DNA of 64,000 nucleotides from an uncultured Acidimicrobiia bacterium. Lineage in GTDB: Bacteria; Actinomycetota; Acidimicrobiia; Acidimicrobiales; AC-14. Of the stretch, positions 1 through 64,000 are shown one piece after another. Within the stretch, counting starts at the first letter, position 1; each line of letters opens with the position of its first letter. Where the stretch lies: contig CAWIIV010000019.1 in the NCBI GenBank assembly GCA_963836205.1, positions 42,042 to 106,041 on the forward strand, in the 5' to 3' direction. Below the pieces are notes generated by a model. The model did no database searches and was not told the origin of the DNA. It saw nothing but the letters and a program-made list of their open reading frames with translations. Position numbers and translations under genes: made by a program.

Positions 1-37
1 TCACCCCGTAGGTGTCGTCGGGGACGTACGTCGTCAT
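1..37 (-). CDS. N-terminus of a gene running off the window (MTTYVPDDTYGV...), possibly the molybdopterin nitrate reductase catalytic subunit
   Basis: ATG at 37, 10 bp past the stop of the DmsB/DmsC gene. Product inferred from operon context only. Confidence 0.35.
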   Translation of the reverse strand, partial: MTTYVPDDTYGV

Positions 38-47
38 GCGCTCACCA

Positions 48-1529
48 TTAGGGCCGGGTCCGGAAGAAGCTCCCTGCCACCCGGAACGGAACCACGGTCA
101 CGTAGAACAGCCACCGCCCCAGCAGCTCACCGGCTGTCACCACGACCAGCGCCGCCCCCAGCCGCCCGCCCGCGGCCCCCCCCGCCAGGGGCTCGATCAG
201 GGCACCGGCCAGCAGCAGGAGCGCCATCCCGGCCAGGGCCATCCGGCCCTGGAACCGACCCCCGAAGCGGTCGAGGAGGAGGAAGGCGGTGCCCTGGTGC
301 TGGCGGTCAGTACGGTGCCGCACCGCCTTCGCCAGGTGGACCTGGACCGCCACCTGGGCCAGCGTCCCGAAGGCGGCGGCTATCACCAGTCCCACCAGCC
401 AACCGTTGCCCACCCGGGACCGGTCCAGCATGAAATAGGCCAGCAGGGGGCCGGTGGCGGCGGCGGTGGCGAAGAAGGCGACGGGGGTCCGCCACGAGTT
501 CCACACCGGCCGGGCCGGCACCAGGTAGAGCCGGCCGCTGGCGTAGACCCCCGCCACGCCGGCCACCACCGCCAGCACGCCGACGACCGGGTTCAACCCG
601 GCTGCGTAGCCCAGCGACAACCCGGAGAACAGCGAGAAGAGGGCGACCTCCCGGCTCAGCCACGACGTGCGCACGTTGCGCAAAGCCTTCAACGCCCGCG
701 CCGGCTTGCCCAGGTGGAGCAGCGAGGCCCCCAGGGCCACCGCCCCGGCCACGAAGGCGCCCACCGCCGCGCCCCCCATGACGGCCCGGGTGGCGGCGCC
801 GGCCAGTTGCAGCACGACGGTGGCCGCCACCGTCCCCAGGGAGAGCTGGGTGAGCAGGGTGAGGGCCACGAGGGGCCAGTGGGCGTCCTCCGGCTCGACC
901 CGGTAGTCGTCGGCCGCGGTCATGGTCGACAGGTCGCCCGGCGGCAGGACGATCCGGGTGGACGACATGGTGATGGCCACCGGGGGCAGCCCGGGCGCGT
1001 CGCCGGCGGAGGGGTCGGCCCGCCAGGCGGCCACGTCGACCGCCTCCAGGCCGATGGCGAAGGTGGGGCACGACTGCACGCAGGCCGGGGTCTGGCCGGC
1101 GTCGATGCGGGGTCGGCACATGTCGCACTTGGAGACGATCTTGCGGGCCTTGTCGTAGACCGGCACCTCGTAGGGGCAGTTCCACATGCAGTACTGGCAG
1201 CCCACGCACTCGTCGGGGTGGTGGACGACGATCCCGTTGCCGAGCTTCTCGTAGGCCTTGGTGGGGCAGCCCGACAGGCAGGTGGGGTCGAGGCAGTGGT
1301 TGCAGGCCATCGACAGGTTGAAGCGGCGGGTCTGGGGGAAGCTCCCGCTCTCCAGCTCGCCCACCCGTCGCCAGGCCTCGTCGACCGGCGTCCCGTTCTG
1401 CTCGGCGCACGCCACCTCGCACGAATGGCAGCCCACGCACGAGTTCATGTCGAACGTGAACCGGTACTGCTCACCGTCCTCCAAGGGCAGGAGGGCCGGG
1501 ATTCCGAGCGTGGTGAGGCTGAGGGTCAT
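48..1529 (-). CDS. DmsB-like 4Fe-4S polyferredoxin fused to a DmsC/YnfH membrane anchor
   Basis: Motifs CVGCHSCEVAC, CNHCLDPTC..CP, CVGCQYCMWNCP, KCDMC..PACVQSCP, then HWPLVALTLLTQ, SLLHLGKP, SWLSRE, ELLGRWLFY with multiple TM helices. ATG overlaps the nirD stop. Confidence 0.9.
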   Translation of the reverse strand: MTLSLTTLGIPALLPLEDGEQYRFTFDMNSCVGCHSCEVACAEQNGTPVDEAWRRVGELESGSFPQTRRFNLSMACNHCLDPTCLSGCPTKAYEKLGNGIVVHHPDECVGCQYCMWNCPYEVPVYDKARKIVSKCDMCRPRIDAGQTPACVQSCPTFAIGLEAVDVAAWRADPSAGDAPGLPPVAITMSSTRIVLPPGDLSTMTAADDYRVEPEDAHWPLVALTLLTQLSLGTVAATVVLQLAGAATRAVMGGAAVGAFVAGAVALGASLLHLGKPARALKALRNVRTSWLSREVALFSLFSGLSLGYAAGLNPVVGVLAVVAGVAGVYASGRLYLVPARPVWNSWRTPVAFFATAAATGPLLAYFMLDRSRVGNGWLVGLVIAAAFGTLAQVAVQVHLAKAVRHRTDRQHQGTAFLLLDRFGGRFQGRMALAGMALLLLAGALIEPLAGGAAGGRLGAALVVVTAGELLGRWLFYVTVVPFRVAGSFFRTRP

Positions 1530-1879
1530 GCCGGGTTCGAGACCTCGACCCGGCCGTCGACCACCCGGACCCCGAAGACGGGCACCGACACCTCGGCGTC
1601 GTCGAGGCACTGGCCGGTTCGGAGGTCGAAGGACTGCTTGTAGATCGGCGACGCCACCTTCAGCCGCTCGCCCCGGGAGCCCACGATCCCCCGGGACAGG
1701 ACGAACGCCTGGCTGAAGGGGTCGAAGTTGGACAGGGCGAACACGTCGCCGTCCACCAGGAACACCGCGACCTGATGTGCTCCCACCAGCGCGGCCACCC
1801 CCCGGCCGGGAACGAGGTCGCCGACGGCGCAGACGTCGACCCACACCGTCGTCGAGGAGGCCGTGCCGGGACCCTTCAC
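1526..1879 (-). CDS. nirD: Nitrite reductase small subunit
   Basis: WVDVC..L.PGRGVAAL, SNFDPFS.AFVLSRGIVG, VASPIYKQSFDL.TG.CLDD. GTG start overlaps the nirB stop (GTGA). Confidence 0.93.
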   Translation of the reverse strand: MKGPGTASSTTVWVDVCAVGDLVPGRGVAALVGAHQVAVFLVDGDVFALSNFDPFSQAFVLSRGIVGSRGERLKVASPIYKQSFDLRTGQCLDDAEVSVPVFGVRVVDGRVEVSNPA

Positions 1880-4494
1880 CGTCCGCCTGCGGCCAGCAGG
1901 GCAGGGTCGGGCTTCTCCTCGCCCGGCCGGGCGGGCCGGGGCTGGCCCCGCTCGGTGACGAACACCACGTTGGGGTCGACCTGGTCGGAGTTCACGAACG
2001 ACCGGAAGCGCTTGACCCGCTCGGGGTCGTCGATGGTGGCCTTCCACTCGCACTCGTACGTGGTCACGTGGCGGGCCATCTCCGCCTCCAGTTCGGCGCA
2101 GATCCCCAACGCGTCGTCGATCACGACCCGCCGGAGGTGCTCGATGCCGCCCTCCAGCTTGTTGAACCACACGTTGGTGCGCTCCAGCCGGTCGGCGGTG
2201 CGGATGTAGAACATCAGGAAGCGGTCGAGGTACCGGAACACCGTCTCCCGGTCGAGGTCGGCCGCCAGGAGCACCGCGTGCTGGGGCTTCATGCCGCCGT
2301 TGCCGCACACGTAGACGTTCCAGCCCTTCTCGGTGGCGATGACCCCGAAGTCCTTGCCCTGGGCCTCGGCGCACTCCCGGGTGCAGCCCGACACCGCCGC
2401 CTTGAGCTTGTGCGGCGCCCGCAGGCCCCGGTAGCGCAGCTCGAGGTCGATGGCCAGGGTGACCGAGTCCTGCACGCCGAACCGGCACCAGGTGTTGCCC
2501 ACGCACGACTTCACCGTGCGCAGGGCCTTGCCGTAGGCGTGGCCCGACTCCATGCCCACGTCGACCAGGCGGCGCCAGATGCGCGGGAGCTGGTCGACCC
2601 GGGCCCCGAAGAGGTCGATGCGCTGGGCGCCGGTGATCTTGGTGTAGAGCCCGAACTCCTTGGCCACCTCGCCGATGGTGATGAGCTGGTCGGGGGTGAT
2701 CTCGCCCCCCGGCACCCGGGGGATCACCGAGTAGGTGCCGTCGCGCTGGAGGTTGGCGAGGAAGTGGTCGTTGGTGTCCTGGAGGGTGGCCTGCTCACCG
2801 TCGAGGATGTAGCCCCCGCCCATCGACGCCAGCATCGACGCCACCGCCGGCTTGCAGATCTCGCAGCCCTTGCCCTTGCCGTGGCTGGCGATGAGCTCGG
2901 AGTACGACGTGATGCGATGCACCCGGACCAGGTCGAACAGCTCCTGGCGGCTGTAGGCGAAGTGCTCGCAGAGGTTGTTCGACACCTCCAGGCCCAGCCG
3001 CTTCATCTCGAACCGGAGAAGCTCGGTCACGAGCGGCACGCAGCCGCCGCAGCCGGTGCCGGCCGCGGTGCACTCCTTCATGTCGGAGACGGTGTGGGCG
3101 CCGCCGCCGATGGCCCCACAGATGACGCCTTTGTCGACGTTGTTGCACGAGCAGATCACGGCCGTGTCGGACAGGCCGCCGACGCCCATGGTGGGCGGAC
3201 CCGCCCCGGTGCGGGCGGGGAAGATGAGCTCCTCGGGGTGGTCGGGCGTGGGCATGTCGCCCCGGACCATCTGCACGAGGGTCTGGTAGAGGGTCGCGTC
3301 GCCGACGAGCATCCCGCCGATGACGGTGCGCCGCTCCTTGCGGTCGGGCGGCCCCACCACCAGCCGCTTGTAGACGTTGGCCAGGGGGTCGCTGTAGGTC
3401 ACGGCCTCGGCGCCGGGTGAGGTGGCGAAGGCGTCGCCGAAGCTGGCCACGTCGATGCCGAGGAGCTTGAGCTTGGTCGACATGTCGGCCCCGAGGAACT
3501 CGGCGTCGCCCCCCAGGATGCGATCGGCGACCACCCGGGCCATGTGGTAGCCGGGCGCGACCAGGCCGTAGATGCGGCGCCGGGCCACGCTTCCGTCGGG
3601 GGCGAGGGCGCACTCGCCGATGGCGTAGATCCTGGGGTCGGACGTGCGGCAGGCCTCGTCGACGATGACGCCGCCCCGCTCCCCCATCCGCAGCCCGGCC
3701 GCCTTGGCCAGCTCGTCCCGGGGCCGGATGCCCGCCGAGAAGACGACCATGCCCACCCGGAGGTCGTCGATCGGACCACCATCCGGTCCGTCGTTGGCGA
3801 AGTGCATGCCGTTCACCCGGCCCCGCCGGTCGCGCAGGATCTCCTCCGTCCGCATCCCGGTGTGGATCGTCACGTCCAGCTCCTCGATGCGCCGTCGGAG
3901 GGCGGAGGAACCGGCGTCGTCGACCTGCATGGGCATGAGCCGGTCGGCGAACTCGACCACGTGGGTCTCGAGGCCGAGGCAGTGCAGGGCGTTGGCCGCC
4001 TCCAGCCCGAGCAGGCCGCCACCGACCACGGCCCCCGCCCGGCAGCCCTTGGCGTACTCGCGGATCGCCTCCAGGTCGTCGAGGGTGCGGTAGACGAAGC
4101 AGCCGGGGGCGTCGTTGCCGGGCAGCGGGGGGACGAACGGGTACGAGCCGGTGGCCAGCACGAGGGCGTCGTAGGCGATCTTGATCCCGTTGCGGGACGT
4201 GACCGTGGCCGCCTTGGTGTCGATCGACGCCACCGCGTCGCCCACGTGGACGGAGAGGCCGAAGCGCTCGAAGAACCCGGGCTGGACGAGGGAGAGCTCC
4301 TCGGCCGAGGTCCCCGAGAAGAACGAGCTGAGACCGACCCGGTCGTAGGCCAGGCGGCCTTCCTCGCAGAAGGTGACGATGTCCCACTCGGCGGTGGCGC
4401 CCCGGTCGAGGAGGACCTCGAGCAGCTTGTGGCCGACCATGCCGTTGCCGACGACGACGAGCGTGCGCCGGGGGGAGATCTCGAACGCGTTCAT
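1876..4494 (-). CDS. nirB: NAD(P)H nitrite reductase large subunit
   Basis: GNGMVG FAD motif, GGGLLGLE NADH motif, BFD-like ICSCNNV/GCGGC, siroheme/FeS SCVGNTWC...SGCTREC. Confidence 0.97.
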   Translation of the reverse strand: MNAFEISPRRTLVVVGNGMVGHKLLEVLLDRGATAEWDIVTFCEEGRLAYDRVGLSSFFSGTSAEELSLVQPGFFERFGLSVHVGDAVASIDTKAATVTSRNGIKIAYDALVLATGSYPFVPPLPGNDAPGCFVYRTLDDLEAIREYAKGCRAGAVVGGGLLGLEAANALHCLGLETHVVEFADRLMPMQVDDAGSSALRRRIEELDVTIHTGMRTEEILRDRRGRVNGMHFANDGPDGGPIDDLRVGMVVFSAGIRPRDELAKAAGLRMGERGGVIVDEACRTSDPRIYAIGECALAPDGSVARRRIYGLVAPGYHMARVVADRILGGDAEFLGADMSTKLKLLGIDVASFGDAFATSPGAEAVTYSDPLANVYKRLVVGPPDRKERRTVIGGMLVGDATLYQTLVQMVRGDMPTPDHPEELIFPARTGAGPPTMGVGGLSDTAVICSCNNVDKGVICGAIGGGAHTVSDMKECTAAGTGCGGCVPLVTELLRFEMKRLGLEVSNNLCEHFAYSRQELFDLVRVHRITSYSELIASHGKGKGCEICKPAVASMLASMGGGYILDGEQATLQDTNDHFLANLQRDGTYSVIPRVPGGEITPDQLITIGEVAKEFGLYTKITGAQRIDLFGARVDQLPRIWRRLVDVGMESGHAYGKALRTVKSCVGNTWCRFGVQDSVTLAIDLELRYRGLRAPHKLKAAVSGCTRECAEAQGKDFGVIATEKGWNVYVCGNGGMKPQHAVLLAADLDRETVFRYLDRFLMFYIRTADRLERTNVWFNKLEGGIEHLRRVVIDDALGICAELEAEMARHVTTYECEWKATIDDPERVKRFRSFVNSDQVDPNVVFVTERGQPRPARPGEEKPDPALLAAGGR

Positions 4495-4548
4495 GCCCCG
4501 GCCGCGTCAAAGCCCTTGGGATGCATGGGGCCAGTCAACCGGCAACGG

Positions 4549-4586
4549 GTGTTCGTCGGGTTGCGTCCCGGTGACGGGCGCGAGAC
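4549..4586 (-). promoter_or_regulatory. Putative GlnR boxes upstream of nirB
   Basis: Minus strand reads GTCTC-n6-GTCAC-n6-GCAAC-n6-AACAC, an 11-bp periodicity matching the gTnAc-n6-GaAAc GlnR consensus. Confidence 0.6.
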
Positions 4587-4594
4587 AAGGTCCT

Positions 4595-4620
4595 CTCACC
4601 GGCCGCGGCGGCGCCGTGAG
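4595..4620. promoter_or_regulatory. Putative NnaR operator
   Basis: Inverted repeat CTCAC-N16-GTGAG just upstream of the GlnR boxes; resembles the actinobacterial NnaR motif as I recall it. Confidence 0.55.
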
Positions 4621-4633
4621 GCTGGAGGTGGGG

Positions 4634-4849
4634 CTACACCGGCACCAGGTCGACGTGGACACCTGCGGCCGCCGCCAACCGGCGGAGGTCGTCCGGGTGC
4701 GAGGTGAGCGACTCGAGCTCCGCCTGCCGGCGCATGGCCTCGTTCACCCTGGCGCTCACGCTGTCGGCCCGGCCGGCGGCGACTGCCTCCCGGGCGGCGG
4801 CCAAGTGCACGGGGTCGACCGAAGCCGTGAGCCGAACCTTCTCCTGCAT
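4634..4849 (-). pseudogene. Collapsed toxin-antitoxin remnant: RHH-type antitoxin N-terminus fused to a PIN toxin C-terminus
   Basis: KVRLTASVD..AAAREAVAAGRADSVSARVNEA is antitoxin-like; it is joined in frame to LTSHPDDLRRLAAAAGVHVDLVPV, which resembles a PIN C-terminus (LTSDPDDL). Confidence 0.55.
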
Positions 4850-4880
4850 ACGAACAGCGTACGCCTTGATGACGATCCTC

Positions 4881-5723
4881 CTACTTGGCGGCCGACCGGC
4901 CGAGGAGGCCGAGGCGGTGGAGGACGGCCACGCACCGGCGGGCGACGCCCGAGCCCGCGGCCCGCTTTACCTCCCGGAGCAGGGCGTGGAGCTCCGGGCG
5001 CCCGTCCATCACCCATCGCGAGAAGGCACCGGCGTCGCACCAGGCCGCGTCGAGAGGGCCCAACGGGGGTGCCGACCAGCGTCCCTCGACGGCCTCCCAT
5101 CGCAAACGCTCCCAGTCGAGCGCCCGGGCCAGGGCCTTGCCGGCGGCGACGGGATCGTCGGCCCCCTCGATCGGTTCCTCCCCGGCGGCGGCGAGCATCC
5201 TCACCGCCGGGTGCATCGCCCTGGCCTCGGCCCACGTGAGCGCTCCCCTGCGCTCCCGGGCGGCCCCGACCACGCTCTCCAGCCAGATGGCGGCGAAGAG
5301 ATGCCCGGTGCTGACCTGCGGGGGCGCGGTGGGCAGCCCGAGGGCCCGCTGGAGGCCGTCGAGGGTGAGTCCGAACGCGGGCGGCTCCCGGTGGACCTCA
5401 CCAGCTACCCGCAGCCGGCTCACCACCTCGCCCGAGCGGTGGACGAGCAGGGCCAGCGCGGTTCGCCTCCGGTCGCGGCCGCCGGTGGACATGGCGTCGA
5501 GCGGGCGGGCCCAACCGTGCACGGCGACGCCCAGCGCCACCCAGTCGTCGGGGGCCACCATGCCCAGGAGAACGTCGGCCGGCGCCTCGCCCACGAGGTC
5601 GAGGAAGCCCACGCTCGCACCGTCGGCGGTGGCCACCACGTGGACGAGCAGGTCGTCGTCGTCCTCTTCCGCGGCACACAACTCGTCGGCCAACTGGCCG
5701 AGGAACTCCAGGATCTGCGCCAT
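4881..5723 (-). CDS. Hypothetical protein
   Basis: Long ORF with globular composition from MAQILEFLG. Start uncertain. Confidence 0.7.
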   Translation of the reverse strand: MAQILEFLGQLADELCAAEEDDDDLLVHVVATADGASVGFLDLVGEAPADVLLGMVAPDDWVALGVAVHGWARPLDAMSTGGRDRRRTALALLVHRSGEVVSRLRVAGEVHREPPAFGLTLDGLQRALGLPTAPPQVSTGHLFAAIWLESVVGAARERRGALTWAEARAMHPAVRMLAAAGEEPIEGADDPVAAGKALARALDWERLRWEAVEGRWSAPPLGPLDAAWCDAGAFSRWVMDGRPELHALLREVKRAAGSGVARRCVAVLHRLGLLGRSAAK

Positions 5724-5853
5724 CGCACTGCCTTCGGTCGTGAGACTCGAAAGGCCGTCGTCGATCCGACGGCGAGGCACCGGCTGCCCGGGCGCACAGA
5801 CTCTGGCCCGCCCCTCCGCGGTCGTCAAGAGGCCAGAAGCCAGTCAGGTTGTC

Positions 5854-5891
5854 TTCACCGAGCCGATACGGCGAACGTACGGTCCCGTCAC
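5854..5891 (+). promoter_or_regulatory. Putative GlnR boxes upstream of nnaR
   Basis: TTCAC-n6-GATAC-n6-CGTAC-n6-GTCAC, 11-bp periodicity. Confidence 0.5.
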
Positions 5892-5905
5892 GGGGCCGGG
5901 GGACT

Positions 5906-7042
5906 ATGTCACCCATGACCCCGATCACCTGTCTGGGGCCACTCGAGGGCTTCGTGGTCGGCATCACCGCCGACCGGCGATGGGAAGAGCAGGCCGAGCT
6001 TCTACGTCGGCGGGGCGCCACCGTCGTCCACGGCCCCTGCATGGACACCCTCTACCTGGCCGACGACGACGACCTCAGGCGGGCCACTGTCGAGGTCATC
6101 GACCGCCCGCCCGACGTGGTGGTGGCCACCACCGGCATCGGTGTGCGGGCGTGGTTGGAGACGGCCGAGGCCTGGGGCATGGGGCCCGCGCTCATGGCTG
6201 CCCTCACCGAGGCCCGCATCCTGGCCCGGGGACCCAAGGCCGCGGGCGTGGTCATCGCCGCCGGGTTGCCGGTGTGGGCCCGGTCGGAGACCGAGCAGAT
6301 GGACGACGTGCTGGCCAAGCTCCTGGCCGACGGGGTGGAGGGGCGGCGGATCGCCCTCCAGGAGTACGGCATGGAGAGCCCCGAGTTCATCGCCGCCCTC
6401 GAGGCGGCGGGGGCCACCGTGCTCCGGGTACCGGTGTACCGCTGGCGCTACCCGGCCGACACCCGCCCCGCCCTGACCATGATCGACGCCGCCCTCAACG
6501 GCCGGGTCGACGCCATCACCTTCACCAGCGCCCCCGCGGTGCGCAACCTGTTCATGATCGCGGCCGAGCAGAAGGTCGACGACGACCTCCGGCGGGCCTT
6601 CAACCACGGCCTCACCGCCGCCTGCGTGGGTCCGGTGTGCGCCCAGGCGGCCAAGGACATGGGCGTCGCCGCTCCGATCGAGCCCACGGTGGGTCGATTG
6701 GGGCTGCTGGTCCGGGTCTTGAGCGACGAGCTGGCCGCCCGCCGGCAGACGTTCACCGTCGGGGACAAGGAACTCGTCGTGCAGGGGTCGGCCGTCCAGG
6801 CCGACGGGGACAGCTCGACCCTCTCCGGCCGGGAGCGGGCCGTGTTCGAGGCCCTGGCCGCCCGTCCGGGCGTGGTCGTCGACCGCACGGCGCTGCTGGA
6901 GCGGATCTGGGGCTCGCCCGACGTCGACCCCCACCTGCTCGAAGTGGTGGTCGGCCGGCTGCGGCGCCGGCTCGGACGGTGCTCGGCCGCGGTCGAGGTC
7001 ACCCGGTCCCGGGGCTACCGTCTGGTGGTCGAGCCCAGGTAG
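5906..7042 (+). CDS. nnaR: NnaR-type regulator (HemD/uroporphyrinogen-III synthase domain plus OmpR-type winged helix)
   Basis: VGITADRR, ILARGPKA, VPVYRW, DAITFTSAPAV; C-terminal LSGRERAVFEAL..PG.VV.R..LL..IWG..VGRLRRRL..RGYRL. Adjacent to nirBD. Confidence 0.85.
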   Translation: MSPMTPITCLGPLEGFVVGITADRRWEEQAELLRRRGATVVHGPCMDTLYLADDDDLRRATVEVIDRPPDVVVATTGIGVRAWLETAEAWGMGPALMAALTEARILARGPKAAGVVIAAGLPVWARSETEQMDDVLAKLLADGVEGRRIALQEYGMESPEFIAALEAAGATVLRVPVYRWRYPADTRPALTMIDAALNGRVDAITFTSAPAVRNLFMIAAEQKVDDDLRRAFNHGLTAACVGPVCAQAAKDMGVAAPIEPTVGRLGLLVRVLSDELAARRQTFTVGDKELVVQGSAVQADGDSSTLSGRERAVFEALAARPGVVVDRTALLERIWGSPDVDPHLLEVVVGRLRRRLGRCSAAVEVTRSRGYRLVVEPR

Positions 7043-7069
7043 CCGGGTCGGCCCGGCGGCTCGCCTCAC

Positions 7070-8053
7070 TCAGTGGATGTGCTTGGACGCCTCCACCGAG
7101 AGGTCGTGGGCGACCATCATCTCCACCAGCTCGGGGAAGGCGACCTTGGGCTTCCAGCCCAGCCGGTCGCGGGCCTTGGACGCGTCGCCGGTGAGGATGT
7201 CGACCTCGGCCGGGCGCATGAACCGCGCGTCCTGTTCCACCAGCGGGGTCCAGTCGTCGATGCCGACGGCGGCGAAGGCGGCGTCGAGCAGGTCACGGAT
7301 GGTGTGGGTCTCGCCGGTGGCGATGACGTAGTCGTCGGCCTCGTCCTGCTGGAGCATCATCCACATGGCCTCGCAGAAGTCGCCCGCGAAGCCCCAGTCG
7401 CGGGCCGCGTCGAGGTTGCCGAGGGCGAGCTTGTCCTGCAGGCCCAGCTTGATGCGGGCCACGCCGTTGGTGACCTTGCGGGTGACGAACTCAAGGCCGC
7501 GGCGGGGGCTTTCGTGGTTGAAGCAGATGCCCGAGCAGGCGTAGAGGCCGTGCGCCTCCCGGTAGTTCACGGTGATGAAGTGGCCGAACACCTTGGCCAC
7601 GCCGTAGGGCGAGCGGGGGTGGAACGGGGTGGCCTCTGTCTGGGGGGTCTCCCGCACCTTGCCGAACATCTCCGACGACGACGCCTGGTAGAAGCGCACC
7701 GGATTGCCGGCCCCGCCCACCACCCGGATCGCCTCCAGCATCCGCAGCACGCCCAGGCCGGTGATGTCGGCGGTGAGCTCGGGCTGGCGGAACGACAGGG
7801 CCACGAAGCTGATGGCGCCCAGGTTGTAGACCTCGTCCGGCTGGACGTGCTCGACCGCCGCGATCAACGACGACAGGTCCTGGAGGTCGCCATCGACCAG
7901 TTCCAGCTCCGGGGTCTCCTCCTGCACCATCTGGGCCTTGGGGTTGTTCTGGCCCCGGACCAGCCCGAAGACGTCGTAGCCCTTGGCCACCAGCAGCTGG
8001 GCCATGTAGCGGCCGTCCTGGCCGGTGATTCCTGTGACGAGAGCGCGAGGCAC
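7070..8053 (-). CDS. gmd: GDP-mannose 4,6-dehydratase
   Basis: [57 protein letters not shown]. Confidence 0.95.
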
Positions 8054-8123
8054 GCCCTGCAAGGTAGTGCGCCCGGGTGAGTGAGTCGGGAAGGGGGGAC
8101 CGATCTCGTACCCTGGTGCGACG

Positions 8124-10372
8124 ATGGCCGAAGGGAGCGAGGTGGGCGGTCCGACGGACGCGGGACAGTTCGCGCCCCGGCACCTGCCCCCGACCCCACC
8201 CCCGCCCCCGCCGAATCGGGCGCCCGCCGACGGCGACTCCGACGGCACCGCGGTCATGCCGGTGACGAAGGCCCGCGTGATCGCCCGACCTCCCCGCCAG
8301 GCCCGGGCCCCCCGCCCGCCGCGCCTGGCCCGGACCCCCTCGCCGCCCGGGTCTGAGGGGGGCGGGGCCGGCGGCTCCGGCGGCGGGTCGGAAGGCGACG
8401 GGTCTGCCCGGTCCGGCCGGTCCGGCCGGCCCGGCGGCGGGCCTGAAGGCGGCGGGTCTGCCCGGTCCGGCGGCCTGCGGCGGTCCGGCGGGTCCGGCGG
8501 GTCTGCCCGGTCCGGCCGGCCCGGCGGCGGGTCTGAAGGCGGCGGGTCTGCCCGGTCCGGCGGCCTGCGGCGGTCCGGCGGGTCCGGCGGGTCTGCCCGG
8601 TCCGGCGGCCTGCGGCGGCGGGCGCTGGTGGGTCTGGGCCTCTTCGGGGTCCTGGTGGGCGTCGTACTGGTGCTGTGGCTGCTCGACGGCCAGTCCCACA
8701 AGGGGGTCGTGGCCCGCAACGTCGTCCTCGTCGATCGCAACATCGGGGGGATGAACCGGGCCGAGGTGGAGGCCGCCATCACCGACCTGGCCGACCGCTA
8801 CCGGGCGGCCGACGTCGAGGTCAAGGCGCCCGACGGAGGCTTCCGGGCCACCGCCCCCGAGCTGGGCATGTCGGTCGACGCCGACCGCACCGCCGACGCC
8901 GCCCTCGAGGTCGGCCACCGGGGCTTCCCCCTGGCCCGGATGTGGAACTGGGCGACCGGCTTCGTGGTCTCCCGGAAGTCGCCCGTCACCCTCGTGGTCG
9001 ACGAGGGCGCGGTGCGCAGGCTGGTGGCCGAGCGCGACCCCCTCCGGGAGCCGCCGGTGGAGCCGAACATCACGCTCAAGGACGGCCGCATCGTCGCCGT
9101 CGAGGGCAAGCCCGGACGGGGCATCGACCCCGCCACCGTGCTGCGGGCCCTGCGGTCGGACGCCGGGCAGCAGTTCCCGCTCCAGGTGTCGGTGCCCCGG
9201 CGGTCGGTCCCCCCCAGTACGGCATCGCCGACGCCGAGCGGCTGGCGGCGGAGGCGGAGGCGCTGGCCATCGGCGAGCTGCCGGTGTCGATCGAGGGTTC
9301 CACCGCCACCGTCCCCGCGGCCACCGTCCGCACCTGGCTGCGGGGTATCCCTTCCGACCAGGGCCTCCGCCTGGGCGTCGACGCCAACGGGGCGGCCGAC
9401 GCCCTGGCCGAGCTGTTCCCGGAGGCGGGCAAGCCCGCGGTCGACGCCGGGCTGGCGATCGTGGGCGGCGAGGTGGTGGTGACACCGGCCGAGACGGGCA
9501 CCGCCTGCTGCGCACCGGAGGCGGCCACCGCCATCGAGACGGCCCTCCGCACCCGGCGCCCGGGCGACCCCGCAGTCGTCCTCCCCCTGAAGACGATCCC
9601 CGCCACCCGCGACGAGGAGTCGGTGCGCAAACTGGGCGTCAACGAGGTGGTGGGCAGCTTCACCACCAACCACGCCGCCGGCGAGCCCCGGGTCACCAAC
9701 ATCCACCGCATCGCCGACCTCGTCGAGGGGGCCATCATCGAGCCGGGGGGCACGTTCTCCCTCAACGACCACGTCGGCCGGCGCACGATCGAGAAGGGGT
9801 TCGTGGAGGCACCGGTGATCGATGCCGAGTACAAGTTCTCCAAGGACGTCGGCGGCGGGGTGTCGCAGTTCTCCACCACCCTGTTCAACGCCGCCTTCTT
9901 CGCCGGCCTCGACATCCCCACCTACGGGATGCACGGGATCTACATCTCCCGCTACCCCTACGGTCGGGAGGCCACCCTCGACTACCCCAGCCTCGACCTC
10001 AAGGTCCGCAACTCCACCCCCTACGGCGTGCTCATCTGGCCCTCGTACAGCGCCACGTCGATCACCGTCACCCTCTACTCCACCCACACGGTGGAGGGGG
10101 AGCAGACGGCCCAGACCACGGAGGACATCCCCACCACCCAGGTCGTCGAGGTGCCCACCACCGTCACGACCACCCCACCCGACCCCGACCCCTCCGCCCC
10201 CACCACCGAGGCACCGCCCGTCACCGAGCCGCCCCCGCCGCCCGAGCCCAAGTTGTACCTGTGCACCCGGGTCGTCACCGAGCGCACCCGCACCTACACC
10301 GACGGCCGCACGTCGGTCGACAAGTTCTACGCCCTGTACGCGCCCCAGGAGGGCGTGGTCTGCCCCCGATGA
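8124..10372 (+). CDS. VanW-family membrane-anchored protein with a peptidoglycan-binding region (frameshift in the C7 run at 9209-9215)
   Basis: TM helix in the 8124 frame; VanW core ([54 protein letters not shown]) in the 8675 frame. Adding one C gives VPPQYG. Confidence 0.85.
8380..8618 (+). repeat. Nested tandem repeats encoding Gly/Ser/Arg-rich GGSARSGG units in the VanW N-terminus
   Basis: Repeated GGGTCTGCCCGGTCCGGC cores within a duplicated unit of about 87 bp. Confidence 0.85.
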
Positions 10373-10752
10373 ACATCGACGCGAGGGCCACCGCCAAGGC
10401 GATCGCAGTGGGGCGGATGGCGCTGGGGGCCGGCTACTGCCTGGCGCCGGGCTTGGCCCTGCGGCTGTGGCCGGGGCAGGGCTCCGACGCCGACCCCTCG
10501 GCCCGCTTCCTGGCCCGGTCCACCGGCGTGCGCGACCTGGCCATCGGCATGGGCACCCTCTTCGCCCTCCGGAACGACGGTCCCGCCCGGGGCTGGATGG
10601 AGGCGGGCATGCTGGCCGACGCGGGCGACGCCCTCGCCGTCGTCCTCGGTGCCCGCTCGCTCCCCCGGCGCCGGGCCGTGCTCGCCTTCGCCGCCGCCGC
10701 GGGCACGGTCGTGGTCGGCCGGCGCCTGGTCGGCGCCCTGGGCAAGGGATAG
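10369..10752 (+). CDS. Small membrane protein (DUF4267-like)
   Basis: GRMALG....AP, GVRDLAIG, LADAGDA pattern. ATG overlaps the upstream stop. Confidence 0.75.
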   Translation: MNIDARATAKAIAVGRMALGAGYCLAPGLALRLWPGQGSDADPSARFLARSTGVRDLAIGMGTLFALRNDGPARGWMEAGMLADAGDALAVVLGARSLPRRRAVLAFAAAAGTVVVGRRLVGALGKG

Positions 10753-10763
10753 GACCGCCGCCC

Positions 10764-11984
10764 ATGGCCGTGGCGCCCGTCGACGTGGTGGTGGTCGGGG
10801 GTGGCCCGTCGGGGGCGGCCGCCGCCATCGTCCTGGCCCGGGCCGGGCGCGACGTGGTCCTGGTCGACAAGGCCACCTTCCCCCGCGACAAGTGTTGCGG
10901 CGACGGCCTCACCGCAGCCGCCCTGCGCGAGCTCGAGTGGTTGGGGCTGCGGCCGGAGTCGGTACCCGACTGGCAGGTGGTCGACCAGGCGTGGGTGCGG
11001 GGACCGACGGGGCGTACCGTCCGCTTCCCCCTGCCCGCCGACCGGGGCCAGTACGCGGTCTGCGCCCCTAGGGCCCAGCTCGACGCGGCCCTCCTCGACG
11101 TGGCCCGGGCTGCGGGGGTGAAGGTCCACGACGGCCATGGGGTCACCGGCGCCCGGGAGGTCGAGGGAAACCTCGAGCTCGACGTCGACGGCCTCGGTCC
11201 CCTGGTCGCCCGCTTCGCCATCGGGGCCGACGGGATGTGGTCGCCGCTGCGGAAGGCCCTCGGCGCGGCCCCGGCCGGGTACCTGGGCGACTGGCACGCC
11301 TTCCGCCAGTACTTCTCCGGCGTGGGACCGGAGGCCGACGGGCTGTGGGTGTGGTTCGAGCCCGACCTCCTGCCCGGCTACGCCTGGTCGTTCCCCCTGC
11401 CCGGGGGGCGGGCCAACGTCGGGTTCGGGATCCACCGGGGGGCGGGTATCCCGACCCGTGACATGAAGCGCATGTGGCCCGAGATCCTGGCTCGCCCCCA
11501 CATCCGCCAGGTGCTGGGCGAGGGGGCCGTGCCCGAGGGCGTCCACAAGGCGTGGCCCATCCCGGCCCGGGTCGACGACACCCCCCTCACCGCCGGCGGG
11601 GGGCGGGCCCTCTTCGTGGGCGACGCCGCCTGCGCCACCGACCCCATGACCGGCGAGGGCATCGCCCAGGCCCTGCTCAGCGGCCGGTGGGCGGCGGAGG
11701 CGATCCTGGCCCGCTCTACCGACGAGGAGCCGGCCGCGGTCGGCGCCGCCTACGAGAAGGCCATGCGCCGGGGCCTGTTCGCCGACCACCGCATGTCGAT
11801 GCGCCTCAGCCGCACCCTCTCCCACCGCAAGGGCGTCAACGCCGCCCTCCGCCTGGCGGGCTCGTCCGACTGGTCCCGCCGCCACTTCGGCCGCTGGCTG
11901 TTCGAGGACTGTCCCCGGGCCGTGCTCGTCACTCCCCGCCGGTGGGGCCGGGACGTCCTCTCCAGCCCGGGCGCCTACCGATGA
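10764..11984 (+). CDS. Geranylgeranyl reductase family FAD oxidoreductase (MenJ-like)
   Basis: DVVVVGGGPSG, FPRDKCCGDG, IGADG, GYAWSFP, VGDAA...DPMTGEGI. Confidence 0.88.
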   Translation: MAVAPVDVVVVGGGPSGAAAAIVLARAGRDVVLVDKATFPRDKCCGDGLTAAALRELEWLGLRPESVPDWQVVDQAWVRGPTGRTVRFPLPADRGQYAVCAPRAQLDAALLDVARAAGVKVHDGHGVTGAREVEGNLELDVDGLGPLVARFAIGADGMWSPLRKALGAAPAGYLGDWHAFRQYFSGVGPEADGLWVWFEPDLLPGYAWSFPLPGGRANVGFGIHRGAGIPTRDMKRMWPEILARPHIRQVLGEGAVPEGVHKAWPIPARVDDTPLTAGGGRALFVGDAACATDPMTGEGIAQALLSGRWAAEAILARSTDEEPAAVGAAYEKAMRRGLFADHRMSMRLSRTLSHRKGVNAALRLAGSSDWSRRHFGRWLFEDCPRAVLVTPRRWGRDVLSSPGAYR

Positions 11985-12610
11985 ACGTCGATGTCGAACG
12001 GGTGCGCACCGCGGGCGTCTTCTCCCTCGACGGCCAGGACTTCGAGGTGGAGAACAACATCTGGCTGGTCGTCTACGGCGACGACGTGGTGATCGTCGAC
12101 GCCGCCCACGACGCGTCCGCCATCGCGGCCGCGGTCGGCGGCCGCCGGGTGACGGCCATCGTGTGCACCCACGGCCACAACGACCACATCAACGCCGCCG
12201 TCGACCTGGCCGATGCGGTGTCCGCCCCCATCGCCCTCCATCCCGACGACCGGATGCTGTGGGACGTCATCCACCCCGGCCGGGCCCCCGACCTCGACCT
12301 GGCCGACGGGGCGACGGTGCCGTTGGGACCGGTGCCGCTCACCGTCCTCCACACGCCGGGGCACTCCCCCGGCGGCGTCTGCCTGTTCGCCGAGGAGTCG
12401 GGCGTGCTCTTCAGCGGCGACACCCTCTTCCGGGGCGGACCGGGCGCCACCGGGCGGTCGTTCTCCGACTTCGGCACCATCGTCGAGTCGATCCGCCGCC
12501 GGCTGCTCGTCCTGCCGCCGACCACCGTCGTCCACACCGGCCACGGCGACGACACCACCATCGGCGAGGAGGCCCCCCACCTCGACGAGTGGATCGCGAG
12601 GGGGCACTGA
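11981..12610 (+). CDS. MBL-fold metallo-hydrolase (glyoxalase II-like)
   Basis: THGHNDH, HTPGHSPG, FSGDTLF, HTGHG. Confidence 0.92.
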   Translation: MNVDVERVRTAGVFSLDGQDFEVENNIWLVVYGDDVVIVDAAHDASAIAAAVGGRRVTAIVCTHGHNDHINAAVDLADAVSAPIALHPDDRMLWDVIHPGRAPDLDLADGATVPLGPVPLTVLHTPGHSPGGVCLFAEESGVLFSGDTLFRGGPGATGRSFSDFGTIVESIRRRLLVLPPTTVVHTGHGDDTTIGEEAPHLDEWIARGH

Positions 12611-12642
12611 TCGGCCCGCCGGTCCGCGCCGGCCGCCCGTTC

Positions 12643-13110
12643 ATGCCCGGCTACGGCGTCGTGGGCCCGGGCGAGGGGTCGGGACTGCTGCCGTGGTCGT
12701 GGGCCGAGGAGCGGCTGACGACGTCCCGCCAGTACTGGGTGGCCACCACCTGGCCCGACGGCCGCCCCCATGTCATGCCGGTGTGGGCGGTGTGGGACGC
12801 TGGCTACCTATGGTTCAGCAGCAGTCTGGGCTCACGCAAGGCCCGCAATCTTGACGCCGACCCCCGTCTCACGGTGACCACCGACAACGCCCTCGAGCCG
12901 GTGGTGGTCGACGGCACGGCCGAACGGGTCGTCGATCTCGACGCCCGCAGCCGGTTCATCGGCCTCACCAACGCCAAGTACGGCACCGAGTACTCGGTCG
13001 ACTTCCTCGACCCTGGCGTCAACGCCACCTACCGGGTGGTACCCGTCCGGGTCATCGGGCTGGTCGAGGCCGACTTCGCCGGCTCCCCCACCAGGTGGTT
13101 GTTCCCATGA
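12643..13110 (+). CDS. Pyridoxamine 5'-phosphate oxidase-like split-barrel protein
   Basis: LLPWSWAEERL, YWVAT..PDGRPH..PVW, SRKARNL..DPR. Confidence 0.85.
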   Translation: MPGYGVVGPGEGSGLLPWSWAEERLTTSRQYWVATTWPDGRPHVMPVWAVWDAGYLWFSSSLGSRKARNLDADPRLTVTTDNALEPVVVDGTAERVVDLDARSRFIGLTNAKYGTEYSVDFLDPGVNATYRVVPVRVIGLVEADFAGSPTRWLFP

Positions 13111-13140
13111 CTGGATCTCTCCGATGACTGGGGTTCTCCA

Positions 13141-14331
13141 ATGACGATGCCGATCATCGACACCAACCGGTTCCGGCGCGAGATCCAGCTCATCTGCAAC
13201 GTGGCGTCCGACATCCCCACGCTCTTCGCGTCCCTCCGGGTCACCCTCGACCGCAACATCGAGTACGAGGGCTGCTCGTGGTTCACGTTCGACCCCACCA
13301 CCGGGCTGCCGACGTCGCACACGCCGTTCCGGTCGCTGCCCATCGAGGACTCCACCCGGTTCCTCGAGCACGAGTCCACCGTCGACGACGTCAGCCGGTT
13401 CGTCCACCTCGGGCGCGACCGTCCCAACGTGAGCCTCCTGTCCGACGCCACCGGCGGCAAGCTCGACACCAGCGCCCGCTACCGCGACTTCCTCCAGCCC
13501 AACGGCTTCGAGCACGAGCTGCGGGTGGCCTTCGTGCGGGAGGGGCTGTGCTGGGGCGGGGTGGCCTTCTACCGCAAGGACGACGCTCCCGACTTCATCA
13601 AGCCCGAGCTCAAGGCCCTGGCCGGGGTGGTTGAGTTCCTGGGGGAGGCCATCGAGCGGGCCCACCTCACTGGCGTGCTCAACCGGGAGGACGACGGCAG
13701 CCGGGCGCCGGGCATCATCGTGCTCGGGCCGGCCAACCGGGTCGACCTCATCTCCCCGCCGGCTGAGGTGTGGCTCACGGGCCTGGGTGTGGAGCTGGGC
13801 GACGCCTGGTCGACGGTGCTGCCGGGCGAGGTCTACGCCATCGCCAGCCACGCCCGCCGCACCGGTGCCGGCCACTTCGACGCCGGCCCCGCGGTGGCCC
13901 GGGCCAACACCGCCTCCGGCGACAAGGTCGACCTCCACGCCGCCCTCCTGGAGGGCGAGCCCCAGGGGCCGGTGGCGGTCATCGTCGAGCCCGTGCGGAC
14001 GACCGCGGTGGCGGAGCCGATCGTGGCCGCCTACGGGCTGTCGCCCGACGAGGCGGCCGTCCTCAGCCTGGTCCTGCGCGACCGGCCCACCGACGACAGT
14101 GCGCCGGTGCTGGCCAAGATCGGCGCCGCCGACCGCCACGAGGCGGTGGCGAAGGTCTACACCGACCACTACGCCTCCCGCCTGGAAGAACGCCAGGGCG
14201 TGGGCGCCGACGGCTGGTTCGACGGCATCCCCCACCCCCTCCCGGTGGACGACGACGAGGAGGCCGACGGCGACGGCGAGGACCCGGCCGAGGGCGGTCA
14301 AGGGGCCCGTCGAGGCGGGCCTGCCGGCTGA
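13141..14331 (+). CDS. GAF-like/LuxR-type transcriptional regulator with a truncated HTH
   Basis: DPTTGL.TS, SARYRD.L.P.G..HELR.AF...G.CWG, AVIVEP, AYGLS..E..V..LV..DHY; the HTH core is shortened. Confidence 0.75.
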   Translation: MTMPIIDTNRFRREIQLICNVASDIPTLFASLRVTLDRNIEYEGCSWFTFDPTTGLPTSHTPFRSLPIEDSTRFLEHESTVDDVSRFVHLGRDRPNVSLLSDATGGKLDTSARYRDFLQPNGFEHELRVAFVREGLCWGGVAFYRKDDAPDFIKPELKALAGVVEFLGEAIERAHLTGVLNREDDGSRAPGIIVLGPANRVDLISPPAEVWLTGLGVELGDAWSTVLPGEVYAIASHARRTGAGHFDAGPAVARANTASGDKVDLHAALLEGEPQGPVAVIVEPVRTTAVAEPIVAAYGLSPDEAAVLSLVLRDRPTDDSAPVLAKIGAADRHEAVAKVYTDHYASRLEERQGVGADGWFDGIPHPLPVDDDEEADGDGEDPAEGGQGARRGGPAG

Positions 14332-14417
14332 CGATGACGATGACGATGACGAGGCCGCGGACGCGGACCGCGGACGGCGGCGGCGGCGGCGGCGGGGAAC
14401 CCGCCGAGGGCGGCTCT

Positions 14418-14792
14418 CTAGGGGCCGTCGAGGCGGGACAGGGCGAGGCGCACCGCGGAGAGGGCCTCCCCGTGGTCGACACCCAGTTGCTGGACGGCCA
14501 CCGCGAAGGCCCGGGCCCGATCCTGGAGCTGGCGGGGGTCGGCGGCCGGTAGCCGGTGACCCCGCACGAACGTGCCGTGGCGGCCCCGGCTCTCGATGAC
14601 ACCGGCCGTCTCCAGCTCCCGGTAGGCCCGGGCCACGGTGCCGTTGGCCAGGCCCAGGTCGGCCGCCAGCTGGCGGATGGCGGGGAGACGGGTGCCGACC
14701 GGGAGCACGCCGGTGACGGCCATCGTGGTCACCTGGTCCCGGATCTGCTCGTACGGCGGGACGGGCGACGAGGTGTCGACCTCGATGATCAC
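14418..14792 (-). CDS. GntR-family regulator (YtrA subfamily)
   Basis: PPYEQIR.Q, G.RLPAIRQLAADLGLANGTVARAYRELE..G.....GR.GTFV with a short C-terminus. Confidence 0.92.
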   Translation of the reverse strand: MIIEVDTSSPVPPYEQIRDQVTTMAVTGVLPVGTRLPAIRQLAADLGLANGTVARAYRELETAGVIESRGRHGTFVRGHRLPAADPRQLQDRARAFAVAVQQLGVDHGEALSAVRLALSRLDGP

Positions 14793-15664
14793 GCCGGCCG
14801 CTCCCGGACGGCGTTCCGGCGCACCCTCCAGCCGCCCGGCTCGACCAGGATGCGCCAGCCGCCGTAGGCGAACCCGAGGGCACACAGACCGAACATCCAC
14901 CCTGTCCAGCGCAGGATCTCGACATCGGTGAGGGAAACGGCGAACAGCTCCACCGCCAGGCTGACCAGCACGATCACGACCGCGGCCGCTACCACCGCCC
15001 GGGCGCCGGCCGAACGGACGGCGTCGTCGGTGGCGATCTGGAGGGGTGTGCCCGCCGGCTGCGGCCGATGCAGGAGCAGGCGGGCGAGGCGGGGGGCGGC
15101 GAAGGCGAAGGCCACCGCCCCGACCGGGGGCACGACGGCCACCACCGCCCGGCCCACGGTCGCGCGGTCGTGCATCGGGAGCAGGAGGAAGGCGACCCCG
15201 GCGACGACCGACGCTCCCGCGCCCCACGCCAACCAGAGCCGGGCCACGGGCGGTACGTACTCGTCCAGCTCTCGGGGCGACAGGCTGGCGACCCGCCGCA
15301 CCGTGCCCGGCGGTCGCCCGCCGGCGAGCTCGCCGGCGAGGACACCGGCCAGATACCCCAAGGCCACCGCCCAGAAGTCGAGGAAACCGATGTTGCCCCC
15401 CGGACGCGGGGCCTGGTACACCCGCACCTCCAACTCCGGCACCAGGATGGCGACGCTCAGGCCCACCAGGGTTCCCGCCGCCCGCCACCGCCCGGCGCGC
15501 CGCAGGTGGTCGCCGAGCATCTCCTCGTTCTCGGCCGTCACCTCGAGCCCCTGGGCGGCGGCCCACGCCCGCACTCGATCGGGCCGGCCCGCGGTCAGGG
15601 CTCGGTAGGTGGGGCGGGGAACCAACACCAGGAACCATGCCAGCCCGAACAGGATGGATACCAC
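14789..15664 (-). CDS. Multi-pass membrane protein co-transcribed with the GntR gene
   Basis: About 7 hydrophobic segments; GGAGG RBS; stop overlaps the GntR start. Confidence 0.8.
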   Translation of the reverse strand: MVSILFGLAWFLVLVPRPTYRALTAGRPDRVRAWAAAQGLEVTAENEEMLGDHLRRAGRWRAAGTLVGLSVAILVPELEVRVYQAPRPGGNIGFLDFWAVALGYLAGVLAGELAGGRPPGTVRRVASLSPRELDEYVPPVARLWLAWGAGASVVAGVAFLLLPMHDRATVGRAVVAVVPPVGAVAFAFAAPRLARLLLHRPQPAGTPLQIATDDAVRSAGARAVVAAAVVIVLVSLAVELFAVSLTDVEILRWTGWMFGLCALGFAYGGWRILVEPGGWRVRRNAVRERPA

Positions 15665-15677
15665 CGCCCCACCTCCA

Positions 15678-15709
15678 GATCAATGTATCAGTACATTGAT
15701 ACATCGATC
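15678..15709. promoter_or_regulatory. YtrA/GntR operator palindrome
   Basis: GATCaATGTATCA-GTACAT-TGATACATcGATC, an AT-rich inverted repeat directly upstream of the RBS. Confidence 0.8.
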
Positions 15710-15720
15710 GGAGGCGGGCG

Positions 15721-16530
15721 TCAACCGTCCTGGCGGGAGGTGGTCTGGCGGGAGGTGGTACGGAAACCGACGACGAGGGCGATGTTGGCCGCGAACAGCC
15801 ACAGGCCGAGGAGCACCACCGCGGCCAGGGCCGTCGAGGCGTAGCGGCGCTCGAAGTTGGCACCCAGCCGCAGATAGGCCACGTAGGCGGCGGACAGCAC
15901 GGAGATGATGGCGGCTGCCACCAGCGCTCCCCGCACCGTCGCCGGCCAGGTCGGGGCGTTGCGCGGGAACACCTTGTAGATCACGGCCACCGTTGCCACC
16001 GTGGCCGCGAACCCGCTGACCAGGGCCAGCACCAGCCCCAGCGCGATCTCCGGCCCCGAGTCGCCCAGGGCGGTGGCGCCGGCGTAGCTCGCGACCAGGC
16101 TGCCGAGCATGAGCACCGGCACCAGGCAGACGAGCACCAGGGCCGTGCCCCGGCTGCGCAGGCTGTTCACCGCCCGGTCGCCCGCCACCCGGTCGAGGAC
16201 GCGCACCAGCGCCGACCCGTAGGCGGTGGCCGGCCACAGCGCCGCGACCAGGGCGGTGAGGCCGAGGGTGGCGCCCAGGTTGGCGACCTGCTCCAGGGCC
16301 CGGTCGGCCCCGAGGGAGGGCGGCGCCAGGCGCCCCAGCTCGTCGGCCACCTGGTGGACCTGGTTGTCGCTCACCAGCAGGCTGGTGACCCACAGGGCCA
16401 CCACCACCAGCGGGGCCACCGAGACCAGCCCGTAGAACGCCAGCGCGGCCGAGTAGAGGAAGACGTCGTCGGCCCGGGCGGCGACGACGGCCCGGTGGGC
16501 GCGCCGGACGGCGGCCTGGACCGCTCCCAT
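15721..16530 (-). CDS. YihY/virulence factor BrkB family membrane protein
   Basis: SAALAFY.L.S..P, IY...P, GAL.A, Y...LA.VV.L.LWLF. Confidence 0.85.
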   Translation of the reverse strand: MGAVQAAVRRAHRAVVAARADDVFLYSAALAFYGLVSVAPLVVVALWVTSLLVSDNQVHQVADELGRLAPPSLGADRALEQVANLGATLGLTALVAALWPATAYGSALVRVLDRVAGDRAVNSLRSRGTALVLVCLVPVLMLGSLVASYAGATALGDSGPEIALGLVLALVSGFAATVATVAVIYKVFPRNAPTWPATVRGALVAAAIISVLSAAYVAYLRLGANFERRYASTALAAVVLLGLWLFAANIALVVGFRTTSRQTTSRQDG

Positions 16531-16535
16531 CCCCT

Positions 16536-16658
16536 TCAACCGTGCTTGGGGACGACCAGGAGGTCGAGGACCTCGCCGATGGTCCGCTCCCGGCCGATCG
16601 AGCTGCGCCGCGGGAGGTGCTCCTGGATCGTGTACCGGTTGCGACGGCCGTCCCTCAT
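16536..16658 (-). pseudogene. C-terminal fragment of a winged-helix (MarR/ArsR-like) protein
   Basis: RDGRRNRYTI..HLP......RTIGEVLDLL resembles the wing and C-terminus of small actinobacterial wHTH proteins. No N-terminal half is present; rimM abuts it. Confidence 0.5.
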
Positions 16659-16666
16659 TCTCACTG

Positions 16667-17134
16667 TCAGTCGAGGAGGCCGGCGGGGGGGTCGATGACG
16701 AGGCGGCCGGCGGTGGGACCGCTCACCACGAAGACGAGGGGCACCAGCTTGCCGCCGGGGAGCACGAGCAGGTCGGACGCGGGATTGGCCTCCACCGACT
16801 CCACCGTCCCGTAGGCCCGCCCGTCGACTCCCACCACCTCCGCCCCGATGAGCTCGTGGATCCACAGGGTGTCGTCGTCGTCGCCGCCCGCCAGCGGTTC
16901 GGCCATCAGCACCGTGCCCCGCAGCGCCTCCGCCCCGTCACGGTCGCCGACGCCGGCGAAGGCCACGATCCACCGCCCCTGGTGGGGCGTGGCCCACAGG
17001 AGGGTGAGGTCGCCCCGGTCGGTGGCGAACACGAACCCGGACGCCAACCGCTCCTCGGGCCGGTTGGTGATCATCGAGACGATGACCTCGCCCTTCAGCC
17101 CGTGAGGCTTGACGATCTGCCCGACCTCCAGCAT
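16667..17134 (-). CDS. rimM: Ribosome maturation factor RimM
   Basis: VGQIVKPHGLKGEV, F.GV.DRD.AEALRG, LVP.V, IDPPAGLL. Confidence 0.92.
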   Translation of the reverse strand: MLEVGQIVKPHGLKGEVIVSMITNRPEERLASGFVFATDRGDLTLLWATPHQGRWIVAFAGVGDRDGAEALRGTVLMAEPLAGGDDDDTLWIHELIGAEVVGVDGRAYGTVESVEANPASDLLVLPGGKLVPLVFVVSGPTAGRLVIDPPAGLLD

Positions 17135-17205
17135 CGAGCGGCCCTAACTGGTGACGGTCAAGGTCCCCACAGGACCTTCAGCGTCACCGGTTCGAGTAGG
17201 TGGGC

Positions 17206-17692
17206 TCAGTCGACGATGTCGACGGACGTGTCGACGCCTTCACGGGCGCCGGCGGCCCGCACGACGGTGCGGATGGCCTGGGCCACCCGGCCCCGGCGGC
17301 CGATCACCCGTCCCATGTCGGACGGCGACACGTGCAGGCGGAGCGTCACCGACCGGCGACCCTCCTCCACCTCGATGTCGACCGCGTCCTCCTCGTCGAC
17401 GATCGAGCGGGCCAGGTAGTCGAGCACACCGGCGGACAGCCCTCCGACCACCCGGTTGCCGTCGACCTCGTCCTCCTGGTCGTCGTCGTCATCGTCGAGG
17501 TCGTCATCGTCGAGGTCGTCATCGTCGAGCTCGTCGTCGTCCTCGTCGTCCAACTCGTCCTCGACGACCGGCCCGTCGTCGATGACCGCCCCCTTCGACC
17601 GCCCCGCCTTCATCCTGGTCGTCGAGGTCGGGCCCGTCGTCAACGACGTCGTCCTCCTCGTCGAGGTCGGCGTCGGCGTGGACGTCGCTCAC
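17206..17692 (-). CDS. khpA: KH-domain RNA-binding protein KhpA with a long acidic N-terminus (probable frameshift in the homopolymer at 17589-17593)
   Basis: [31 protein letters not shown]. The GTG overlapping the rpsP stop opens [14 protein letters not shown]..., which joins the KH frame if one G is removed. Confidence 0.85.
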
Positions 17693-17952
17693 GTGGTGCC
17701 CTTGTACTCGCCCCAGGCGCCGGAGATCTCCAGGAGCTTGCGGGCGGGGTCGGACGGCTGGGCGCCCTGACGGAGCCAGCCCACGGCCTTCTCGTTGTCG
17801 ATCCTGACCACCGACGGCTCGGCCCGGGGGTCGTAGAAGCCGACGATCTCGATGAACCGCCCGTCGCGGGGCGACCGGGCGTCGGCCGCCACCAGGCGGT
17901 ACGTCGGCTGCTTCTTCTTGCCCATCCGCATGAGGCGGAGTTTCACTGCCAC
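17689..17952 (-). CDS. rpsP: 30S ribosomal protein S16
   Basis: [37 protein letters not shown]. Confidence 0.97.
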
Positions 17953-17962
17953 GCTTGCTCTC

Positions 17963-19288
<1,326 letters not shown>

Positions 19289-19350
19289 GCCCGGACCAGG
19301 GTACTTGGTCGAACGGGTCCACCCTCCGACCCCCGGGCCGACCGTCGGAG

Positions 19351-19755
19351 TCAGCTACGGAGACTGCTGGCGACTTCCGGCCGGGCCTCCTCGGGCCGTC
19401 GTGCCGGGCGATTCTGGAGCCCCAGCGCCAACGCCGCGCAGGCGATGGCGACGTTGCGGAAGAGCACCTCGAAGGCGTCGACGTTGGCCGCCATGATGCC
19501 GACGAGGGTGGCCGCGGCCAGCAGTGACGCGGCGTAGGTGAGGCGGGGCGTCAGGAGTGACAGCGCCAGGAGGAGCTCGAAGACGGCGAACGCCGGGAGC
19601 AGGCCCGCCGCCCAGTCCTCCGGAAGGAACGACGGGGAGTACCGGGCGAACGTCGTCGGGTGCTGGAAGGACGCGGTGGCCGCGTAGAGGAAGACGAACG
19701 ACAGTCCCGCCCGCAGCAGCCATACCGGAAGCTGGTCGGAGGTGGTCGGTCGCAC
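19351..19755 (-). CDS. DoxX-like membrane protein
   Basis: LLRAGLSFVFLYAA, FAVFELLLAL.LL, FRNVAI. Start uncertain. Confidence 0.7.
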   Translation of the reverse strand: MRPTTSDQLPVWLLRAGLSFVFLYAATASFQHPTTFARYSPSFLPEDWAAGLLPAFAVFELLLALSLLTPRLTYAASLLAAATLVGIMAANVDAFEVLFRNVAIACAALALGLQNRPARRPEEARPEVASSLRS

Positions 19756-19862
19756 CGGTGGCGGGCCGATCCCGCCTCGCGCAGCCCAGCCCCGCCGGCG
19801 TCGCCCATCTCGCTCCATGCCCTTTGGGGTACGGGTGAACCGCTCCCGCGGATTGGCCCGCC

Positions 19863-21064
19863 TCAGGAGAACAGGGCGTCGACGAACTCGTCGGGGTCGA
19901 AGGCGACGAGGTCGGCGGCGGTCTCGCCCAGGCCGACCAGCTTGATGGGGATGCCCAGGTCGCGTTGGATGGCGAGGACGATGCCGCCCTTGGCCGTGCC
20001 GTCGAGCTTGGTGAGGACGACGCCGGTGACGTCGACCGCCTCCAGGAACTGCTTGGCCTGCACCAGCCCGTTCTGGCCGGTGGTGGCGTCGATGACGAGG
20101 AGGACCTCGGTGACCTTGCCCGGCGGCTTGTCGGCCACCCGGCGCACCTTGCGCAGCTCCTCCATGAGGTTGACCTTGGTGTGCAGGCGGCCGGCGGTGT
20201 CGGCCAGCACCAGGTCGACGTTGCGGGCCGCGGCCCGCTCGACCGCATCGAAGACGACCGCGCCGGGGTCGCCGCCCTCGTTGCCCCGCACCAGCGTCGC
20301 CCCCGCCCGCTTCGACCACAGCTCCAGCTGCTCGGCGGCCGCCGCCCGGAACGTGTCGCCCGCGGCCATGATCACCGTCCGCCCTTCCGACACCTGCTGG
20401 TGGCCGACCTTGCCGATGGTGGTGGTCTTGCCCACGCCGTTCACGCCCACGAACAGCCACACGTTGGGCGGGCCCGGCTCGTAGCGCAGGGACCGGTCGG
20501 CCATGGTGAGCTGCTTCTTGAGGTCGTCCTTGAGCGCCTCCACCAGCCCGTCGGCGGTGGTGATGCCCTCCGCCTTGACCCGGGTGCGCAGTTGGTCGAG
20601 GAGGGCGGTGGTGGAGCCGACACCCACGTCGGCCCGCAGCAGGGCCTCCTCCAGCTCGTCGAACGTCTCGTCGTCGATCTTGTCCCGGGTGCGCATGGCG
20701 CCCAGGTAGCCGCTGAACAGGCCCCGGGCCTTGCCCAGCCGGTCGCGGAACCGGGGCTTGGCCGGTGGCTCGGGCTCGACCGGCTCGGGCGCCGGGGCCG
20801 GCTCCCCGGGAACCGCCTCGGGCTCGGGCTCGGGCTGGGCTGGGCGGCGGCCAGCACCGCCTCCGCCTCCGCCACCAGCTCGGCCGCCTGGCGGTCGAGC
20901 TCCACCTCGGACGGGATCTTCCGCCGCTTCCTGGGCGGGGCCTCGGGAAGGGCCGACGCCGGGGGCGGATCGAGGTCGGTTCCCCGGCGGGGGCGGGCGG
21001 CGAGAACGGCGGCGACGATGCCGGTGACCACCAGCAGCGCCAGGACCAGGAGGACAAGTTCCAT
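19863..21064 (-). CDS. ftsY: SRP receptor FtsY (frameshift near 20835)
   Basis: N-terminal TM (MELVLLVLALL) in one frame; LEEALLRADVG, GVNGVGKTTTIGK, DTFRAAA, DTAGR, TKLDGTAKGG in another. The junction lies in CAGCCC/GAGCCC repeats. Confidence 0.95.
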
Positions 21065-21122
21065 TTGCCCTCAATGTAGGTGACCCCTGTCACCCTCCCC
21101 TCAGGCGGCCCGCCTTCCGGCG

Positions 21123-24100
21123 CTAGGCCGGGGTGCGCACCTTCTCCGACACGACCTTGGACGAGCCGCCCGGCTGCAGGGTGACGCCGTAGAGAGAGTC
21201 GGCCGCCTCCATGGTGCGCTTCTGGTGGGTGACCACCACCAGCTGGGCCTCGTCGCGGAACTGGTGGAGGAGGTCGATGAAGCGGTGGAGGTTGACGTCG
21301 TCGAGGGCGGCCTCGACCTCGTCGAGGAGGTAGAAGGGCGACGGCCGGCTGCGGAAGACGGCGAACAGGAAGGCGATGGCGCACAGGGCCCGCTCCCCGC
21401 CCGAGAGCAGGGACAGCTTGCGCACGTTCTTGCCCGCGGGCCGGCAGTCGAGCTCGATGCCGGCGTCGAGGACGTGGTCGGGGTTGGTGATGTGCAACCG
21501 CCCCCGCCCGCCCGGGAAGAGGGTCTCGAACAGGTCTGCGAAGTGCTCGGTGACGTCGGCCAGGGCCGCGGTGAGCAGCTCCGCCATCTCCGCCTCCACC
21601 GCCCGGATGATCTTGACCAGCTCCCGGCGGGAGCCCTTGATGTCGTCGAGCTGGGTCGGTGAGGAAGTCGTGGCGCTCCTGCAGCGCCTCCAGCTCCTGG
21701 AGGGCGAGGGGGTTGACGGGGCCCATGAGGCGCAGCTCCCGTTCGAGGTCTCGGGCCCGGGCGGCGGCGTTGGTGCCCGGCGCCAGCGTCGGGCAGGAGG
21801 CGACCATGGCGTCCGACGGCTCGCAGTCGAGCTCCCGGCGCACCGCCTCCTCCGCCGTCTCCAGTCGCAGGCGGGCCTCGGCCGTCTCCAGCTCCACCCG
21901 TCCGGAGCGTTCCCGCAGCTCGCCCAGGCGCCGCTCGGACGCGTGGCGGCGGCTGCGGAGGCCGTCGAGGGCGGCCACCCCCTCGGCGGTGGCCCGGAGC
22001 TGGGCGTCGCGGCGCTGGCGGAGGTCGGCCAGGGCGGCGTCGATCTCGGCCAACCCCTCGTCGAGATGGGGACCGAGGCGGTCGAGGCCGGCCCTGGTGG
22101 CCAACAGTCCCGCCCGGCGGGACTCCGACTCCTGGCGGCGGGCGGCCGCACCCGCCAGGCGGGACTCCACCTCGGCCAGGCGGCGGGCCAGGGCCGAGCG
22201 GCTGTCGTGGAGGCCGGCGGCCCGCACCTCCAGCTCGGCCCGGAGCGCGACCAGGCCCTCGGCCCGGGACTGGATGCGCGTGCGGTCGGCCCGCTCTGAC
22301 GCCACCCGGGCCGCGCCCGCGGCCTCGTCCTCGTCGAGCGATGGGAGGAGGGACTCGAGCTCGGCCACCCGGGCCGCCTCCTGGGCGATCCGGTCGACGG
22401 TGCGGTCGCGCTGGGCCCGCACGTCGTCGATCTCACCCGCCAACCGGCGGGCGTCGGCCCGAGCGGTGGTGGCGGCGGCGTCGAGCTGGCGGTAGCGGCT
22501 GGCCGCGGCCGACGCCTCGGTGGCGCACCGGGCGGCGGTGGCGGTGGCGGTGCGGGCCGCTGCGGTGGCGTGGTGGAGCCGGTCGTCGGCCGCCGCCTTC
22601 GCCGCCGCCAGCTCGTCGACCCGGGCCCGGGCCTCGTCGAGGGCGGCCCGGGTGACTCCCGGCGCCCCCACCCCCAGTCGCCAGCCCACGGACGAGATGC
22701 GGTCGCCGGCCCGGGTGACCGCGACCACGTCGGGGAAGGCGAGGGTGACGTCGACCGCTTCCTCCCAGCCGCCGTCGACCACGACCACGCCGGCCAAGAG
22801 GTGGCGGAGGAGCCGCTCGACCCCGGGATGGCTCGACCGGACCACCGAGCGAAGGGGGCGGGCCGGGCAGTGGGGCGAGACCGCGGCCGGCGGGTCGAGG
22901 AGGGAGCTCAGGGGCAGCACGCCCGCGGGCAGGGCGCCCGCGCCCGCGCCGGCGCCGGCACCGGCGCCGGCCAGGCCGTCGAGCAGCCGGCGGCCGGTGG
23001 CGACGCCGTCGACCACCACCGCCCCCACCGCCTCCATCACCGCCGCCTCGAAGGCGGCCTCGAACCCGGGGTCGACGTCGACCAGGTCGAGCAGGGTGCC
23101 CATCACGCCGTCGACTCCCGCCAGGCGGTCGGTGTCGCCCCGGCCCCGGGCCTCGTCGACCGCCATGGCCAGGGCGTCGGCCCGCGCCACCCACGTGCGG
23201 TGCCCGGCCGCCGCTTCCCGGGCCGCACTCTCGGACGCGGCCAATTCCGCCTCCGCCGCCCTCCGCGCCCCCTCCGCCGCCTCCCGGGCCGCGGCCAAGT
23301 CGGACTCGGCCGCCGCCAGGCGGGCCAGCTCCAAGCTCACCCGGTCGGCCTCGTCGCCCAGGGCCGTGGCCCGGGTGTCGAGGCCGGCCAGGCGGTGCTC
23401 GAGCCGGGCCAGGTCGGCGCGACCCCGGTCGAGGTTGGCCCGGAGCGCCCCCAGCTCGCCCCGGGCCTCAGCGGCGACGTTGGCCCGGCTCGACGGCTCG
23501 CCCAGAGCAGCCCGCTCCTGGGCCAGGTCGGCCTCGCCCCGGGCCAGCTCGGCGAAGCGAGCGGCCATGGTGCCGGCGGCGGCCTCCACGTCGGCCAGCT
23601 CGGCCCGCAGCCGGGCGGCGTCGTCGTCGAGGGCGGCGAGGAGGGCGGAGTCGACGCTCACGGCCAGGTCCCGCTCGACCGACCGCCGGCGCTCGGCCAC
23701 CACCGCCACCAGTCCCCGGGTGCGCTCCCGCAGCGCCTCCAGCCGGCCTACGGTGTCACTCAGGCGGGCCCGGCCCAAGTCGGCCACCCGGATCTCGGCC
23801 GCCGCCACCGACGTGTCGAGCACCTCCAGCTCGGCCTTCAGCCCCACCTCCTCGCCCTCCAGGCCGGTGCGGGCCTGCACCGCGGCCTCGTGGCGGGCGG
23901 TGAGCACGGCCAGCTCCCGGCCCCGCAGGAACAGGCGCAGGGCGTGCAGCTCGCCCACCAGGTCGCCGTGGCGGCGGGCGGCCTCGGCCTGGCGCTCCAG
24001 GGGCCGCAGCTGGCGCCCGACCTCCCGCAGCAGGTCGGTGAGGCGGAGCAGGCTGGCCTCCGTCCCCTCCAGCCGCCGCTCCGCCTTCTCCTTGCGGCGG

Positions 24101-24615
24101 CGGAACTTGAGGATGCCCGCCGCCTCCTCCACGATCAGGCGCCGGTCCTCGGGACGGGAGTCGAGGACGGCATCGAGGTTCCCCTGGGACACGATGATGT
24201 GCTGCTGGCGGCCCACCCCGCTGTCGGACAGCAGCTCCTGGAGGTCGAGGAGCCGGCAGGGGACGCCGTTGAGCGTGTACTCGCTCTCCCCCGACGCGCG
24301 GAACAGCGTCCGGGTGATGGTGACCTCCCGGAAGTCGATCGGCAGCACCCCCCGGGTGTTGTCGATGGTGAGGCTCACCTCGGCCCGCCCGAGAGCGGGG
24401 CGGCGGCCGGTGCCGGCGAAGATGACGTCGTCCATCTTGCTGGACCGGACGGTGCGGGGGCCCTGGGCGCCCAGCACCCACGCCACCGCGTCGACCACGT
24501 TGGACTTGCCACTGCCGTTGGGGCCGACGACCACCGTGAGCCCGGGCTCGAACTCGAGGGTGGTCGACTCGGCGAAGGACTTGAAGCCCTTCAGGGTGAG
24601 CGAGCGAAGAAACAT
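21123..24615 (-). CDS. smc: Chromosome segregation protein SMC (frameshift near 21655)
   Basis: GFKSFA, GPNGSGKSN, coiled coils, GPVN..A..E; C-terminal LSGGERA, LDEVEAALDD.N, VTHQKRTM in the shifted frame. Confidence 0.95.
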
Positions 24616-24738
24616 CGGTCCCCCGAGGGTAGTTGGGCCTCCGACCCGTCCGGCGGACCCTTCCGGCCCCCGACCCCCTACAGTTTTCCTGTGAAAGTGC
24701 TAAAGCCCGACCCCACTCCTGCCGATAGGAGCGAGGAA

Positions 24739-25209
24739 ATGGGCGCGCCGGCGGTAACACCCACCCTTTTTCAGGCCCGGCCGGTGCGAGAGTCGACCCG
24801 GATCCGGCGCACGGGCATCTGGATGTCGGTCGTCGGGACGGTCCTCACCCTGCTCGGCGGCGTCACCGTCCTCGTCACCCGGGACGACTCTGGCGTCCCC
24901 GGCATCCTGACGGAAGACCGCCCCGCGGCCGCGGTCGAGGACGGGTCGGGCACCGTCACCACCGTCGTCGGCGCCCCCGCCACCAACCGCCCGCCGGGCA
25001 CCATCGACTCCGGCAGCCAGCCCGTCACCCCCCTCTCCCCGACTGCCCCGCCGCCCGCCACACCGGCGGAGGTGGCCCAGCTCCTCGCCGCCCTCCCCCT
25101 GCAACTCCAGCAGGCGGCCGACTCCAGTGGCCAACCCCACGAGCTGACTCCCGAGGAAGTCGACAAGTCGATCGACGACCTGTTGCGCCAGATCGGGGCC
25201 AAGCCCTGA
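24739..25209 (+). CDS. Hypothetical single-pass membrane protein
   Basis: GAGG RBS, one TM segment, Pro/Thr linker. Confidence 0.65.
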   Translation: MGAPAVTPTLFQARPVRESTRIRRTGIWMSVVGTVLTLLGGVTVLVTRDDSGVPGILTEDRPAAAVEDGSGTVTTVVGAPATNRPPGTIDSGSQPVTPLSPTAPPPATPAEVAQLLAALPLQLQQAADSSGQPHELTPEEVDKSIDDLLRQIGAKP

Positions 25210-25247
25210 TGGTGCGGCCCCACCACTCCCAGGAAGGAGGACGTCAG

Positions 25248-25751
25248 ATGCGCAGGACATCCGCCCGCTCGATGGGCATAGTCGCCGTCGGCTTCGGCGC
25301 CATCGCCGCGGTGAGCCTGGCTCTCCTGGTCCCCGCCGGCGCCGGGGCGGCCCAGACCACCCCCACCACCAGCACCACCGCCGCGCCCACGCTCATCGAG
25401 GCCATCTGCGGCCGGCTGCCCAACCTCATCGGCAACGTCGGCCTGGCTCTGCCTCAGGCCGAGGACGCGCTCACCGCCGCCCGGGCCGCGGTCGACGCCA
25501 GGCGGGAAGCCATGACCACGGCCATGGGAGAGCTGGCCGCCGCCGTCGTCGACCACCTCGGCGTCCTCGACGCCAAAGGCGACTCCACCGCCTCCGGCCG
25601 TGCCCTCAAGGCCAAGCAGGCCCAGTACGTCGGCGCCGTCGTCGCCTGGAGCAAGGCCCGCACCCAACTCTTCGACGGCGAGCAGCAGCTCGTCTTCGGC
25701 GAGCTCCAGCAGACCCTCCTCGACAGCGTCAACACCAACGCCTGCCCCTAG
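25248..25751 (+). CDS. Hypothetical secreted helical protein
   Basis: AAGGAGG RBS, signal peptide ending AGA-AQ, two Cys. Confidence 0.75.
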   Translation: MRRTSARSMGIVAVGFGAIAAVSLALLVPAGAGAAQTTPTTSTTAAPTLIEAICGRLPNLIGNVGLALPQAEDALTAARAAVDARREAMTTAMGELAAAVVDHLGVLDAKGDSTASGRALKAKQAQYVGAVVAWSKARTQLFDGEQQLVFGELQQTLLDSVNTNACP

Positions 25752-25787
25752 CGCGACTCCGAAACGGGGCTTGGCCGGGCCGGGTCC

Positions 25788-26630
25788 TCAGACCTGGCAC
25801 TGCTCGCAGAGGAACGAAGAGCGGCCGTTGACCTTGACCTTGACGATGGTGCTGCGGCAGCGGCGGCAGGCCTGGCCGGCCCGGTCGTAGACCTTGTGCT
25901 CCTTCTGGTACTCGCCGATGGCCCCGAACAGGTCGCGGTACTGCTCGTCGGCGAGGGACGAGCCCCGGTGCTTGATCGCGTCCTGCAACGTCTCCACCAT
26001 GGCCCGGTAAAGGCGGCGGACCTCCTGCGACGACAGCGTCTCCGACGAGCGGTCGTAGCGCAGCCCGGCCGCCCACAGGATCTCGTCGCTGTAGATGTTG
26101 CCGATGCCGGCCACGAACTTCTGGTCCATGAGCAGGGATTTGAGCTTGGTCTTGCGGGCGGTGAGCAGCTCGCCGAACCGCACCCACGACATCATGTCGT
26201 CGACGGGGTCGAACCCGAGGTGGGCCAGCTCCGGCACCTGGTCGGCCAGGGCCTCGGGCGTGGTGACGAAGAGCTCGCCGAACGTGCGGGGGTCGACGAA
26301 GCGCAGCAGCCCGCCCTGGGTGAAGGTGATCACCGCGTGGGTGTGCTTGGGGTCGGGGTCGCGGACCCCGCCCTTGCCCCGCAGCAGTTGGCCGCTCATG
26401 CCCAGGTGGACGACGAGGACGTCGCCGCCCTCCAGTCGGAGCAGCAGGTACTTGCCCCGCCGCTCGACGGCGGTGATCTTGTGACCTTCGAGGCGGGCCA
26501 CGAAGTCGGCGTTGTCGGGGTGGCGACGGATCGACCGGGTGCCCTCCACCACGACCGACTTGATGCGCCGGCCGACGACCTCCTTGTCGAGGTCGCGCTT
26601 GAGGGTCTCGACCTCGGGCAGCTCAGGCAT
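25788..26630 (-). CDS. mutM: Formamidopyrimidine-DNA glycosylase
   Basis: MPELPEVET, RRGKY, HLGMSG, DPRTFG, GIGNIYSDE, C-terminal zinc finger. Confidence 0.97.
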   Translation of the reverse strand: MPELPEVETLKRDLDKEVVGRRIKSVVVEGTRSIRRHPDNADFVARLEGHKITAVERRGKYLLLRLEGGDVLVVHLGMSGQLLRGKGGVRDPDPKHTHAVITFTQGGLLRFVDPRTFGELFVTTPEALADQVPELAHLGFDPVDDMMSWVRFGELLTARKTKLKSLLMDQKFVAGIGNIYSDEILWAAGLRYDRSSETLSSQEVRRLYRAMVETLQDAIKHRGSSLADEQYRDLFGAIGEYQKEHKVYDRAGQACRRCRSTIVKVKVNGRSSFLCEQCQV

Positions 26631-27462
26631 CGGATTCGTCCGCCGACGGGTCGTCGAGCCCAAGGGACTCGACGGGCTCGACCGACTCGACCGGCTCGAT
26701 CGGCTCGACCGGCTCGACCGGCTCGACCAACTCGACCGGCTCGACCAAGTCGACGGGCTCGACCGGAAGCGCCGGCTCCGACAGCCCCTGCCACGCGATC
26801 CGGGCCGCGGCCTGCTCCGCCTGCTTCTTCGACCGTCCCTCGCCCAGGCCGTACTCCACGCCCCCGATCGACACCCGGGCGGTGAAGCGCTTGGCGTGGT
26901 CGGGGCCCTCGGACACCACGTCGTACTGCGGCAGCTCGTCGAAGCGGCGGGCGGCCAGCTCCTGGAGCCGGGTCTTGAAGTCGTGGCCGCCGGGTCCGGC
27001 CGCGGCCTCGGTCATGCGTTCGCCCAGCAGGTCCATGACCAGCGTCGACGCGCCGTCCCACCCCCCGTCGAGGTAGACGGCGCCGATCACCGCCTCCATG
27101 GCGTCGGAGAGGATCGAGGGCTTCTCCCGCCCGCCCGACGAGTCCTCGCCCTTGCCCAGGCGCACTGCCTCGCCCAGGCGCAGCTCGGTCGCGGCCTCGG
27201 CCAGCACGCCGGCGTTCACCACCGCCGCCCGCACCTGGGCCAGGTGGCCCTCGGGCAGGTCGGGGTAGGTGCGGTACAGGTAGGCGGTGACGACCAGCCC
27301 GAGGACGCTGTCGCCCAGGAACTCCAACCGCTCGTTCGACAGCTCGCCCGGGCTCTCGGCGCACCAGGAGCGGTGGCAGAGCGCCCGCGCCAGCAGCGTG
27401 GGATCGGCGAAAGGACGACCGAGCCGCTCAACCAGGGCGTCGAGTTGTTCGCGGTGGCTCAG
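26623..27462 (-). CDS. rnc: Ribonuclease III (probable CTG start)
   Basis: RALCHRS, NERLEFLGD, DAMEAVIGA, dsRBD KTRLQE..GPDH.K.F..G.G.SKKQAEQ. The only plausible start upstream of the signature is CTG, overlapping the acpP TGA. Confidence 0.93.
   Translation of the reverse strand: MSHREQLDALVERLGRPFADPTLLARALCHRSWCAESPGELSNERLEFLGDSVLGLVVTAYLYRTYPDLPEGHLAQVRAAVVNAGVLAEAATELRLGEAVRLGKGEDSSGGREKPSILSDAMEAVIGAVYLDGGWDGASTLVMDLLGERMTEAAAGPGGHDFKTRLQELAARRFDELPQYDVVSEGPDHAKRFTARVSIGGVEYGLGEGRSKKQAEQAAARIAWQGLSEPALPVEPVDLVEPVELVEPVEPVEPIEPVESVEPVESLGLDDPSADESDA
26668..26766 (-). repeat. 9-bp tandem repeat encoding the (EPV)n tail of RNase III
   Basis: About 11 degenerate CTCGACCGG units. Confidence 0.85.
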
Positions 27463-27782
27463 GACTTCGAAGCGCCGCCGGCGCGCTCGACCACGTAGTC
27501 GACCGCGTCACGCACGGTCTTGAGATCTTCGAGGTCCTCGTCCTCGATGCGGAAACCGGCGGAGCGCTCGGTCATCTCCTCTTCGATGGCCTCGACCAGC
27601 TCGATCAGGGCCAGGGAGTCGGCGTCGAGGTCGTCGGTGAACGACGCCCCCTCGCTGATGGCGGAGGGCTCGATCTCGAGGATGTCGGCCAACCGCTCAC
27701 GGATCAGGGTGAAAACGGCCTGGCGGTCGAAAGGGCCCCCGTTGGAGGTCTCTTCATTCGATGTCGGGGTCACGGCGGGCAC
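27459..27782 (-). CDS. acpP: Acyl carrier protein
   Basis: F.DDL.ADSL.LIELV..IEE, LKTVRDAVDYV; lies between plsX and rnc. Confidence 0.9.
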   Translation of the reverse strand: MPAVTPTSNEETSNGGPFDRQAVFTLIRERLADILEIEPSAISEGASFTDDLDADSLALIELVEAIEEEMTERSAGFRIEDEDLEDLKTVRDAVDYVVERAGGASKS

Positions 27783-27866
27783 GGCCGGTAAAGCTCCTGA
27801 GTGGCGGACTGGGACCGGCTGATGGTACCGGTTTTCGCGCTTGTGCGCTTGTGAACGGGCCCGCCC

Positions 27867-28910
27867 TCAGGCGTCGGCGACCGACTCCCGGATCCGGCCC
27901 ACCATGTCGGCCAGGACCATCTCCCGGGCCAGGCCGACGGCGTTGAAGATCGCCCGCCGCGACGACGATCCGTGGCTGATGATGCACAGCCCGTCGACGC
28001 CCAGGAGCATGGCCCCGCCGTAGGACTCGGGGTCGAGCTCGGCGTTGAGGGGGAGGAGCAGGGGTAGCAGCACGTTGGTGGCCTGGCGGGCCTCCTCGGT
28101 CGACGTCATCACCCGCAGGAGGGTGTCGAGGAGGAAGCGGGTGCCGCCCTCCAGGGTCTTGAGGACGACGTTGCCGGTGAAGCCGTCGGTGACGACCACG
28201 TCGACCCTGTCGGAAAGGACGTCGCGGCCCTCGACGTTGCCGATGAACTTCCCCGATGTGCGCAGGCAGCCGGGCTGGGCCAGCAGGGTGTGGGTCTCCT
28301 TGACCAGGGCCGATCCCTTGCCCGGCTCCTCGCCGATCGACAGCAGGCCCACCCGGGGCTCGTCGAGCTTGAACCGCTCGGCCGCGTACACGGCCCCCAT
28401 CTGGGCGAACTGCACCAGCCAGCTGGCCGTGCAGTCGGCGTTGGCGCCCCCGTCGAGCAGGACAGTGGGGATGGCGCCCGGCACGGGGATCACGGTGGCG
28501 ATGGCGGGCCGGGCCACGCCCTTGACCCGTCCCATGCGCAGCAGTGCACTGGCCATGGCCGCCCCGGTGTTGCCGGCGGACACCATCGCCGACGCCCGCC
28601 CGTCGCGCACCGCCTCCGCCGCCCGCACGACCGACGAGTCCTTCTTGCGGCGCACACCCCCGGCCGGGTCCTCGTGCATGTCGACGACCTCGCTCGCCTC
28701 CAGCACCTCGAGGCCCCAGGTGTTCCCCATGACCTCGCGCCGGCCGACCAGCAGGATGGGGACGCCGAGCTCCTCCGCCGCCTGGCGGGCGCCGGCGACG
28801 ATCTCCAGAGGCCCCTGGTCGGCGCCCATGACGTCGACCGCGATGGGAAGGAGGGCGGGCGTCGGGCGCGACGGGTCGATGCCCTGGGGGGGACTGTCCG
28901 GGCTGGTCAT
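27867..28910 (-). CDS. plsX: Phosphate acyltransferase PlsX
   Basis: IAVDVMG.D, RRKKDSS, SAGNTGA, RPAIA, LDGGAN, GNVEG.D, DGFTGNV.LK, ISHGSS. Confidence 0.97.
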   Translation of the reverse strand: MTSPDSPPQGIDPSRPTPALLPIAVDVMGADQGPLEIVAGARQAAEELGVPILLVGRREVMGNTWGLEVLEASEVVDMHEDPAGGVRRKKDSSVVRAAEAVRDGRASAMVSAGNTGAAMASALLRMGRVKGVARPAIATVIPVPGAIPTVLLDGGANADCTASWLVQFAQMGAVYAAERFKLDEPRVGLLSIGEEPGKGSALVKETHTLLAQPGCLRTSGKFIGNVEGRDVLSDRVDVVVTDGFTGNVVLKTLEGGTRFLLDTLLRVMTSTEEARQATNVLLPLLLPLNAELDPESYGGAMLLGVDGLCIISHGSSSRRAIFNAVGLAREMVLADMVGRIRESVADA

Positions 28911-28935
28911 GCCGGGCGCCGGATCGTAGGGGGTA

Positions 28936-29115
28936 CTAGTCGACGTCGATGGCTTGGCGACCGCCGTACCAGCCGCAGTTGGGGCACACCACGTGGGGTC
29001 GCTTGACCTGGCGGCACTGCGGGCAGGTGCTCTGGGCGGGTGCCGCCAAGCGCCAGTTCGATGCCCGGCGACTGCGGCTCTTGGCCTTCGACGTCTTCTT
29101 CTTGGGGACAGCCAT
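28936..29115 (-). CDS. rpmF: 50S ribosomal protein L32
   Basis: MAVPKKKTSK..SRSRRA, CPQC...PHVVCPNCGWY. Confidence 0.97.
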   Translation of the reverse strand: MAVPKKKTSKAKSRSRRASNWRLAAPAQSTCPQCRQVKRPHVVCPNCGWYGGRQAIDVD

Positions 29116-29141
29116 GGAGGTTCGATGGTAGTCCCATTGGG

Positions 29142-29654
29142 CTACTCGGTCGGCGGGTCGGCCAGAAATCCCTCCAAGGCCGCCCACCGGGGGTCGAGGT
29201 CGGCGGGGTCGCACCCGCACGGGCCGAGGTTGAGGTCGGCCCCGCAGGTGGCGCACAGGCCCCGGCAGTCGGCGGCGCACAGGGGCACCAATGGCAGCTC
29301 CAGCAGGACGTGCTCCCGAACGAGGGGCTCCACGTCGATGGTGTCGTGGCCCAGGCGGTAGCTCTCGCCCTCCCGGGGCGCCCTCTCGAACAGCTCCCGG
29401 AACTCGAAGTCGACCCGCCCCGCGGCCGGCCCCAGGCACCGGGTGCAGTCGGCCCGCCAGGGGGCGGAGATGGTGCCGCTGGCCAGCAGCCCGTCGGTGA
29501 CCCACTCCAGGGTCGTGACCACGTCGAGATCCTCGTCGGCCGGCACCTCGGCCACGCCCACCTTGAGCCCCGGCAGCCTGCCCCTCAGCCGCTCCCGTCG
29601 GCGGGCGGCGGGCTTGTGGACGAGATCGGCGACGTTGACGACGAAAGGCCGCAT
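29142..29654 (-). CDS. YceD/DUF177 family protein
   Basis: CTRCL, PLC...CRGLC..CG..LN...C.C, DPRWAAL; upstream of rpmF. Confidence 0.93.
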   Translation of the reverse strand: MRPFVVNVADLVHKPAARRRERLRGRLPGLKVGVAEVPADEDLDVVTTLEWVTDGLLASGTISAPWRADCTRCLGPAAGRVDFEFRELFERAPREGESYRLGHDTIDVEPLVREHVLLELPLVPLCAADCRGLCATCGADLNLGPCGCDPADLDPRWAALEGFLADPPTE

Positions 29655-29667
29655 AGGAAAGAGAGTC

Positions 29668-30219
29668 TCACCACTGGTCCTGGTCGAAGAACACCTCGCC
29701 GGTGTCGGGCTCGCCCTCGGCCCGCACCGTCTGGTCGCCCTCCTGGGGCCCGGGCAGGGGCGTCACCCGGAGCTTGGCCCGGCCCGCGCCCACCGTCTTG
29801 GTGATGCGTTCGAGGACTGTCTCGAAGCTGGCCAGCTTCTGGTCGCAGTAGTCCTCGGCCTCGTGGCGCAGGCGGCGGGACTCGTCGTTGGCCTCCTCCA
29901 CCGTGCGCCGGGCCACCCGCTGGGCCTCCCGCACCAGCTCGGTGCGCTGGACGATGCGCTCGGCCCGCTCCCGGGCCGCGGCCAGGATGTCGTCGGCCTC
30001 CCGCTGCACCTTGGCCAGGTACTCGGCCCGCTCCTTCAGCAGCCACCGGGCCTGGCGCATCTCCTCCGGCAGGCGGGCGATGGCCTCCTCCAGGAGCTCC
30101 ACCACCTCGTCCTTCTCCAGCCGCACGGTGGACGACAGGGGCATCTTGGGGGCGCTGTTGATGAGATCGAGCACCCGCCGGAGCAGGACCTCGCTGTCGG
30201 GCGGCTCCACGATGCTCAC
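29668..30219 (-). CDS. Coiled-coil DivIVA-like protein (SepIVA/YlmF type)
   Basis: A.KMPLS, LPEE.RQA.WLLKER, EAEDYCDQKL..FE; conserved position between coaD and yceD. Confidence 0.8.
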   Translation of the reverse strand: MSIVEPPDSEVLLRRVLDLINSAPKMPLSSTVRLEKDEVVELLEEAIARLPEEMRQARWLLKERAEYLAKVQREADDILAAARERAERIVQRTELVREAQRVARRTVEEANDESRRLRHEAEDYCDQKLASFETVLERITKTVGAGRAKLRVTPLPGPQEGDQTVRAEGEPDTGEVFFDQDQW

Positions 30220-30836
30220 TTCTCGACCCGGCCCACGGTCTCGACCCGGCCCACGGTCTCGACCCGGCCCACGGTCTCGACCCGGCCCACGGTCTCGACC
30301 CGGCCCACGGTCTCGACCCGGCCCACGGTCTCGACCCGGCCCACGGTCTCGACCCGGCTCACGTTCTCGAACCGGCCCCGCAGCCGCTCGGCGACCGTGG
30401 TGGGGACCATCGACGACACGTCGCCCCCGAAGCGGGCCACCTCCCGCACCAGGCTGGAGGACAGGAACGAGTACTCGGGCGTGGTGGGCATGAACAGCGT
30501 CTCGATCCCGGACAGGCGGTAGTTGAGCTGGGCCATCTGGAGCTCGTATTCGAAGTCGGACACGGCCCGCAGCCCCTTGACGATGGCGCTGACCCCCCGG
30601 TCGAGGGCGTAGTCGACGAGGAGCCCCTCGAACTCGTCGACCTTGAGGTTGGGCAGGTGTCCGGTGACCTCGGCCAGCATCTCGGTGCGCTCGACGAGGG
30701 TGAAGACGGTGGACTTGTGGGGGTTCTCAACCACCGCCACCAGCACCTCGTCGAACAGGCGGGCGCTGCGCTCGATGACGTCGAGGTGCCCGAACGTCAC
30801 CGGGTCGAAGGAGCCGGGTATGAGGGCCCTGGTCAT
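30216..30836 (-). CDS. coaD: Phosphopantetheine adenylyltransferase
   Basis: PGSFDPVT.GHLD, KGLRAVSDFEYELQMA, SSSLVREVA. Confidence 0.97.
   Translation of the reverse strand: MTRALIPGSFDPVTFGHLDVIERSARLFDEVLVAVVENPHKSTVFTLVERTEMLAEVTGHLPNLKVDEFEGLLVDYALDRGVSAIVKGLRAVSDFEYELQMAQLNYRLSGIETLFMPTTPEYSFLSSSLVREVARFGGDVSSMVPTTVAERLRGRFENVSRVETVGRVETVGRVETVGRVETVGRVETVGRVETVGRVETVGRVEK
30221..30364. repeat. 18-bp VNTR (7 perfect copies plus 1 variant) adding (GRVETV)n to the CoaD C-terminus
   Basis: TCTCGACCCGGCCCACGG starts at 30221, 30239, 30257, 30275, 30293, 30311 and 30329; a variant starts at 30347. Confidence 0.95.
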
Positions 30837-31390
30837 CCGGCTGCCTCCCCCTCCTGCTCCGCGGCGTCGCCTTGCTGGCGGCGCACGAGGGTCACCACCG
30901 TATCGCCATGGCGGCGGGATCTGAGGGCCGCCCACGGCAGGTGGATGTCGATGTGGTCGCCGGTCTCGAGGACGGCCAGGCGGGCGGGGAGGGCGGCCAG
31001 CAGGCGGGGCCACTCGTCGAACGCGTACGGCGGGTCGACGAGGGCGAGGTCGAACGTCTCCTTGGTGGACTCGACGAAGCGGAGCGCGTCGCCGAGGACG
31101 ACCTTGGCCTCGCCCCCCAGGCCGGTGGTGGCCAGGTTCTGCTCGACGGCCCGGACGGCGGCGTGGTCGGCGTCGACGAACGTCGCCGACGCCGCCCCCC
31201 GGGACAGAGCTTCGATGCCAAGGGCACCGGTGCCGGCGAACAGGTCGAGGACGCGGGCGTCGCGGATGGCGTCGATGCTGGTCAGGGACGAGAACATCGC
31301 CTCCCGCACCCGGTCGGTGGTGGGTCGCAGCCGCCGCCCGGGCGGCGCCAGCAGCCGCCGGCCTCCAGCCACTCCGGCGACAACTCTCAT
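30833..31390 (-). CDS. rsmD: 16S rRNA (guanine966-N2)-methyltransferase
   Basis: MRVVAG...GRRL, RPTTDRVREAMF, LDLFAGTGALGIEALSRGA, DPPY. Confidence 0.96.
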   Translation of the reverse strand: MRVVAGVAGGRRLLAPPGRRLRPTTDRVREAMFSSLTSIDAIRDARVLDLFAGTGALGIEALSRGAASATFVDADHAAVRAVEQNLATTGLGGEAKVVLGDALRFVESTKETFDLALVDPPYAFDEWPRLLAALPARLAVLETGDHIDIHLPWAALRSRRHGDTVVTLVRRQQGDAAEQEGEAAG

Positions 31391-31421
31391 GGCCGGACTC
31401 TCATGGCCGGACTCTCATGGC
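31383..31421. repeat. 14-bp tandem repeat spanning the rsmD start codon
   Basis: ACTCTCATGGCCGG x2 followed by ACTCTCATGGC. Confidence 0.9.
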
Positions 31422-31550
31422 TGCTCACGGTACCGGTCCCGTCCCGATGTTCTGGCCGGGTATCTCACTCGCCGCCCACGGCCGACCACCGGGAGTGTGA
31501 TCTGCGGCGTGGCGGGGTAAGGTGGCGGCAAGCGAGTGAAGGAGGCGACG

Positions 31551-32270
31551 ATGGCGGACGGGCGTGGTGGGTTCTCGATTTCCCGGTTCGGTCCTGGTGT
31601 GCGGCGGGGGTTGTTCGTGGCCGGGCTGGCGGCGGCGCTGCTCGTGGGCGGGCTGCCGGCAGGGGCCGACGGTCCCGAATCCGGCCTCGACCCGAGTGTG
31701 ACGCTGACGGTCAACCCCGACGACAACCTGACCGACGGGCAGAGCGTGATGGTGTCGGGTGCGGGATTCCCGGCCAACGTGCCCGGACTCATCCGGGAGT
31801 GCGGGGGGAGCGTGGCCGCGCCCGCGTGCGACACCGTGGTCTCGGGCATCTTCCTCACCGGCGGCGACGGCACCTTCCCGCCGACTCCGATGACGGTCAA
31901 CCGGGTCATCACCACCTTCGCCAGCACCACCTTCAACTGCGGCGTCCAGGCGTGTGCCATCGTGGCCGACGCCGGTGGCAAGAGCTCCCGGCACCACATC
32001 ACCTTCGCCGGGGCCGGCACCGTGATCCCCACGACGTCTCCCACGACGGGCCCGCCGCCGACGACCGCCCCGCCGGCGACGACGATCCCCGGAGCGACGA
32101 CCCTCCCGCCGCCGACCACGGTCCCGCCGGTGACGACGGTCCCGCCGCCGACCACGATCCCGATCACCAACCTCCTCTGCGCTCTCCTGCAGCCCATCTC
32201 CAACCTGCTGGGCGGCATCCTCAACGGCCTCCTCGCCGCCCTCGGCTGCCCCGTGCCGCCGGCCGCCTAG
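31551..32270 (+). CDS. Secreted neocarzinostatin-apoprotein-domain protein with a Pro/Thr linker
   Basis: AAGGAGG RBS, signal peptide, LTV.PDDNLTDGQSV.VSGAGF, REC...C, C....C.IVA. Confidence 0.8.
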   Translation: MADGRGGFSISRFGPGVRRGLFVAGLAAALLVGGLPAGADGPESGLDPSVTLTVNPDDNLTDGQSVMVSGAGFPANVPGLIRECGGSVAAPACDTVVSGIFLTGGDGTFPPTPMTVNRVITTFASTTFNCGVQACAIVADAGGKSSRHHITFAGAGTVIPTTSPTTGPPPTTAPPATTIPGATTLPPPTTVPPVTTVPPPTTIPITNLLCALLQPISNLLGGILNGLLAALGCPVPPAA

Positions 32271-32382
32271 GTAACGCGGCCCGCCGAGGGCCTCGACCGC
32301 CCGCCGGCGACGAGGCGGTGTCAAGAGACCGGAGAGTGGGCAATCGGTGAGGGAAGCGCGATTGCGGACGTTGGGAGGACCG

Positions 32383-32748
32383 ATGAGACGAATCTCGAGG
32401 CTGCTGGTGGGACTGGTGCTGGCGGCGGGCCTGATGGGCGGGGCCGTGTCACCAGCCTCGGCCCAGACCAGGCCGTCCGGGACGTGGGTCGGGGTAGTCG
32501 AAAGCCACGGAAACCACTTCGACTACGTCGGCCGGCCCTGTCCGGTCGAGGTCGACGTCTGCATCGCCGTGGTCCACCGGTACCGGATCGCGCCCGTCAC
32601 CGGGCAGGCGCTGCTGGCCCTTCCGGGGGTGGCCGGCGGCCCCGCCAGCCTCGAGGGATACCTCATCACCCGGGGAGACCGGCAGCACCAGGGCGTCCTG
32701 GTCGTCAGCCGGGTGACGCCCGCGCCGGGCCCGGTCGCAGAACTATGA
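32383..32748 (+). CDS. Hypothetical secreted protein
   Basis: GGAGG RBS, signal peptide ending ASA-Q. Confidence 0.7.
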   Translation: MRRISRLLVGLVLAAGLMGGAVSPASAQTRPSGTWVGVVESHGNHFDYVGRPCPVEVDVCIAVVHRYRIAPVTGQALLALPGVAGGPASLEGYLITRGDRQHQGVLVVSRVTPAPGPVAEL

Positions 32749-34860
32749 CTTGAACAGGAACTCGGCCTCGGATTCGTCGATCAGGAGGCGGATCTCCTCG
32801 GCCAGGAGGGTGTTCTCCTTGAGGCCGGGGTCGGCGTCGACGATCTCGAAGGCCAGCCGGCGGGCCTGGGCGACCACGTCCCGATCGCGCCGCAACGAGG
32901 CCAGCTTGAGGTCGGAGTGGCCCTTCTGGCGGGTGCCGAGCACCGTCCCCTCACCCCGCAGGTCGAGGTCGACCTCGGCCAGGACGAACCCGTCGGTCGT
33001 CTCCTCCAGTGCCTTCAGGCGGGTCTCCGACTCCGGCGTCGAGCCCTCGCCGAACAGGTAGCACCACGACTGGTCGGACCCGCGCCCCACCCGGCCCCGG
33101 AGCTGGTGGAGCTGGGCGATCCCGAACCGGTCGGCGTCCTCCACGATCATCACCGTGGCGTTCGGCACGTCGACGCCCACCTCGATGACCGTGGTGGCCA
33201 CCAGCACGTCGAGCTCCCGCTGGCGGAACGCGGTCATCACCGCCTCCTTCTCCTTCGACGGCATCTGGCCGTGGAGCAGGCCCAGCCGCAGGTCGGGCCA
33301 GACCTCGGCCGCCAGCCGCTCTCGCTCCTCGATGGCCGACCGGGCCTGGATCTTCTCCGACTCCTCCACCAGCGGGCACACCACGTACGCCTGGCGCCCG
33401 GCCGCGACCTCGTCGGCCACCCGTTGGTGGGCCTCCGCCTCCTCCAGCGGCCCTCTGGCCCAGTGGGTGGTCACCGGGGTGCGGCCCGGCGGTAGCTCGT
33501 CGAGGGTGGTCACGTCGAGGTCGCCGTAGACGGTCATGGCCGCGGTGCGGGGGATCGGCGTGGCCGTCATCACCAGCACGTCGGGATCGTCGCCCTTGCC
33601 CCGCAGGGCGGCCCGCTGCTCGACGCCGAACCGGTGCTGCTCGTCGATCACGATCACCCCCAGGGCCTTGAACGCCACCCGCTCCTCCAACAGGGCGTGG
33701 GTGCCGACCAGCAGGTCGACGTGGCCCTCGGCCAGGTCGGCCAGGATCCGGGTCCGTTCGCCGGCCGTGGTCCGGTTCGACAGCAGCTCCACCCGCAGGG
33801 GCCGGTCACCGGTGAGGGTGCGCTCGTCGGGCACGGTCAGCTCGCCCAGGAGGTGGCGAAGGCTGACGTCGTGCTGTTCGGCCAGCACCTCGGTGGGGGC
33901 CATGAACGCCCCCTGGTACCCGCCCTGCACGGCCGTGAGCAGGGCGGTGAGCGCCACCACCGTCTTGCCGCTGCCCACGTCGCCCTGGAGCAGGCGGTGC
34001 ATGGGATGGGGACCGGCCAGGTCCTTGGTGATCTCGTCGATCGCCCGCCGCTGGGCGCCGGTGAGGGAGAACGGCAGCACGGTATGGAACTTCGGTACCA
34101 GCCGCCCGCCCTCCACCACGTGACGGATGCCCTTCGCCTCCCGCTCGATGGCCCGCTTGCGCAGGACGAGGGCCACCTGCATGCGGAGCAGCTCGTCGAG
34201 CACCAGCCGGCGGCGGGCGGCCTGGGCCGTCTCCATGGAGTCGGGGTTGTGGATGGCGGTGAAGGCGGTGCGCCGGTCGACCAGGTCGAGGCGGTCGAGC
34301 CACGCCTCGGGCAGGGGGTCGGCGAACGGCCCCGCCCGGGCCAGGGCCTCCTCGACGAAGCCGGCCAGCTCCCAGGTGTAGAGCCCGCCCTCCTTCTTCG
34401 ACTGCGGGTAGACGGGCACGATCCGCCCGGTGCGGTCGCCCACCAGGTCGACCACCGGGTTGGTCATCTGGCGCCGGTCGCGGAAGCGCTCGAGCTTGCC
34501 GAAGAACACGGCCTGGGTGCCGGCGCCGAGCTGCTTGGCCCGCCAGCCCTGGTTGAAGAACACCACGTGGAGGTAGCTGGACCCGTCGAAGACGTCGACC
34601 TCGACGATCATCTTCCCCTGGCGGGTCCGGCGGGACTTCACCCGCTTCACCATGGCCAGCACGGCCGCCTCGTCCCCCACCTTGAGATCGGCGATGTCGG
34701 ACTGGCGGGTGCGGTCGACGTAGCGCCGGGGGTAGTGGGTGAGCAGGTCGAGGACGGTGTTGATCTCCATGGCCGCCAGGGCGTCGAGCTTCTTGACGCC
34801 GACCCCCTTCAGCTCGCCGACCGGAATGGCCGCCAACTGCGCCAACCGCCGCCCGGTCAC
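32743..34860 (-). CDS. recG: ATP-dependent DNA helicase RecG
   Basis: LKGVG, HYPRRY.D, QGDVGSGKT, DEQHRFGVEQR, MTATPIPRT, QLHQLRGRVGRG. Confidence 0.97.
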   Translation of the reverse strand: MTGRRLAQLAAIPVGELKGVGVKKLDALAAMEINTVLDLLTHYPRRYVDRTRQSDIADLKVGDEAAVLAMVKRVKSRRTRQGKMIVEVDVFDGSSYLHVVFFNQGWRAKQLGAGTQAVFFGKLERFRDRRQMTNPVVDLVGDRTGRIVPVYPQSKKEGGLYTWELAGFVEEALARAGPFADPLPEAWLDRLDLVDRRTAFTAIHNPDSMETAQAARRRLVLDELLRMQVALVLRKRAIEREAKGIRHVVEGGRLVPKFHTVLPFSLTGAQRRAIDEITKDLAGPHPMHRLLQGDVGSGKTVVALTALLTAVQGGYQGAFMAPTEVLAEQHDVSLRHLLGELTVPDERTLTGDRPLRVELLSNRTTAGERTRILADLAEGHVDLLVGTHALLEERVAFKALGVIVIDEQHRFGVEQRAALRGKGDDPDVLVMTATPIPRTAAMTVYGDLDVTTLDELPPGRTPVTTHWARGPLEEAEAHQRVADEVAAGRQAYVVCPLVEESEKIQARSAIEERERLAAEVWPDLRLGLLHGQMPSKEKEAVMTAFRQRELDVLVATTVIEVGVDVPNATVMIVEDADRFGIAQLHQLRGRVGRGSDQSWCYLFGEGSTPESETRLKALEETTDGFVLAEVDLDLRGEGTVLGTRQKGHSDLKLASLRRDRDVVAQARRLAFEIVDADPGLKENTLLAEEIRLLIDESEAEFLFKS

Positions 34861-34876
34861 CCCGCGCCGCCCGTTG

Positions 34877-35305
34877 TCAGAGCCCGGCCTCCGGGTGGTC
34901 AGGATGGCGAACGGCGCGCACCCGGAGACCGTCGATTCCGGCAAAGTCTCGGGGGTTGCAGGTGTAGAGGGGGAGGTCGTTGGCCAGGGCGACGGCGGCG
35001 ATCATGGCGTCGAAGGCTCGTGCAGCAGCCTTGCGGCCGGACTGGCGGAGCGCGGCGGAGACCACACCGAAGGCGCGGGCAGCCGCGGCATCGAACGGCA
35101 AGGGCTCGAACGTCGACTCCGCCTCCTGGAGCCTGATCTGGCGGGCGGCGCGCTCTGCCGGGTCGATGGCCGTCAGCGGGCCGACTGACAGCTCCGCAAG
35201 GGTGATCGCAGTGATGACCGGTCGTGTCGGGAGGACACCGCGGTCGAGGCGGTCGATCAGCACGAGCGTGCTGGTGTCGAGCACCCCGACCGTTTCCGCG
35301 GTCAC
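34877..35305 (-). CDS. vapC: VapC-family PIN toxin
   Basis: LDTS, ITLAELSVG, LPFD..AARAFG, DAMIAA.A, LYTCNP.DF. Confidence 0.92.
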   Translation of the reverse strand: MTAETVGVLDTSTLVLIDRLDRGVLPTRPVITAITLAELSVGPLTAIDPAERAARQIRLQEAESTFEPLPFDAAAARAFGVVSAALRQSGRKAAARAFDAMIAAVALANDLPLYTCNPRDFAGIDGLRVRAVRHPDHPEAGL

Positions 35306-35538
35306 AGCGACTGGTCGATGAGCGCATCGATGTCGGCTCGAAGTCGTTCGGGATCGACCGGAGGGAGCCCGCGGAAGCGCGCGATCACAGTCGCCGCATC
35401 GAGAGGCCGGCGGGGCAGCGGCCGCAGCTCCGCCACCGGCTCGCCATCACGCGTGATGGTGATCCGCTCGCCGGCTCGGACCCTGTCGATCACCTCCCCG
35501 CCGTGGTTCCGCAGGTCCCTGATCGTCACCTCTGCCAT
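35302..35538 (-). CDS. Phd/YefM-family antitoxin
   Basis: VTIRDLRN.GGEVIDRV.AGE.ITITRDG.PVAELRP; stop overlaps the vapC start. Confidence 0.92.
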   Translation of the reverse strand: MAEVTIRDLRNHGGEVIDRVRAGERITITRDGEPVAELRPLPRRPLDAATVIARFRGLPPVDPERLRADIDALIDQSL

Positions 35539-35548
35539 GCCCCCAGAC

Positions 35549-35566
35549 GGTATCACCGGTGATACC
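35549..35566. promoter_or_regulatory. TA autorepression operator
   Basis: Perfect 18-bp palindrome GGTATCACCGGTGATACC, 10 bp upstream of the antitoxin ATG. Confidence 0.8.
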
Positions 35567-35575
35567 AGCCCCGAG

Positions 35576-37219
35576 TCACTCGATGGAGAAGAGGTAGGCC
35601 GACAGCGGGAGGCGCCAGCGTTGCACCTCGACGCTCACGTGGGCCCGGTTGCCGGCCAGCCACTGCTCGACGGCGGCGGTGGTGTCGTCGGGCGTCGACT
35701 CCCCCACGAACACGGTGACCAGCTCGTGGCCGCTCTCGACCAGCCGGTCGAGGAGTCGCGTCGCACACGTGGCCAGGTCGGGGTGGACGACCACGATCTC
35801 CTCGTCGGCCAGGCCCAGCCAGTCGCCCTCGTTGATCTCGCCCGAGTCCCGCACCGCCCACGTGACCTGCCCCGACACCACCTGGGAGGCCGCCGCCTCC
35901 ATGGCCTTGGCGTTGGCGTCGGCCGTTGCGTCGGGGTCGTAGGCGAGCATGGCCGCCAGCCCCGTCACCATCCCCCGGGTGGGCACGACCCGCACCGGCT
36001 TGGACGCGAGGGCCGCCGCCTGCCCCGCCACCGGCACGATGTTCTTGTTGTTGGGGAGCAGGATCACCTCGTCGGCGTCGGTGGCCTCGATGGCGTCGAG
36101 CAGGTCGGCGGTGGACGGGTTCATGGTCTGACCACCCACGACCACCTCCTGGACGCCCATCGACCGGAAGCCGTCGCGGACGTCGTCGCCCAGGGCCACG
36201 GCCACGACCGCGGTGGTGACGCTCGGGCGCAGGGCCGCGCCGCCCAGGCCCTGGCGGACCCACCGCTCCTCCTCCACCTGGCCGGCCAGGTCGGTGACCC
36301 GGATCTGGCGGGGACGACCGGCCTCGATGCCCGCCTCGATCGACGCGCCGATGTCGTCGGAGTGGATGTGACAGTTCCACAGCCCGTCGCCGCCGACGAT
36401 CACGATCGACTCGCCGATGTCCATCCACGTGGCCTTGAAGGCGTCGATCTTCTCGTCGGGCGCCTCCAGCAGGTACATGACCTCGTACCGGGGACCGTCC
36501 ATCCCGCCGTCGCCGCCGCCGGGCTCGCCGCCGGCGCCGTGGCCGACCGCGATCGACGGCTCGGCCTCGCCCTCGGGCGCCTCCGGCACCGGCCGGCCGT
36601 CGACCACCTGGAGGAGGGCGTCGAGGAAGAGGACGAACCCGGCGCCCCCGGCGTCGACCACGCCCGCCTCCTTCAGCACCGGGAGCAGTTCAGGCGTGCG
36701 GGCGAGGGCGTCACGGGCGGACCGGACGGCCGCGTCGAGCACGTCCACCAGCGTCTTCTCGCCGGCCGCCACCGCCACCGCCGCCTCCGATGCCTCACGC
36801 ACCACCGTGAGGATGGTCCCCTCGACCGGACGCATGACCGCGGCGTAGGCCGCGGTGCTGGCCTCGGCCAGGGCCGCGGCCACCGAGGCCCCGTCGGCCT
36901 CGTCGTCGTCGTCGAGCCGGTGGCAGAGTCCCCGCAGAACCTGGGACAGGATCACGCCAGAGTTGCCCCGGGCGCCCATGAGCGACCCGTGGGAGATGGC
37001 CTTGCAGGTGGCGACCATGTCGCGGTCGGCCTCGGTCACCCCGTCGAGGGCGGTCACCACCGACTCGAGGGTGAGGGCCATGTTGGTGCCGGTGTCGCCG
37101 TCGGGGACGGGATAGACGTTGAGCCGGTTCAGCCGCTGCTGGTGGGCCCGCAGCGCATCGCGGAAACCCACCACAGCCGCCCGCAGATGCGTGTGGTCGA
37201 GCCGGTCGACCACACTCAT
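35576..37219 (-). CDS. DAK2 domain protein (FakA/YloV type)
   Basis: LNVYPVPDGDTGTNM, GARGNSGVILSQ, PVEGTILTV, GVVDAGG, GGQTMNPS, LPNNKNI. Confidence 0.93.
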   Translation of the reverse strand: MSVVDRLDHTHLRAAVVGFRDALRAHQQRLNRLNVYPVPDGDTGTNMALTLESVVTALDGVTEADRDMVATCKAISHGSLMGARGNSGVILSQVLRGLCHRLDDDDEADGASVAAALAEASTAAYAAVMRPVEGTILTVVREASEAAVAVAAGEKTLVDVLDAAVRSARDALARTPELLPVLKEAGVVDAGGAGFVLFLDALLQVVDGRPVPEAPEGEAEPSIAVGHGAGGEPGGGDGGMDGPRYEVMYLLEAPDEKIDAFKATWMDIGESIVIVGGDGLWNCHIHSDDIGASIEAGIEAGRPRQIRVTDLAGQVEEERWVRQGLGGAALRPSVTTAVVAVALGDDVRDGFRSMGVQEVVVGGQTMNPSTADLLDAIEATDADEVILLPNNKNIVPVAGQAAALASKPVRVVPTRGMVTGLAAMLAYDPDATADANAKAMEAAASQVVSGQVTWAVRDSGEINEGDWLGLADEEIVVVHPDLATCATRLLDRLVESGHELVTVFVGESTPDDTTAAVEQWLAGNRAHVSVEVQRWRLPLSAYLFSIE

Positions 37220-37276
37220 TGGACCCCCATCGGTCGGATCGTAGACGTATCGGCGCTGCTGGTACCGTGTCTCCCG

Positions 37277-37471
37277 ATGGCTTCTGTGTGTCAGATCTGC
37301 GGCAAGCACCCCTCTTTCGGGATGAGCGTGAGTCACTCCCACCGGCGCAACAAGCGTCGGTGGAACCCCAACATCCAACGGGTGCGGGCGATCGTGGCCG
37401 GCTCACCGAGGCGCGTGTCGGTCTGCACCTCGTGCATCAAGGCGGGCAAGATCACCAAGCGAGTCAGCTAG
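37277..37471 (+). CDS. rpmB: 50S ribosomal protein L28
   Basis: C.ICGK.P.FG..VSHSHRR.KRRW.PNIQ, VCTSCIKAGK. Confidence 0.97.
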   Translation: MASVCQICGKHPSFGMSVSHSHRRNKRRWNPNIQRVRAIVAGSPRRVSVCTSCIKAGKITKRVS

Positions 37472-37499
37472 CCGAAGGACGCCGCCCTCGCCGTCAGGC

Positions 37500-38642
37500 T
37501 TACGGGCGAAGGGTGGCGGCCAGGCCGGCGTGGTCCGAGGGCCACAGGCCGCTCGGGGTGCGATCGTCGGGATCCGTGCCGGAGAGGCGGGACTTCTTGA
37601 CGTCGACCTCGCCCAGGGTCATCACGTGGTCGACCCGGTGCTCCAACGCACCCTCGGCGCTGGGATCGGTCAGCAGCTCGTTGAAGCCGGCGGTGAAGCC
37701 GGGGTCGCCGGGATGGGCCACCGCCCAGGTGTCGACCAGGCCGAAGGCGACGAGCGCGTCGAACGCCAGCCGGTTGGCCGGCACCGGGAGCTCCGGGCCC
37801 GAGTTGAGGTCGCCGACGAGGATCACCTGCCCGGGTGCCGAGCCCACCGGTCCCGCGGCCGCGAGCAGCTCCTGCGCCTGCTGCAGGCGGATCCCGGGGT
37901 GGAAGGCCTCGAGATGGGTGTTGACGAAGCGGAACAAGTGCTTGTTCACCTCGGCGTCGACCGACACCCATCCCCGGTTCACCACGAACTGCAGGCCGGT
38001 GCCGGTGGTGACGACCAGGCGGGCCGTGAAGTTGGCCGACTGGGCGTTGGTCAGCGTGACGTCGTCGTTCCCGTCCGCTCGGACCAGGATGGCGTCCTGC
38101 TGGAGGAGGCGGATGTCCCGCCCGTAGGGAGCGCCTGCGGGTGCCTCGATGTCGGCCTCCGGCTGCACCTTCACCACGTCGTAGGGAGCGCCGATGGCGG
38201 CCAGCTCCTGGCGGAGGATGGCGATGAAGTCGTACTCGACGGTGGTCGCCGGGGCCGGGTCGTTGAAGGGCCCGCTGTACCAGACCGCGGCCTCCTGGAC
38301 GCCGAGCAGCACCGGGTCGGCGTCGGCGATCTCCCGGGCCAGCGCCTTCGCCCGCTCGGGGAAGTTCGTCTGCTGCATGACCGAGAAGATGTGGGCGGTG
38401 GCGGCCAGCAGCAGCGGCACCGAGGTCGCCCCGATGGCGGGATCGAGGTTCGCCCCCAGGTAGAGGTTCCGGGTCATGACCGTGATCGGACGGCGGCCCT
38501 TGGCCTGGGCCGGCGCCGCCAGCAGCCCCGCCGCCACCAGACCGAGGGTGAGGGTCGCCCCGAGCAACCGCCGGAGGGTCCGTACGCGGTTCAGCACCGC
38601 CAGAATTCCAAGGCTCGCCCTGTCCGTTCCACGCCGGGACAT
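37500..38642 (-). CDS. Secreted endonuclease/exonuclease/phosphatase-family protein
   Basis: Signal peptide, VMTRNLYLGA, GVQE, NTHLE, GDLNS, RVDHV, WPSDHAG. Start uncertain. Confidence 0.88.
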   Translation of the reverse strand: MSRRGTDRASLGILAVLNRVRTLRRLLGATLTLGLVAAGLLAAPAQAKGRRPITVMTRNLYLGANLDPAIGATSVPLLLAATAHIFSVMQQTNFPERAKALAREIADADPVLLGVQEAAVWYSGPFNDPAPATTVEYDFIAILRQELAAIGAPYDVVKVQPEADIEAPAGAPYGRDIRLLQQDAILVRADGNDDVTLTNAQSANFTARLVVTTGTGLQFVVNRGWVSVDAEVNKHLFRFVNTHLEAFHPGIRLQQAQELLAAAGPVGSAPGQVILVGDLNSGPELPVPANRLAFDALVAFGLVDTWAVAHPGDPGFTAGFNELLTDPSAEGALEHRVDHVMTLGEVDVKKSRLSGTDPDDRTPSGLWPSDHAGLAATLRP

Positions 38643-38661
38643 CTACCCGAGGATACCGCCG

Positions 38662-39441
38662 TCACCCCGGCTTGGTATCCGGTCGGCCCGGTGGGAGCGA
38701 TCGGCGCTCCATGTCGTCGAGCATCGCCTCCAGGGCGACCTCGATGTCGTCCACCCGCGTGCGGTAGTACCTCGCGCCCATTCCGTAGCCGGCGGCGGCC
38801 GCCCCCACCCCGGCCGGCGCCGCCATCAGCAGCAGCGGGTCGCCGAGGACGGCGAGGACCACCGCCCCGCCGGTCATGGCCGCCCCCACCGCGCCGCCGG
38901 TGGCCACCAGGGCGCCCCGGTCCCGGCAGATGCGGCTGACGTCGGCCTGCACCACCACCAGCACCCGCCGGCCGTCGGAGCCCGGCTCCGCGGTCACGCC
39001 CACCTCCACCCGGCGCACCTCGGACAGCGACAGCCGCTTCTGGATCGACTTGTCGACCTTGCGGCGCACGCTCGCCCGCAAGTCGTCGCGCCGGGCCCAC
39101 GACGCGTGGTCGCCCTGCTCCCGCCGCACCCGGAACAGCTCCCGGCCGAGGTGGCCCCGCAGCCGCGCCCGCACGTCGGCCTCGGGACCGGGGACGGTGC
39201 GGCGCACGGTGACCGTGGCCGGGCCGAGGATGCGGCGGGAGGGGACGGCCCCCACTGCCTGGAGCACCCCCAGCCGCAGCTCGGCCAAGGCGGCCTGGAC
39301 CGACTGGCGGGACAGGCCCGCCTCCACCGCGGACTCCTCCACCGTGGCCACGTCGAGGCCGGGCCCGTCGCCGTCGGCCGTGAGGTCGAGCTCCGCCGCC
39401 CGCCGCAGGACGAGCGCCACCTCCTGCTCGCTGAGGTCCAT
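38662..39441 (-). CDS. Hypothetical membrane protein
   Basis: SEQEVALVLRRAAEL, A.EAGL.R..V.AAL; two C-terminal TM segments. Confidence 0.75.
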   Translation of the reverse strand: MDLSEQEVALVLRRAAELDLTADGDGPGLDVATVEESAVEAGLSRQSVQAALAELRLGVLQAVGAVPSRRILGPATVTVRRTVPGPEADVRARLRGHLGRELFRVRREQGDHASWARRDDLRASVRRKVDKSIQKRLSLSEVRRVEVGVTAEPGSDGRRVLVVVQADVSRICRDRGALVATGGAVGAAMTGGAVVLAVLGDPLLLMAAPAGVGAAAAGYGMGARYYRTRVDDIEVALEAMLDDMERRSLPPGRPDTKPG

Positions 39442-39470
39442 CCCCAGGGACGGTACCGGGGACCGGCGGC

Positions 39471-40502
39471 CTAGCCGGCGCCCTCGGCCAGCTGGTTGAG
39501 GACCTTCACCTGGCCCACCGCGATCACCACGTCGCCCTCCCCGATGAGGCTCTCGGCCAGCGGCGGGACCAGTAGCTCCCCGCCCGGGCGCTTCAGGGCC
39601 AGCAGCATCACCCCCTGGTAGGGCCGGCACACGTCGCGCACCTCCCGTCCCGCGAACGGCGACCCCGTCCCGATGACGAGCTCCTCGATGCGCAGGTCGG
39701 GGGCCACGCTGATCATGTCGACGAACTCGATCATCGCCGGCTGCATCGAAAGGGAGGCCATCCGCACCCCGCTCAGCGAGTAGGGGGAGATGATCCGGTT
39801 GCTCCCCGCCCGCCGCAGCTTGTCGACCGACTCCGGCCGGGACGACCGAGACACGATGAAGAGCGCCGGGTTGAGCGAGCGGGCGGTGAGGGTGATGTAG
39901 ACGTTCACCGCGTCCGAGTCGACCGCGCACAGCAGGGCCTTGGCCCGGTGGATGCCGGCCTGCTCGAGGATGGCGTCGTCGGTGGGGTCGCCCATGATGT
40001 ACGTCATCCCGTCCTCGGCCAGCCTCGCCTCGAGGTCCTCCAGGATCTCGATGACGACCACCTGCTGGCCCTGGCGGGTGAGCTCCTCGGCCGCGGCCCG
40101 GCCCACCCGTCCGTAGGCGCAGATGATGTAGTGCCCGTCGAGGGCGTCGAGCCGGCTGCGCATGCTTCTCCTCTTCAGGGACAGGCCGAGCTCGCCGCTG
40201 GCCAGGGCGCTGGTGAACGCCCCGATCAGGATGAACACGGCGCCGACGCCGATGGTGATCAGCGTCAGGGTGAAAATCCGCCCGCCCGGGCTCAGGGGGT
40301 GGATCTCGCCGTAACCGACCGTCACCAGGGTGGTGACGGTCATGTAGACGGCGTCGAGCAGGTTGAAGTGCTCGATGACCATGTAGCCGGCGGTGCCGTA
40401 GACGAGGGCGAAGGCCAGCAGGCCGGCCGGCAGCCGCATGCGCCGGACCATGATGTGGGCCGCGCCTCGGTCGGTGTCGGTGCGGCGCCGGCGGGGGCCC
40501 AT
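39471..40502 (-). CDS. Potassium channel with TrkA-N/TrkA-C (RCK) domains
   Basis: TVGYGE filter, HYIICAYGRVG, GDPTDD.IL..AGI..AK. Start may be slightly downstream. Confidence 0.92.
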   Translation of the reverse strand: MGPRRRRTDTDRGAAHIMVRRMRLPAGLLAFALVYGTAGYMVIEHFNLLDAVYMTVTTLVTVGYGEIHPLSPGGRIFTLTLITIGVGAVFILIGAFTSALASGELGLSLKRRSMRSRLDALDGHYIICAYGRVGRAAAEELTRQGQQVVVIEILEDLEARLAEDGMTYIMGDPTDDAILEQAGIHRAKALLCAVDSDAVNVYITLTARSLNPALFIVSRSSRPESVDKLRRAGSNRIISPYSLSGVRMASLSMQPAMIEFVDMISVAPDLRIEELVIGTGSPFAGREVRDVCRPYQGVMLLALKRPGGELLVPPLAESLIGEGDVVIAVGQVKVLNQLAEGAG

Positions 40503-40560
40503 GGCGCAGTTCTAGACGGACGGCCGCCCGGCCGCTACCGGGGGCGACCGATGGGGCCGG

Positions 40561-41371
40561 CTAGCGGAGTCGGTCCCAGCCGGGGTCGACCGGGCCGACG
40601 CCGCTGCCGAGGGCCACGCCCGCCCCGATGGCCCGCTCGACGAAGCGCTTGGCGGCCACGCAGGCGTCGGCCGGCTCCATCCCCCGGGCCAGCTCGGCGG
40701 CGATGGCAGCCGAGAGCACGCAGCCGGTTCCGTGGGTGTGACGCCCGGGGAGACGGGGGCCGTCGAGCCACAACGGGCCGTGCGGCGTCGGCCACCAGCA
40801 GGCAGTCGGGCGAACGTTCGCCGTCGGCCAGATGGCCACCCTTGACCAGGACGACCTCCGCCCCCAGGTCGACGAGGGTCCGGGCCGCGGCCTCCATGTC
40901 GTCCCGGGTGCGCACGGGGAAGCCCACCAGGGCCTCGGCCTCCGGGAGGTTGGGCGTGAGCACCGCCGCCAGAGGGATGAGCAGGGTGCGGATCGCGTCG
41001 ACGGCGTCGGGGGCGAGGAGGCGGTCGCCGTGCTTCGACACCAGGACCGGGTCGACCACCAGCGGACCGACGCCCAGCTGGACCACCGTGGTGGCCACCG
41101 ACTCCACCACCTCGGCCGACGCCAACATGCCGGTCTTGGCCGCGTCGACGCCGATATCGGCCGCCACCGAGGCGATCTGGGCCCGGACCAGCTCGGGCGT
41201 GACCGCCTCGAAGGCCTGCACGCCGAGCGTGTTCTGGGCCGTCACCGCGGTGATGGCCACCGTCCCCCACACCCCGTGGGCCTCGAACGTCTTCAGGTCG
41301 GCCACCACCCCCGCCCCCCCTCCCGAGTCCGTACCGGCAATGGTGAGGGCCACGGGCCGCCGAGGGCTCAT
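40561..41371 (-). CDS. thiD: Hydroxymethylpyrimidine/phosphomethylpyrimidine kinase (frameshift near 40785)
   Basis: LTIAGTDSGGGAG..ADLKT, AVTAQNT, KTGML, TPNLPEA, LVKGGH; HTHGTGC.LSAAIAA is in the shifted frame. Confidence 0.93.
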
Positions 41372-41385
41372 CGCCTCCCCCAGCT

Positions 41386-41425
41386 GGTGACGTTTCTGGT
41401 GGCCCCAGCCACCAGAAACGTCACC
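41386..41425. repeat. Perfect 18-bp-stem palindrome between thiL and thiD (REP-like or mRNA hairpin)
   Basis: GGTGACGTTTCTGGTGGC-CCCA-GCCACCAGAAACGTCACC. Confidence 0.85.
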
Positions 41426-41444
41426 GGTTCGCTCATGGCGGACG

Positions 41445-42410
41445 TCACCAGCGGTGCTCCCAGCCGACGTCGGGCAGGGCGGCGTCGCGCAGGCGGCGTT
41501 CGGAGGGGTCGGCGGTGCAGTAGCCGATCTCCAGCGGCAGGCCGAGGCCGAGCTCGACGAAGACGGTGGCCACCCGGGCGGGGTCGGGGGCGGCGAAGAC
41601 CAGCTCGTAGTCCTCGCCCCCGCCGAGGGCGAGCAGCTCGGGCTCGTCGCTCACCCGGGACACGCCCACCGCCACCGGCACCTTCTCCACCACCACGCCC
41701 ACGCCCGATGCGGCGGCCAGGTGGCGGAGATCGGAGGCCAGGCCGTCGGACACGTCGATCATGGCCGTGGCCCCCGCGGCCCTCGCCGCCGACCCCTCGG
41801 CCAGGCGGGCCCGCGGCCGGCGATGGGCGAGCACGAGGTCGGCGAAGGCGGCCGCCTCCCCGCCCAGCCCGGCGGCACCCGCCCGCAGCACGGCCAGCCC
41901 CGCGGCCGACGACCCCAGGGGGCCGGTGACGAACAGGCGGTCGCCGGGACGGGCTCCCGATCGCAGCACGGGGCCGGGAGACGACTGCCCGCCGTCGCCG
42001 GCGATGGCCACCGACACCACGAGCGTCGGCGCCGACGTCATGTCGCCGCCCACGACCGGGCAGGCATAGGCGAGCGACGCCTCCAGCAACCCGTCGTAGA
42101 GGAGCCCCACGTCGACCTCGCCGAGCGGCCCGGCCACGCTCACCACCGCGGCCAGCGGCCGGCCCCCCACCGCGGCCACGTCGCTCACGTTGGCCACCAA
42201 CGCCTTCCATCCGAAGTCGTCCAGCCCCACGAGGGAGAGGTCGGCGTGCACTCCGGCGACCACCGCGTCGCACGCGAGGAGGAGGGCGCCCGCCGGTCCG
42301 GGCACCAGGGCCACGTCGTCGCCGACCCAGATCTGCCCGTCGGGGCCCGTCATCCGTCGGCGCAACTGCTCGATGAGGGCGAACTCGCCCGGTAGAGTCG
42401 TGAAGTTCAC
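41445..42410 (-). CDS. thiL: Thiamine-monophosphate kinase
   Basis: GEFALI, GDD, NVSDVAAVGG.P, VGGD, RSGARPGD, MIDVSDGL..DL, GGEDYEL, GWEH. Confidence 0.95.
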   Translation of the reverse strand: MNFTTLPGEFALIEQLRRRMTGPDGQIWVGDDVALVPGPAGALLLACDAVVAGVHADLSLVGLDDFGWKALVANVSDVAAVGGRPLAAVVSVAGPLGEVDVGLLYDGLLEASLAYACPVVGGDMTSAPTLVVSVAIAGDGGQSSPGPVLRSGARPGDRLFVTGPLGSSAAGLAVLRAGAAGLGGEAAAFADLVLAHRRPRARLAEGSAARAAGATAMIDVSDGLASDLRHLAAASGVGVVVEKVPVAVGVSRVSDEPELLALGGGEDYELVFAAPDPARVATVFVELGLGLPLEIGYCTADPSERRLRDAALPDVGWEHRW

Positions 42411-42450
42411 GTTACGCGTCCCCGGACCACCTAGATTCGCTGGAGGCCTC

Positions 42451-42693
42451 TTGCAGGGCGTCATCAAGTCGTACGACCCCGGTACCAAGGAAGGCGTCCT
42501 CGTCCGGGACACCGATCGCAGCGAGTACGACCTCGCGACCGACGCCATCACCGGGTCGGTCTTCCGCATGCTTCGGCAGGGGCAGCGGGTCGTGTTCGAC
42601 CTCGACGGCGCGGGTCGGGCCACCAAGCTGCGGCTTGGGTCCGAAGTCGACATGGGTACACCAGGGTTCCCCCCCAGAGTGAAAGAGGATTGA
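42451..42693 (+). CDS. Small cold-shock-like OB-fold protein
   Basis: GGAGG RBS plus TTG; [25 protein letters not shown]. Stop overlaps the pckG ATG. Confidence 0.75.
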
Positions 42694-44519
42694 TGGCCCA
42701 GATCACGAACACGAACCAGATCACGAACACGAAGACGACGAACCAGAAGCTGTTGGCGTGGGTCGACGAGATGGCGGCCCTGTGCACGCCCGACAAGGTC
42801 GAGTGGTGCGACGGCTCCCAGGAGGAGTACGACCGCCTCTGCCAGCTCCTGGTCGACGGGGGCACCCTCACCGCCCTCGACCCCGAGAAGCGCCCGGGCA
42901 GCTACTGGGCCACGTCCGACCCCGGCGACGTCGCCCGCGTCGAGGACCGCACCTACATCTGCTCGGCCGAGGCGATCGACGCCGGTCCCACCAACAACTG
43001 GCGTGACCCGGCGGAGATGAAGGAAGTCCTCACCGGCCTGTTCAAGGGCTCGATGAAGGGTCGCACCATGTACGTGGTGCCCTTCAGCATGGGCCCCCTC
43101 GGCTCGCCCATCGCCCACATCGGCGTGGAGCTGTCCGACTCCGCCTACGTGGCCATCAACATGCGGATCATGACCCGCATGGGCCAGGCCGTCCTCGACA
43201 CCCTGGGCGACGGCGAGTTCGTCCCCTGCCTGCACTCGGTGGGCGCCCCCCTCGCGGAGGGCCAGGCCGACGTGTCCTGGCCGTGCGACGCGGAGAACAA
43301 GTACATCGTCCACTTCCCCGAGGAGCGCACGATCTGGTCCTACGGGTCGGGCTACGGCGGCAACGCCCTCCTGGGCAAGAAGTGCTTCGCCCTGCGCATC
43401 GCCTCGGTCATGGCCCGCGACCAGGGCTGGCTGGCGGAGCACATGCTCATCCTCAAGCTCACCTCGCCGGAGAAGGTCGTCCGATACGTGGCCGCCGCCT
43501 TCCCGTCGGCCTGCGGCAAGACCAACCTGGCCATGCTCGTGCCCACCCTGCCCGGCTGGGACGTCCAGACCGTCGGCGACGACATCTGCTGGATGAAGTA
43601 CGGCGACGACGGCCAGCTCTACGCCATCAACCCCGAGGCCGGGTTCTTCGGCGTGGCCCCGGGCACGTCCGACGACACCAACCCCAACGCCATGACCACC
43701 TTGGAGAAGAACTCCCTGTTCACCAACACCGCCCTCACCGACGACGGGGACGTGTGGTGGGAGGACATGACCAAGGAGAAGCCGGCCCACCTCATCGACT
43801 GGAAGCGCAACGACTGGAGCCCGGAGTCGAAGACCCCGGCCGCCCACCCCAACGCCCGCTTCACCACACCCGCCAGCCAGTGCCCGGTGATCGCCCCCGA
43901 GTGGGAGGACCCCAAGGGCGTGCCGATCTCGGCCATCCTCTTCGGCGGCCGCCGCTCGACGGTGATCCCCCTGGTGCACGAGTCGTTCAGCTGGCAGCAC
44001 GGGGTGTTCCTGGGCTCGATCATGGCCTCGGAGACCACCGCGGCCCAGGCCGGCGCGGTCGGCAACCTCCGCCGTGACCCCTTCGCCATGCTGCCGTTCT
44101 GCGGCTACAACATGGCCGACTACCTGGGCCACTGGCTCGACGTGGGCAACGCCGCCGCCGACCAGTCCAAGCTGCCCAAGCTCTACTACGTCAACTGGTT
44201 CCGCAAGAGCCCCGAGGGCAAGTGGCTGTGGCCCGGGTTCGGCGAGAACAGCCGGGTTCTGGCCTGGATCTTCGGCCGCATCACCGGCCAGGCCGACGCG
44301 GTGGAGACGGTCATCGGCAACCTGCCGACACCCGAGTCGCTCGACACCACCGGCCTCGACGTCGACGACGCGGCCATGGCCGAGCTGCTCCGGGTGGACG
44401 TGGAGGATTGGCGGGCCGAGGTGCCCTCGATCGAGGACCACTACGCCAAGCTGGGCGAGCGCCTCCCCGTCGCCCTCAAGGACGAGTTGCAGGCCTTGGA
44501 GAAGCGGCTCAGCGCCTAG
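42693..44519 (+). CDS. pckG: GTP-dependent phosphoenolpyruvate carboxykinase
   Basis: [68 protein letters not shown]. Confidence 0.98.
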
Positions 44520-44549
44520 TCTTCCGGCGACCCGAGAAGGAGGGTGCGG

Positions 44550-44786
44550 ATGTCGGTCCGTGCGTACGTGCTGATCCAGACCGAGGTGGGCAAGTCCACC
44601 CAGGTCGCCCACACCGTGGCCGACATCGAAGGGGTGGTGGCGTCGGAGGGCGTCATGGGCCCCTACGACGTCATCGCCCGGGCGGAGGCGGAGTCGAACG
44701 ACGCCATGAACAAGCTCGTCGTCAACCGGATCCAGCTCATCGACGGGATCACCCGCACCCTCACCTGCCCCGTGGTCAACCTGTAG
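44550..44786 (+). CDS. Stand-alone Lrp/AsnC ligand-binding domain protein
   Basis: AYVLIQTEVGK, GPYDVI.RAE, GITRTLTCPVV. Confidence 0.9.
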   Translation: MSVRAYVLIQTEVGKSTQVAHTVADIEGVVASEGVMGPYDVIARAEAESNDAMNKLVVNRIQLIDGITRTLTCPVVNL

Positions 44787-44806
44787 CAACCGTTTATCAG
44801 TCTGAG

Positions 44807-45163
44807 TTACTTCAGCAGTGCGGCCCGGATGGCGAGGCCCATCACGAAGAGGCCGCCGAAGCCGTAGAGCAGGTACAGGCGGTGCTTCAGCTGCTGGCGG
44901 TAGGAGTGGATGATCGCCACCGAGATGATGGCGAGGAACCCGTAGAAGGTGTGGAACTGGGGGGTATCGACGTTGTCGACCGCCATCAGCCACACGCCCA
45001 GGATCACCTCCACGAACACCGCCACCTGGGCGAAGGCGGTGAACCACCACAGGGACCGGGTGCGGAAGTGTGGCCATCGGGCGGCGGCCAGGGCCCACGC
45101 CCCGGCGCCGCCGTTGCCGAGGATGACGACCCACGACCACAAGCCGTGCAGGAACTGCACCAC
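44807..45163 (-). CDS. Small membrane protein
   Basis: Four hydrophobic segments, H.FYG motif. Confidence 0.75.
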   Translation of the reverse strand: MVQFLHGLWSWVVILGNGGAGAWALAAARWPHFRTRSLWWFTAFAQVAVFVEVILGVWLMAVDNVDTPQFHTFYGFLAIISVAIIHSYRQQLKHRLYLLYGFGGLFVMGLAIRAALLK

Positions 45164-45178
45164 GCGCCGCGTCCGGGC

Positions 45179-45967
45179 TCAGAGACCCGCGAACACGTCG
45201 GTCTCGACCGTGCCCGGGGGCGCGTCGACCAGGATGTACCACTCCTGGCCGAAGGCGATCTTGAACATCGCCGGGTCCATGGCCAGGAAGAACGACGACT
45301 CCGAGATCTGGCTCCCGTGGCTGCCCATGGCCTTGCGCTTGAGGTCGACGTAGTGGTGGACGTCGACGGTGGTGGTGATGCGCTCGCCGGGCACGCCGAT
45401 GTCGAGGGTGGTGGGGTCGAGGTCGCCCGGCATGTCCTGGCCTGACGCCACCAGCTCCGCCATCGAGGCGCGGACGAAATCCTTGTCGACGGTGTTCAGG
45501 TAGACCTTGGGCGTCCCCGCCAGCTGCGCCGCCCGCACCCCCACCCGGTGGACCTGGACGTGGTCGGGATGGCCGTACACACCGTTCTCGTCGTAGGCGG
45601 TGAGGACGTCGGCCCCCTCCTCCTCCAGGATGTCGGCCAGCCGGCGTGCCGCCTCCTCCACGTCGGCCTGCCAGAAACAGGTGGGATCGTCGTTCTCGGG
45701 CGTGCCGTCCATCCCCGAGTCGACGTAGCCGAGGAACTCCACCCGGCTGGCGCCCAGGACGGCGGCCGCGGCGTGGGTCTCCTCCACCCGCCGCTGCCAC
45801 AGGGCCTCGCCCGGCTCCAGATAGCCGTCGGCGACCTCGCCTCGCTCACCCCGGGTTGCGACCACCAGCACGACCCGGTGGCCGTCGGCGGCGGCCTTGG
45901 CCATGGTGCCGCCGGTGGCGATGGCCTCGTCGTCGGGGTGGGCGTGGAAGACGACCAAGGTGCTCAT
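45179..45967 (-). CDS. PIG-L family deacetylase (MshB/Mca-like)
   Basis: HAHPDDE, GYVDSGM, YD.NG.YGHPDH, H.SQI. Confidence 0.9.
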   Translation of the reverse strand: MSTLVVFHAHPDDEAIATGGTMAKAAADGHRVVLVVATRGERGEVADGYLEPGEALWQRRVEETHAAAAVLGASRVEFLGYVDSGMDGTPENDDPTCFWQADVEEAARRLADILEEEGADVLTAYDENGVYGHPDHVQVHRVGVRAAQLAGTPKVYLNTVDKDFVRASMAELVASGQDMPGDLDPTTLDIGVPGERITTTVDVHHYVDLKRKAMGSHGSQISESSFFLAMDPAMFKIAFGQEWYILVDAPPGTVETDVFAGL

Positions 45968-46052
45968 GGATTCCGAAGCTAGCCCTCGGGACCGGGATGC
46001 TCGGTCCCGATACGGAACTCTGGGCGGACCGGATGCGCCGGTGGCGGCGGGC

Positions 46053-46676
46053 CTACAGCCGGTCGAGGAGCTTGGCCTTCTTGACGTCGAACTCGGCCTG
46101 GGAGATGACGCCCCGCTGGCGCAGCTCCTCCAGTTTCTCCAGCTGCTCGAGGGGGGACAGTTCGCGGCGGCCGGCCATGCGGTCGGCGTCGCGGCCCTGG
46201 GCCAGCTCGATCTGGTGGTGGATCAGGTTCTGGGTGCGCTCGGGGTGGGGGAAGCTGCTGAACAGCTGCTGGCCCCGCTCCCCCGCCGACTCGATGAGCA
46301 GGTCGCCCGCCCCCAGCATGCGCTGGAAGATCGTGGAGTGGAACGACACGTCGTTGAGCCGTTCCAACGGTATCTCCCGGCCCGACTTGGAGATGACGCC
46401 GGTGCGGTGGATGAGGCGGTCGGTGGTGACCACGAACGTGGTGGTGGCCCACTTGGCGTACCGGACCACGAACCACACCAGGGCCAGCACCACCAGCAGG
46501 AGCAGGGGGATCATCGCCAGCCGCTGCACGTCGCCCGCCACCTGGGCCGACACCCCGATGGCGAGGACCAGCACCACCACCAGGGCCACCGCCGGGCCGG
46601 CCAGGAAGAACCAGTGGGGCCGCATCTCGACGACGATGTCCTCGCCCTCGTTCAGGTACTTGCGGGGGAAGGCCAT
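46053..46676 (-). CDS. Membrane bacterial PH-domain protein with C-terminal SHOCT
   Basis: L.EGE......PHW, two TM, VTTDRLI.RTGV, EIPLER.NDV, LEKLEELRQRGVISQAEF..KK.KLL. Confidence 0.88.
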   Translation of the reverse strand: MAFPRKYLNEGEDIVVEMRPHWFFLAGPAVALVVVLVLAIGVSAQVAGDVQRLAMIPLLLLVVLALVWFVVRYAKWATTTFVVTTDRLIHRTGVISKSGREIPLERLNDVSFHSTIFQRMLGAGDLLIESAGERGQQLFSSFPHPERTQNLIHHQIELAQGRDADRMAGRRELSPLEQLEKLEELRQRGVISQAEFDVKKAKLLDRL

Positions 46677-46701
46677 GGGTCGCCCAGGGTAGCGAGGCTG
46701 C

Positions 46702-47274
46702 TCAGGCGAAGAGGCGCAGCTGGCACAGGCGGCCGACGGCGTCGTCCCACGACGCCAGCCGGCGAGCCCGGAGCAGGGGCTGATCGCGGTTGTAGGGACG
46801 GTCGAGCAGCCACGACTGGCACACGTCGGCCAGCAGCTCGGCCTCGACGGGGTTGTCCTCGATGGTGGCGTCGACCCCGATGGCCCGCCCCAACTCGGCC
46901 TTGCCCCCCACGGCCGTGTGGTGGACCTCGTCGAGCGGCAGCCCGTGGGCCTCGAGCCACGACGCGGTGGCGGCGGCCAGGTGGGGGGCACGGGCGGTGA
47001 TGCCCACCATCCGCCACCCGGCGTGGACCAGGGTGGTGACGGCCGCGGCCGCCCCCTCGGCCACCGGGGCGGTGCGGTAGAGCTCGGTGTCGGCGAAGGT
47101 CTCGTCGAGGAAGGCGTGGAAGCGGGCCTCGGGCAGGCCCAGCTGGAGCAGCCGCAGGTCGTAGGTGCGCCAGGTGGCGGGGTGGCTCGACACCCCGAAC
47201 CGGTCGGCGATGCGAGCCGCCACCGCCGGCCCGATGTCGCACAAGACCCCGTCGAGGTCGAGACCGAGAAGCAT
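46702..47274 (-). CDS. HAD 5'(3')-deoxyribonucleotidase-like (NT5C) protein ending in QLRLFA
   Basis: GLDLDGVL motif I, ITAR, T.SWL..HGL, K, IEDN, RPYN. Confidence 0.85.
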   Translation of the reverse strand: MLLGLDLDGVLCDIGPAVAARIADRFGVSSHPATWRTYDLRLLQLGLPEARFHAFLDETFADTELYRTAPVAEGAAAAVTTLVHAGWRMVGITARAPHLAAATASWLEAHGLPLDEVHHTAVGGKAELGRAIGVDATIEDNPVEAELLADVCQSWLLDRPYNRDQPLLRARRLASWDDAVGRLCQLRLFA

Positions 47275-47280
47275 GCCCCG

Positions 47281-47302
47281 AGGCTATCGGGGGGGTGGGA
47301 CA
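47281..47302 (-). promoter_or_regulatory. RecA-NDp/PafBC-type promoter of the HAD gene (leaderless)
   Basis: Minus strand reads TGTCCC-N10-TAGCCT-N6-ATG. Confidence 0.6.
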
Positions 47303-47383
47303 CCGAGCCGCCAGCCGTGGATCGGCCGGACCCGCAATCAACCGGTCGATCCGAACACCGAGCCGCCAGCCGCGGATCGGCCG
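47300..47383. repeat. Two 29-bp direct repeats separated by a 26-bp spacer
   Basis: ACACCGAGCCGCCAGCCG(T/C)GGATCGGCCG at 47300 and 47355. Confidence 0.85.
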
Positions 47384-47456
47384 CCGGATCACGTCCTTGT
47401 GGGTGAGGCAAAGTGACGGCGCCCGGCGGCGGCGCGGCGGCGACCATCCGCGTTTC

Positions 47457-47478
47457 TGTCGCACCCCGTCGGTACGGT
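47457..47478 (+). promoter_or_regulatory. RecA-NDp/PafBC-type promoter of uvrD2 (leaderless)
   Basis: TGTCGC-N10-TACGGT-N7-ATG, compared with the consensus TGTCGG-N10-TA-N3-T. Confidence 0.7.
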
Positions 47479-47485
47479 CGAACGC

Positions 47486-49513
47486 ATGGTCGATGAGGAG
47501 CTGCTGGCCGGGTTGAACCCGGCGCAGCGGCAGGCGGTAGTGAGCGAGGCGGCACCGCTGTGCATCCTGGCCGGGGCGGGGTCGGGCAAGACCCGGGTCC
47601 TCACCCGCCGGATCGCCTGGCGGGTGGCCCAGGGCAGCGCCCTCGCGCCCCACGTCCTGGCCCTCACCTTCACCCGGCGGGCGGCCAACGAGTTGGGCAT
47701 GCGGCTGGCCCAGCTCGGCGTGCGGGAGCAGGTCGCAGCCGGCACCTTCCACGCCGTCGCCTACGGCCAGCTCCGGCGGCTGTGGGCCGACTGGGGCGAA
47801 AGGCCACCGGCCCTGCTCGACCGCAAGGTCCGGCTGTTGGCGTCGCTGCTCCCGAGCCCGGCCGGCGCCCAGGTCCATCCGGCCGACATCGCCACCGAGA
47901 TCGAGTGGGCCAAGGCCCGCATGGTGTCCCCGTCCGTCTACGAGGCGGCCGCCGCGGCCGCCGGGCGTCGGCCCCCCTTGACCGGGGCGGCCATGGCCGT
48001 GCTCTACCAGCGCTACGAGCAGGAGAAGGCCAAGCGCCACCTGGTCGACTTCGACGACCTCCTCCTCCTGTGCGCCACTGCCCTCGAGGTCGACCGCACG
48101 TTCGGCGCCGCCCAGCGGTGGCGGTTCCGGCACCTCTTCGTCGACGAGTTCCAGGACGTCAACCCCCTCCAGTTCCGGCTCCTCGAGGCGTGGCGGGGCG
48201 ACCGCTCCGACCTGTGCGTGGTGGGCGACCCCAACCAGGCCATCTACGCCTGGAACGGGGCCGACCCCGCCTACCTCGCCGCCTTCCGGCTCCGCTTCCC
48301 GACGGCCGAGGTGGTGCACCTCGACGACAACTACCGCTCGTCGCCCCAGATCCTGGCCGTGGCCAACGCCGTCCTCGACAGCTCCGCCGCCGCCACCGGC
48401 GACGAGCACGCGCCCCACCGGCTCCAGGCCCACCAGTCCGCGGGGCCGGTGCCCTCGGTGTCCTCCTGGCCCACCGACCGGGAGGAGGCGGTCGAGGTGG
48501 CCCGCGCCCTCCGCCGCCGGGCCGGCACCACGCCCTGGTCGCACATGGCCGTGCTCACCCGCACCCACGCCCAGCTGCTGCTCTTCGAGGAGGCGCTGCG
48601 GTCGGCGAGGGTGCCCTACCGCCTCCGGGGCCGCGGCGCCTTCCTCGACCAGCCCGAGATCCGGTCGGCCCTGTCCGAGCTCCGCCGTCGTCCGCCCGAC
48701 ACCCTACTGGCGGCGGCGCTGCCCGACCTGCGGGAGATGGCGGAGGAGGCGGAGCCGGAAAGCTCCGCCGGTGAACGGCGGGGCCACCTCGACGGGCTGC
48801 ACCGCATGGCCCAGGAGCATCTGGCCACCGACCCCGCGGCCAGCCTGTCCGGGTTCATGGGGTGGTTGCGGGCGGCGCTGCGAGGCGACGACGCCGTCGA
48901 CAGCGACAACGCGGTCGCCCTCACCACGTTCCACGCGGCCAAGGGCCTGGAGTGGGACATCGTGTTCCTGGCCGGTCTCGAGCACGGCCTGCTACCGATC
49001 AGCTGGGCCGAGACGCCCGAGGCCCTCGCCGAGGAGCGGCGCCTGCTCTATGTCGCCGTCACCCGGGCCCGGGTCGAGCTGCACGCGTCGTGGGCCAAGA
49101 AGCGGTCGTTCGGCGCCCGCTCGCTTACCCGTCAGCCGTCGCCCTACCTGGAGGCGGTCACCGCCGCGGTGCGCGACCTGGCCGAGGGGGGCACGGGCGA
49201 CGGGTGGCGGCGGTGGGTCGACGAGGGCCGGGCCCGCCTGCGGGCGGCCAGCGGCGGGCGCCCGCCTATGGCCGGGGCCAACGCCGATCCCGAAGTGCTG
49301 GAGGCGCTGAAGACGTGGCGGGCCCGCACCGCCCGGGCCACCGGCGTGCCCGCGTTCGTGGTCTTCCACGACACCACCCTGGCCGCGGTGGCCGAGGCCA
49401 AGCCCCGCGATCGCACCGCCCTGCTCGCCCTTCCTGGGGTCGGCCCGGTCAAGGCCGAGCGCTACGGCGACGCCGTGCTCGCGGTCGTGGCCACGTCCGC
49501 ACCCGGAGGTTGA
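47486..49513 (+). CDS. uvrD2: ATP-dependent DNA helicase UvrD2 with HRDC domain
   Basis: AGAGSGKT, VDEFQD, VGDPNQAIY, NYRS, TFHAAKGLEW, EERRLLYVAVTRA; HRDC LKTWR..A...GVPAFVVF.D.TL..GVGPVK. Confidence 0.93.
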   Translation: MVDEELLAGLNPAQRQAVVSEAAPLCILAGAGSGKTRVLTRRIAWRVAQGSALAPHVLALTFTRRAANELGMRLAQLGVREQVAAGTFHAVAYGQLRRLWADWGERPPALLDRKVRLLASLLPSPAGAQVHPADIATEIEWAKARMVSPSVYEAAAAAAGRRPPLTGAAMAVLYQRYEQEKAKRHLVDFDDLLLLCATALEVDRTFGAAQRWRFRHLFVDEFQDVNPLQFRLLEAWRGDRSDLCVVGDPNQAIYAWNGADPAYLAAFRLRFPTAEVVHLDDNYRSSPQILAVANAVLDSSAAATGDEHAPHRLQAHQSAGPVPSVSSWPTDREEAVEVARALRRRAGTTPWSHMAVLTRTHAQLLLFEEALRSARVPYRLRGRGAFLDQPEIRSALSELRRRPPDTLLAAALPDLREMAEEAEPESSAGERRGHLDGLHRMAQEHLATDPAASLSGFMGWLRAALRGDDAVDSDNAVALTTFHAAKGLEWDIVFLAGLEHGLLPISWAETPEALAEERRLLYVAVTRARVELHASWAKKRSFGARSLTRQPSPYLEAVTAAVRDLAEGGTGDGWRRWVDEGRARLRAASGGRPPMAGANADPEVLEALKTWRARTARATGVPAFVVFHDTTLAAVAEAKPRDRTALLALPGVGPVKAERYGDAVLAVVATSAPGG

Positions 49514-49544
49514 CGAGGCGCCCGTCCGGCGCGAAAACAGACCC

Positions 49545-49841
49545 ATGCGTTCCTTCGATTGGCCTGGTGAGGACGGTTGGGCATACCCGGACAGTGAGAA
49601 GGAGCTGGCCGACCCCGACGGCTGGTTCGACGACGACGCGGTGGCCCTGCGGGCGTCGCCGCCCCGCCTCGACGGCCTCGACCCCCTCGAGCGGCAGGTC
49701 ATCGTGGCCCACTACGGCATCGACGGCAGCCCGCCCCGAACCATGAAGCAGCTCCACTACGACCTCGACATCCCCCGGGCCGACCTCCGCACCGCCCTGG
49801 CCGGCGGCCTGGCCAAGCTCCGAATCGAGTTCCTGGCGTAG
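49545..49841 (+). CDS. Small protein with a sigma70 region-4-like HTH
   Basis: LDPLERQVI..HYG.DG..PRTMKQL...L.........L.KLR. Confidence 0.7.
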   Translation: MRSFDWPGEDGWAYPDSEKELADPDGWFDDDAVALRASPPRLDGLDPLERQVIVAHYGIDGSPPRTMKQLHYDLDIPRADLRTALAGGLAKLRIEFLA

Positions 49842-49845
49842 GCGG

Positions 49846-50640
49846 TTACGACGAGAAGTCGGCCAGGAGGGGGGCGTGGTCGGACGGACCCTTGCCCTTG
49901 CGGGCGAAGCGGTCGATGAGGGCCCACGTGGAGCGGTCGGCGAGGACCCGGGTGGCGAGGATGAGGTCGATGCGCAGGCCCCGGCCCTGGTGGAAGTCGC
50001 CGGCCCGGTAGTCCCACCACGAGTAGAGCCGGTCCTGGTCGTAGTGCTGGCGGAAGACGTCGACCAGGCCCCAGTCCCGGAGGGCCGCCACCGCCGCCCG
50101 CTCGGCCGGGCTCACGTGGGTGTTGCCGTGGAGCTTGGTCGGGTCCCAGACGTCACGGTCGTCGGGGGCGACGTTGAAGTCGCCGCACACCACCAGGGGC
50201 TGGGCCGGGTCGCACCCGGTGGCCAGATCCTGGTGCAGCCGGGCCAACCACGCCAGCTTGGCCTCGTAGAACTCGCTGTCGACCATCCGCCCGTTGGGGA
50301 CGTAGACGCTCCCCACCCGCACTCCCCCGCACGTGGCCCACAGCAGGCGGGCCTCGGTGGTCTCGGAGCCAGATTCATCTGGGGCCTGATCGGAGAACCC
50401 GGCGACCACGTCGTCGATCCCCACCCGGCTGAGGATGGCCACCCCGTTCCACTGGCCCTGGCCGCAGTGGGCGGCGTCGTAGCCGAGGGCGGCGAAGGCG
50501 AGGGACGGGAAGGCGCTGTCGGCCAGCTTCGTCTCCTGCAGGCACAGGATGTCGGGTTGGGCGTAGGCCAGCCACTCCTCCACCCGACCCAGGCGGGCCT
50601 TCAGGGAGTTGACGTTCCAGGTCGCGATCCGCATCGCCAC
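49846..50640 (-). CDS. xth: Exodeoxyribonuclease III
   Basis: IATWNVNS, CLQETK, WNGVAI, YVPNG, GDFNVAP, YSWWDYR, GLRID, SDHAP. Confidence 0.96.
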   Translation of the reverse strand: MAMRIATWNVNSLKARLGRVEEWLAYAQPDILCLQETKLADSAFPSLAFAALGYDAAHCGQGQWNGVAILSRVGIDDVVAGFSDQAPDESGSETTEARLLWATCGGVRVGSVYVPNGRMVDSEFYEAKLAWLARLHQDLATGCDPAQPLVVCGDFNVAPDDRDVWDPTKLHGNTHVSPAERAAVAALRDWGLVDVFRQHYDQDRLYSWWDYRAGDFHQGRGLRIDLILATRVLADRSTWALIDRFARKGKGPSDHAPLLADFSS

Positions 50641-50672
50641 CGAGCGTAGGCCCTGGGGTCGGGCACGAGAAA

Positions 50673-50707
50673 CGCCGCATCCCCCAAATGGTTGGGAGAA
50701 TGCGGCG
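50673..50707 (-). terminator. Intrinsic terminator-like hairpin
   Basis: Minus strand CGCCGCATTCTCCCAA-CCAT-TTGGGGGATGCGGCG followed by TTTCT. Confidence 0.65.
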
Positions 50708-50818
50708 CTACATCGTGAAGCAGCTTCGGACAGGTTTTACTGCGTGAAACCTGTCCTGACCGCCACGCTCCAGACCATGTTGCTCAGGCCGGACGACGTG
50801 GCGATCAAGGAAGTGAAC

Positions 50819-51052
50819 CTAGTTGCTGGCGATCGGGCCGTTGCCGGTGCGGCTGCTGCCGTACATACGGGCGATCGACTCCTGGTTGGCCTTGTTCGAG
50901 ACGCTCTCGCCGGTCGAACGGCCGGGCCACGGGCTGACGTCGTTGACCGTGAGCGTGCCGCCGGGGTAGTTGCTGATCCCGCCGGTGTAGGAGCCACCGA
51001 CCTGGGTGTCGAGGTTGGCGGGGTTCCTGGGCGTGCTGGCGATAACGGCCAT
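50819..51052 (-). CDS. Orphan 77-aa Ser/Gly/Asn/Thr-rich protein
   Basis: Purine-rich GGAAAAGAGA upstream, strong G/C third-position bias within a lower-GC region, TAG stop. No family recognised. Confidence 0.75.
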   Translation of the reverse strand: MAVIASTPRNPANLDTQVGGSYTGGISNYPGGTLTVNDVSPWPGRSTGESVSNKANQESIARMYGSSRTGNGPIASN

Positions 51053-51196
51053 GTGATTATCTCTTTTCCGTCGGGTCCTAATTGGCTCGACACAACGACC
51101 ATACCCGGGAATCGAGCCGAACTCTTCGGAAAAAACCCGGTCCTCGGATCGGAACCCATTGAGACCGGTCCTGACCTGCACGTCTACAGCTTTGTT

Positions 51197-51218
51197 GCTT
51201 GTGAAAAAAAACACAAGC
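51197..51218. promoter_or_regulatory. CRP/GlxR-like palindromic site
   Basis: GCTTGTG-A8-CACAAGC, containing TGTGA-N6-ACACA (one mismatch to TGTGA-N6-TCACA). Confidence 0.6.
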
Positions 51219-51285
51219 CTTCCGACCATGGAATTACAGGGCGCGATGTCCTGCTACCATCCGGGGAGAGTCTCGGACAGCTTCG

Positions 51286-53496
51286 CTACTCCGACCGGGG
51301 GGCCTTCTTTGCCGCCGGACTGGCCTTCTTGGCCGTCTTCGCCGTGGTCGGCCTGGACGCCGGGGCCGGAGGCGCATCGCTCGTGGCTGCCTCGGTTGCC
51401 CCTCGGGCCTTGCTGCCCGCCGGACCCTCGGGTCCCTCCGGGGTGGTGGCGGCCTTGGCCGCACCGCGGCGGGAGCGTGACCGCTTCGCCCCACCGACCG
51501 ACGGCATGTCGCGGCTCGGTGCGGACGCCGACGGCGGCGCCTTCTTGATCGTCGAGCGGCGGGGGCCGGACCGGGACGGCGCGCGCTCCTCGGCCGACGG
51601 GGTTGGGGCTGCGGACGATTCGGCGACCGGTTCGACCGTGGGCGGAGCGGATGATGTCGCCTTCCGAGATCGCTTCGCCGCCTTCGGGGCCGGCTCAGGT
51701 GCAGGCGGGGCGACCTCCGGTGCCGCCGGGGCGGTCCGGGCGGTCCGCTTGGAGGCCGCTCTGGTCGAGGGACGCTTCATCGCCGGACCGTCGCCCACGG
51801 GCGCGTCGGAGACCGCCGCCGTGCCCGGCGGTGCGGAGCCTGCCACATCGGCCGGCAAGGCGGGTGCCCGCGGTCTGGCGGTCCTCCGGGCCGCGACCGG
51901 CGGCCCGTCGGCCGACGGTGAGTCGGTAATCCGTGCGGAGACCGGCGGCCCATCGGCCGGCAGTGTGCCCGTCGGCGGTGAGTCGGCGGTGGGCCCTTCG
52001 ATGGACGCCGCCTCGGCCGCCGAGGCCGCCTTCTTCGTCGGTCGCCGCCGTGGCGCCTTGGCCGGCGGACTGGCCTCGGCGGGGACATCCGCCGGCGCCT
52101 CGGCCACCGGGGTCGCCTCGGCCGGGACATCCGCCGCCGGGATCGCCTTCTTCGTCGGCCGCCGTCGGGTCGCCTTCGCCGACGGGCTCGCATCGGCGGG
52201 GACGTCGGCCACGACATCCGCCGTGGCATCACCCGGCGCCTCGGATGCAGCCGGGTCCTCGGCAACGACCTCGACCGGCTCGGCCGCCTTCTTCGACGCC
52301 GCCCGCCGGGATCGCTTCGCCGGCGCCGGTGCCGGTGTCTCGCCGTCGGCGGCTCCCATGTCGACCTCGGCGGTGGCAGCCGCCACCGTCGTCGATGCCC
52401 GCTTCCTGGTCCGGCGGGCGGGGGCGGGTGTGGGCTCGGGGGCGACCACCTCGACCTCGGGCACGGCCGCGGCCTCCTCCGAGACCTTCGCCCGCCGACG
52501 GGTCCGCGCCGCCGGCGGGGACTCCTCGATCTCCTCGATCTCGGCCTCGACCGTCTCGTCCCGCGGCTTGCCCGCCAACCGGGCCAGCCCCGGCAGGGCC
52601 AGCTCGATGCCCCGGCGGGGAGGGTCGAGGGCCTGGACGACGAACGTGCGGGTCTCGCCCCGGGTCAACACCTCCTTCGCACTCCGGGGCGGCGGGTCGC
52701 CCAGCCCGACCACCGGCGCATAGCACCGGGCCCCGTCGGCGTTCACGAACGCCCCGTGGGACGTGAAGCTGTCGACCACGCCCTCGACCTCGCTCCCCAG
52801 CCGGTGGTTGGCGATGAAGGTGATGAACGGCAGCGGGTCGTTCACCGCCTCGGGCGACGGTGCCACCGACACCGAACCCGACGCCGAGCCCGACCCCGAG
52901 CCCGCGCCCCGCTTCCGGCCCCCCCGCCGGGTGCCCCCCGGCGCGGCCGGCTCGATGGCCTCGGCGGTGGCCTCCGCGATCGCCTCCGCCACCGGCTCTT
53001 CCTTCTTGGTCGTCCGTCGCTTGGCCCGCTCCGCGTCGCGTACCGCGACCCGGCTCTTGGGACCTCGCACCGGCGTGCGGGGCGTGAAGATCCACCCCAC
53101 GCCCGGCACCGGCTTGCCACCGATGAGCCGGCCCTCCTCGAAGAGCCACTTGTAGTCGCCGTGGAACTCCTGGAAGGAGTCGTTCGAGAGCACCACCGCC
53201 CCGGTGCGGTCGGCGATCCGCAGCAGGAACCCGTCGCCCCGGCCGATGGCGCCCGCCGGCGGCGACACGATCTCGCCCGCCTCCTCCGCCTCCTCCAGGA
53301 TCCTCCGCTCCGACTCGTCGATGCGATAGCTGAACGACGCGTCGACCACGACGATGATGTCGTCGTCCTCGTGCTCCTCCCGGAAGGCACGGACGGCTTC
53401 GTCCAACTGGGCCAGGCTCGGGAGGGACCGACCCTCGGTCGCGAGGTTGGAGCCGTCGACGACGACGCGCTGTCTCGTCCCTTTGTCTGCTGTCAC
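51286..53496 (-). CDS. NYN/PIN-like ribonuclease plus S1 domain plus long disordered tail
   Basis: VVVDGSN, VVVDAS, GRGDGFLL, VLSNDSFQEF (NYN); GSEVEGVVDSF.SHGAFV...GET.TFVV..LD..RRGIELA (S1); Ala/Pro/Arg/Lys-rich tail. Confidence 0.85.
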   Translation of the reverse strand: MTADKGTRQRVVVDGSNLATEGRSLPSLAQLDEAVRAFREEHEDDDIIVVVDASFSYRIDESERRILEEAEEAGEIVSPPAGAIGRGDGFLLRIADRTGAVVLSNDSFQEFHGDYKWLFEEGRLIGGKPVPGVGWIFTPRTPVRGPKSRVAVRDAERAKRRTTKKEEPVAEAIAEATAEAIEPAAPGGTRRGGRKRGAGSGSGSASGSVSVAPSPEAVNDPLPFITFIANHRLGSEVEGVVDSFTSHGAFVNADGARCYAPVVGLGDPPPRSAKEVLTRGETRTFVVQALDPPRRGIELALPGLARLAGKPRDETVEAEIEEIEESPPAARTRRRAKVSEEAAAVPEVEVVAPEPTPAPARRTRKRASTTVAAATAEVDMGAADGETPAPAPAKRSRRAASKKAAEPVEVVAEDPAASEAPGDATADVVADVPADASPSAKATRRRPTKKAIPAADVPAEATPVAEAPADVPAEASPPAKAPRRRPTKKAASAAEAASIEGPTADSPPTGTLPADGPPVSARITDSPSADGPPVAARRTARPRAPALPADVAGSAPPGTAAVSDAPVGDGPAMKRPSTRAASKRTARTAPAAPEVAPPAPEPAPKAAKRSRKATSSAPPTVEPVAESSAAPTPSAEERAPSRSGPRRSTIKKAPPSASAPSRDMPSVGGAKRSRSRRGAAKAATTPEGPEGPAGSKARGATEAATSDAPPAPASRPTTAKTAKKASPAAKKAPRSE

Positions 53497-53575
53497 GGTA
53501 CGCCTGCGGTCACGGTGCGCTCAGTCAAGCATCCGTACGCAAGTCCGACGGTGATCCACTCCTCAGGCGACCCGA

Positions 53576-57292
<3,717 letters not shown>

Positions 57293-57390
57293 TACGTCGA
57301 CCCCTCGCTCTCCGGGTGCCGCATCGCGGTTTCGACTTCCACCGGTCCAGTGCCCACAGCCCGATTCTACCGGCGGGTAGCGTCGTGCCC

Positions 57391-58983
57391 GTGGCTTCGG
57401 AACCTCAGAGCGCCGGATATCAGGTCGGCGACGTCATCGACGATCGCTACGAGTTGGTGGTCCCCATCAGCTCCGGCGGCATGGGTGTCGTGTGGCGGGC
57501 CCGCGACCTGCTGGAGGAGGCGGAGGTGGCGGTCAAGGAGATCCGCTTCCCCGCCGTCCTCGAGGAGGCGGCCCGCGCCGCCCTCACCGAGAAGCTCCTG
57601 GCCGAGGCCCGCATCCTCCAGACGCTCGAGCACCCGGGGTTGGTGCGGGTCGTCGACGTCCTGGAGACCCACGACCCCCCGCTGATCGTCACCGAGCTGG
57701 TGGAGGGGCCCACCCTGGGCGGGCTGGTCGCCTCCGACGGGCCGATGTCGCCCGAGCGGGTGGCGGTGGTGGGCATGGCCGCGGTCGAGGCCCTGGCCGC
57801 CTGCTCCGCCGCCGGACTGTCGCACCGGTTCGTGCGCCCGGCGCGGATCCTCCTGCCCTACGACGGGCCCGTGCGCCTGGCCGATTTCGGCGTGGCCGCC
57901 CTCATCGGCGACCCCGATGTCACCGCCACCGGCTCGGTGGGCGAATCGGCCGGCTACCTGGCCCCCGAACACCGGTCGGTCGCTGCCGGAAGCGTCCCGG
58001 CCGACCTGTGGGCCCTCGGCGTCACCCTGTACACCGCGGTCGAGGGCGAGGCCCCCTTCAAGGGCGACTCCACCAAGGCCACCCTGGCCGCCATCGCCAA
58101 CGAGTCGCCCCGTCCCGTCGAGCGGGCCGGCCGCCTGGCCCCCGTGTTGCAAGCCCTGCTGGCCAAGGCGCCCGAGGAACGTCCCGACCACGCCCGCTTG
58201 CGGGAGATGCTGAGCGCGGTGGCGCTGGTGTCGGTCGGCGCGCCGTCGGTGCCCCTCGACCCGGCCGAGGCGCTCGACCGGATGTTCCACCGCGACCCCG
58301 ACGTGCCCCAGGTCCACCTCGTCCCGCCCGACCTCGGCGAGATCCACGAACCGGAGCCGGTCGAGCTCGACGACGACGGGGAGCCGATCCGCAAGCCCCG
58401 CCCGCTGCCCACTCCCCCGCCCAAGCGCGACCTCCGCGCCCACATCTGGACCATCGTCTGCGCGGTGTCGATCGTCGGCATCCTGGGCAGCCTGCTGGCC
58501 GCCGGCGGGCACAAGGCGGTCGTCCGCAAGAAGGCCACCGAGCTGGCGGTGCAGTGGAACACCTACAAGGACGAGACCGCCGGCTACTCCATCGACCATC
58601 CCGGCGCCTGGACCGTCTCCCACGAAGGCAACCTCACCGACTTCCGTGACGAGAACACGGGCGCCGCCCTCCGGGTCGGCTACCAGCAGCCCCCCCAGAA
58701 CACACCCCTGGGCCTGTGGTTGCAGCTGGAGGAGGAGTTCAAGGCCGAGCACCCCTCCTACCAGCGGGTGCAGCTGAGCCAGAGCATCCACGACGGCTAT
58801 CCGGCCGCCGTCTGGGAGTTCACGTGGACCGACAACGACGTCGACCTCCACAACTACGACCTGTCCTTCGTCACCGGCCCCCAGTCCTACGCCCTCAACT
58901 TCCAGACCAAGGAAGCCGACTGGCTCGCCCTCCGCCCCACCTTCGACCGCTTCGTCGAAGGCTTCCAAGAGCCCCAGCCCTAA
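57391..58983 (+). CDS. Membrane Hanks-type Ser/Thr kinase-like protein, probably a pseudokinase
   Basis: GGMG.VW, VAVK, HP.LV.V.D, DFG and APE are present; the catalytic loop reads HRFVRPAR. One TM segment and a PsbP-like extracellular domain follow. Confidence 0.88.
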   Translation: MASEPQSAGYQVGDVIDDRYELVVPISSGGMGVVWRARDLLEEAEVAVKEIRFPAVLEEAARAALTEKLLAEARILQTLEHPGLVRVVDVLETHDPPLIVTELVEGPTLGGLVASDGPMSPERVAVVGMAAVEALAACSAAGLSHRFVRPARILLPYDGPVRLADFGVAALIGDPDVTATGSVGESAGYLAPEHRSVAAGSVPADLWALGVTLYTAVEGEAPFKGDSTKATLAAIANESPRPVERAGRLAPVLQALLAKAPEERPDHARLREMLSAVALVSVGAPSVPLDPAEALDRMFHRDPDVPQVHLVPPDLGEIHEPEPVELDDDGEPIRKPRPLPTPPPKRDLRAHIWTIVCAVSIVGILGSLLAAGGHKAVVRKKATELAVQWNTYKDETAGYSIDHPGAWTVSHEGNLTDFRDENTGAALRVGYQQPPQNTPLGLWLQLEEEFKAEHPSYQRVQLSQSIHDGYPAAVWEFTWTDNDVDLHNYDLSFVTGPQSYALNFQTKEADWLALRPTFDRFVEGFQEPQP

Positions 58984-58984
58984 C

Positions 58985-59235
58985 CCAGCCCGGGTCCATC
59001 ACGACCGAGTCCGGCGGAGTCGGCGCACGTGAGGGAGCGCAGCGAGGCCGGCGCGGCCTGTGCCTCACGCCAGGCAGGTGCGCCGGCCACGCAAGCGGCG
59101 AAGCCGCCCCCCAGTGGCTGGCGCCGCACGCGGCCGAAGGCCGCCCCGGGGGGAGGTTCGGAGGGGGGCCCGCCCCCCTCTGAAAGAGTCGTCGGGGCTG
59201 GGGTGCACGGCGGACGCACCCCGGGCCCCGACGAG
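58985..59235. repeat. Highly palindromic intergenic element (REP/MITE-like)
   Basis: Hairpins GGCCGGCGC...GCGCCGGCC, GCGGCGAAGCCGC, CGGCCGAAGGCCG and GAGGGGGG-CCCG-CCCCCCTC. Confidence 0.5.
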
Positions 59236-59335
59236 GGTCTGTTATGACGGAATTCGGCCCGCCCGTCAAGGTCCCGGACGCCTGGCCGACCAATTTCCAG
59301 TCAACCTCGGGGCTTCGCATGCCGATAGGGCCAAT

Positions 59336-59560
59336 ATGACGACGCAGACGACCTTCACCAGCAGGGCCGTGGTCCGAACCGTCGAGGCCGGCAACTCCGC
59401 GGTCTGTACCTGGTGCGGTGAGCCGGTGAAGTTCAAGGCCAAGCTCCGCCTCCTGCAAGTGATTGCCAACGTGTACGTCGACGGCGCCTGGAACCGGGTT
59501 GAGCATTTCCACCACAACTGTTACGACGACGCCGGTCGGCCCTATGGCAGCGCCGACTGA
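59336..59560 (+). CDS. Small putative zinc-binding protein
   Basis: CTWC...HFHHNCY; coding-like codon usage. Confidence 0.75.
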   Translation: MTTQTTFTSRAVVRTVEAGNSAVCTWCGEPVKFKAKLRLLQVIANVYVDGAWNRVEHFHHNCYDDAGRPYGSAD

Positions 59561-59633
59561 CGTCGACCCGGTTCCAGCTGCCGTCGTCTGAGCGTCGTCA
59601 GCGCCGGCGGCCTCGTCAGTTCAGGCGGCCTCG

Positions 59634-60284
59634 TCAGCTGCGGGCGGCCAGCGCCTCCTGGACGTAGCCCCAGAGCACGTGGGTGGCGGACGCCTGCGTC
59701 TCCTGCACCCGGTGCACGCTCTGCGATAGCACGATCACGCAGTGCTGGACGTTGGGGTCGACTCCCATCCGCCCGCCGTCGATGCCGGCGAAGCCGATGG
59801 TGAGCAGTCCCCGCTTGCGGGCCTCGGCGAAGGCCACCAGCAGGTTCTCCGAGTTGCCGCTCGTCGAGTACCCGAGGGCCATGTCGCCCGCCCGGGCGTG
59901 GGCGATGATCTGCCGGGAGAACACCTTGTCGTAGCCCACGTCGTTGCCCAGGGCGGTGATGACGGCCCGGTCCTCCACCAGCGAACGGGCGGGAAGGGCC
60001 TTCCCCGAAGGCGGGCGGGTGTAGAGCTGGGCCACCCCGTCGGCGTCGGTGGCACTGCCACCGTTGCCGAAGGCGAACAGCCGGCCGCCGGCCGCGAACC
60101 GCTCGGCCATGAGGCCGGCGATCATCCGCAACTGCTCCTCGACCCGGGCCAGGGTGACCACCTTCAGCTCGGTGCTCACCGCCCACTTCTCCTCCGCCGA
60201 CTGGGCCAGGTCGACCAGCAGGGAGGTGGCATCGGTCTCGTCGCCCTCGATGAAGGGGTAGAGGAAGTCGGTGGTCTCCTTCAT
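59634..60284 (-). CDS. SIS-domain GmhA-like (sedoheptulose-7-phosphate isomerase family) protein
   Basis: FGNGGSATDA, TALGND.G...VF.RQ, STSGNSEN, VHRVQE; N-terminal TDFLYPFIE. Confidence 0.88.
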   Translation of the reverse strand: MKETTDFLYPFIEGDETDATSLLVDLAQSAEEKWAVSTELKVVTLARVEEQLRMIAGLMAERFAAGGRLFAFGNGGSATDADGVAQLYTRPPSGKALPARSLVEDRAVITALGNDVGYDKVFSRQIIAHARAGDMALGYSTSGNSENLLVAFAEARKRGLLTIGFAGIDGGRMGVDPNVQHCVIVLSQSVHRVQETQASATHVLWGYVQEALAARS

Positions 60285-60294
60285 CGGCCAGACC

Positions 60295-60996
60295 TCATCG
60301 GATGGCGAAGCCGGCGTGGACGAGGACGAGGTCGCCCGGCCGGGGCGGGTCGATCAGGGAGACGTCGATGCGCTCCTCGACGCCGAGGGCCTTGACCACC
60401 GCCTCATCCCCGTCGACCGAGACCACCTCGGTGAGCCGGCCCTCGTCGGAGCAGGTTATGCACACCTCCTCGGTGCACACCACTTCCTTCGCGTCGCCCT
60501 TGAGCAATCCCGGGTGCTCGAACACCACGTGGGTGAGCTCCCACAGCAGGTGATAGATGCGCACGAAGCACTCCGACGCCTCCAGCGGGTCGTCGGTGTC
60601 GAGCCAGATGATGTGGTCGGACGAGCCCGAGCGGGGACGGTCGGGGCCGGCACCGATCCACACCGTCTCCACGCCCCAGGCCTCGCCCCGGCGCATGGCG
60701 TCGACGATCTGGGGGTCGTCGCTGTCGGCCAGGGCCACCACGATGTCGCCGGGACGGACGTTGGCCCGCAATGTGGCCACCACATCGGCCCCGATGGGGA
60801 CGGTGACCGCGGCCAGCGCCCGCTTGCCCACGATCACGGGGTGGACGAACTCCACGGCCACGTGAGAGGCGTGGAAGGGCCAACTCGGCGAGGTGCACCA
60901 CATGGTGGCCCCGGAGTTGAAGCGGCGGGCCAGGGCGAGCGACGCCCGTCCCATGTCTTCGGCAACAGCGGCGATCTCGGTCATCCGATGGCCCAT
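60295..60996 (-). CDS. Degenerate SIS domain fused to HypC/HupF
   Basis: HASHVAVEFVHPVIVGKRAL.A, YHLLWELTHV.FEHPGL; C-terminal CITCSDEG...DVSLI....PGDLVLVHAGFAI. Confidence 0.85.
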   Translation of the reverse strand: MGHRMTEIAAVAEDMGRASLALARRFNSGATMWCTSPSWPFHASHVAVEFVHPVIVGKRALAAVTVPIGADVVATLRANVRPGDIVVALADSDDPQIVDAMRRGEAWGVETVWIGAGPDRPRSGSSDHIIWLDTDDPLEASECFVRIYHLLWELTHVVFEHPGLLKGDAKEVVCTEEVCITCSDEGRLTEVVSVDGDEAVVKALGVEERIDVSLIDPPRPGDLVLVHAGFAIR

Positions 60997-61014
60997 CCTA
61001 CGCCCCGCTCCCGG

Positions 61015-61683
61015 CTATGCCTTGCGGCCCACGACCAGGTGGTGGGGGTGGGGGTAGCCCTTGTGGAGGGGCCGATGGGTGGCCACCAGGCCGTCGTCAG
61101 CCATCCACGCCGCCAGCTGGGGCGGCGGGAGGAACACGAAGCCGCCCCCGCCCTCGGTGATGCACAGGACGCGGACGGCGACCGTCTCCTGGACCCGGTT
61201 CCACGTCGCCTTCCACCCCGGCGACGGCGCCATCTCCTTCACCACCAGCACCCCGCCGGGGGCGAGGGCGACCGCGCAGTCCCGGAGGAGCCGGCGCTGG
61301 TCGTCCTCGGTGAGCAGGTAGAGGACGTCGACGATGGCGATCGCGTCCCACGGCCCGTCGGGCAGACGGTCGGGGTCGGAGACGGAGAACGTGGCCCCCG
61401 ACCTGGTGCCCACCCGGCGGGCGGCGTCGATCTTGGGGCCGTCGATGTCGACCCCGTGGACCTCCCGGTCGGGCGACTCCAGGGCCAGGTAGTTGGCCAG
61501 CAGGCCGTGGCCGCAGCCGACTTCGAGCACCCGGCCGGAGGTCGGGATGGCGGCCGCCACTGCCCGCAGGGGACAGGTCGCCCACCGCAGGCGCACGTGG
61601 GCCGCAACCGAGACGGGTACGGGCGGGTAGAGGCGGAGCACGTCCCGGGCGGGGCTGACGGCGACCGACCTGGCGTTGGCCAT
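61015..61683 (-). CDS. Class I SAM-dependent methyltransferase
   Basis: VLEVGCGHG, GVDID, DVLYLL, LAPGGVLVVKE. Confidence 0.9.
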   Translation of the reverse strand: MANARSVAVSPARDVLRLYPPVPVSVAAHVRLRWATCPLRAVAAAIPTSGRVLEVGCGHGLLANYLALESPDREVHGVDIDGPKIDAARRVGTRSGATFSVSDPDRLPDGPWDAIAIVDVLYLLTEDDQRRLLRDCAVALAPGGVLVVKEMAPSPGWKATWNRVQETVAVRVLCITEGGGGFVFLPPPQLAAWMADDGLVATHRPLHKGYPHPHHLVVGRKA

Positions 61684-61696
61684 GGTGTCGGCAGCC

Positions 61697-62536
61697 TCAG
61701 TCCAGGTGGGCGAGGTCGGCGTACGTGGCCAGGGTGAACCCGTAGTCGACGACGAGGTCACGGGCGCCGGGCGCGGCCAGGGCGGCCAGCTCGTCCTCCC
61801 ACCGGTAACCCCATTCGTACCGGGCCCGATCGGCGTCGTCACCTTCTCCCGGATGCGCCGTGAGCTCGATCGACTGCCGCGTGCCCGCGGCCAGCCGGGC
61901 CAGGACCTTGGGTAGGCGCTCGTCGTCGAGACGGCCGGCGCACTCGATGCCCACCGCGTCCTCCGGATAACGGAGGCCGGCGGCCGCCGCCCGGCGGGCC
62001 AGGCGGCGGCCGAGGACGGTGACGCCGATGCCGGCGGGCGTCACCGACCGGAACCGGGGCACCCGCACCGCCGGGATCCGGTAGTGGCGGGCCAGCTCCA
62101 GGACCACACCGCACACGAGGGGCCAAAGGTGGATGTGCTGGTGGGCGTCGAGGTGGGTGATGGGGACGCCGAGCTCCTGCACCATCTCCAGCTGGGCGGT
62201 GAACTCCCGCCTCAGGTCCTCGGGGTCGACCCGACCGGCAACGGCCCGGACGATGAAGCCCTTGTAACCGGGGCTCAGGTGACCACTGGAGTCGAGGAGC
62301 GTGGGGATCTCGGCCGCGGTGAGCAGGGGCGGGTCCTCCCCTACCGCGGCCAGGTGCACGCCGACGCCCAGGGCCGGCTCGTCGGCCAGCCACTTCGCGA
62401 CCTTGGGGTAGGCGGGGCCGATGGCGAGGGCCGACGTGCTGGTGACGATCCCCGTGCGGTGGGCGGCGAGGATGCCCCGGGAGATGCCCTCGGTGAGCCC
62501 GAAGTCGTCGGCGTTGACGATGAGGAGCCGGTTCAC
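61697..62536 (-). CDS. ChbG/HpnK (YdjC) family carbohydrate deacetylase
   Basis: LIVNADDFG, GVHL, THLDAHQHIH, ELTAHPG, EL.AL. Confidence 0.92.
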   Translation of the reverse strand: MNRLLIVNADDFGLTEGISRGILAAHRTGIVTSTSALAIGPAYPKVAKWLADEPALGVGVHLAAVGEDPPLLTAAEIPTLLDSSGHLSPGYKGFIVRAVAGRVDPEDLRREFTAQLEMVQELGVPITHLDAHQHIHLWPLVCGVVLELARHYRIPAVRVPRFRSVTPAGIGVTVLGRRLARRAAAAGLRYPEDAVGIECAGRLDDERLPKVLARLAAGTRQSIELTAHPGEGDDADRARYEWGYRWEDELAALAAPGARDLVVDYGFTLATYADLAHLD

Positions 62537-63804
62537 GAGAGGTAGTACCCCCGGGAGAAGGCGGCGGTGAGGGCGACGAGTCCCACGGCGCTGGCCGCGG
62601 TGGCGGCCTTGCGGATGGCGGGGCGGTCGGCGACCAGCTCGCCCGCCACCGCGAAGCAGGGGAAGGCGGCCAGGAGGTACCGGCTCATCCCGAAGAAGTT
62701 CTTGGTCGACAGGGCTGAGAGTCCGATCAGGAGGAGGACGTAGATCCCGTAGCCCTTCCCAAATCGGCGAAAGATGCGGGGCGTGAGCGCGAGCCCGGCG
62801 AAGGTGAGAATCGGGTGGGCGACGAACGTCAGCCACGAGAGCGGGCTGCTGAAGTTGGTCACGTCCTCGAAGAACTGGATCTTCAGCCACGTGCGCAACC
62901 CCGCCTGCTGGTCCCACGCCTCCTGCCCGGTGAGGAACGCCAACGGATCGCCGAACCGCGACCACAGGTAGATCGAGAACGCCGCCAGCCCGCCGGCCGA
63001 CAGGAGCACGCCCGCCCCCCGCCACCGGCGGTCGGCCGCAGTCGAGGTCGAGGTCGCGGTCGCCGCCGCGTCGGTCGACGACGTCCCGGTGGCAGGTGTG
63101 GCCGCAATCGCGTCGGTGGCCGGAGTCGTCCCGGCCGCACCGTTCACCGCCGCCCCATCCCGCCGCCGCTCCCACGCCCGCACCGCCAGCCCGATCACCA
63201 GCACCGCCCCCATCGGCCGGCAGGCAGTGGCCACCGCCCCCACCAGCCCCGCCAGCGACGGGTGGTCCTTCTCGAGGAGGACGAAGGCGCCGATGACCGC
63301 CAGGATGAACACCGCGTCGGCGTAGACGGCCCCGAACATGAAGAAGGCGTACGGGTAGAGGATGAAGAGCAGCAATCCCGACTTGGCCGCCCCCGGGCTC
63401 AGCCGCTCACGGACCCAGGTGAAGAAGAGCGCCGCCGCCCCGATGCCCGCCGCCGCCGTCACGAGGATCCCGGACAGGTACGTGCTCCCGACGACGCCAC
63501 CGGTGAGCCGCATCAGCAGCGGATAGGCAGGAAAGAACACGACCGTCGACTGCTGCCCCTCGACGTACGAGTACCCGTCGCGGGCGATCCGGTAGTACCA
63601 CCCCGAGTCCCACTGCGCCCACCCCTCCACCCACTGGTACCCGGTGAACGGCGGTGCCACATGCGGCTGCCCCGACCACGGGAGCAGGGCGACGGCCAGC
63701 CCCGACACGACAAAGAGAACGGCCACCACGCCAGCGGCAAGAAGTGCAGCCCGCCACGCCGAGGTCTCGATCGGCCGGGCCGGAAGGGCTCTGGTGGACT
63801 GCAT
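62533..63804 (-). CDS. GT-C mannosyltransferase-like (PIG-V type) membrane protein
   Basis: WDSGWY..IA..GY, FFPAYP.L, YP..FF...VYAD, A.A.RP.G, Q..W, RY...AFP.F. Confidence 0.88.
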   Translation of the reverse strand: MQSTRALPARPIETSAWRAALLAAGVVAVLFVVSGLAVALLPWSGQPHVAPPFTGYQWVEGWAQWDSGWYYRIARDGYSYVEGQQSTVVFFPAYPLLMRLTGGVVGSTYLSGILVTAAAGIGAAALFFTWVRERLSPGAAKSGLLLFILYPYAFFMFGAVYADAVFILAVIGAFVLLEKDHPSLAGLVGAVATACRPMGAVLVIGLAVRAWERRRDGAAVNGAAGTTPATDAIAATPATGTSSTDAAATATSTSTAADRRWRGAGVLLSAGGLAAFSIYLWSRFGDPLAFLTGQEAWDQQAGLRTWLKIQFFEDVTNFSSPLSWLTFVAHPILTFAGLALTPRIFRRFGKGYGIYVLLLIGLSALSTKNFFGMSRYLLAAFPCFAVAGELVADRPAIRKAATAASAVGLVALTAAFSRGYYLS

Positions 63805-64000
63805 CGGCTCCTGGTGATCCCCCGGCGGCCAGTCCCCCGGAAAGTAGCACGGGGTACTCCAGGCTCTGCACGAACGTCTGCCCTGCCAGAGTCGCTCACG
63901 CGCACAGCGATGGGGGCGGGTACCGGTCGCACGAGGGCGAGTCGTAGAGCCTGACCCTCACGACCGCTGGAAAAGCTGATTCTCCTCCGCCAGCAGGCGA

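Follow-up and report, generated by a model that had tools for sequence, protein, structure and literature searches.

Does this locus encode a phosphatase that is made in response to DNA damage and works while held by the replication clamp? The window, a 64,000-nucleotide stretch of DNA from an uncultured Acidimicrobiia bacterium of the family AC-14, contains a HAD phosphatase gene and a helicase gene transcribed divergently from an intergenic region of 211 bp. The source organism is known from metagenome bins only. An earlier note on this DNA had proposed a damage-inducible, clamp-tethered enzyme acting at the fork, either sanitising dNMPs or removing DNA 3'-phosphates. The reading preferred here, to which we assign a probability of about 0.55, is that the HAD/helicase pair is a family-specific member of the PafBC (LexA-independent) damage regulon, and that its phosphatase is of the dNMP type and carries a predicted DnaN-binding tail. 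Features of the locus are listed in Table 1.

Table 1. Features of the HAD/helicase locus, in window coordinates.
Feature	Position	Strand	Details
NT5C-type HAD phosphatase gene	46702..47274	-	ORF, 190 aa; leaderless start at 47274
Codons of C-terminal hexapeptide QLRLFA, residues 185-190	46705..46722	-	Candidate clamp-binding motif
PafBC-type promoter of HAD gene	47281..47302	-	-26 TGTCCC (47302-47297), N10, -10 TAGCCT (47286-47281), N6, ATG (47274-47272)
29-nt direct repeat, two copies	47300..47383	.	Copies at 47300-47328 and 47355-47383; 97% identity, spacing 55
PafBC-type promoter of helicase gene	47457..47478	+	TGTCGC (47457-47462), N10, TACGGT (47473-47478), N7, ATG 47486
UvrD2-like SF1 helicase gene	47486..49513	+	675 aa; UvrD core and C-terminal HRDC

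A deoxyribonucleotidase-type phosphatase

The HAD protein was compared with family and structure databases by profile search. It matched the Pfam family NT5C (PF06941) over residues 1-180 at 35.1 bits (cut-off 24.8), and NCBIfam yielded no model for it. HAD motifs I-IV (DxDx[TV], T/S, K and an acidic pair) are represented by D6/D8, T93, K125 and E139-D140. In 20 sequences extending down to 30% identity D6, D8, K125 and D140 were invariant and T93 nearly so, and across 143 sequences the catalytic motifs were nearly invariant or invariant. Matches in the PDB included 3bwv (E 1.3e-18) and human cdN (E 2.9e-13).

The AlphaFold2 model of the protein (pLDDT 97.6) has a Rossmann-like core and a small helical cap, as in cdN and mdN. 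The cap is closed and made of four helices, which is typical of small-molecule enzymes. Foldseek gave 3bwv and human cdN/mdN as the best matches (TM 0.70-0.79), and VIA placed 3bwv, cdN and mdN at Z 19-20.6, while the families that followed reached Z 16 at most. The 190-aa protein belongs to the NT5C-type HAD phosphatases; its catalytic motifs are intact and its fold is that of a deoxyribonucleotidase.

Human and mouse cdN, human mdN and the deoxyribonucleotidase-like 3bwv of S. epidermidis belong to the same Pfam family as the HAD protein. They share the capped HAD fold of the model (rmsd 1.9-2.5 over 163-180 residues), and their DxDxV, T, K and (E/D)D motifs align with those described above. 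Their identity to the HAD protein, however, is just 16-20%. None of these chains was found here to end in QLxLF. A bacterial damage-activator-type promoter and a helicase gene as partner set the family of the HAD gene apart.

Judged by its motifs, the protein is very probably an active phosphatase. The capped NT5C fold of the model argues for small-molecule substrates, and we give dNMPs an even chance of being the substrate. As a functional model we favour house-cleaning of the YjjG kind. E. coli YjjG is a nucleotidase of the HAD class that takes dTMP, dUMP and non-canonical pyrimidine nucleotides as substrates, and the available text of a review (PMC8475336) describes it as a proposed barrier to the entry of mutagenic nucleotides into DNA. 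Unlike the HAD protein, YjjG belongs to HAD subfamily IA; the terms 'DNA damage' and 'SOS' are absent from the available review text (PMC8475336), and no clamp motif is reported for YjjG.

The C-terminal tail and the sliding clamp

The protein ends ...GRLCQLRLFA. This end and the description HAD/NT5C-like both come from the earlier note, and the ORF translation and the Pfam match confirmed them. The genome has 17,503 open frames of 120 aa or longer, and one of them, the HAD ORF, has a QL.LF word within its last nine residues. The terminal QLxLF, whose conservation the note had proposed to test, is conserved, QLxLFA being found at 23/23 orthologue loci (63-91% identity). In an alignment of 120 homologues every sequence has Q, F and a C-terminal A (120/120 each), L at motif position 4 is present in 119/120, and motif position 3 varies among R, Q, P and S. 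Neither the tail nor the promoter element was found at any of 57 distant paralogue loci (0/57). A 49%-identical relative also lacks the motif, which counts against the clamp reading; in its favour, more remote relatives end in QMRLF or contain QLTFW.

Two forms of the clamp motif, QL[S/D]LF and QxxLF, are given as consensus in the available text of PMC12309361, which names positions 1, 4 and 5 as critical. QLRLF fits QxxLF, and the critical positions are those kept in 120, 119 and 120 of the 120 homologues. The ImuB-like and DinB-like proteins of the same genome contain QLGFW and QLPLPF. Like PolC of B. subtilis, which ends in QLSLF, the HAD protein has its consensus pentapeptide at the C-terminus. 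The clamp-motif rule leaves the invariant terminal alanine (120/120) unexplained.

Binding was modelled, as the earlier note had suggested, with the DnaN dimer of the genome and the full-length HAD enzyme. The complex scored 0.75 against 0.28 for the best control; in the benchmark of this docking score the mark was reached by 116/157 solved complexes and 2/215 mismatched pairs. At least 94% of the contacts agreed between runs and the partner pLDDT was at least 88. In the model the tail is docked in the canonical DnaN cleft, the one used by PolC-type clamp partners, with HAD residues 184-189 contacting DnaN residues 170, 172-175, 240-245, 317, 341-343 and 362-369. Many clamp-peptide complexes have already been solved, so the DnaN docking result may reflect mere likeness to them.

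The tail could instead be structural only, the end of a canonical helix kept for packing or for a homodimer interface, with a damage-inducible nucleotidase free in the cytoplasm. AlphaFold2 drew residues 176-189 as a single helix with pLDDT >90, and the model matched the ends of solved deoxyribonucleotidase (NT5C) chains up to residue 187-190. QLRLF therefore belongs to the ordinary terminal helix of such folds, directly after a small capped phosphatase domain. It is predicted to be helical when free and lacks the flexible linker of usual clamp peptides, in which it differs from PolC-type partners. The helix was still drawn for a natural variant ending QLPLFA (P0068), in which the pLDDT of the last block was 86 rather than 94. 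Conservation is not confined to the pentapeptide, since the last 16 residues together averaged 0.95 and the complete protein 0.84 (120 homologues). An orthologue from another family (G080, 52% identity) ends ...RQLVVAGNEDEVGVGLAS. Q and L are retained there and LF is not, so that the motif is missing, yet its gene still has the promoter and a helicase gene divergent from it.

Other features of the tail do not sit well with a purely structural role. A helical wheel puts Q185, L188 and F189 on the face opposite W176, V180 and L183, and a structural tail would thus leave hydrophobic residues exposed. Proline occupies motif position 2 or 3 in 8/120 homologues, and distant NT5C relatives do without such a tail. 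The pattern of conservation is that of the clamp rule as stated in the available text of PMC12309361, and docking of the full-length protein with DnaN passed its controls. On balance a structural role for the tail is possible but rather unlikely, and we put clamp binding, as predicted from the complex model, at even odds. The overall proposal of the earlier note was partly supported, strongly for its PafBC-type promoters and moderately for its clamp part; the latter is held back because QLRLF lies in a confident helix, because the G080 protein lacks the motif, and because the docking may rest on likeness. No precedent for clamp tethering of a nucleotidase was found in the literature searched.

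The other activity named in the earlier note was the removal of DNA 3'-phosphates. HAD-type DNA 3'-phosphatases of the polynucleotide kinase-phosphatase type work at damaged DNA ends. Such PNK3P-type enzymes share HAD chemistry with the protein described here, and a role at damaged ends would make clamp tethering sensible. The enzyme could then be a clamp-guided DNA-end phosphatase that has departed from free-nucleotide metabolism, tethered by QLxLFA and turning the 3' side of 5'(3')-deoxyribonucleotidase chemistry on 3'-phosphates at nicks and gaps, beside the co-induced UvrD2-like helicase and the product of the neighbouring exonuclease III gene. The 3'-phosphates in such a scheme would be those left by oxidative damage or lyases. 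No Pfam match to a HAD-type DNA 3'-phosphatase family was obtained at E up to 0.01, and no DNA 3'-phosphatase was among the 50 best fold matches listed. The capped fold, and the absence of such a family from these matches, led us to set this activity aside as the main reading, and we regard the clamp-guided version as improbable. If true, it would be a kind of enzyme that has not been described.

A third possibility is that the tail is a C-terminal degradation signal, an SsrA-like ...LFA-COOH through which ClpXP-type proteolysis would shorten the life of a damage-induced, potentially harmful nucleotidase. The terminal alanine is invariant, and the tmRNA tag of the genome, AKPHLALAA, resembles QLRLFA in that both end hydrophobic-x-hydrophobic-x-Ala. 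SsrA tags are recognised through their last two alanines, but the likeness here amounts to three residues and the penultimate residue is F. A degradation signal also leaves the invariant Q and the QLxLF match unexplained. PafBC regulon members in mycobacteria are actively removed after stress, but by pupylation according to the available text of PMC8223512. We consider a degradation signal distinctly improbable.

The helicase partner and a PafBC-type promoter class

The divergent gene encodes a protein with UvrD-helicase (5.7e-56), UvrD_C (1.9e-38) and HRDC (1.6e-21) Pfam domains. Mycobacterial UvrD2 has a tetracysteine module between its core and HRDC. The helicase of the window has three cysteines in total and no CxxC pair, and a second UvrD+HRDC protein of the genome is likewise without the module. 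Against the NCBIfam PcrA, Rep and UvrD equivalogs the helicase scored far below the cut-offs. The 'uvrD2' label of the earlier note is thus right for the architecture of UvrD core plus HRDC and not for the cysteine module, and 'UvrD2-like' is used here.

The HAD gene was found in 53/58 genomes of the source family (46/51 when the 7 unpublished genomes are left out) and in 4/151 genomes in a sample of the order. The helicase gene was divergent from it at 23/23 orthologue loci, and at the same 23/23 loci the HAD gene held a fixed position beside uvrD2 and xthA.

Both promoter strings stand in the DNA exactly as first written. The first copy of the 29-nt repeat overlaps the edge of the -26 element of the HAD gene. 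Upstream regions were anchored on the start codon and comprised the window, the 23 loci and one locus of another family. The TGTC-N12-TANNNT element, whose conservation the earlier note had asked to be tested, lies 6-10 nt before the HAD start in 25/25 of these regions (23/23 orthologue loci), and the remaining upstream DNA is unalike. At one locus (L031) the HAD start is 5 codons further upstream and the promoter has shifted along with it. The helicase promoter was kept at 20/22 orthologue loci, its spacer included.

The published PafBC motif is tGTCgg(N10)tA(N3)T, composed of a -26 element with a strictly conserved GTC and a canonical -10, in the available text of PMC8635444. Both promoters of the pair have the geometry of this 22-nt motif and its GTC triplet, and neither has a -35-like word. 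At positions 5-6 of the -26 element the two promoters read CC or GC where the mycobacterial consensus has gg, letters whose conservation the available text of PMC8635444 puts at ≤50%.

The two promoter words were then counted in the 4.05-Mb assembly at a range of spacings. TGTC-N12-TANNNT occurred at 44 sites, against 10-20 sites at each of the comparison spacings (6-11 and 13-19). 22/44 sites lie 3-11 nt ahead of the start codon of an ORF that is 80 aa or longer, against 1-5 sites at other spacings. TGTC-N12-TANNNT is a genuine class of promoters in the assembly. 20/22 downstream ORFs were scanned, and they include dnaX, a RadA/Sms-like gene, an intein-bearing UvrD/PcrA gene, the gene for the second UvrD+HRDC protein, Lhr, a ResIII helicase gene and a PD-(D/E)XK nuclease gene. 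The class also precedes four Uma2 genes and genes for AbiEi, SocA/Panacea, HNH, LAGLIDADG, integrase and transposase proteins.

For 12 of the 22 sites with no adjacent start, the first plausible downstream ORF was scanned, and these assignments are tentative. Five of the 12 led to ORFs of repair, competence or toxin-antitoxin type (Helicase_C_3, ComM-like, ComEA-like, OB fold and SocA), one led to an ammonium transporter gene and is probably a chance site, and six of the chosen ORFs gave no domain match. At recA the element lies 42 nt before the start, beside a GAAC-N4-GTTC word, which we take to be the actinobacterial SOS box. No such word was found in the window, and dual LexA/PafBC control of the pair was dropped for this reason.

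The genome encodes pafBC, as the earlier note had asked to be checked. pafC (HTH_PafC+WYL+WCX, 2.3e-29) and pafB (WYL+WCX) are in tandem directly after pafA (TIGR03686, 3.2e-210), prcA and prcB, so that pafBC adjoins the Pup-proteasome genes as in the mycobacterial system. A third WYL protein is encoded on contig C23. Available text on the mycobacterial PafBC regulon (PMC8635444) describes the 22-nt geometry, the GTC, the canonical -10 and the lack of a -35 that the elements of this genome also show. Gene kinds are also alike, including a recA with an extra SOS-box-like word. The host differs from mycobacteria in coming from a deep-branching uncultured Acidimicrobiia family, in the letters after TGTC, and in having at least 22 leaderless promoters of this class. 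Taken from promoter sequence and gene content, PafBC dependence and damage induction of the pair are predicted with high confidence.

Genes of defence type stand behind the same promoter class, and effectors of HAD phosphatase type have been published for CRISPR type III immunity (available text of PMC12715507). These could point to a role in phage defence or abortive infection, in which the enzyme would deplete nucleotides once damage announces an infection or the induction of a prophage. The fixed chromosomal place (23/23) and the near-universal presence in the family are both unlike defence islands and make such a role very improbable. It is equally remote that the elements work as plain constitutive promoters or answer to a regulator other than PafBC. 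In favour of that reading, a third WYL protein exists, and letters 5-7 are by eye mostly NCA against mycobacterial gg. Against it, the elements match the published motif exactly in geometry (available text of PMC8635444), repair and recombination genes, recA among them, make up most of the set, pafBC is at its canonical locus and no -35-like word is present.

A proposed mechanism and its meaning

In the PafBC-regulon reading that we prefer, DNA damage would lead PafBC to adapt the housekeeping RNA polymerase to both promoters, and the two genes would be made together. Divergent leaderless mRNAs would start from two hybrid promoters, each composed of a -26 TGTC and a -10 TANNNT. The HAD enzyme would most likely dephosphorylate (deoxy)nucleoside monophosphates, cleaning or balancing the pool during repair. 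Its QLxLFA would most likely enter the DnaN peptide cleft, which would place the enzyme at clamp-loaded replication or repair sites.

Most of what is known of the PafBC damage regulon comes from mycobacteria. The promoter logic of a -26 and a -10 element with leaderless starts is intact in a deep, uncultured family of Acidimicrobiia, and the set of genes found here gives an independent view of what such a regulon contains, many mobile and defence-type genes included. A link between PafBC and a nucleotidase or haloacid-type enzyme, and so a deoxyribonucleotidase-type phosphatase in a PafBC-type regulon, was not found in the literature searched, although the mycobacterial supplementary regulon tables could list a HAD enzyme. 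If the tail binds DnaN, the bacterial sliding clamp would for the first time be shown to carry an enzyme of nucleotide-pool type, which would raise the question of whether nucleotide sanitation or end cleaning is local to repair sites.

Promoters of the gene pair and the PafBC-type gene set

The assembly comprises 4.05 Mb in 25 contigs (71% G+C, 88.6% complete), and the window is part of contig C19. The HAD phosphatase gene and the UvrD2-like helicase gene are divergent, with 211 nt between their start codons. The promoter strings that the earlier note had read for both genes, and their coordinates, were exact when the sequence was read again. Between the promoters a 29-nt sequence is directly repeated, in two copies that are 97% identical and have a spacing of 55 nt. 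The first copy abuts the HAD -26 element; the repeat may be a duplication remnant or the site of a second regulator.

Coordinates of the gene pair and of other features mentioned in the text (window positions unless a contig is named)
Feature	Position	Strand	Remarks
HAD gene	46702-47274	-	190 residues, ending ...SWDDAVGRLCQLRLFA
HAD promoter	TGTCCC 47302-47297; TAGCCT 47286-47281	-	N10 between the words, N6 to ATG
Helicase gene	47486-49513	+	675 residues
Helicase promoter	TGTCGC 47457-47462; TACGGT 47473-47478	+	N10 between the words, N7 to ATG
29-nt direct repeat	47300-47328; 47355-47383		
ORF directly 3' of helicase gene	49545-49841	+	98 residues
L014, intein-bearing UvrD/PcrA-like helicase	C17:229276-232655		1095 residues
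L015, second UvrD+HRDC helicase	C20:157809-160555		885 residues
L108, recA locus	C6:436458-440240		GAAC-N4-GTTC and PafBC-type element at locus positions 1365-1428
Motif site at contig end	C15:84-105		identical site at matching end of C16

According to PMC8635444, the PafBC motif is tGTCgg(N10)tA(N3)T, which comprises a PafBC-specific -26 element and a canonical -10 with no -35; the GTC triplet is strictly conserved and read by PafB. Further background on PafBC is given in PMC6789036 and PMC8223512. The corresponding element, TGTC-N12-TANNNT, occurs at 44 sites genome-wide, against 10-20 sites for each of the other spacings from 6 to 19. 22/44 of the spacing-12 sites stand 3-11 nt upstream of an ORF start (ORFs of 80 aa or more), compared with 1-5 sites at other spacings.

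The 22 ORFs are the HAD and helicase genes and 20 others that were scanned with Pfam. The repair and replication ORFs encode DnaX, a RadA/Sms-like ATPase (so labelled because a zinc ribbon is combined with KaiC/AAA_25/DnaB_C domains), an intein-bearing UvrD/PcrA, a second UvrD+HRDC helicase, Lhr, a ResIII/DEAD helicase and a PD-(D/E)XK nuclease. Nuclease, mobile and defence-type ORFs include four Uma2-family proteins (loci L002, L004, L005 and L020), a weak HNH match and a LAGLIDADG endonuclease (L009 and L010), an integrase (L008), an IS1595 transposase (L019) and AbiEi (L013). The others are an ECF sigma factor, a phosphoribosyltransferase-domain protein and two proteins with no Pfam match. 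Judged from promoter words, control by the damage activator seems in this lineage to extend beyond repair genes to mobile and defence-type ones. A SocA/Panacea gene (L120) is also element-linked by a tentative ORF assignment. The ends of contigs C15 and C16 carry the same motif site, followed in each by the same 1284-aa ORF, which matches nothing in Pfam; the two copies represent a repeat, or else one sequence assembled twice.

The element also stands 42 nt upstream of the GTG start of recA, with a GAAC-N4-GTTC word about 25 nt further upstream. The recA gene of mycobacteria is described as having the same dual arrangement, an SOS-box-like word together with a PafBC-type element. The genome also has lexA. 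Two tandem WYL genes directly follow pafA (TIGR03686, 3.2e-210), prcA and prcB, and one of them has an HTH_PafC+WYL+WCX match at 2.3e-29; the genome thus encodes pafBC, as the earlier note had proposed to check. Because geometry, gene set and regulator all match PafBC, the HAD and helicase promoters were taken as PafBC-type with a probability of about 0.85, in agreement with the original claim. Both -10 elements end 6-7 nt upstream of the ATG, so leaderless mRNAs are expected from both genes.

Conservation and distribution of the gene pair

A search of a large protein collection with the HAD protein returned 392 relatives at E ≤0.001. The 120 listed were 69-93% identical, and their terminal hexapeptides were QLRLFA (104), QLQLFA (6), QPRLFA (4), QLPLFA (3), and QLSLFA, QRRLFA and QPRRFA (1 each). 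The family falls off fast, with just 10 proteins at E ≤1e-30 among 50% cluster representatives. Among full-length relatives at 36-49% identity one ends in QMRLF, one has QLTFW followed by 11 residues, and a QLxLF-like word is absent from two. About 100 still more distant NT5C-like proteins were listed; their chains stop shortly after a conserved tryptophan helix and have no QLxLF-like word.

A locus scan with one genome per species yielded 23 orthologue loci (63-91% identity), all in Acidimicrobiia/Acidimicrobiales bins, and 57 distant paralogue loci (22-32% identity). The element ends 6-10 nt upstream of the HAD start in 23/23 orthologue loci and in 0/57 paralogue loci. The QLxLFA tail has the same distribution (23/23 and 0/57), so both features that had been expected to persist among homologues are kept throughout the orthologues. 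When HAD upstream regions were aligned on the start codon, the element was their sole common feature; in orthologue locus L031 the start lies five codons further upstream and the element has shifted along with it. The divergent helicase gene is upstream of the HAD gene in all 23 loci, in the order exonuclease III gene, small sigma-region-4-like ORF, helicase, HAD and bPH/SHOCT gene. The helicase promoter is kept in 20/22 loci anchorable on the helicase start, with L031 omitted because its match began at residue 133. The 98-aa ORF directly 3' of the helicase gene (weak sigma-70 region 4 match, 20.2 bits, below cut-off) is in the same place in 20/23 loci and may encode a small sigma-4-like or anti-sigma-type regulator.

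The HAD gene was found in 53/58 genomes of its own family, representing 16/18 genera; seven of the 53 are unpublished, and the count becomes 46/51 when unpublished genomes are excluded. Across the order it was found in 4/151 sampled genomes, three of them in the same family. The fourth, G080, carries an orthologue of 52% identity that starts 7 nt downstream of the element; the divergent helicase gene next to it likewise has an element, and the HAD protein ends ...GRLRQLVVAGNEDEVGVGLAS in place of QLxLFA. By sequence comparison, the HAD/PafBC/QLxLFA combination is confined to one uncultured Acidimicrobiia family and is nearly universal there. Many of the paralogues (loci L051-L107, from other Acidimicrobiia) share a different conserved C-terminal tail, ...QLPGIDAGSDRLxRR, that is absent from the HAD-gene family.

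The phosphatase and the helicases

The HAD protein matched Pfam NT5C over residues 1-180 (35.1 bits, curated cut-off 24.8) and no NCBIfam model. Its HAD motifs, D6 and D8 (in DLDGV), T93, K125 and E139-D140, are kept down to 30% identity. An AlphaFold2 model built from a 143-sequence alignment had a pLDDT of 97.6. Its best solved-structure matches were the S. epidermidis deoxyribonucleotidase-like 3bwv and the human and mouse 5'(3')-deoxyribonucleotidases cdN and mdN, with Foldseek TM of 0.70-0.79 and VIA Z of 19-20.6 over 163-180 residues; other HAD families gave Z ≤16. A profile search found 3bwv at 1.3e-18. Taken together, the NT5C match, motifs and fold mark the protein as a deoxyribonucleotidase-like HAD phosphatase with a cap, of the type that acts on small molecules, and the modelled fold and catalytic residues suggest nucleoside monophosphates as the substrate class. 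A clamp-guided 3'-phosphatase for DNA ends, the most novel of the alternatives, is unlikely, since the capped fold speaks against it and the polynucleotide-phosphatase family is not among the protein's Pfam matches or listed fold matches.

By Pfam the helicase consists of a UvrD core followed by HRDC at the C-terminus; it scores far under the PcrA, Rep and UvrD equivalog cut-offs (NCBIfam) and has no CxxC pair in its sequence. Mycobacterial UvrD2 has a tetracysteine module; the helicase here is alike in architecture but lacks the module, and on its predicted domains it is UvrD2-like. The second UvrD+HRDC helicase (L015), also behind a leaderless PafBC-type promoter, has a 180-residue N-terminal extension with no Pfam match. 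The Intein_splicing match in the UvrD/PcrA-like helicase (L014) covers residues 568-604 at 33.4 bits, just below the cut-off of 35.8.

The C-terminal tail and a proposed role

According to PMC12309361, the consensus clamp-binding motif is QL[S/D]LF, more generally QxxLF; changes at positions 1, 4 and 5 weaken or abolish binding. One example is the C-terminal QLSLF of B. subtilis PolC. In the HAD tail these positions are kept in 120/120, 119/120 and 120/120 listed homologues. Position 3 varies (R, Q, P or S), and 6/120 have P or R at position 2. Of the genome's 17,503 open frames of 120 aa or more, the HAD ORF alone has this terminal word. In the ImuB-like and DinB-like proteins of this genome, QLGFW and QLPLPF lie C-terminal of the polymerase domains. 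On a helical wheel Q185, L188 and F189 lie on the side opposite W176, V180 and L183.

The full-length enzyme (143-sequence alignment) was modelled with a dimer of its own DnaN (369 aa, 117-sequence alignment). Three runs scored 0.75, 0.73 and 0.75 and three controls 0.00, 0.28 and 0.00; the mark for this score is reached by 116/157 solved complexes and 2/215 mismatched pairs. The runs had at least 94% contact agreement and a partner pLDDT of at least 88. Enzyme residues 184-189 contact DnaN 170, 172-175, 240, 242, 245, 317, 341, 343, 362 and 364-369, within the conserved segments ATDSYRL, FPNYRQL and FNP and, at the C-terminus, LLMPVRVS; these segments make up the canonical cleft for peptides, which lies between domains II and III. 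The clamp tethering claimed by the earlier note therefore has a model that passes its controls, but clamps have been solved many times and the pass may stem from likeness to solved complexes. The model supports tail-clamp binding without showing it, and we give even odds that the tail holds the enzyme on the sliding clamp.

Other observations speak against clamp binding. QLRLF may have a purely structural role as the end of the fold's normal last helix, a reading we consider less likely. The free-enzyme model has a single helix at 176-189, with pLDDT below 90 at one residue only in the entire protein, and structural alignments reach model residues 187-190 against the ends of solved chains, which argues that QLRLF belongs to the normal last helix and is no flexible appendage. 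In a natural proline variant the segment is again modelled as a helix, at lower confidence (last block pLDDT 86), the G080 orthologue and a 49%-identity relative lack the QLxLF word, and conservation is 0.95 in the last 16 residues against 0.84 for the whole protein. The terminal alanine is invariant and unexplained by the clamp-motif rule; the ...LFA end resembles that of the genome's SsrA tag AKPHLALAA, and a degradation signal is a long shot.

Taken singly, NT5C enzymes, PafBC promoters and clamp-binding motifs are all known. In the literature searched, no report combined PafBC with a nucleotidase or a haloacid-type enzyme, or a nucleotidase with a clamp-binding motif, and as far as these searches reach the combination of all three has not been published. 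We regard the promoter and regulon findings as solid and clamp binding as a well-motivated hypothesis.

The PafBC trigger in mycobacteria is single-stranded DNA, according to PMC11804915. In the proposed mechanism DNA damage would activate PafBC, and RNA polymerase would use the two -26/-10 promoters to co-produce helicase and phosphatase from leaderless mRNAs. The functional model that we favour is E. coli YjjG (PMC8475336): the phosphatase would be a nucleotidase that cleans or balances the pool, and its induction would coincide with the release of dNMPs, both damaged and normal, by excision and resection. Its tail may keep it on the sliding clamp.
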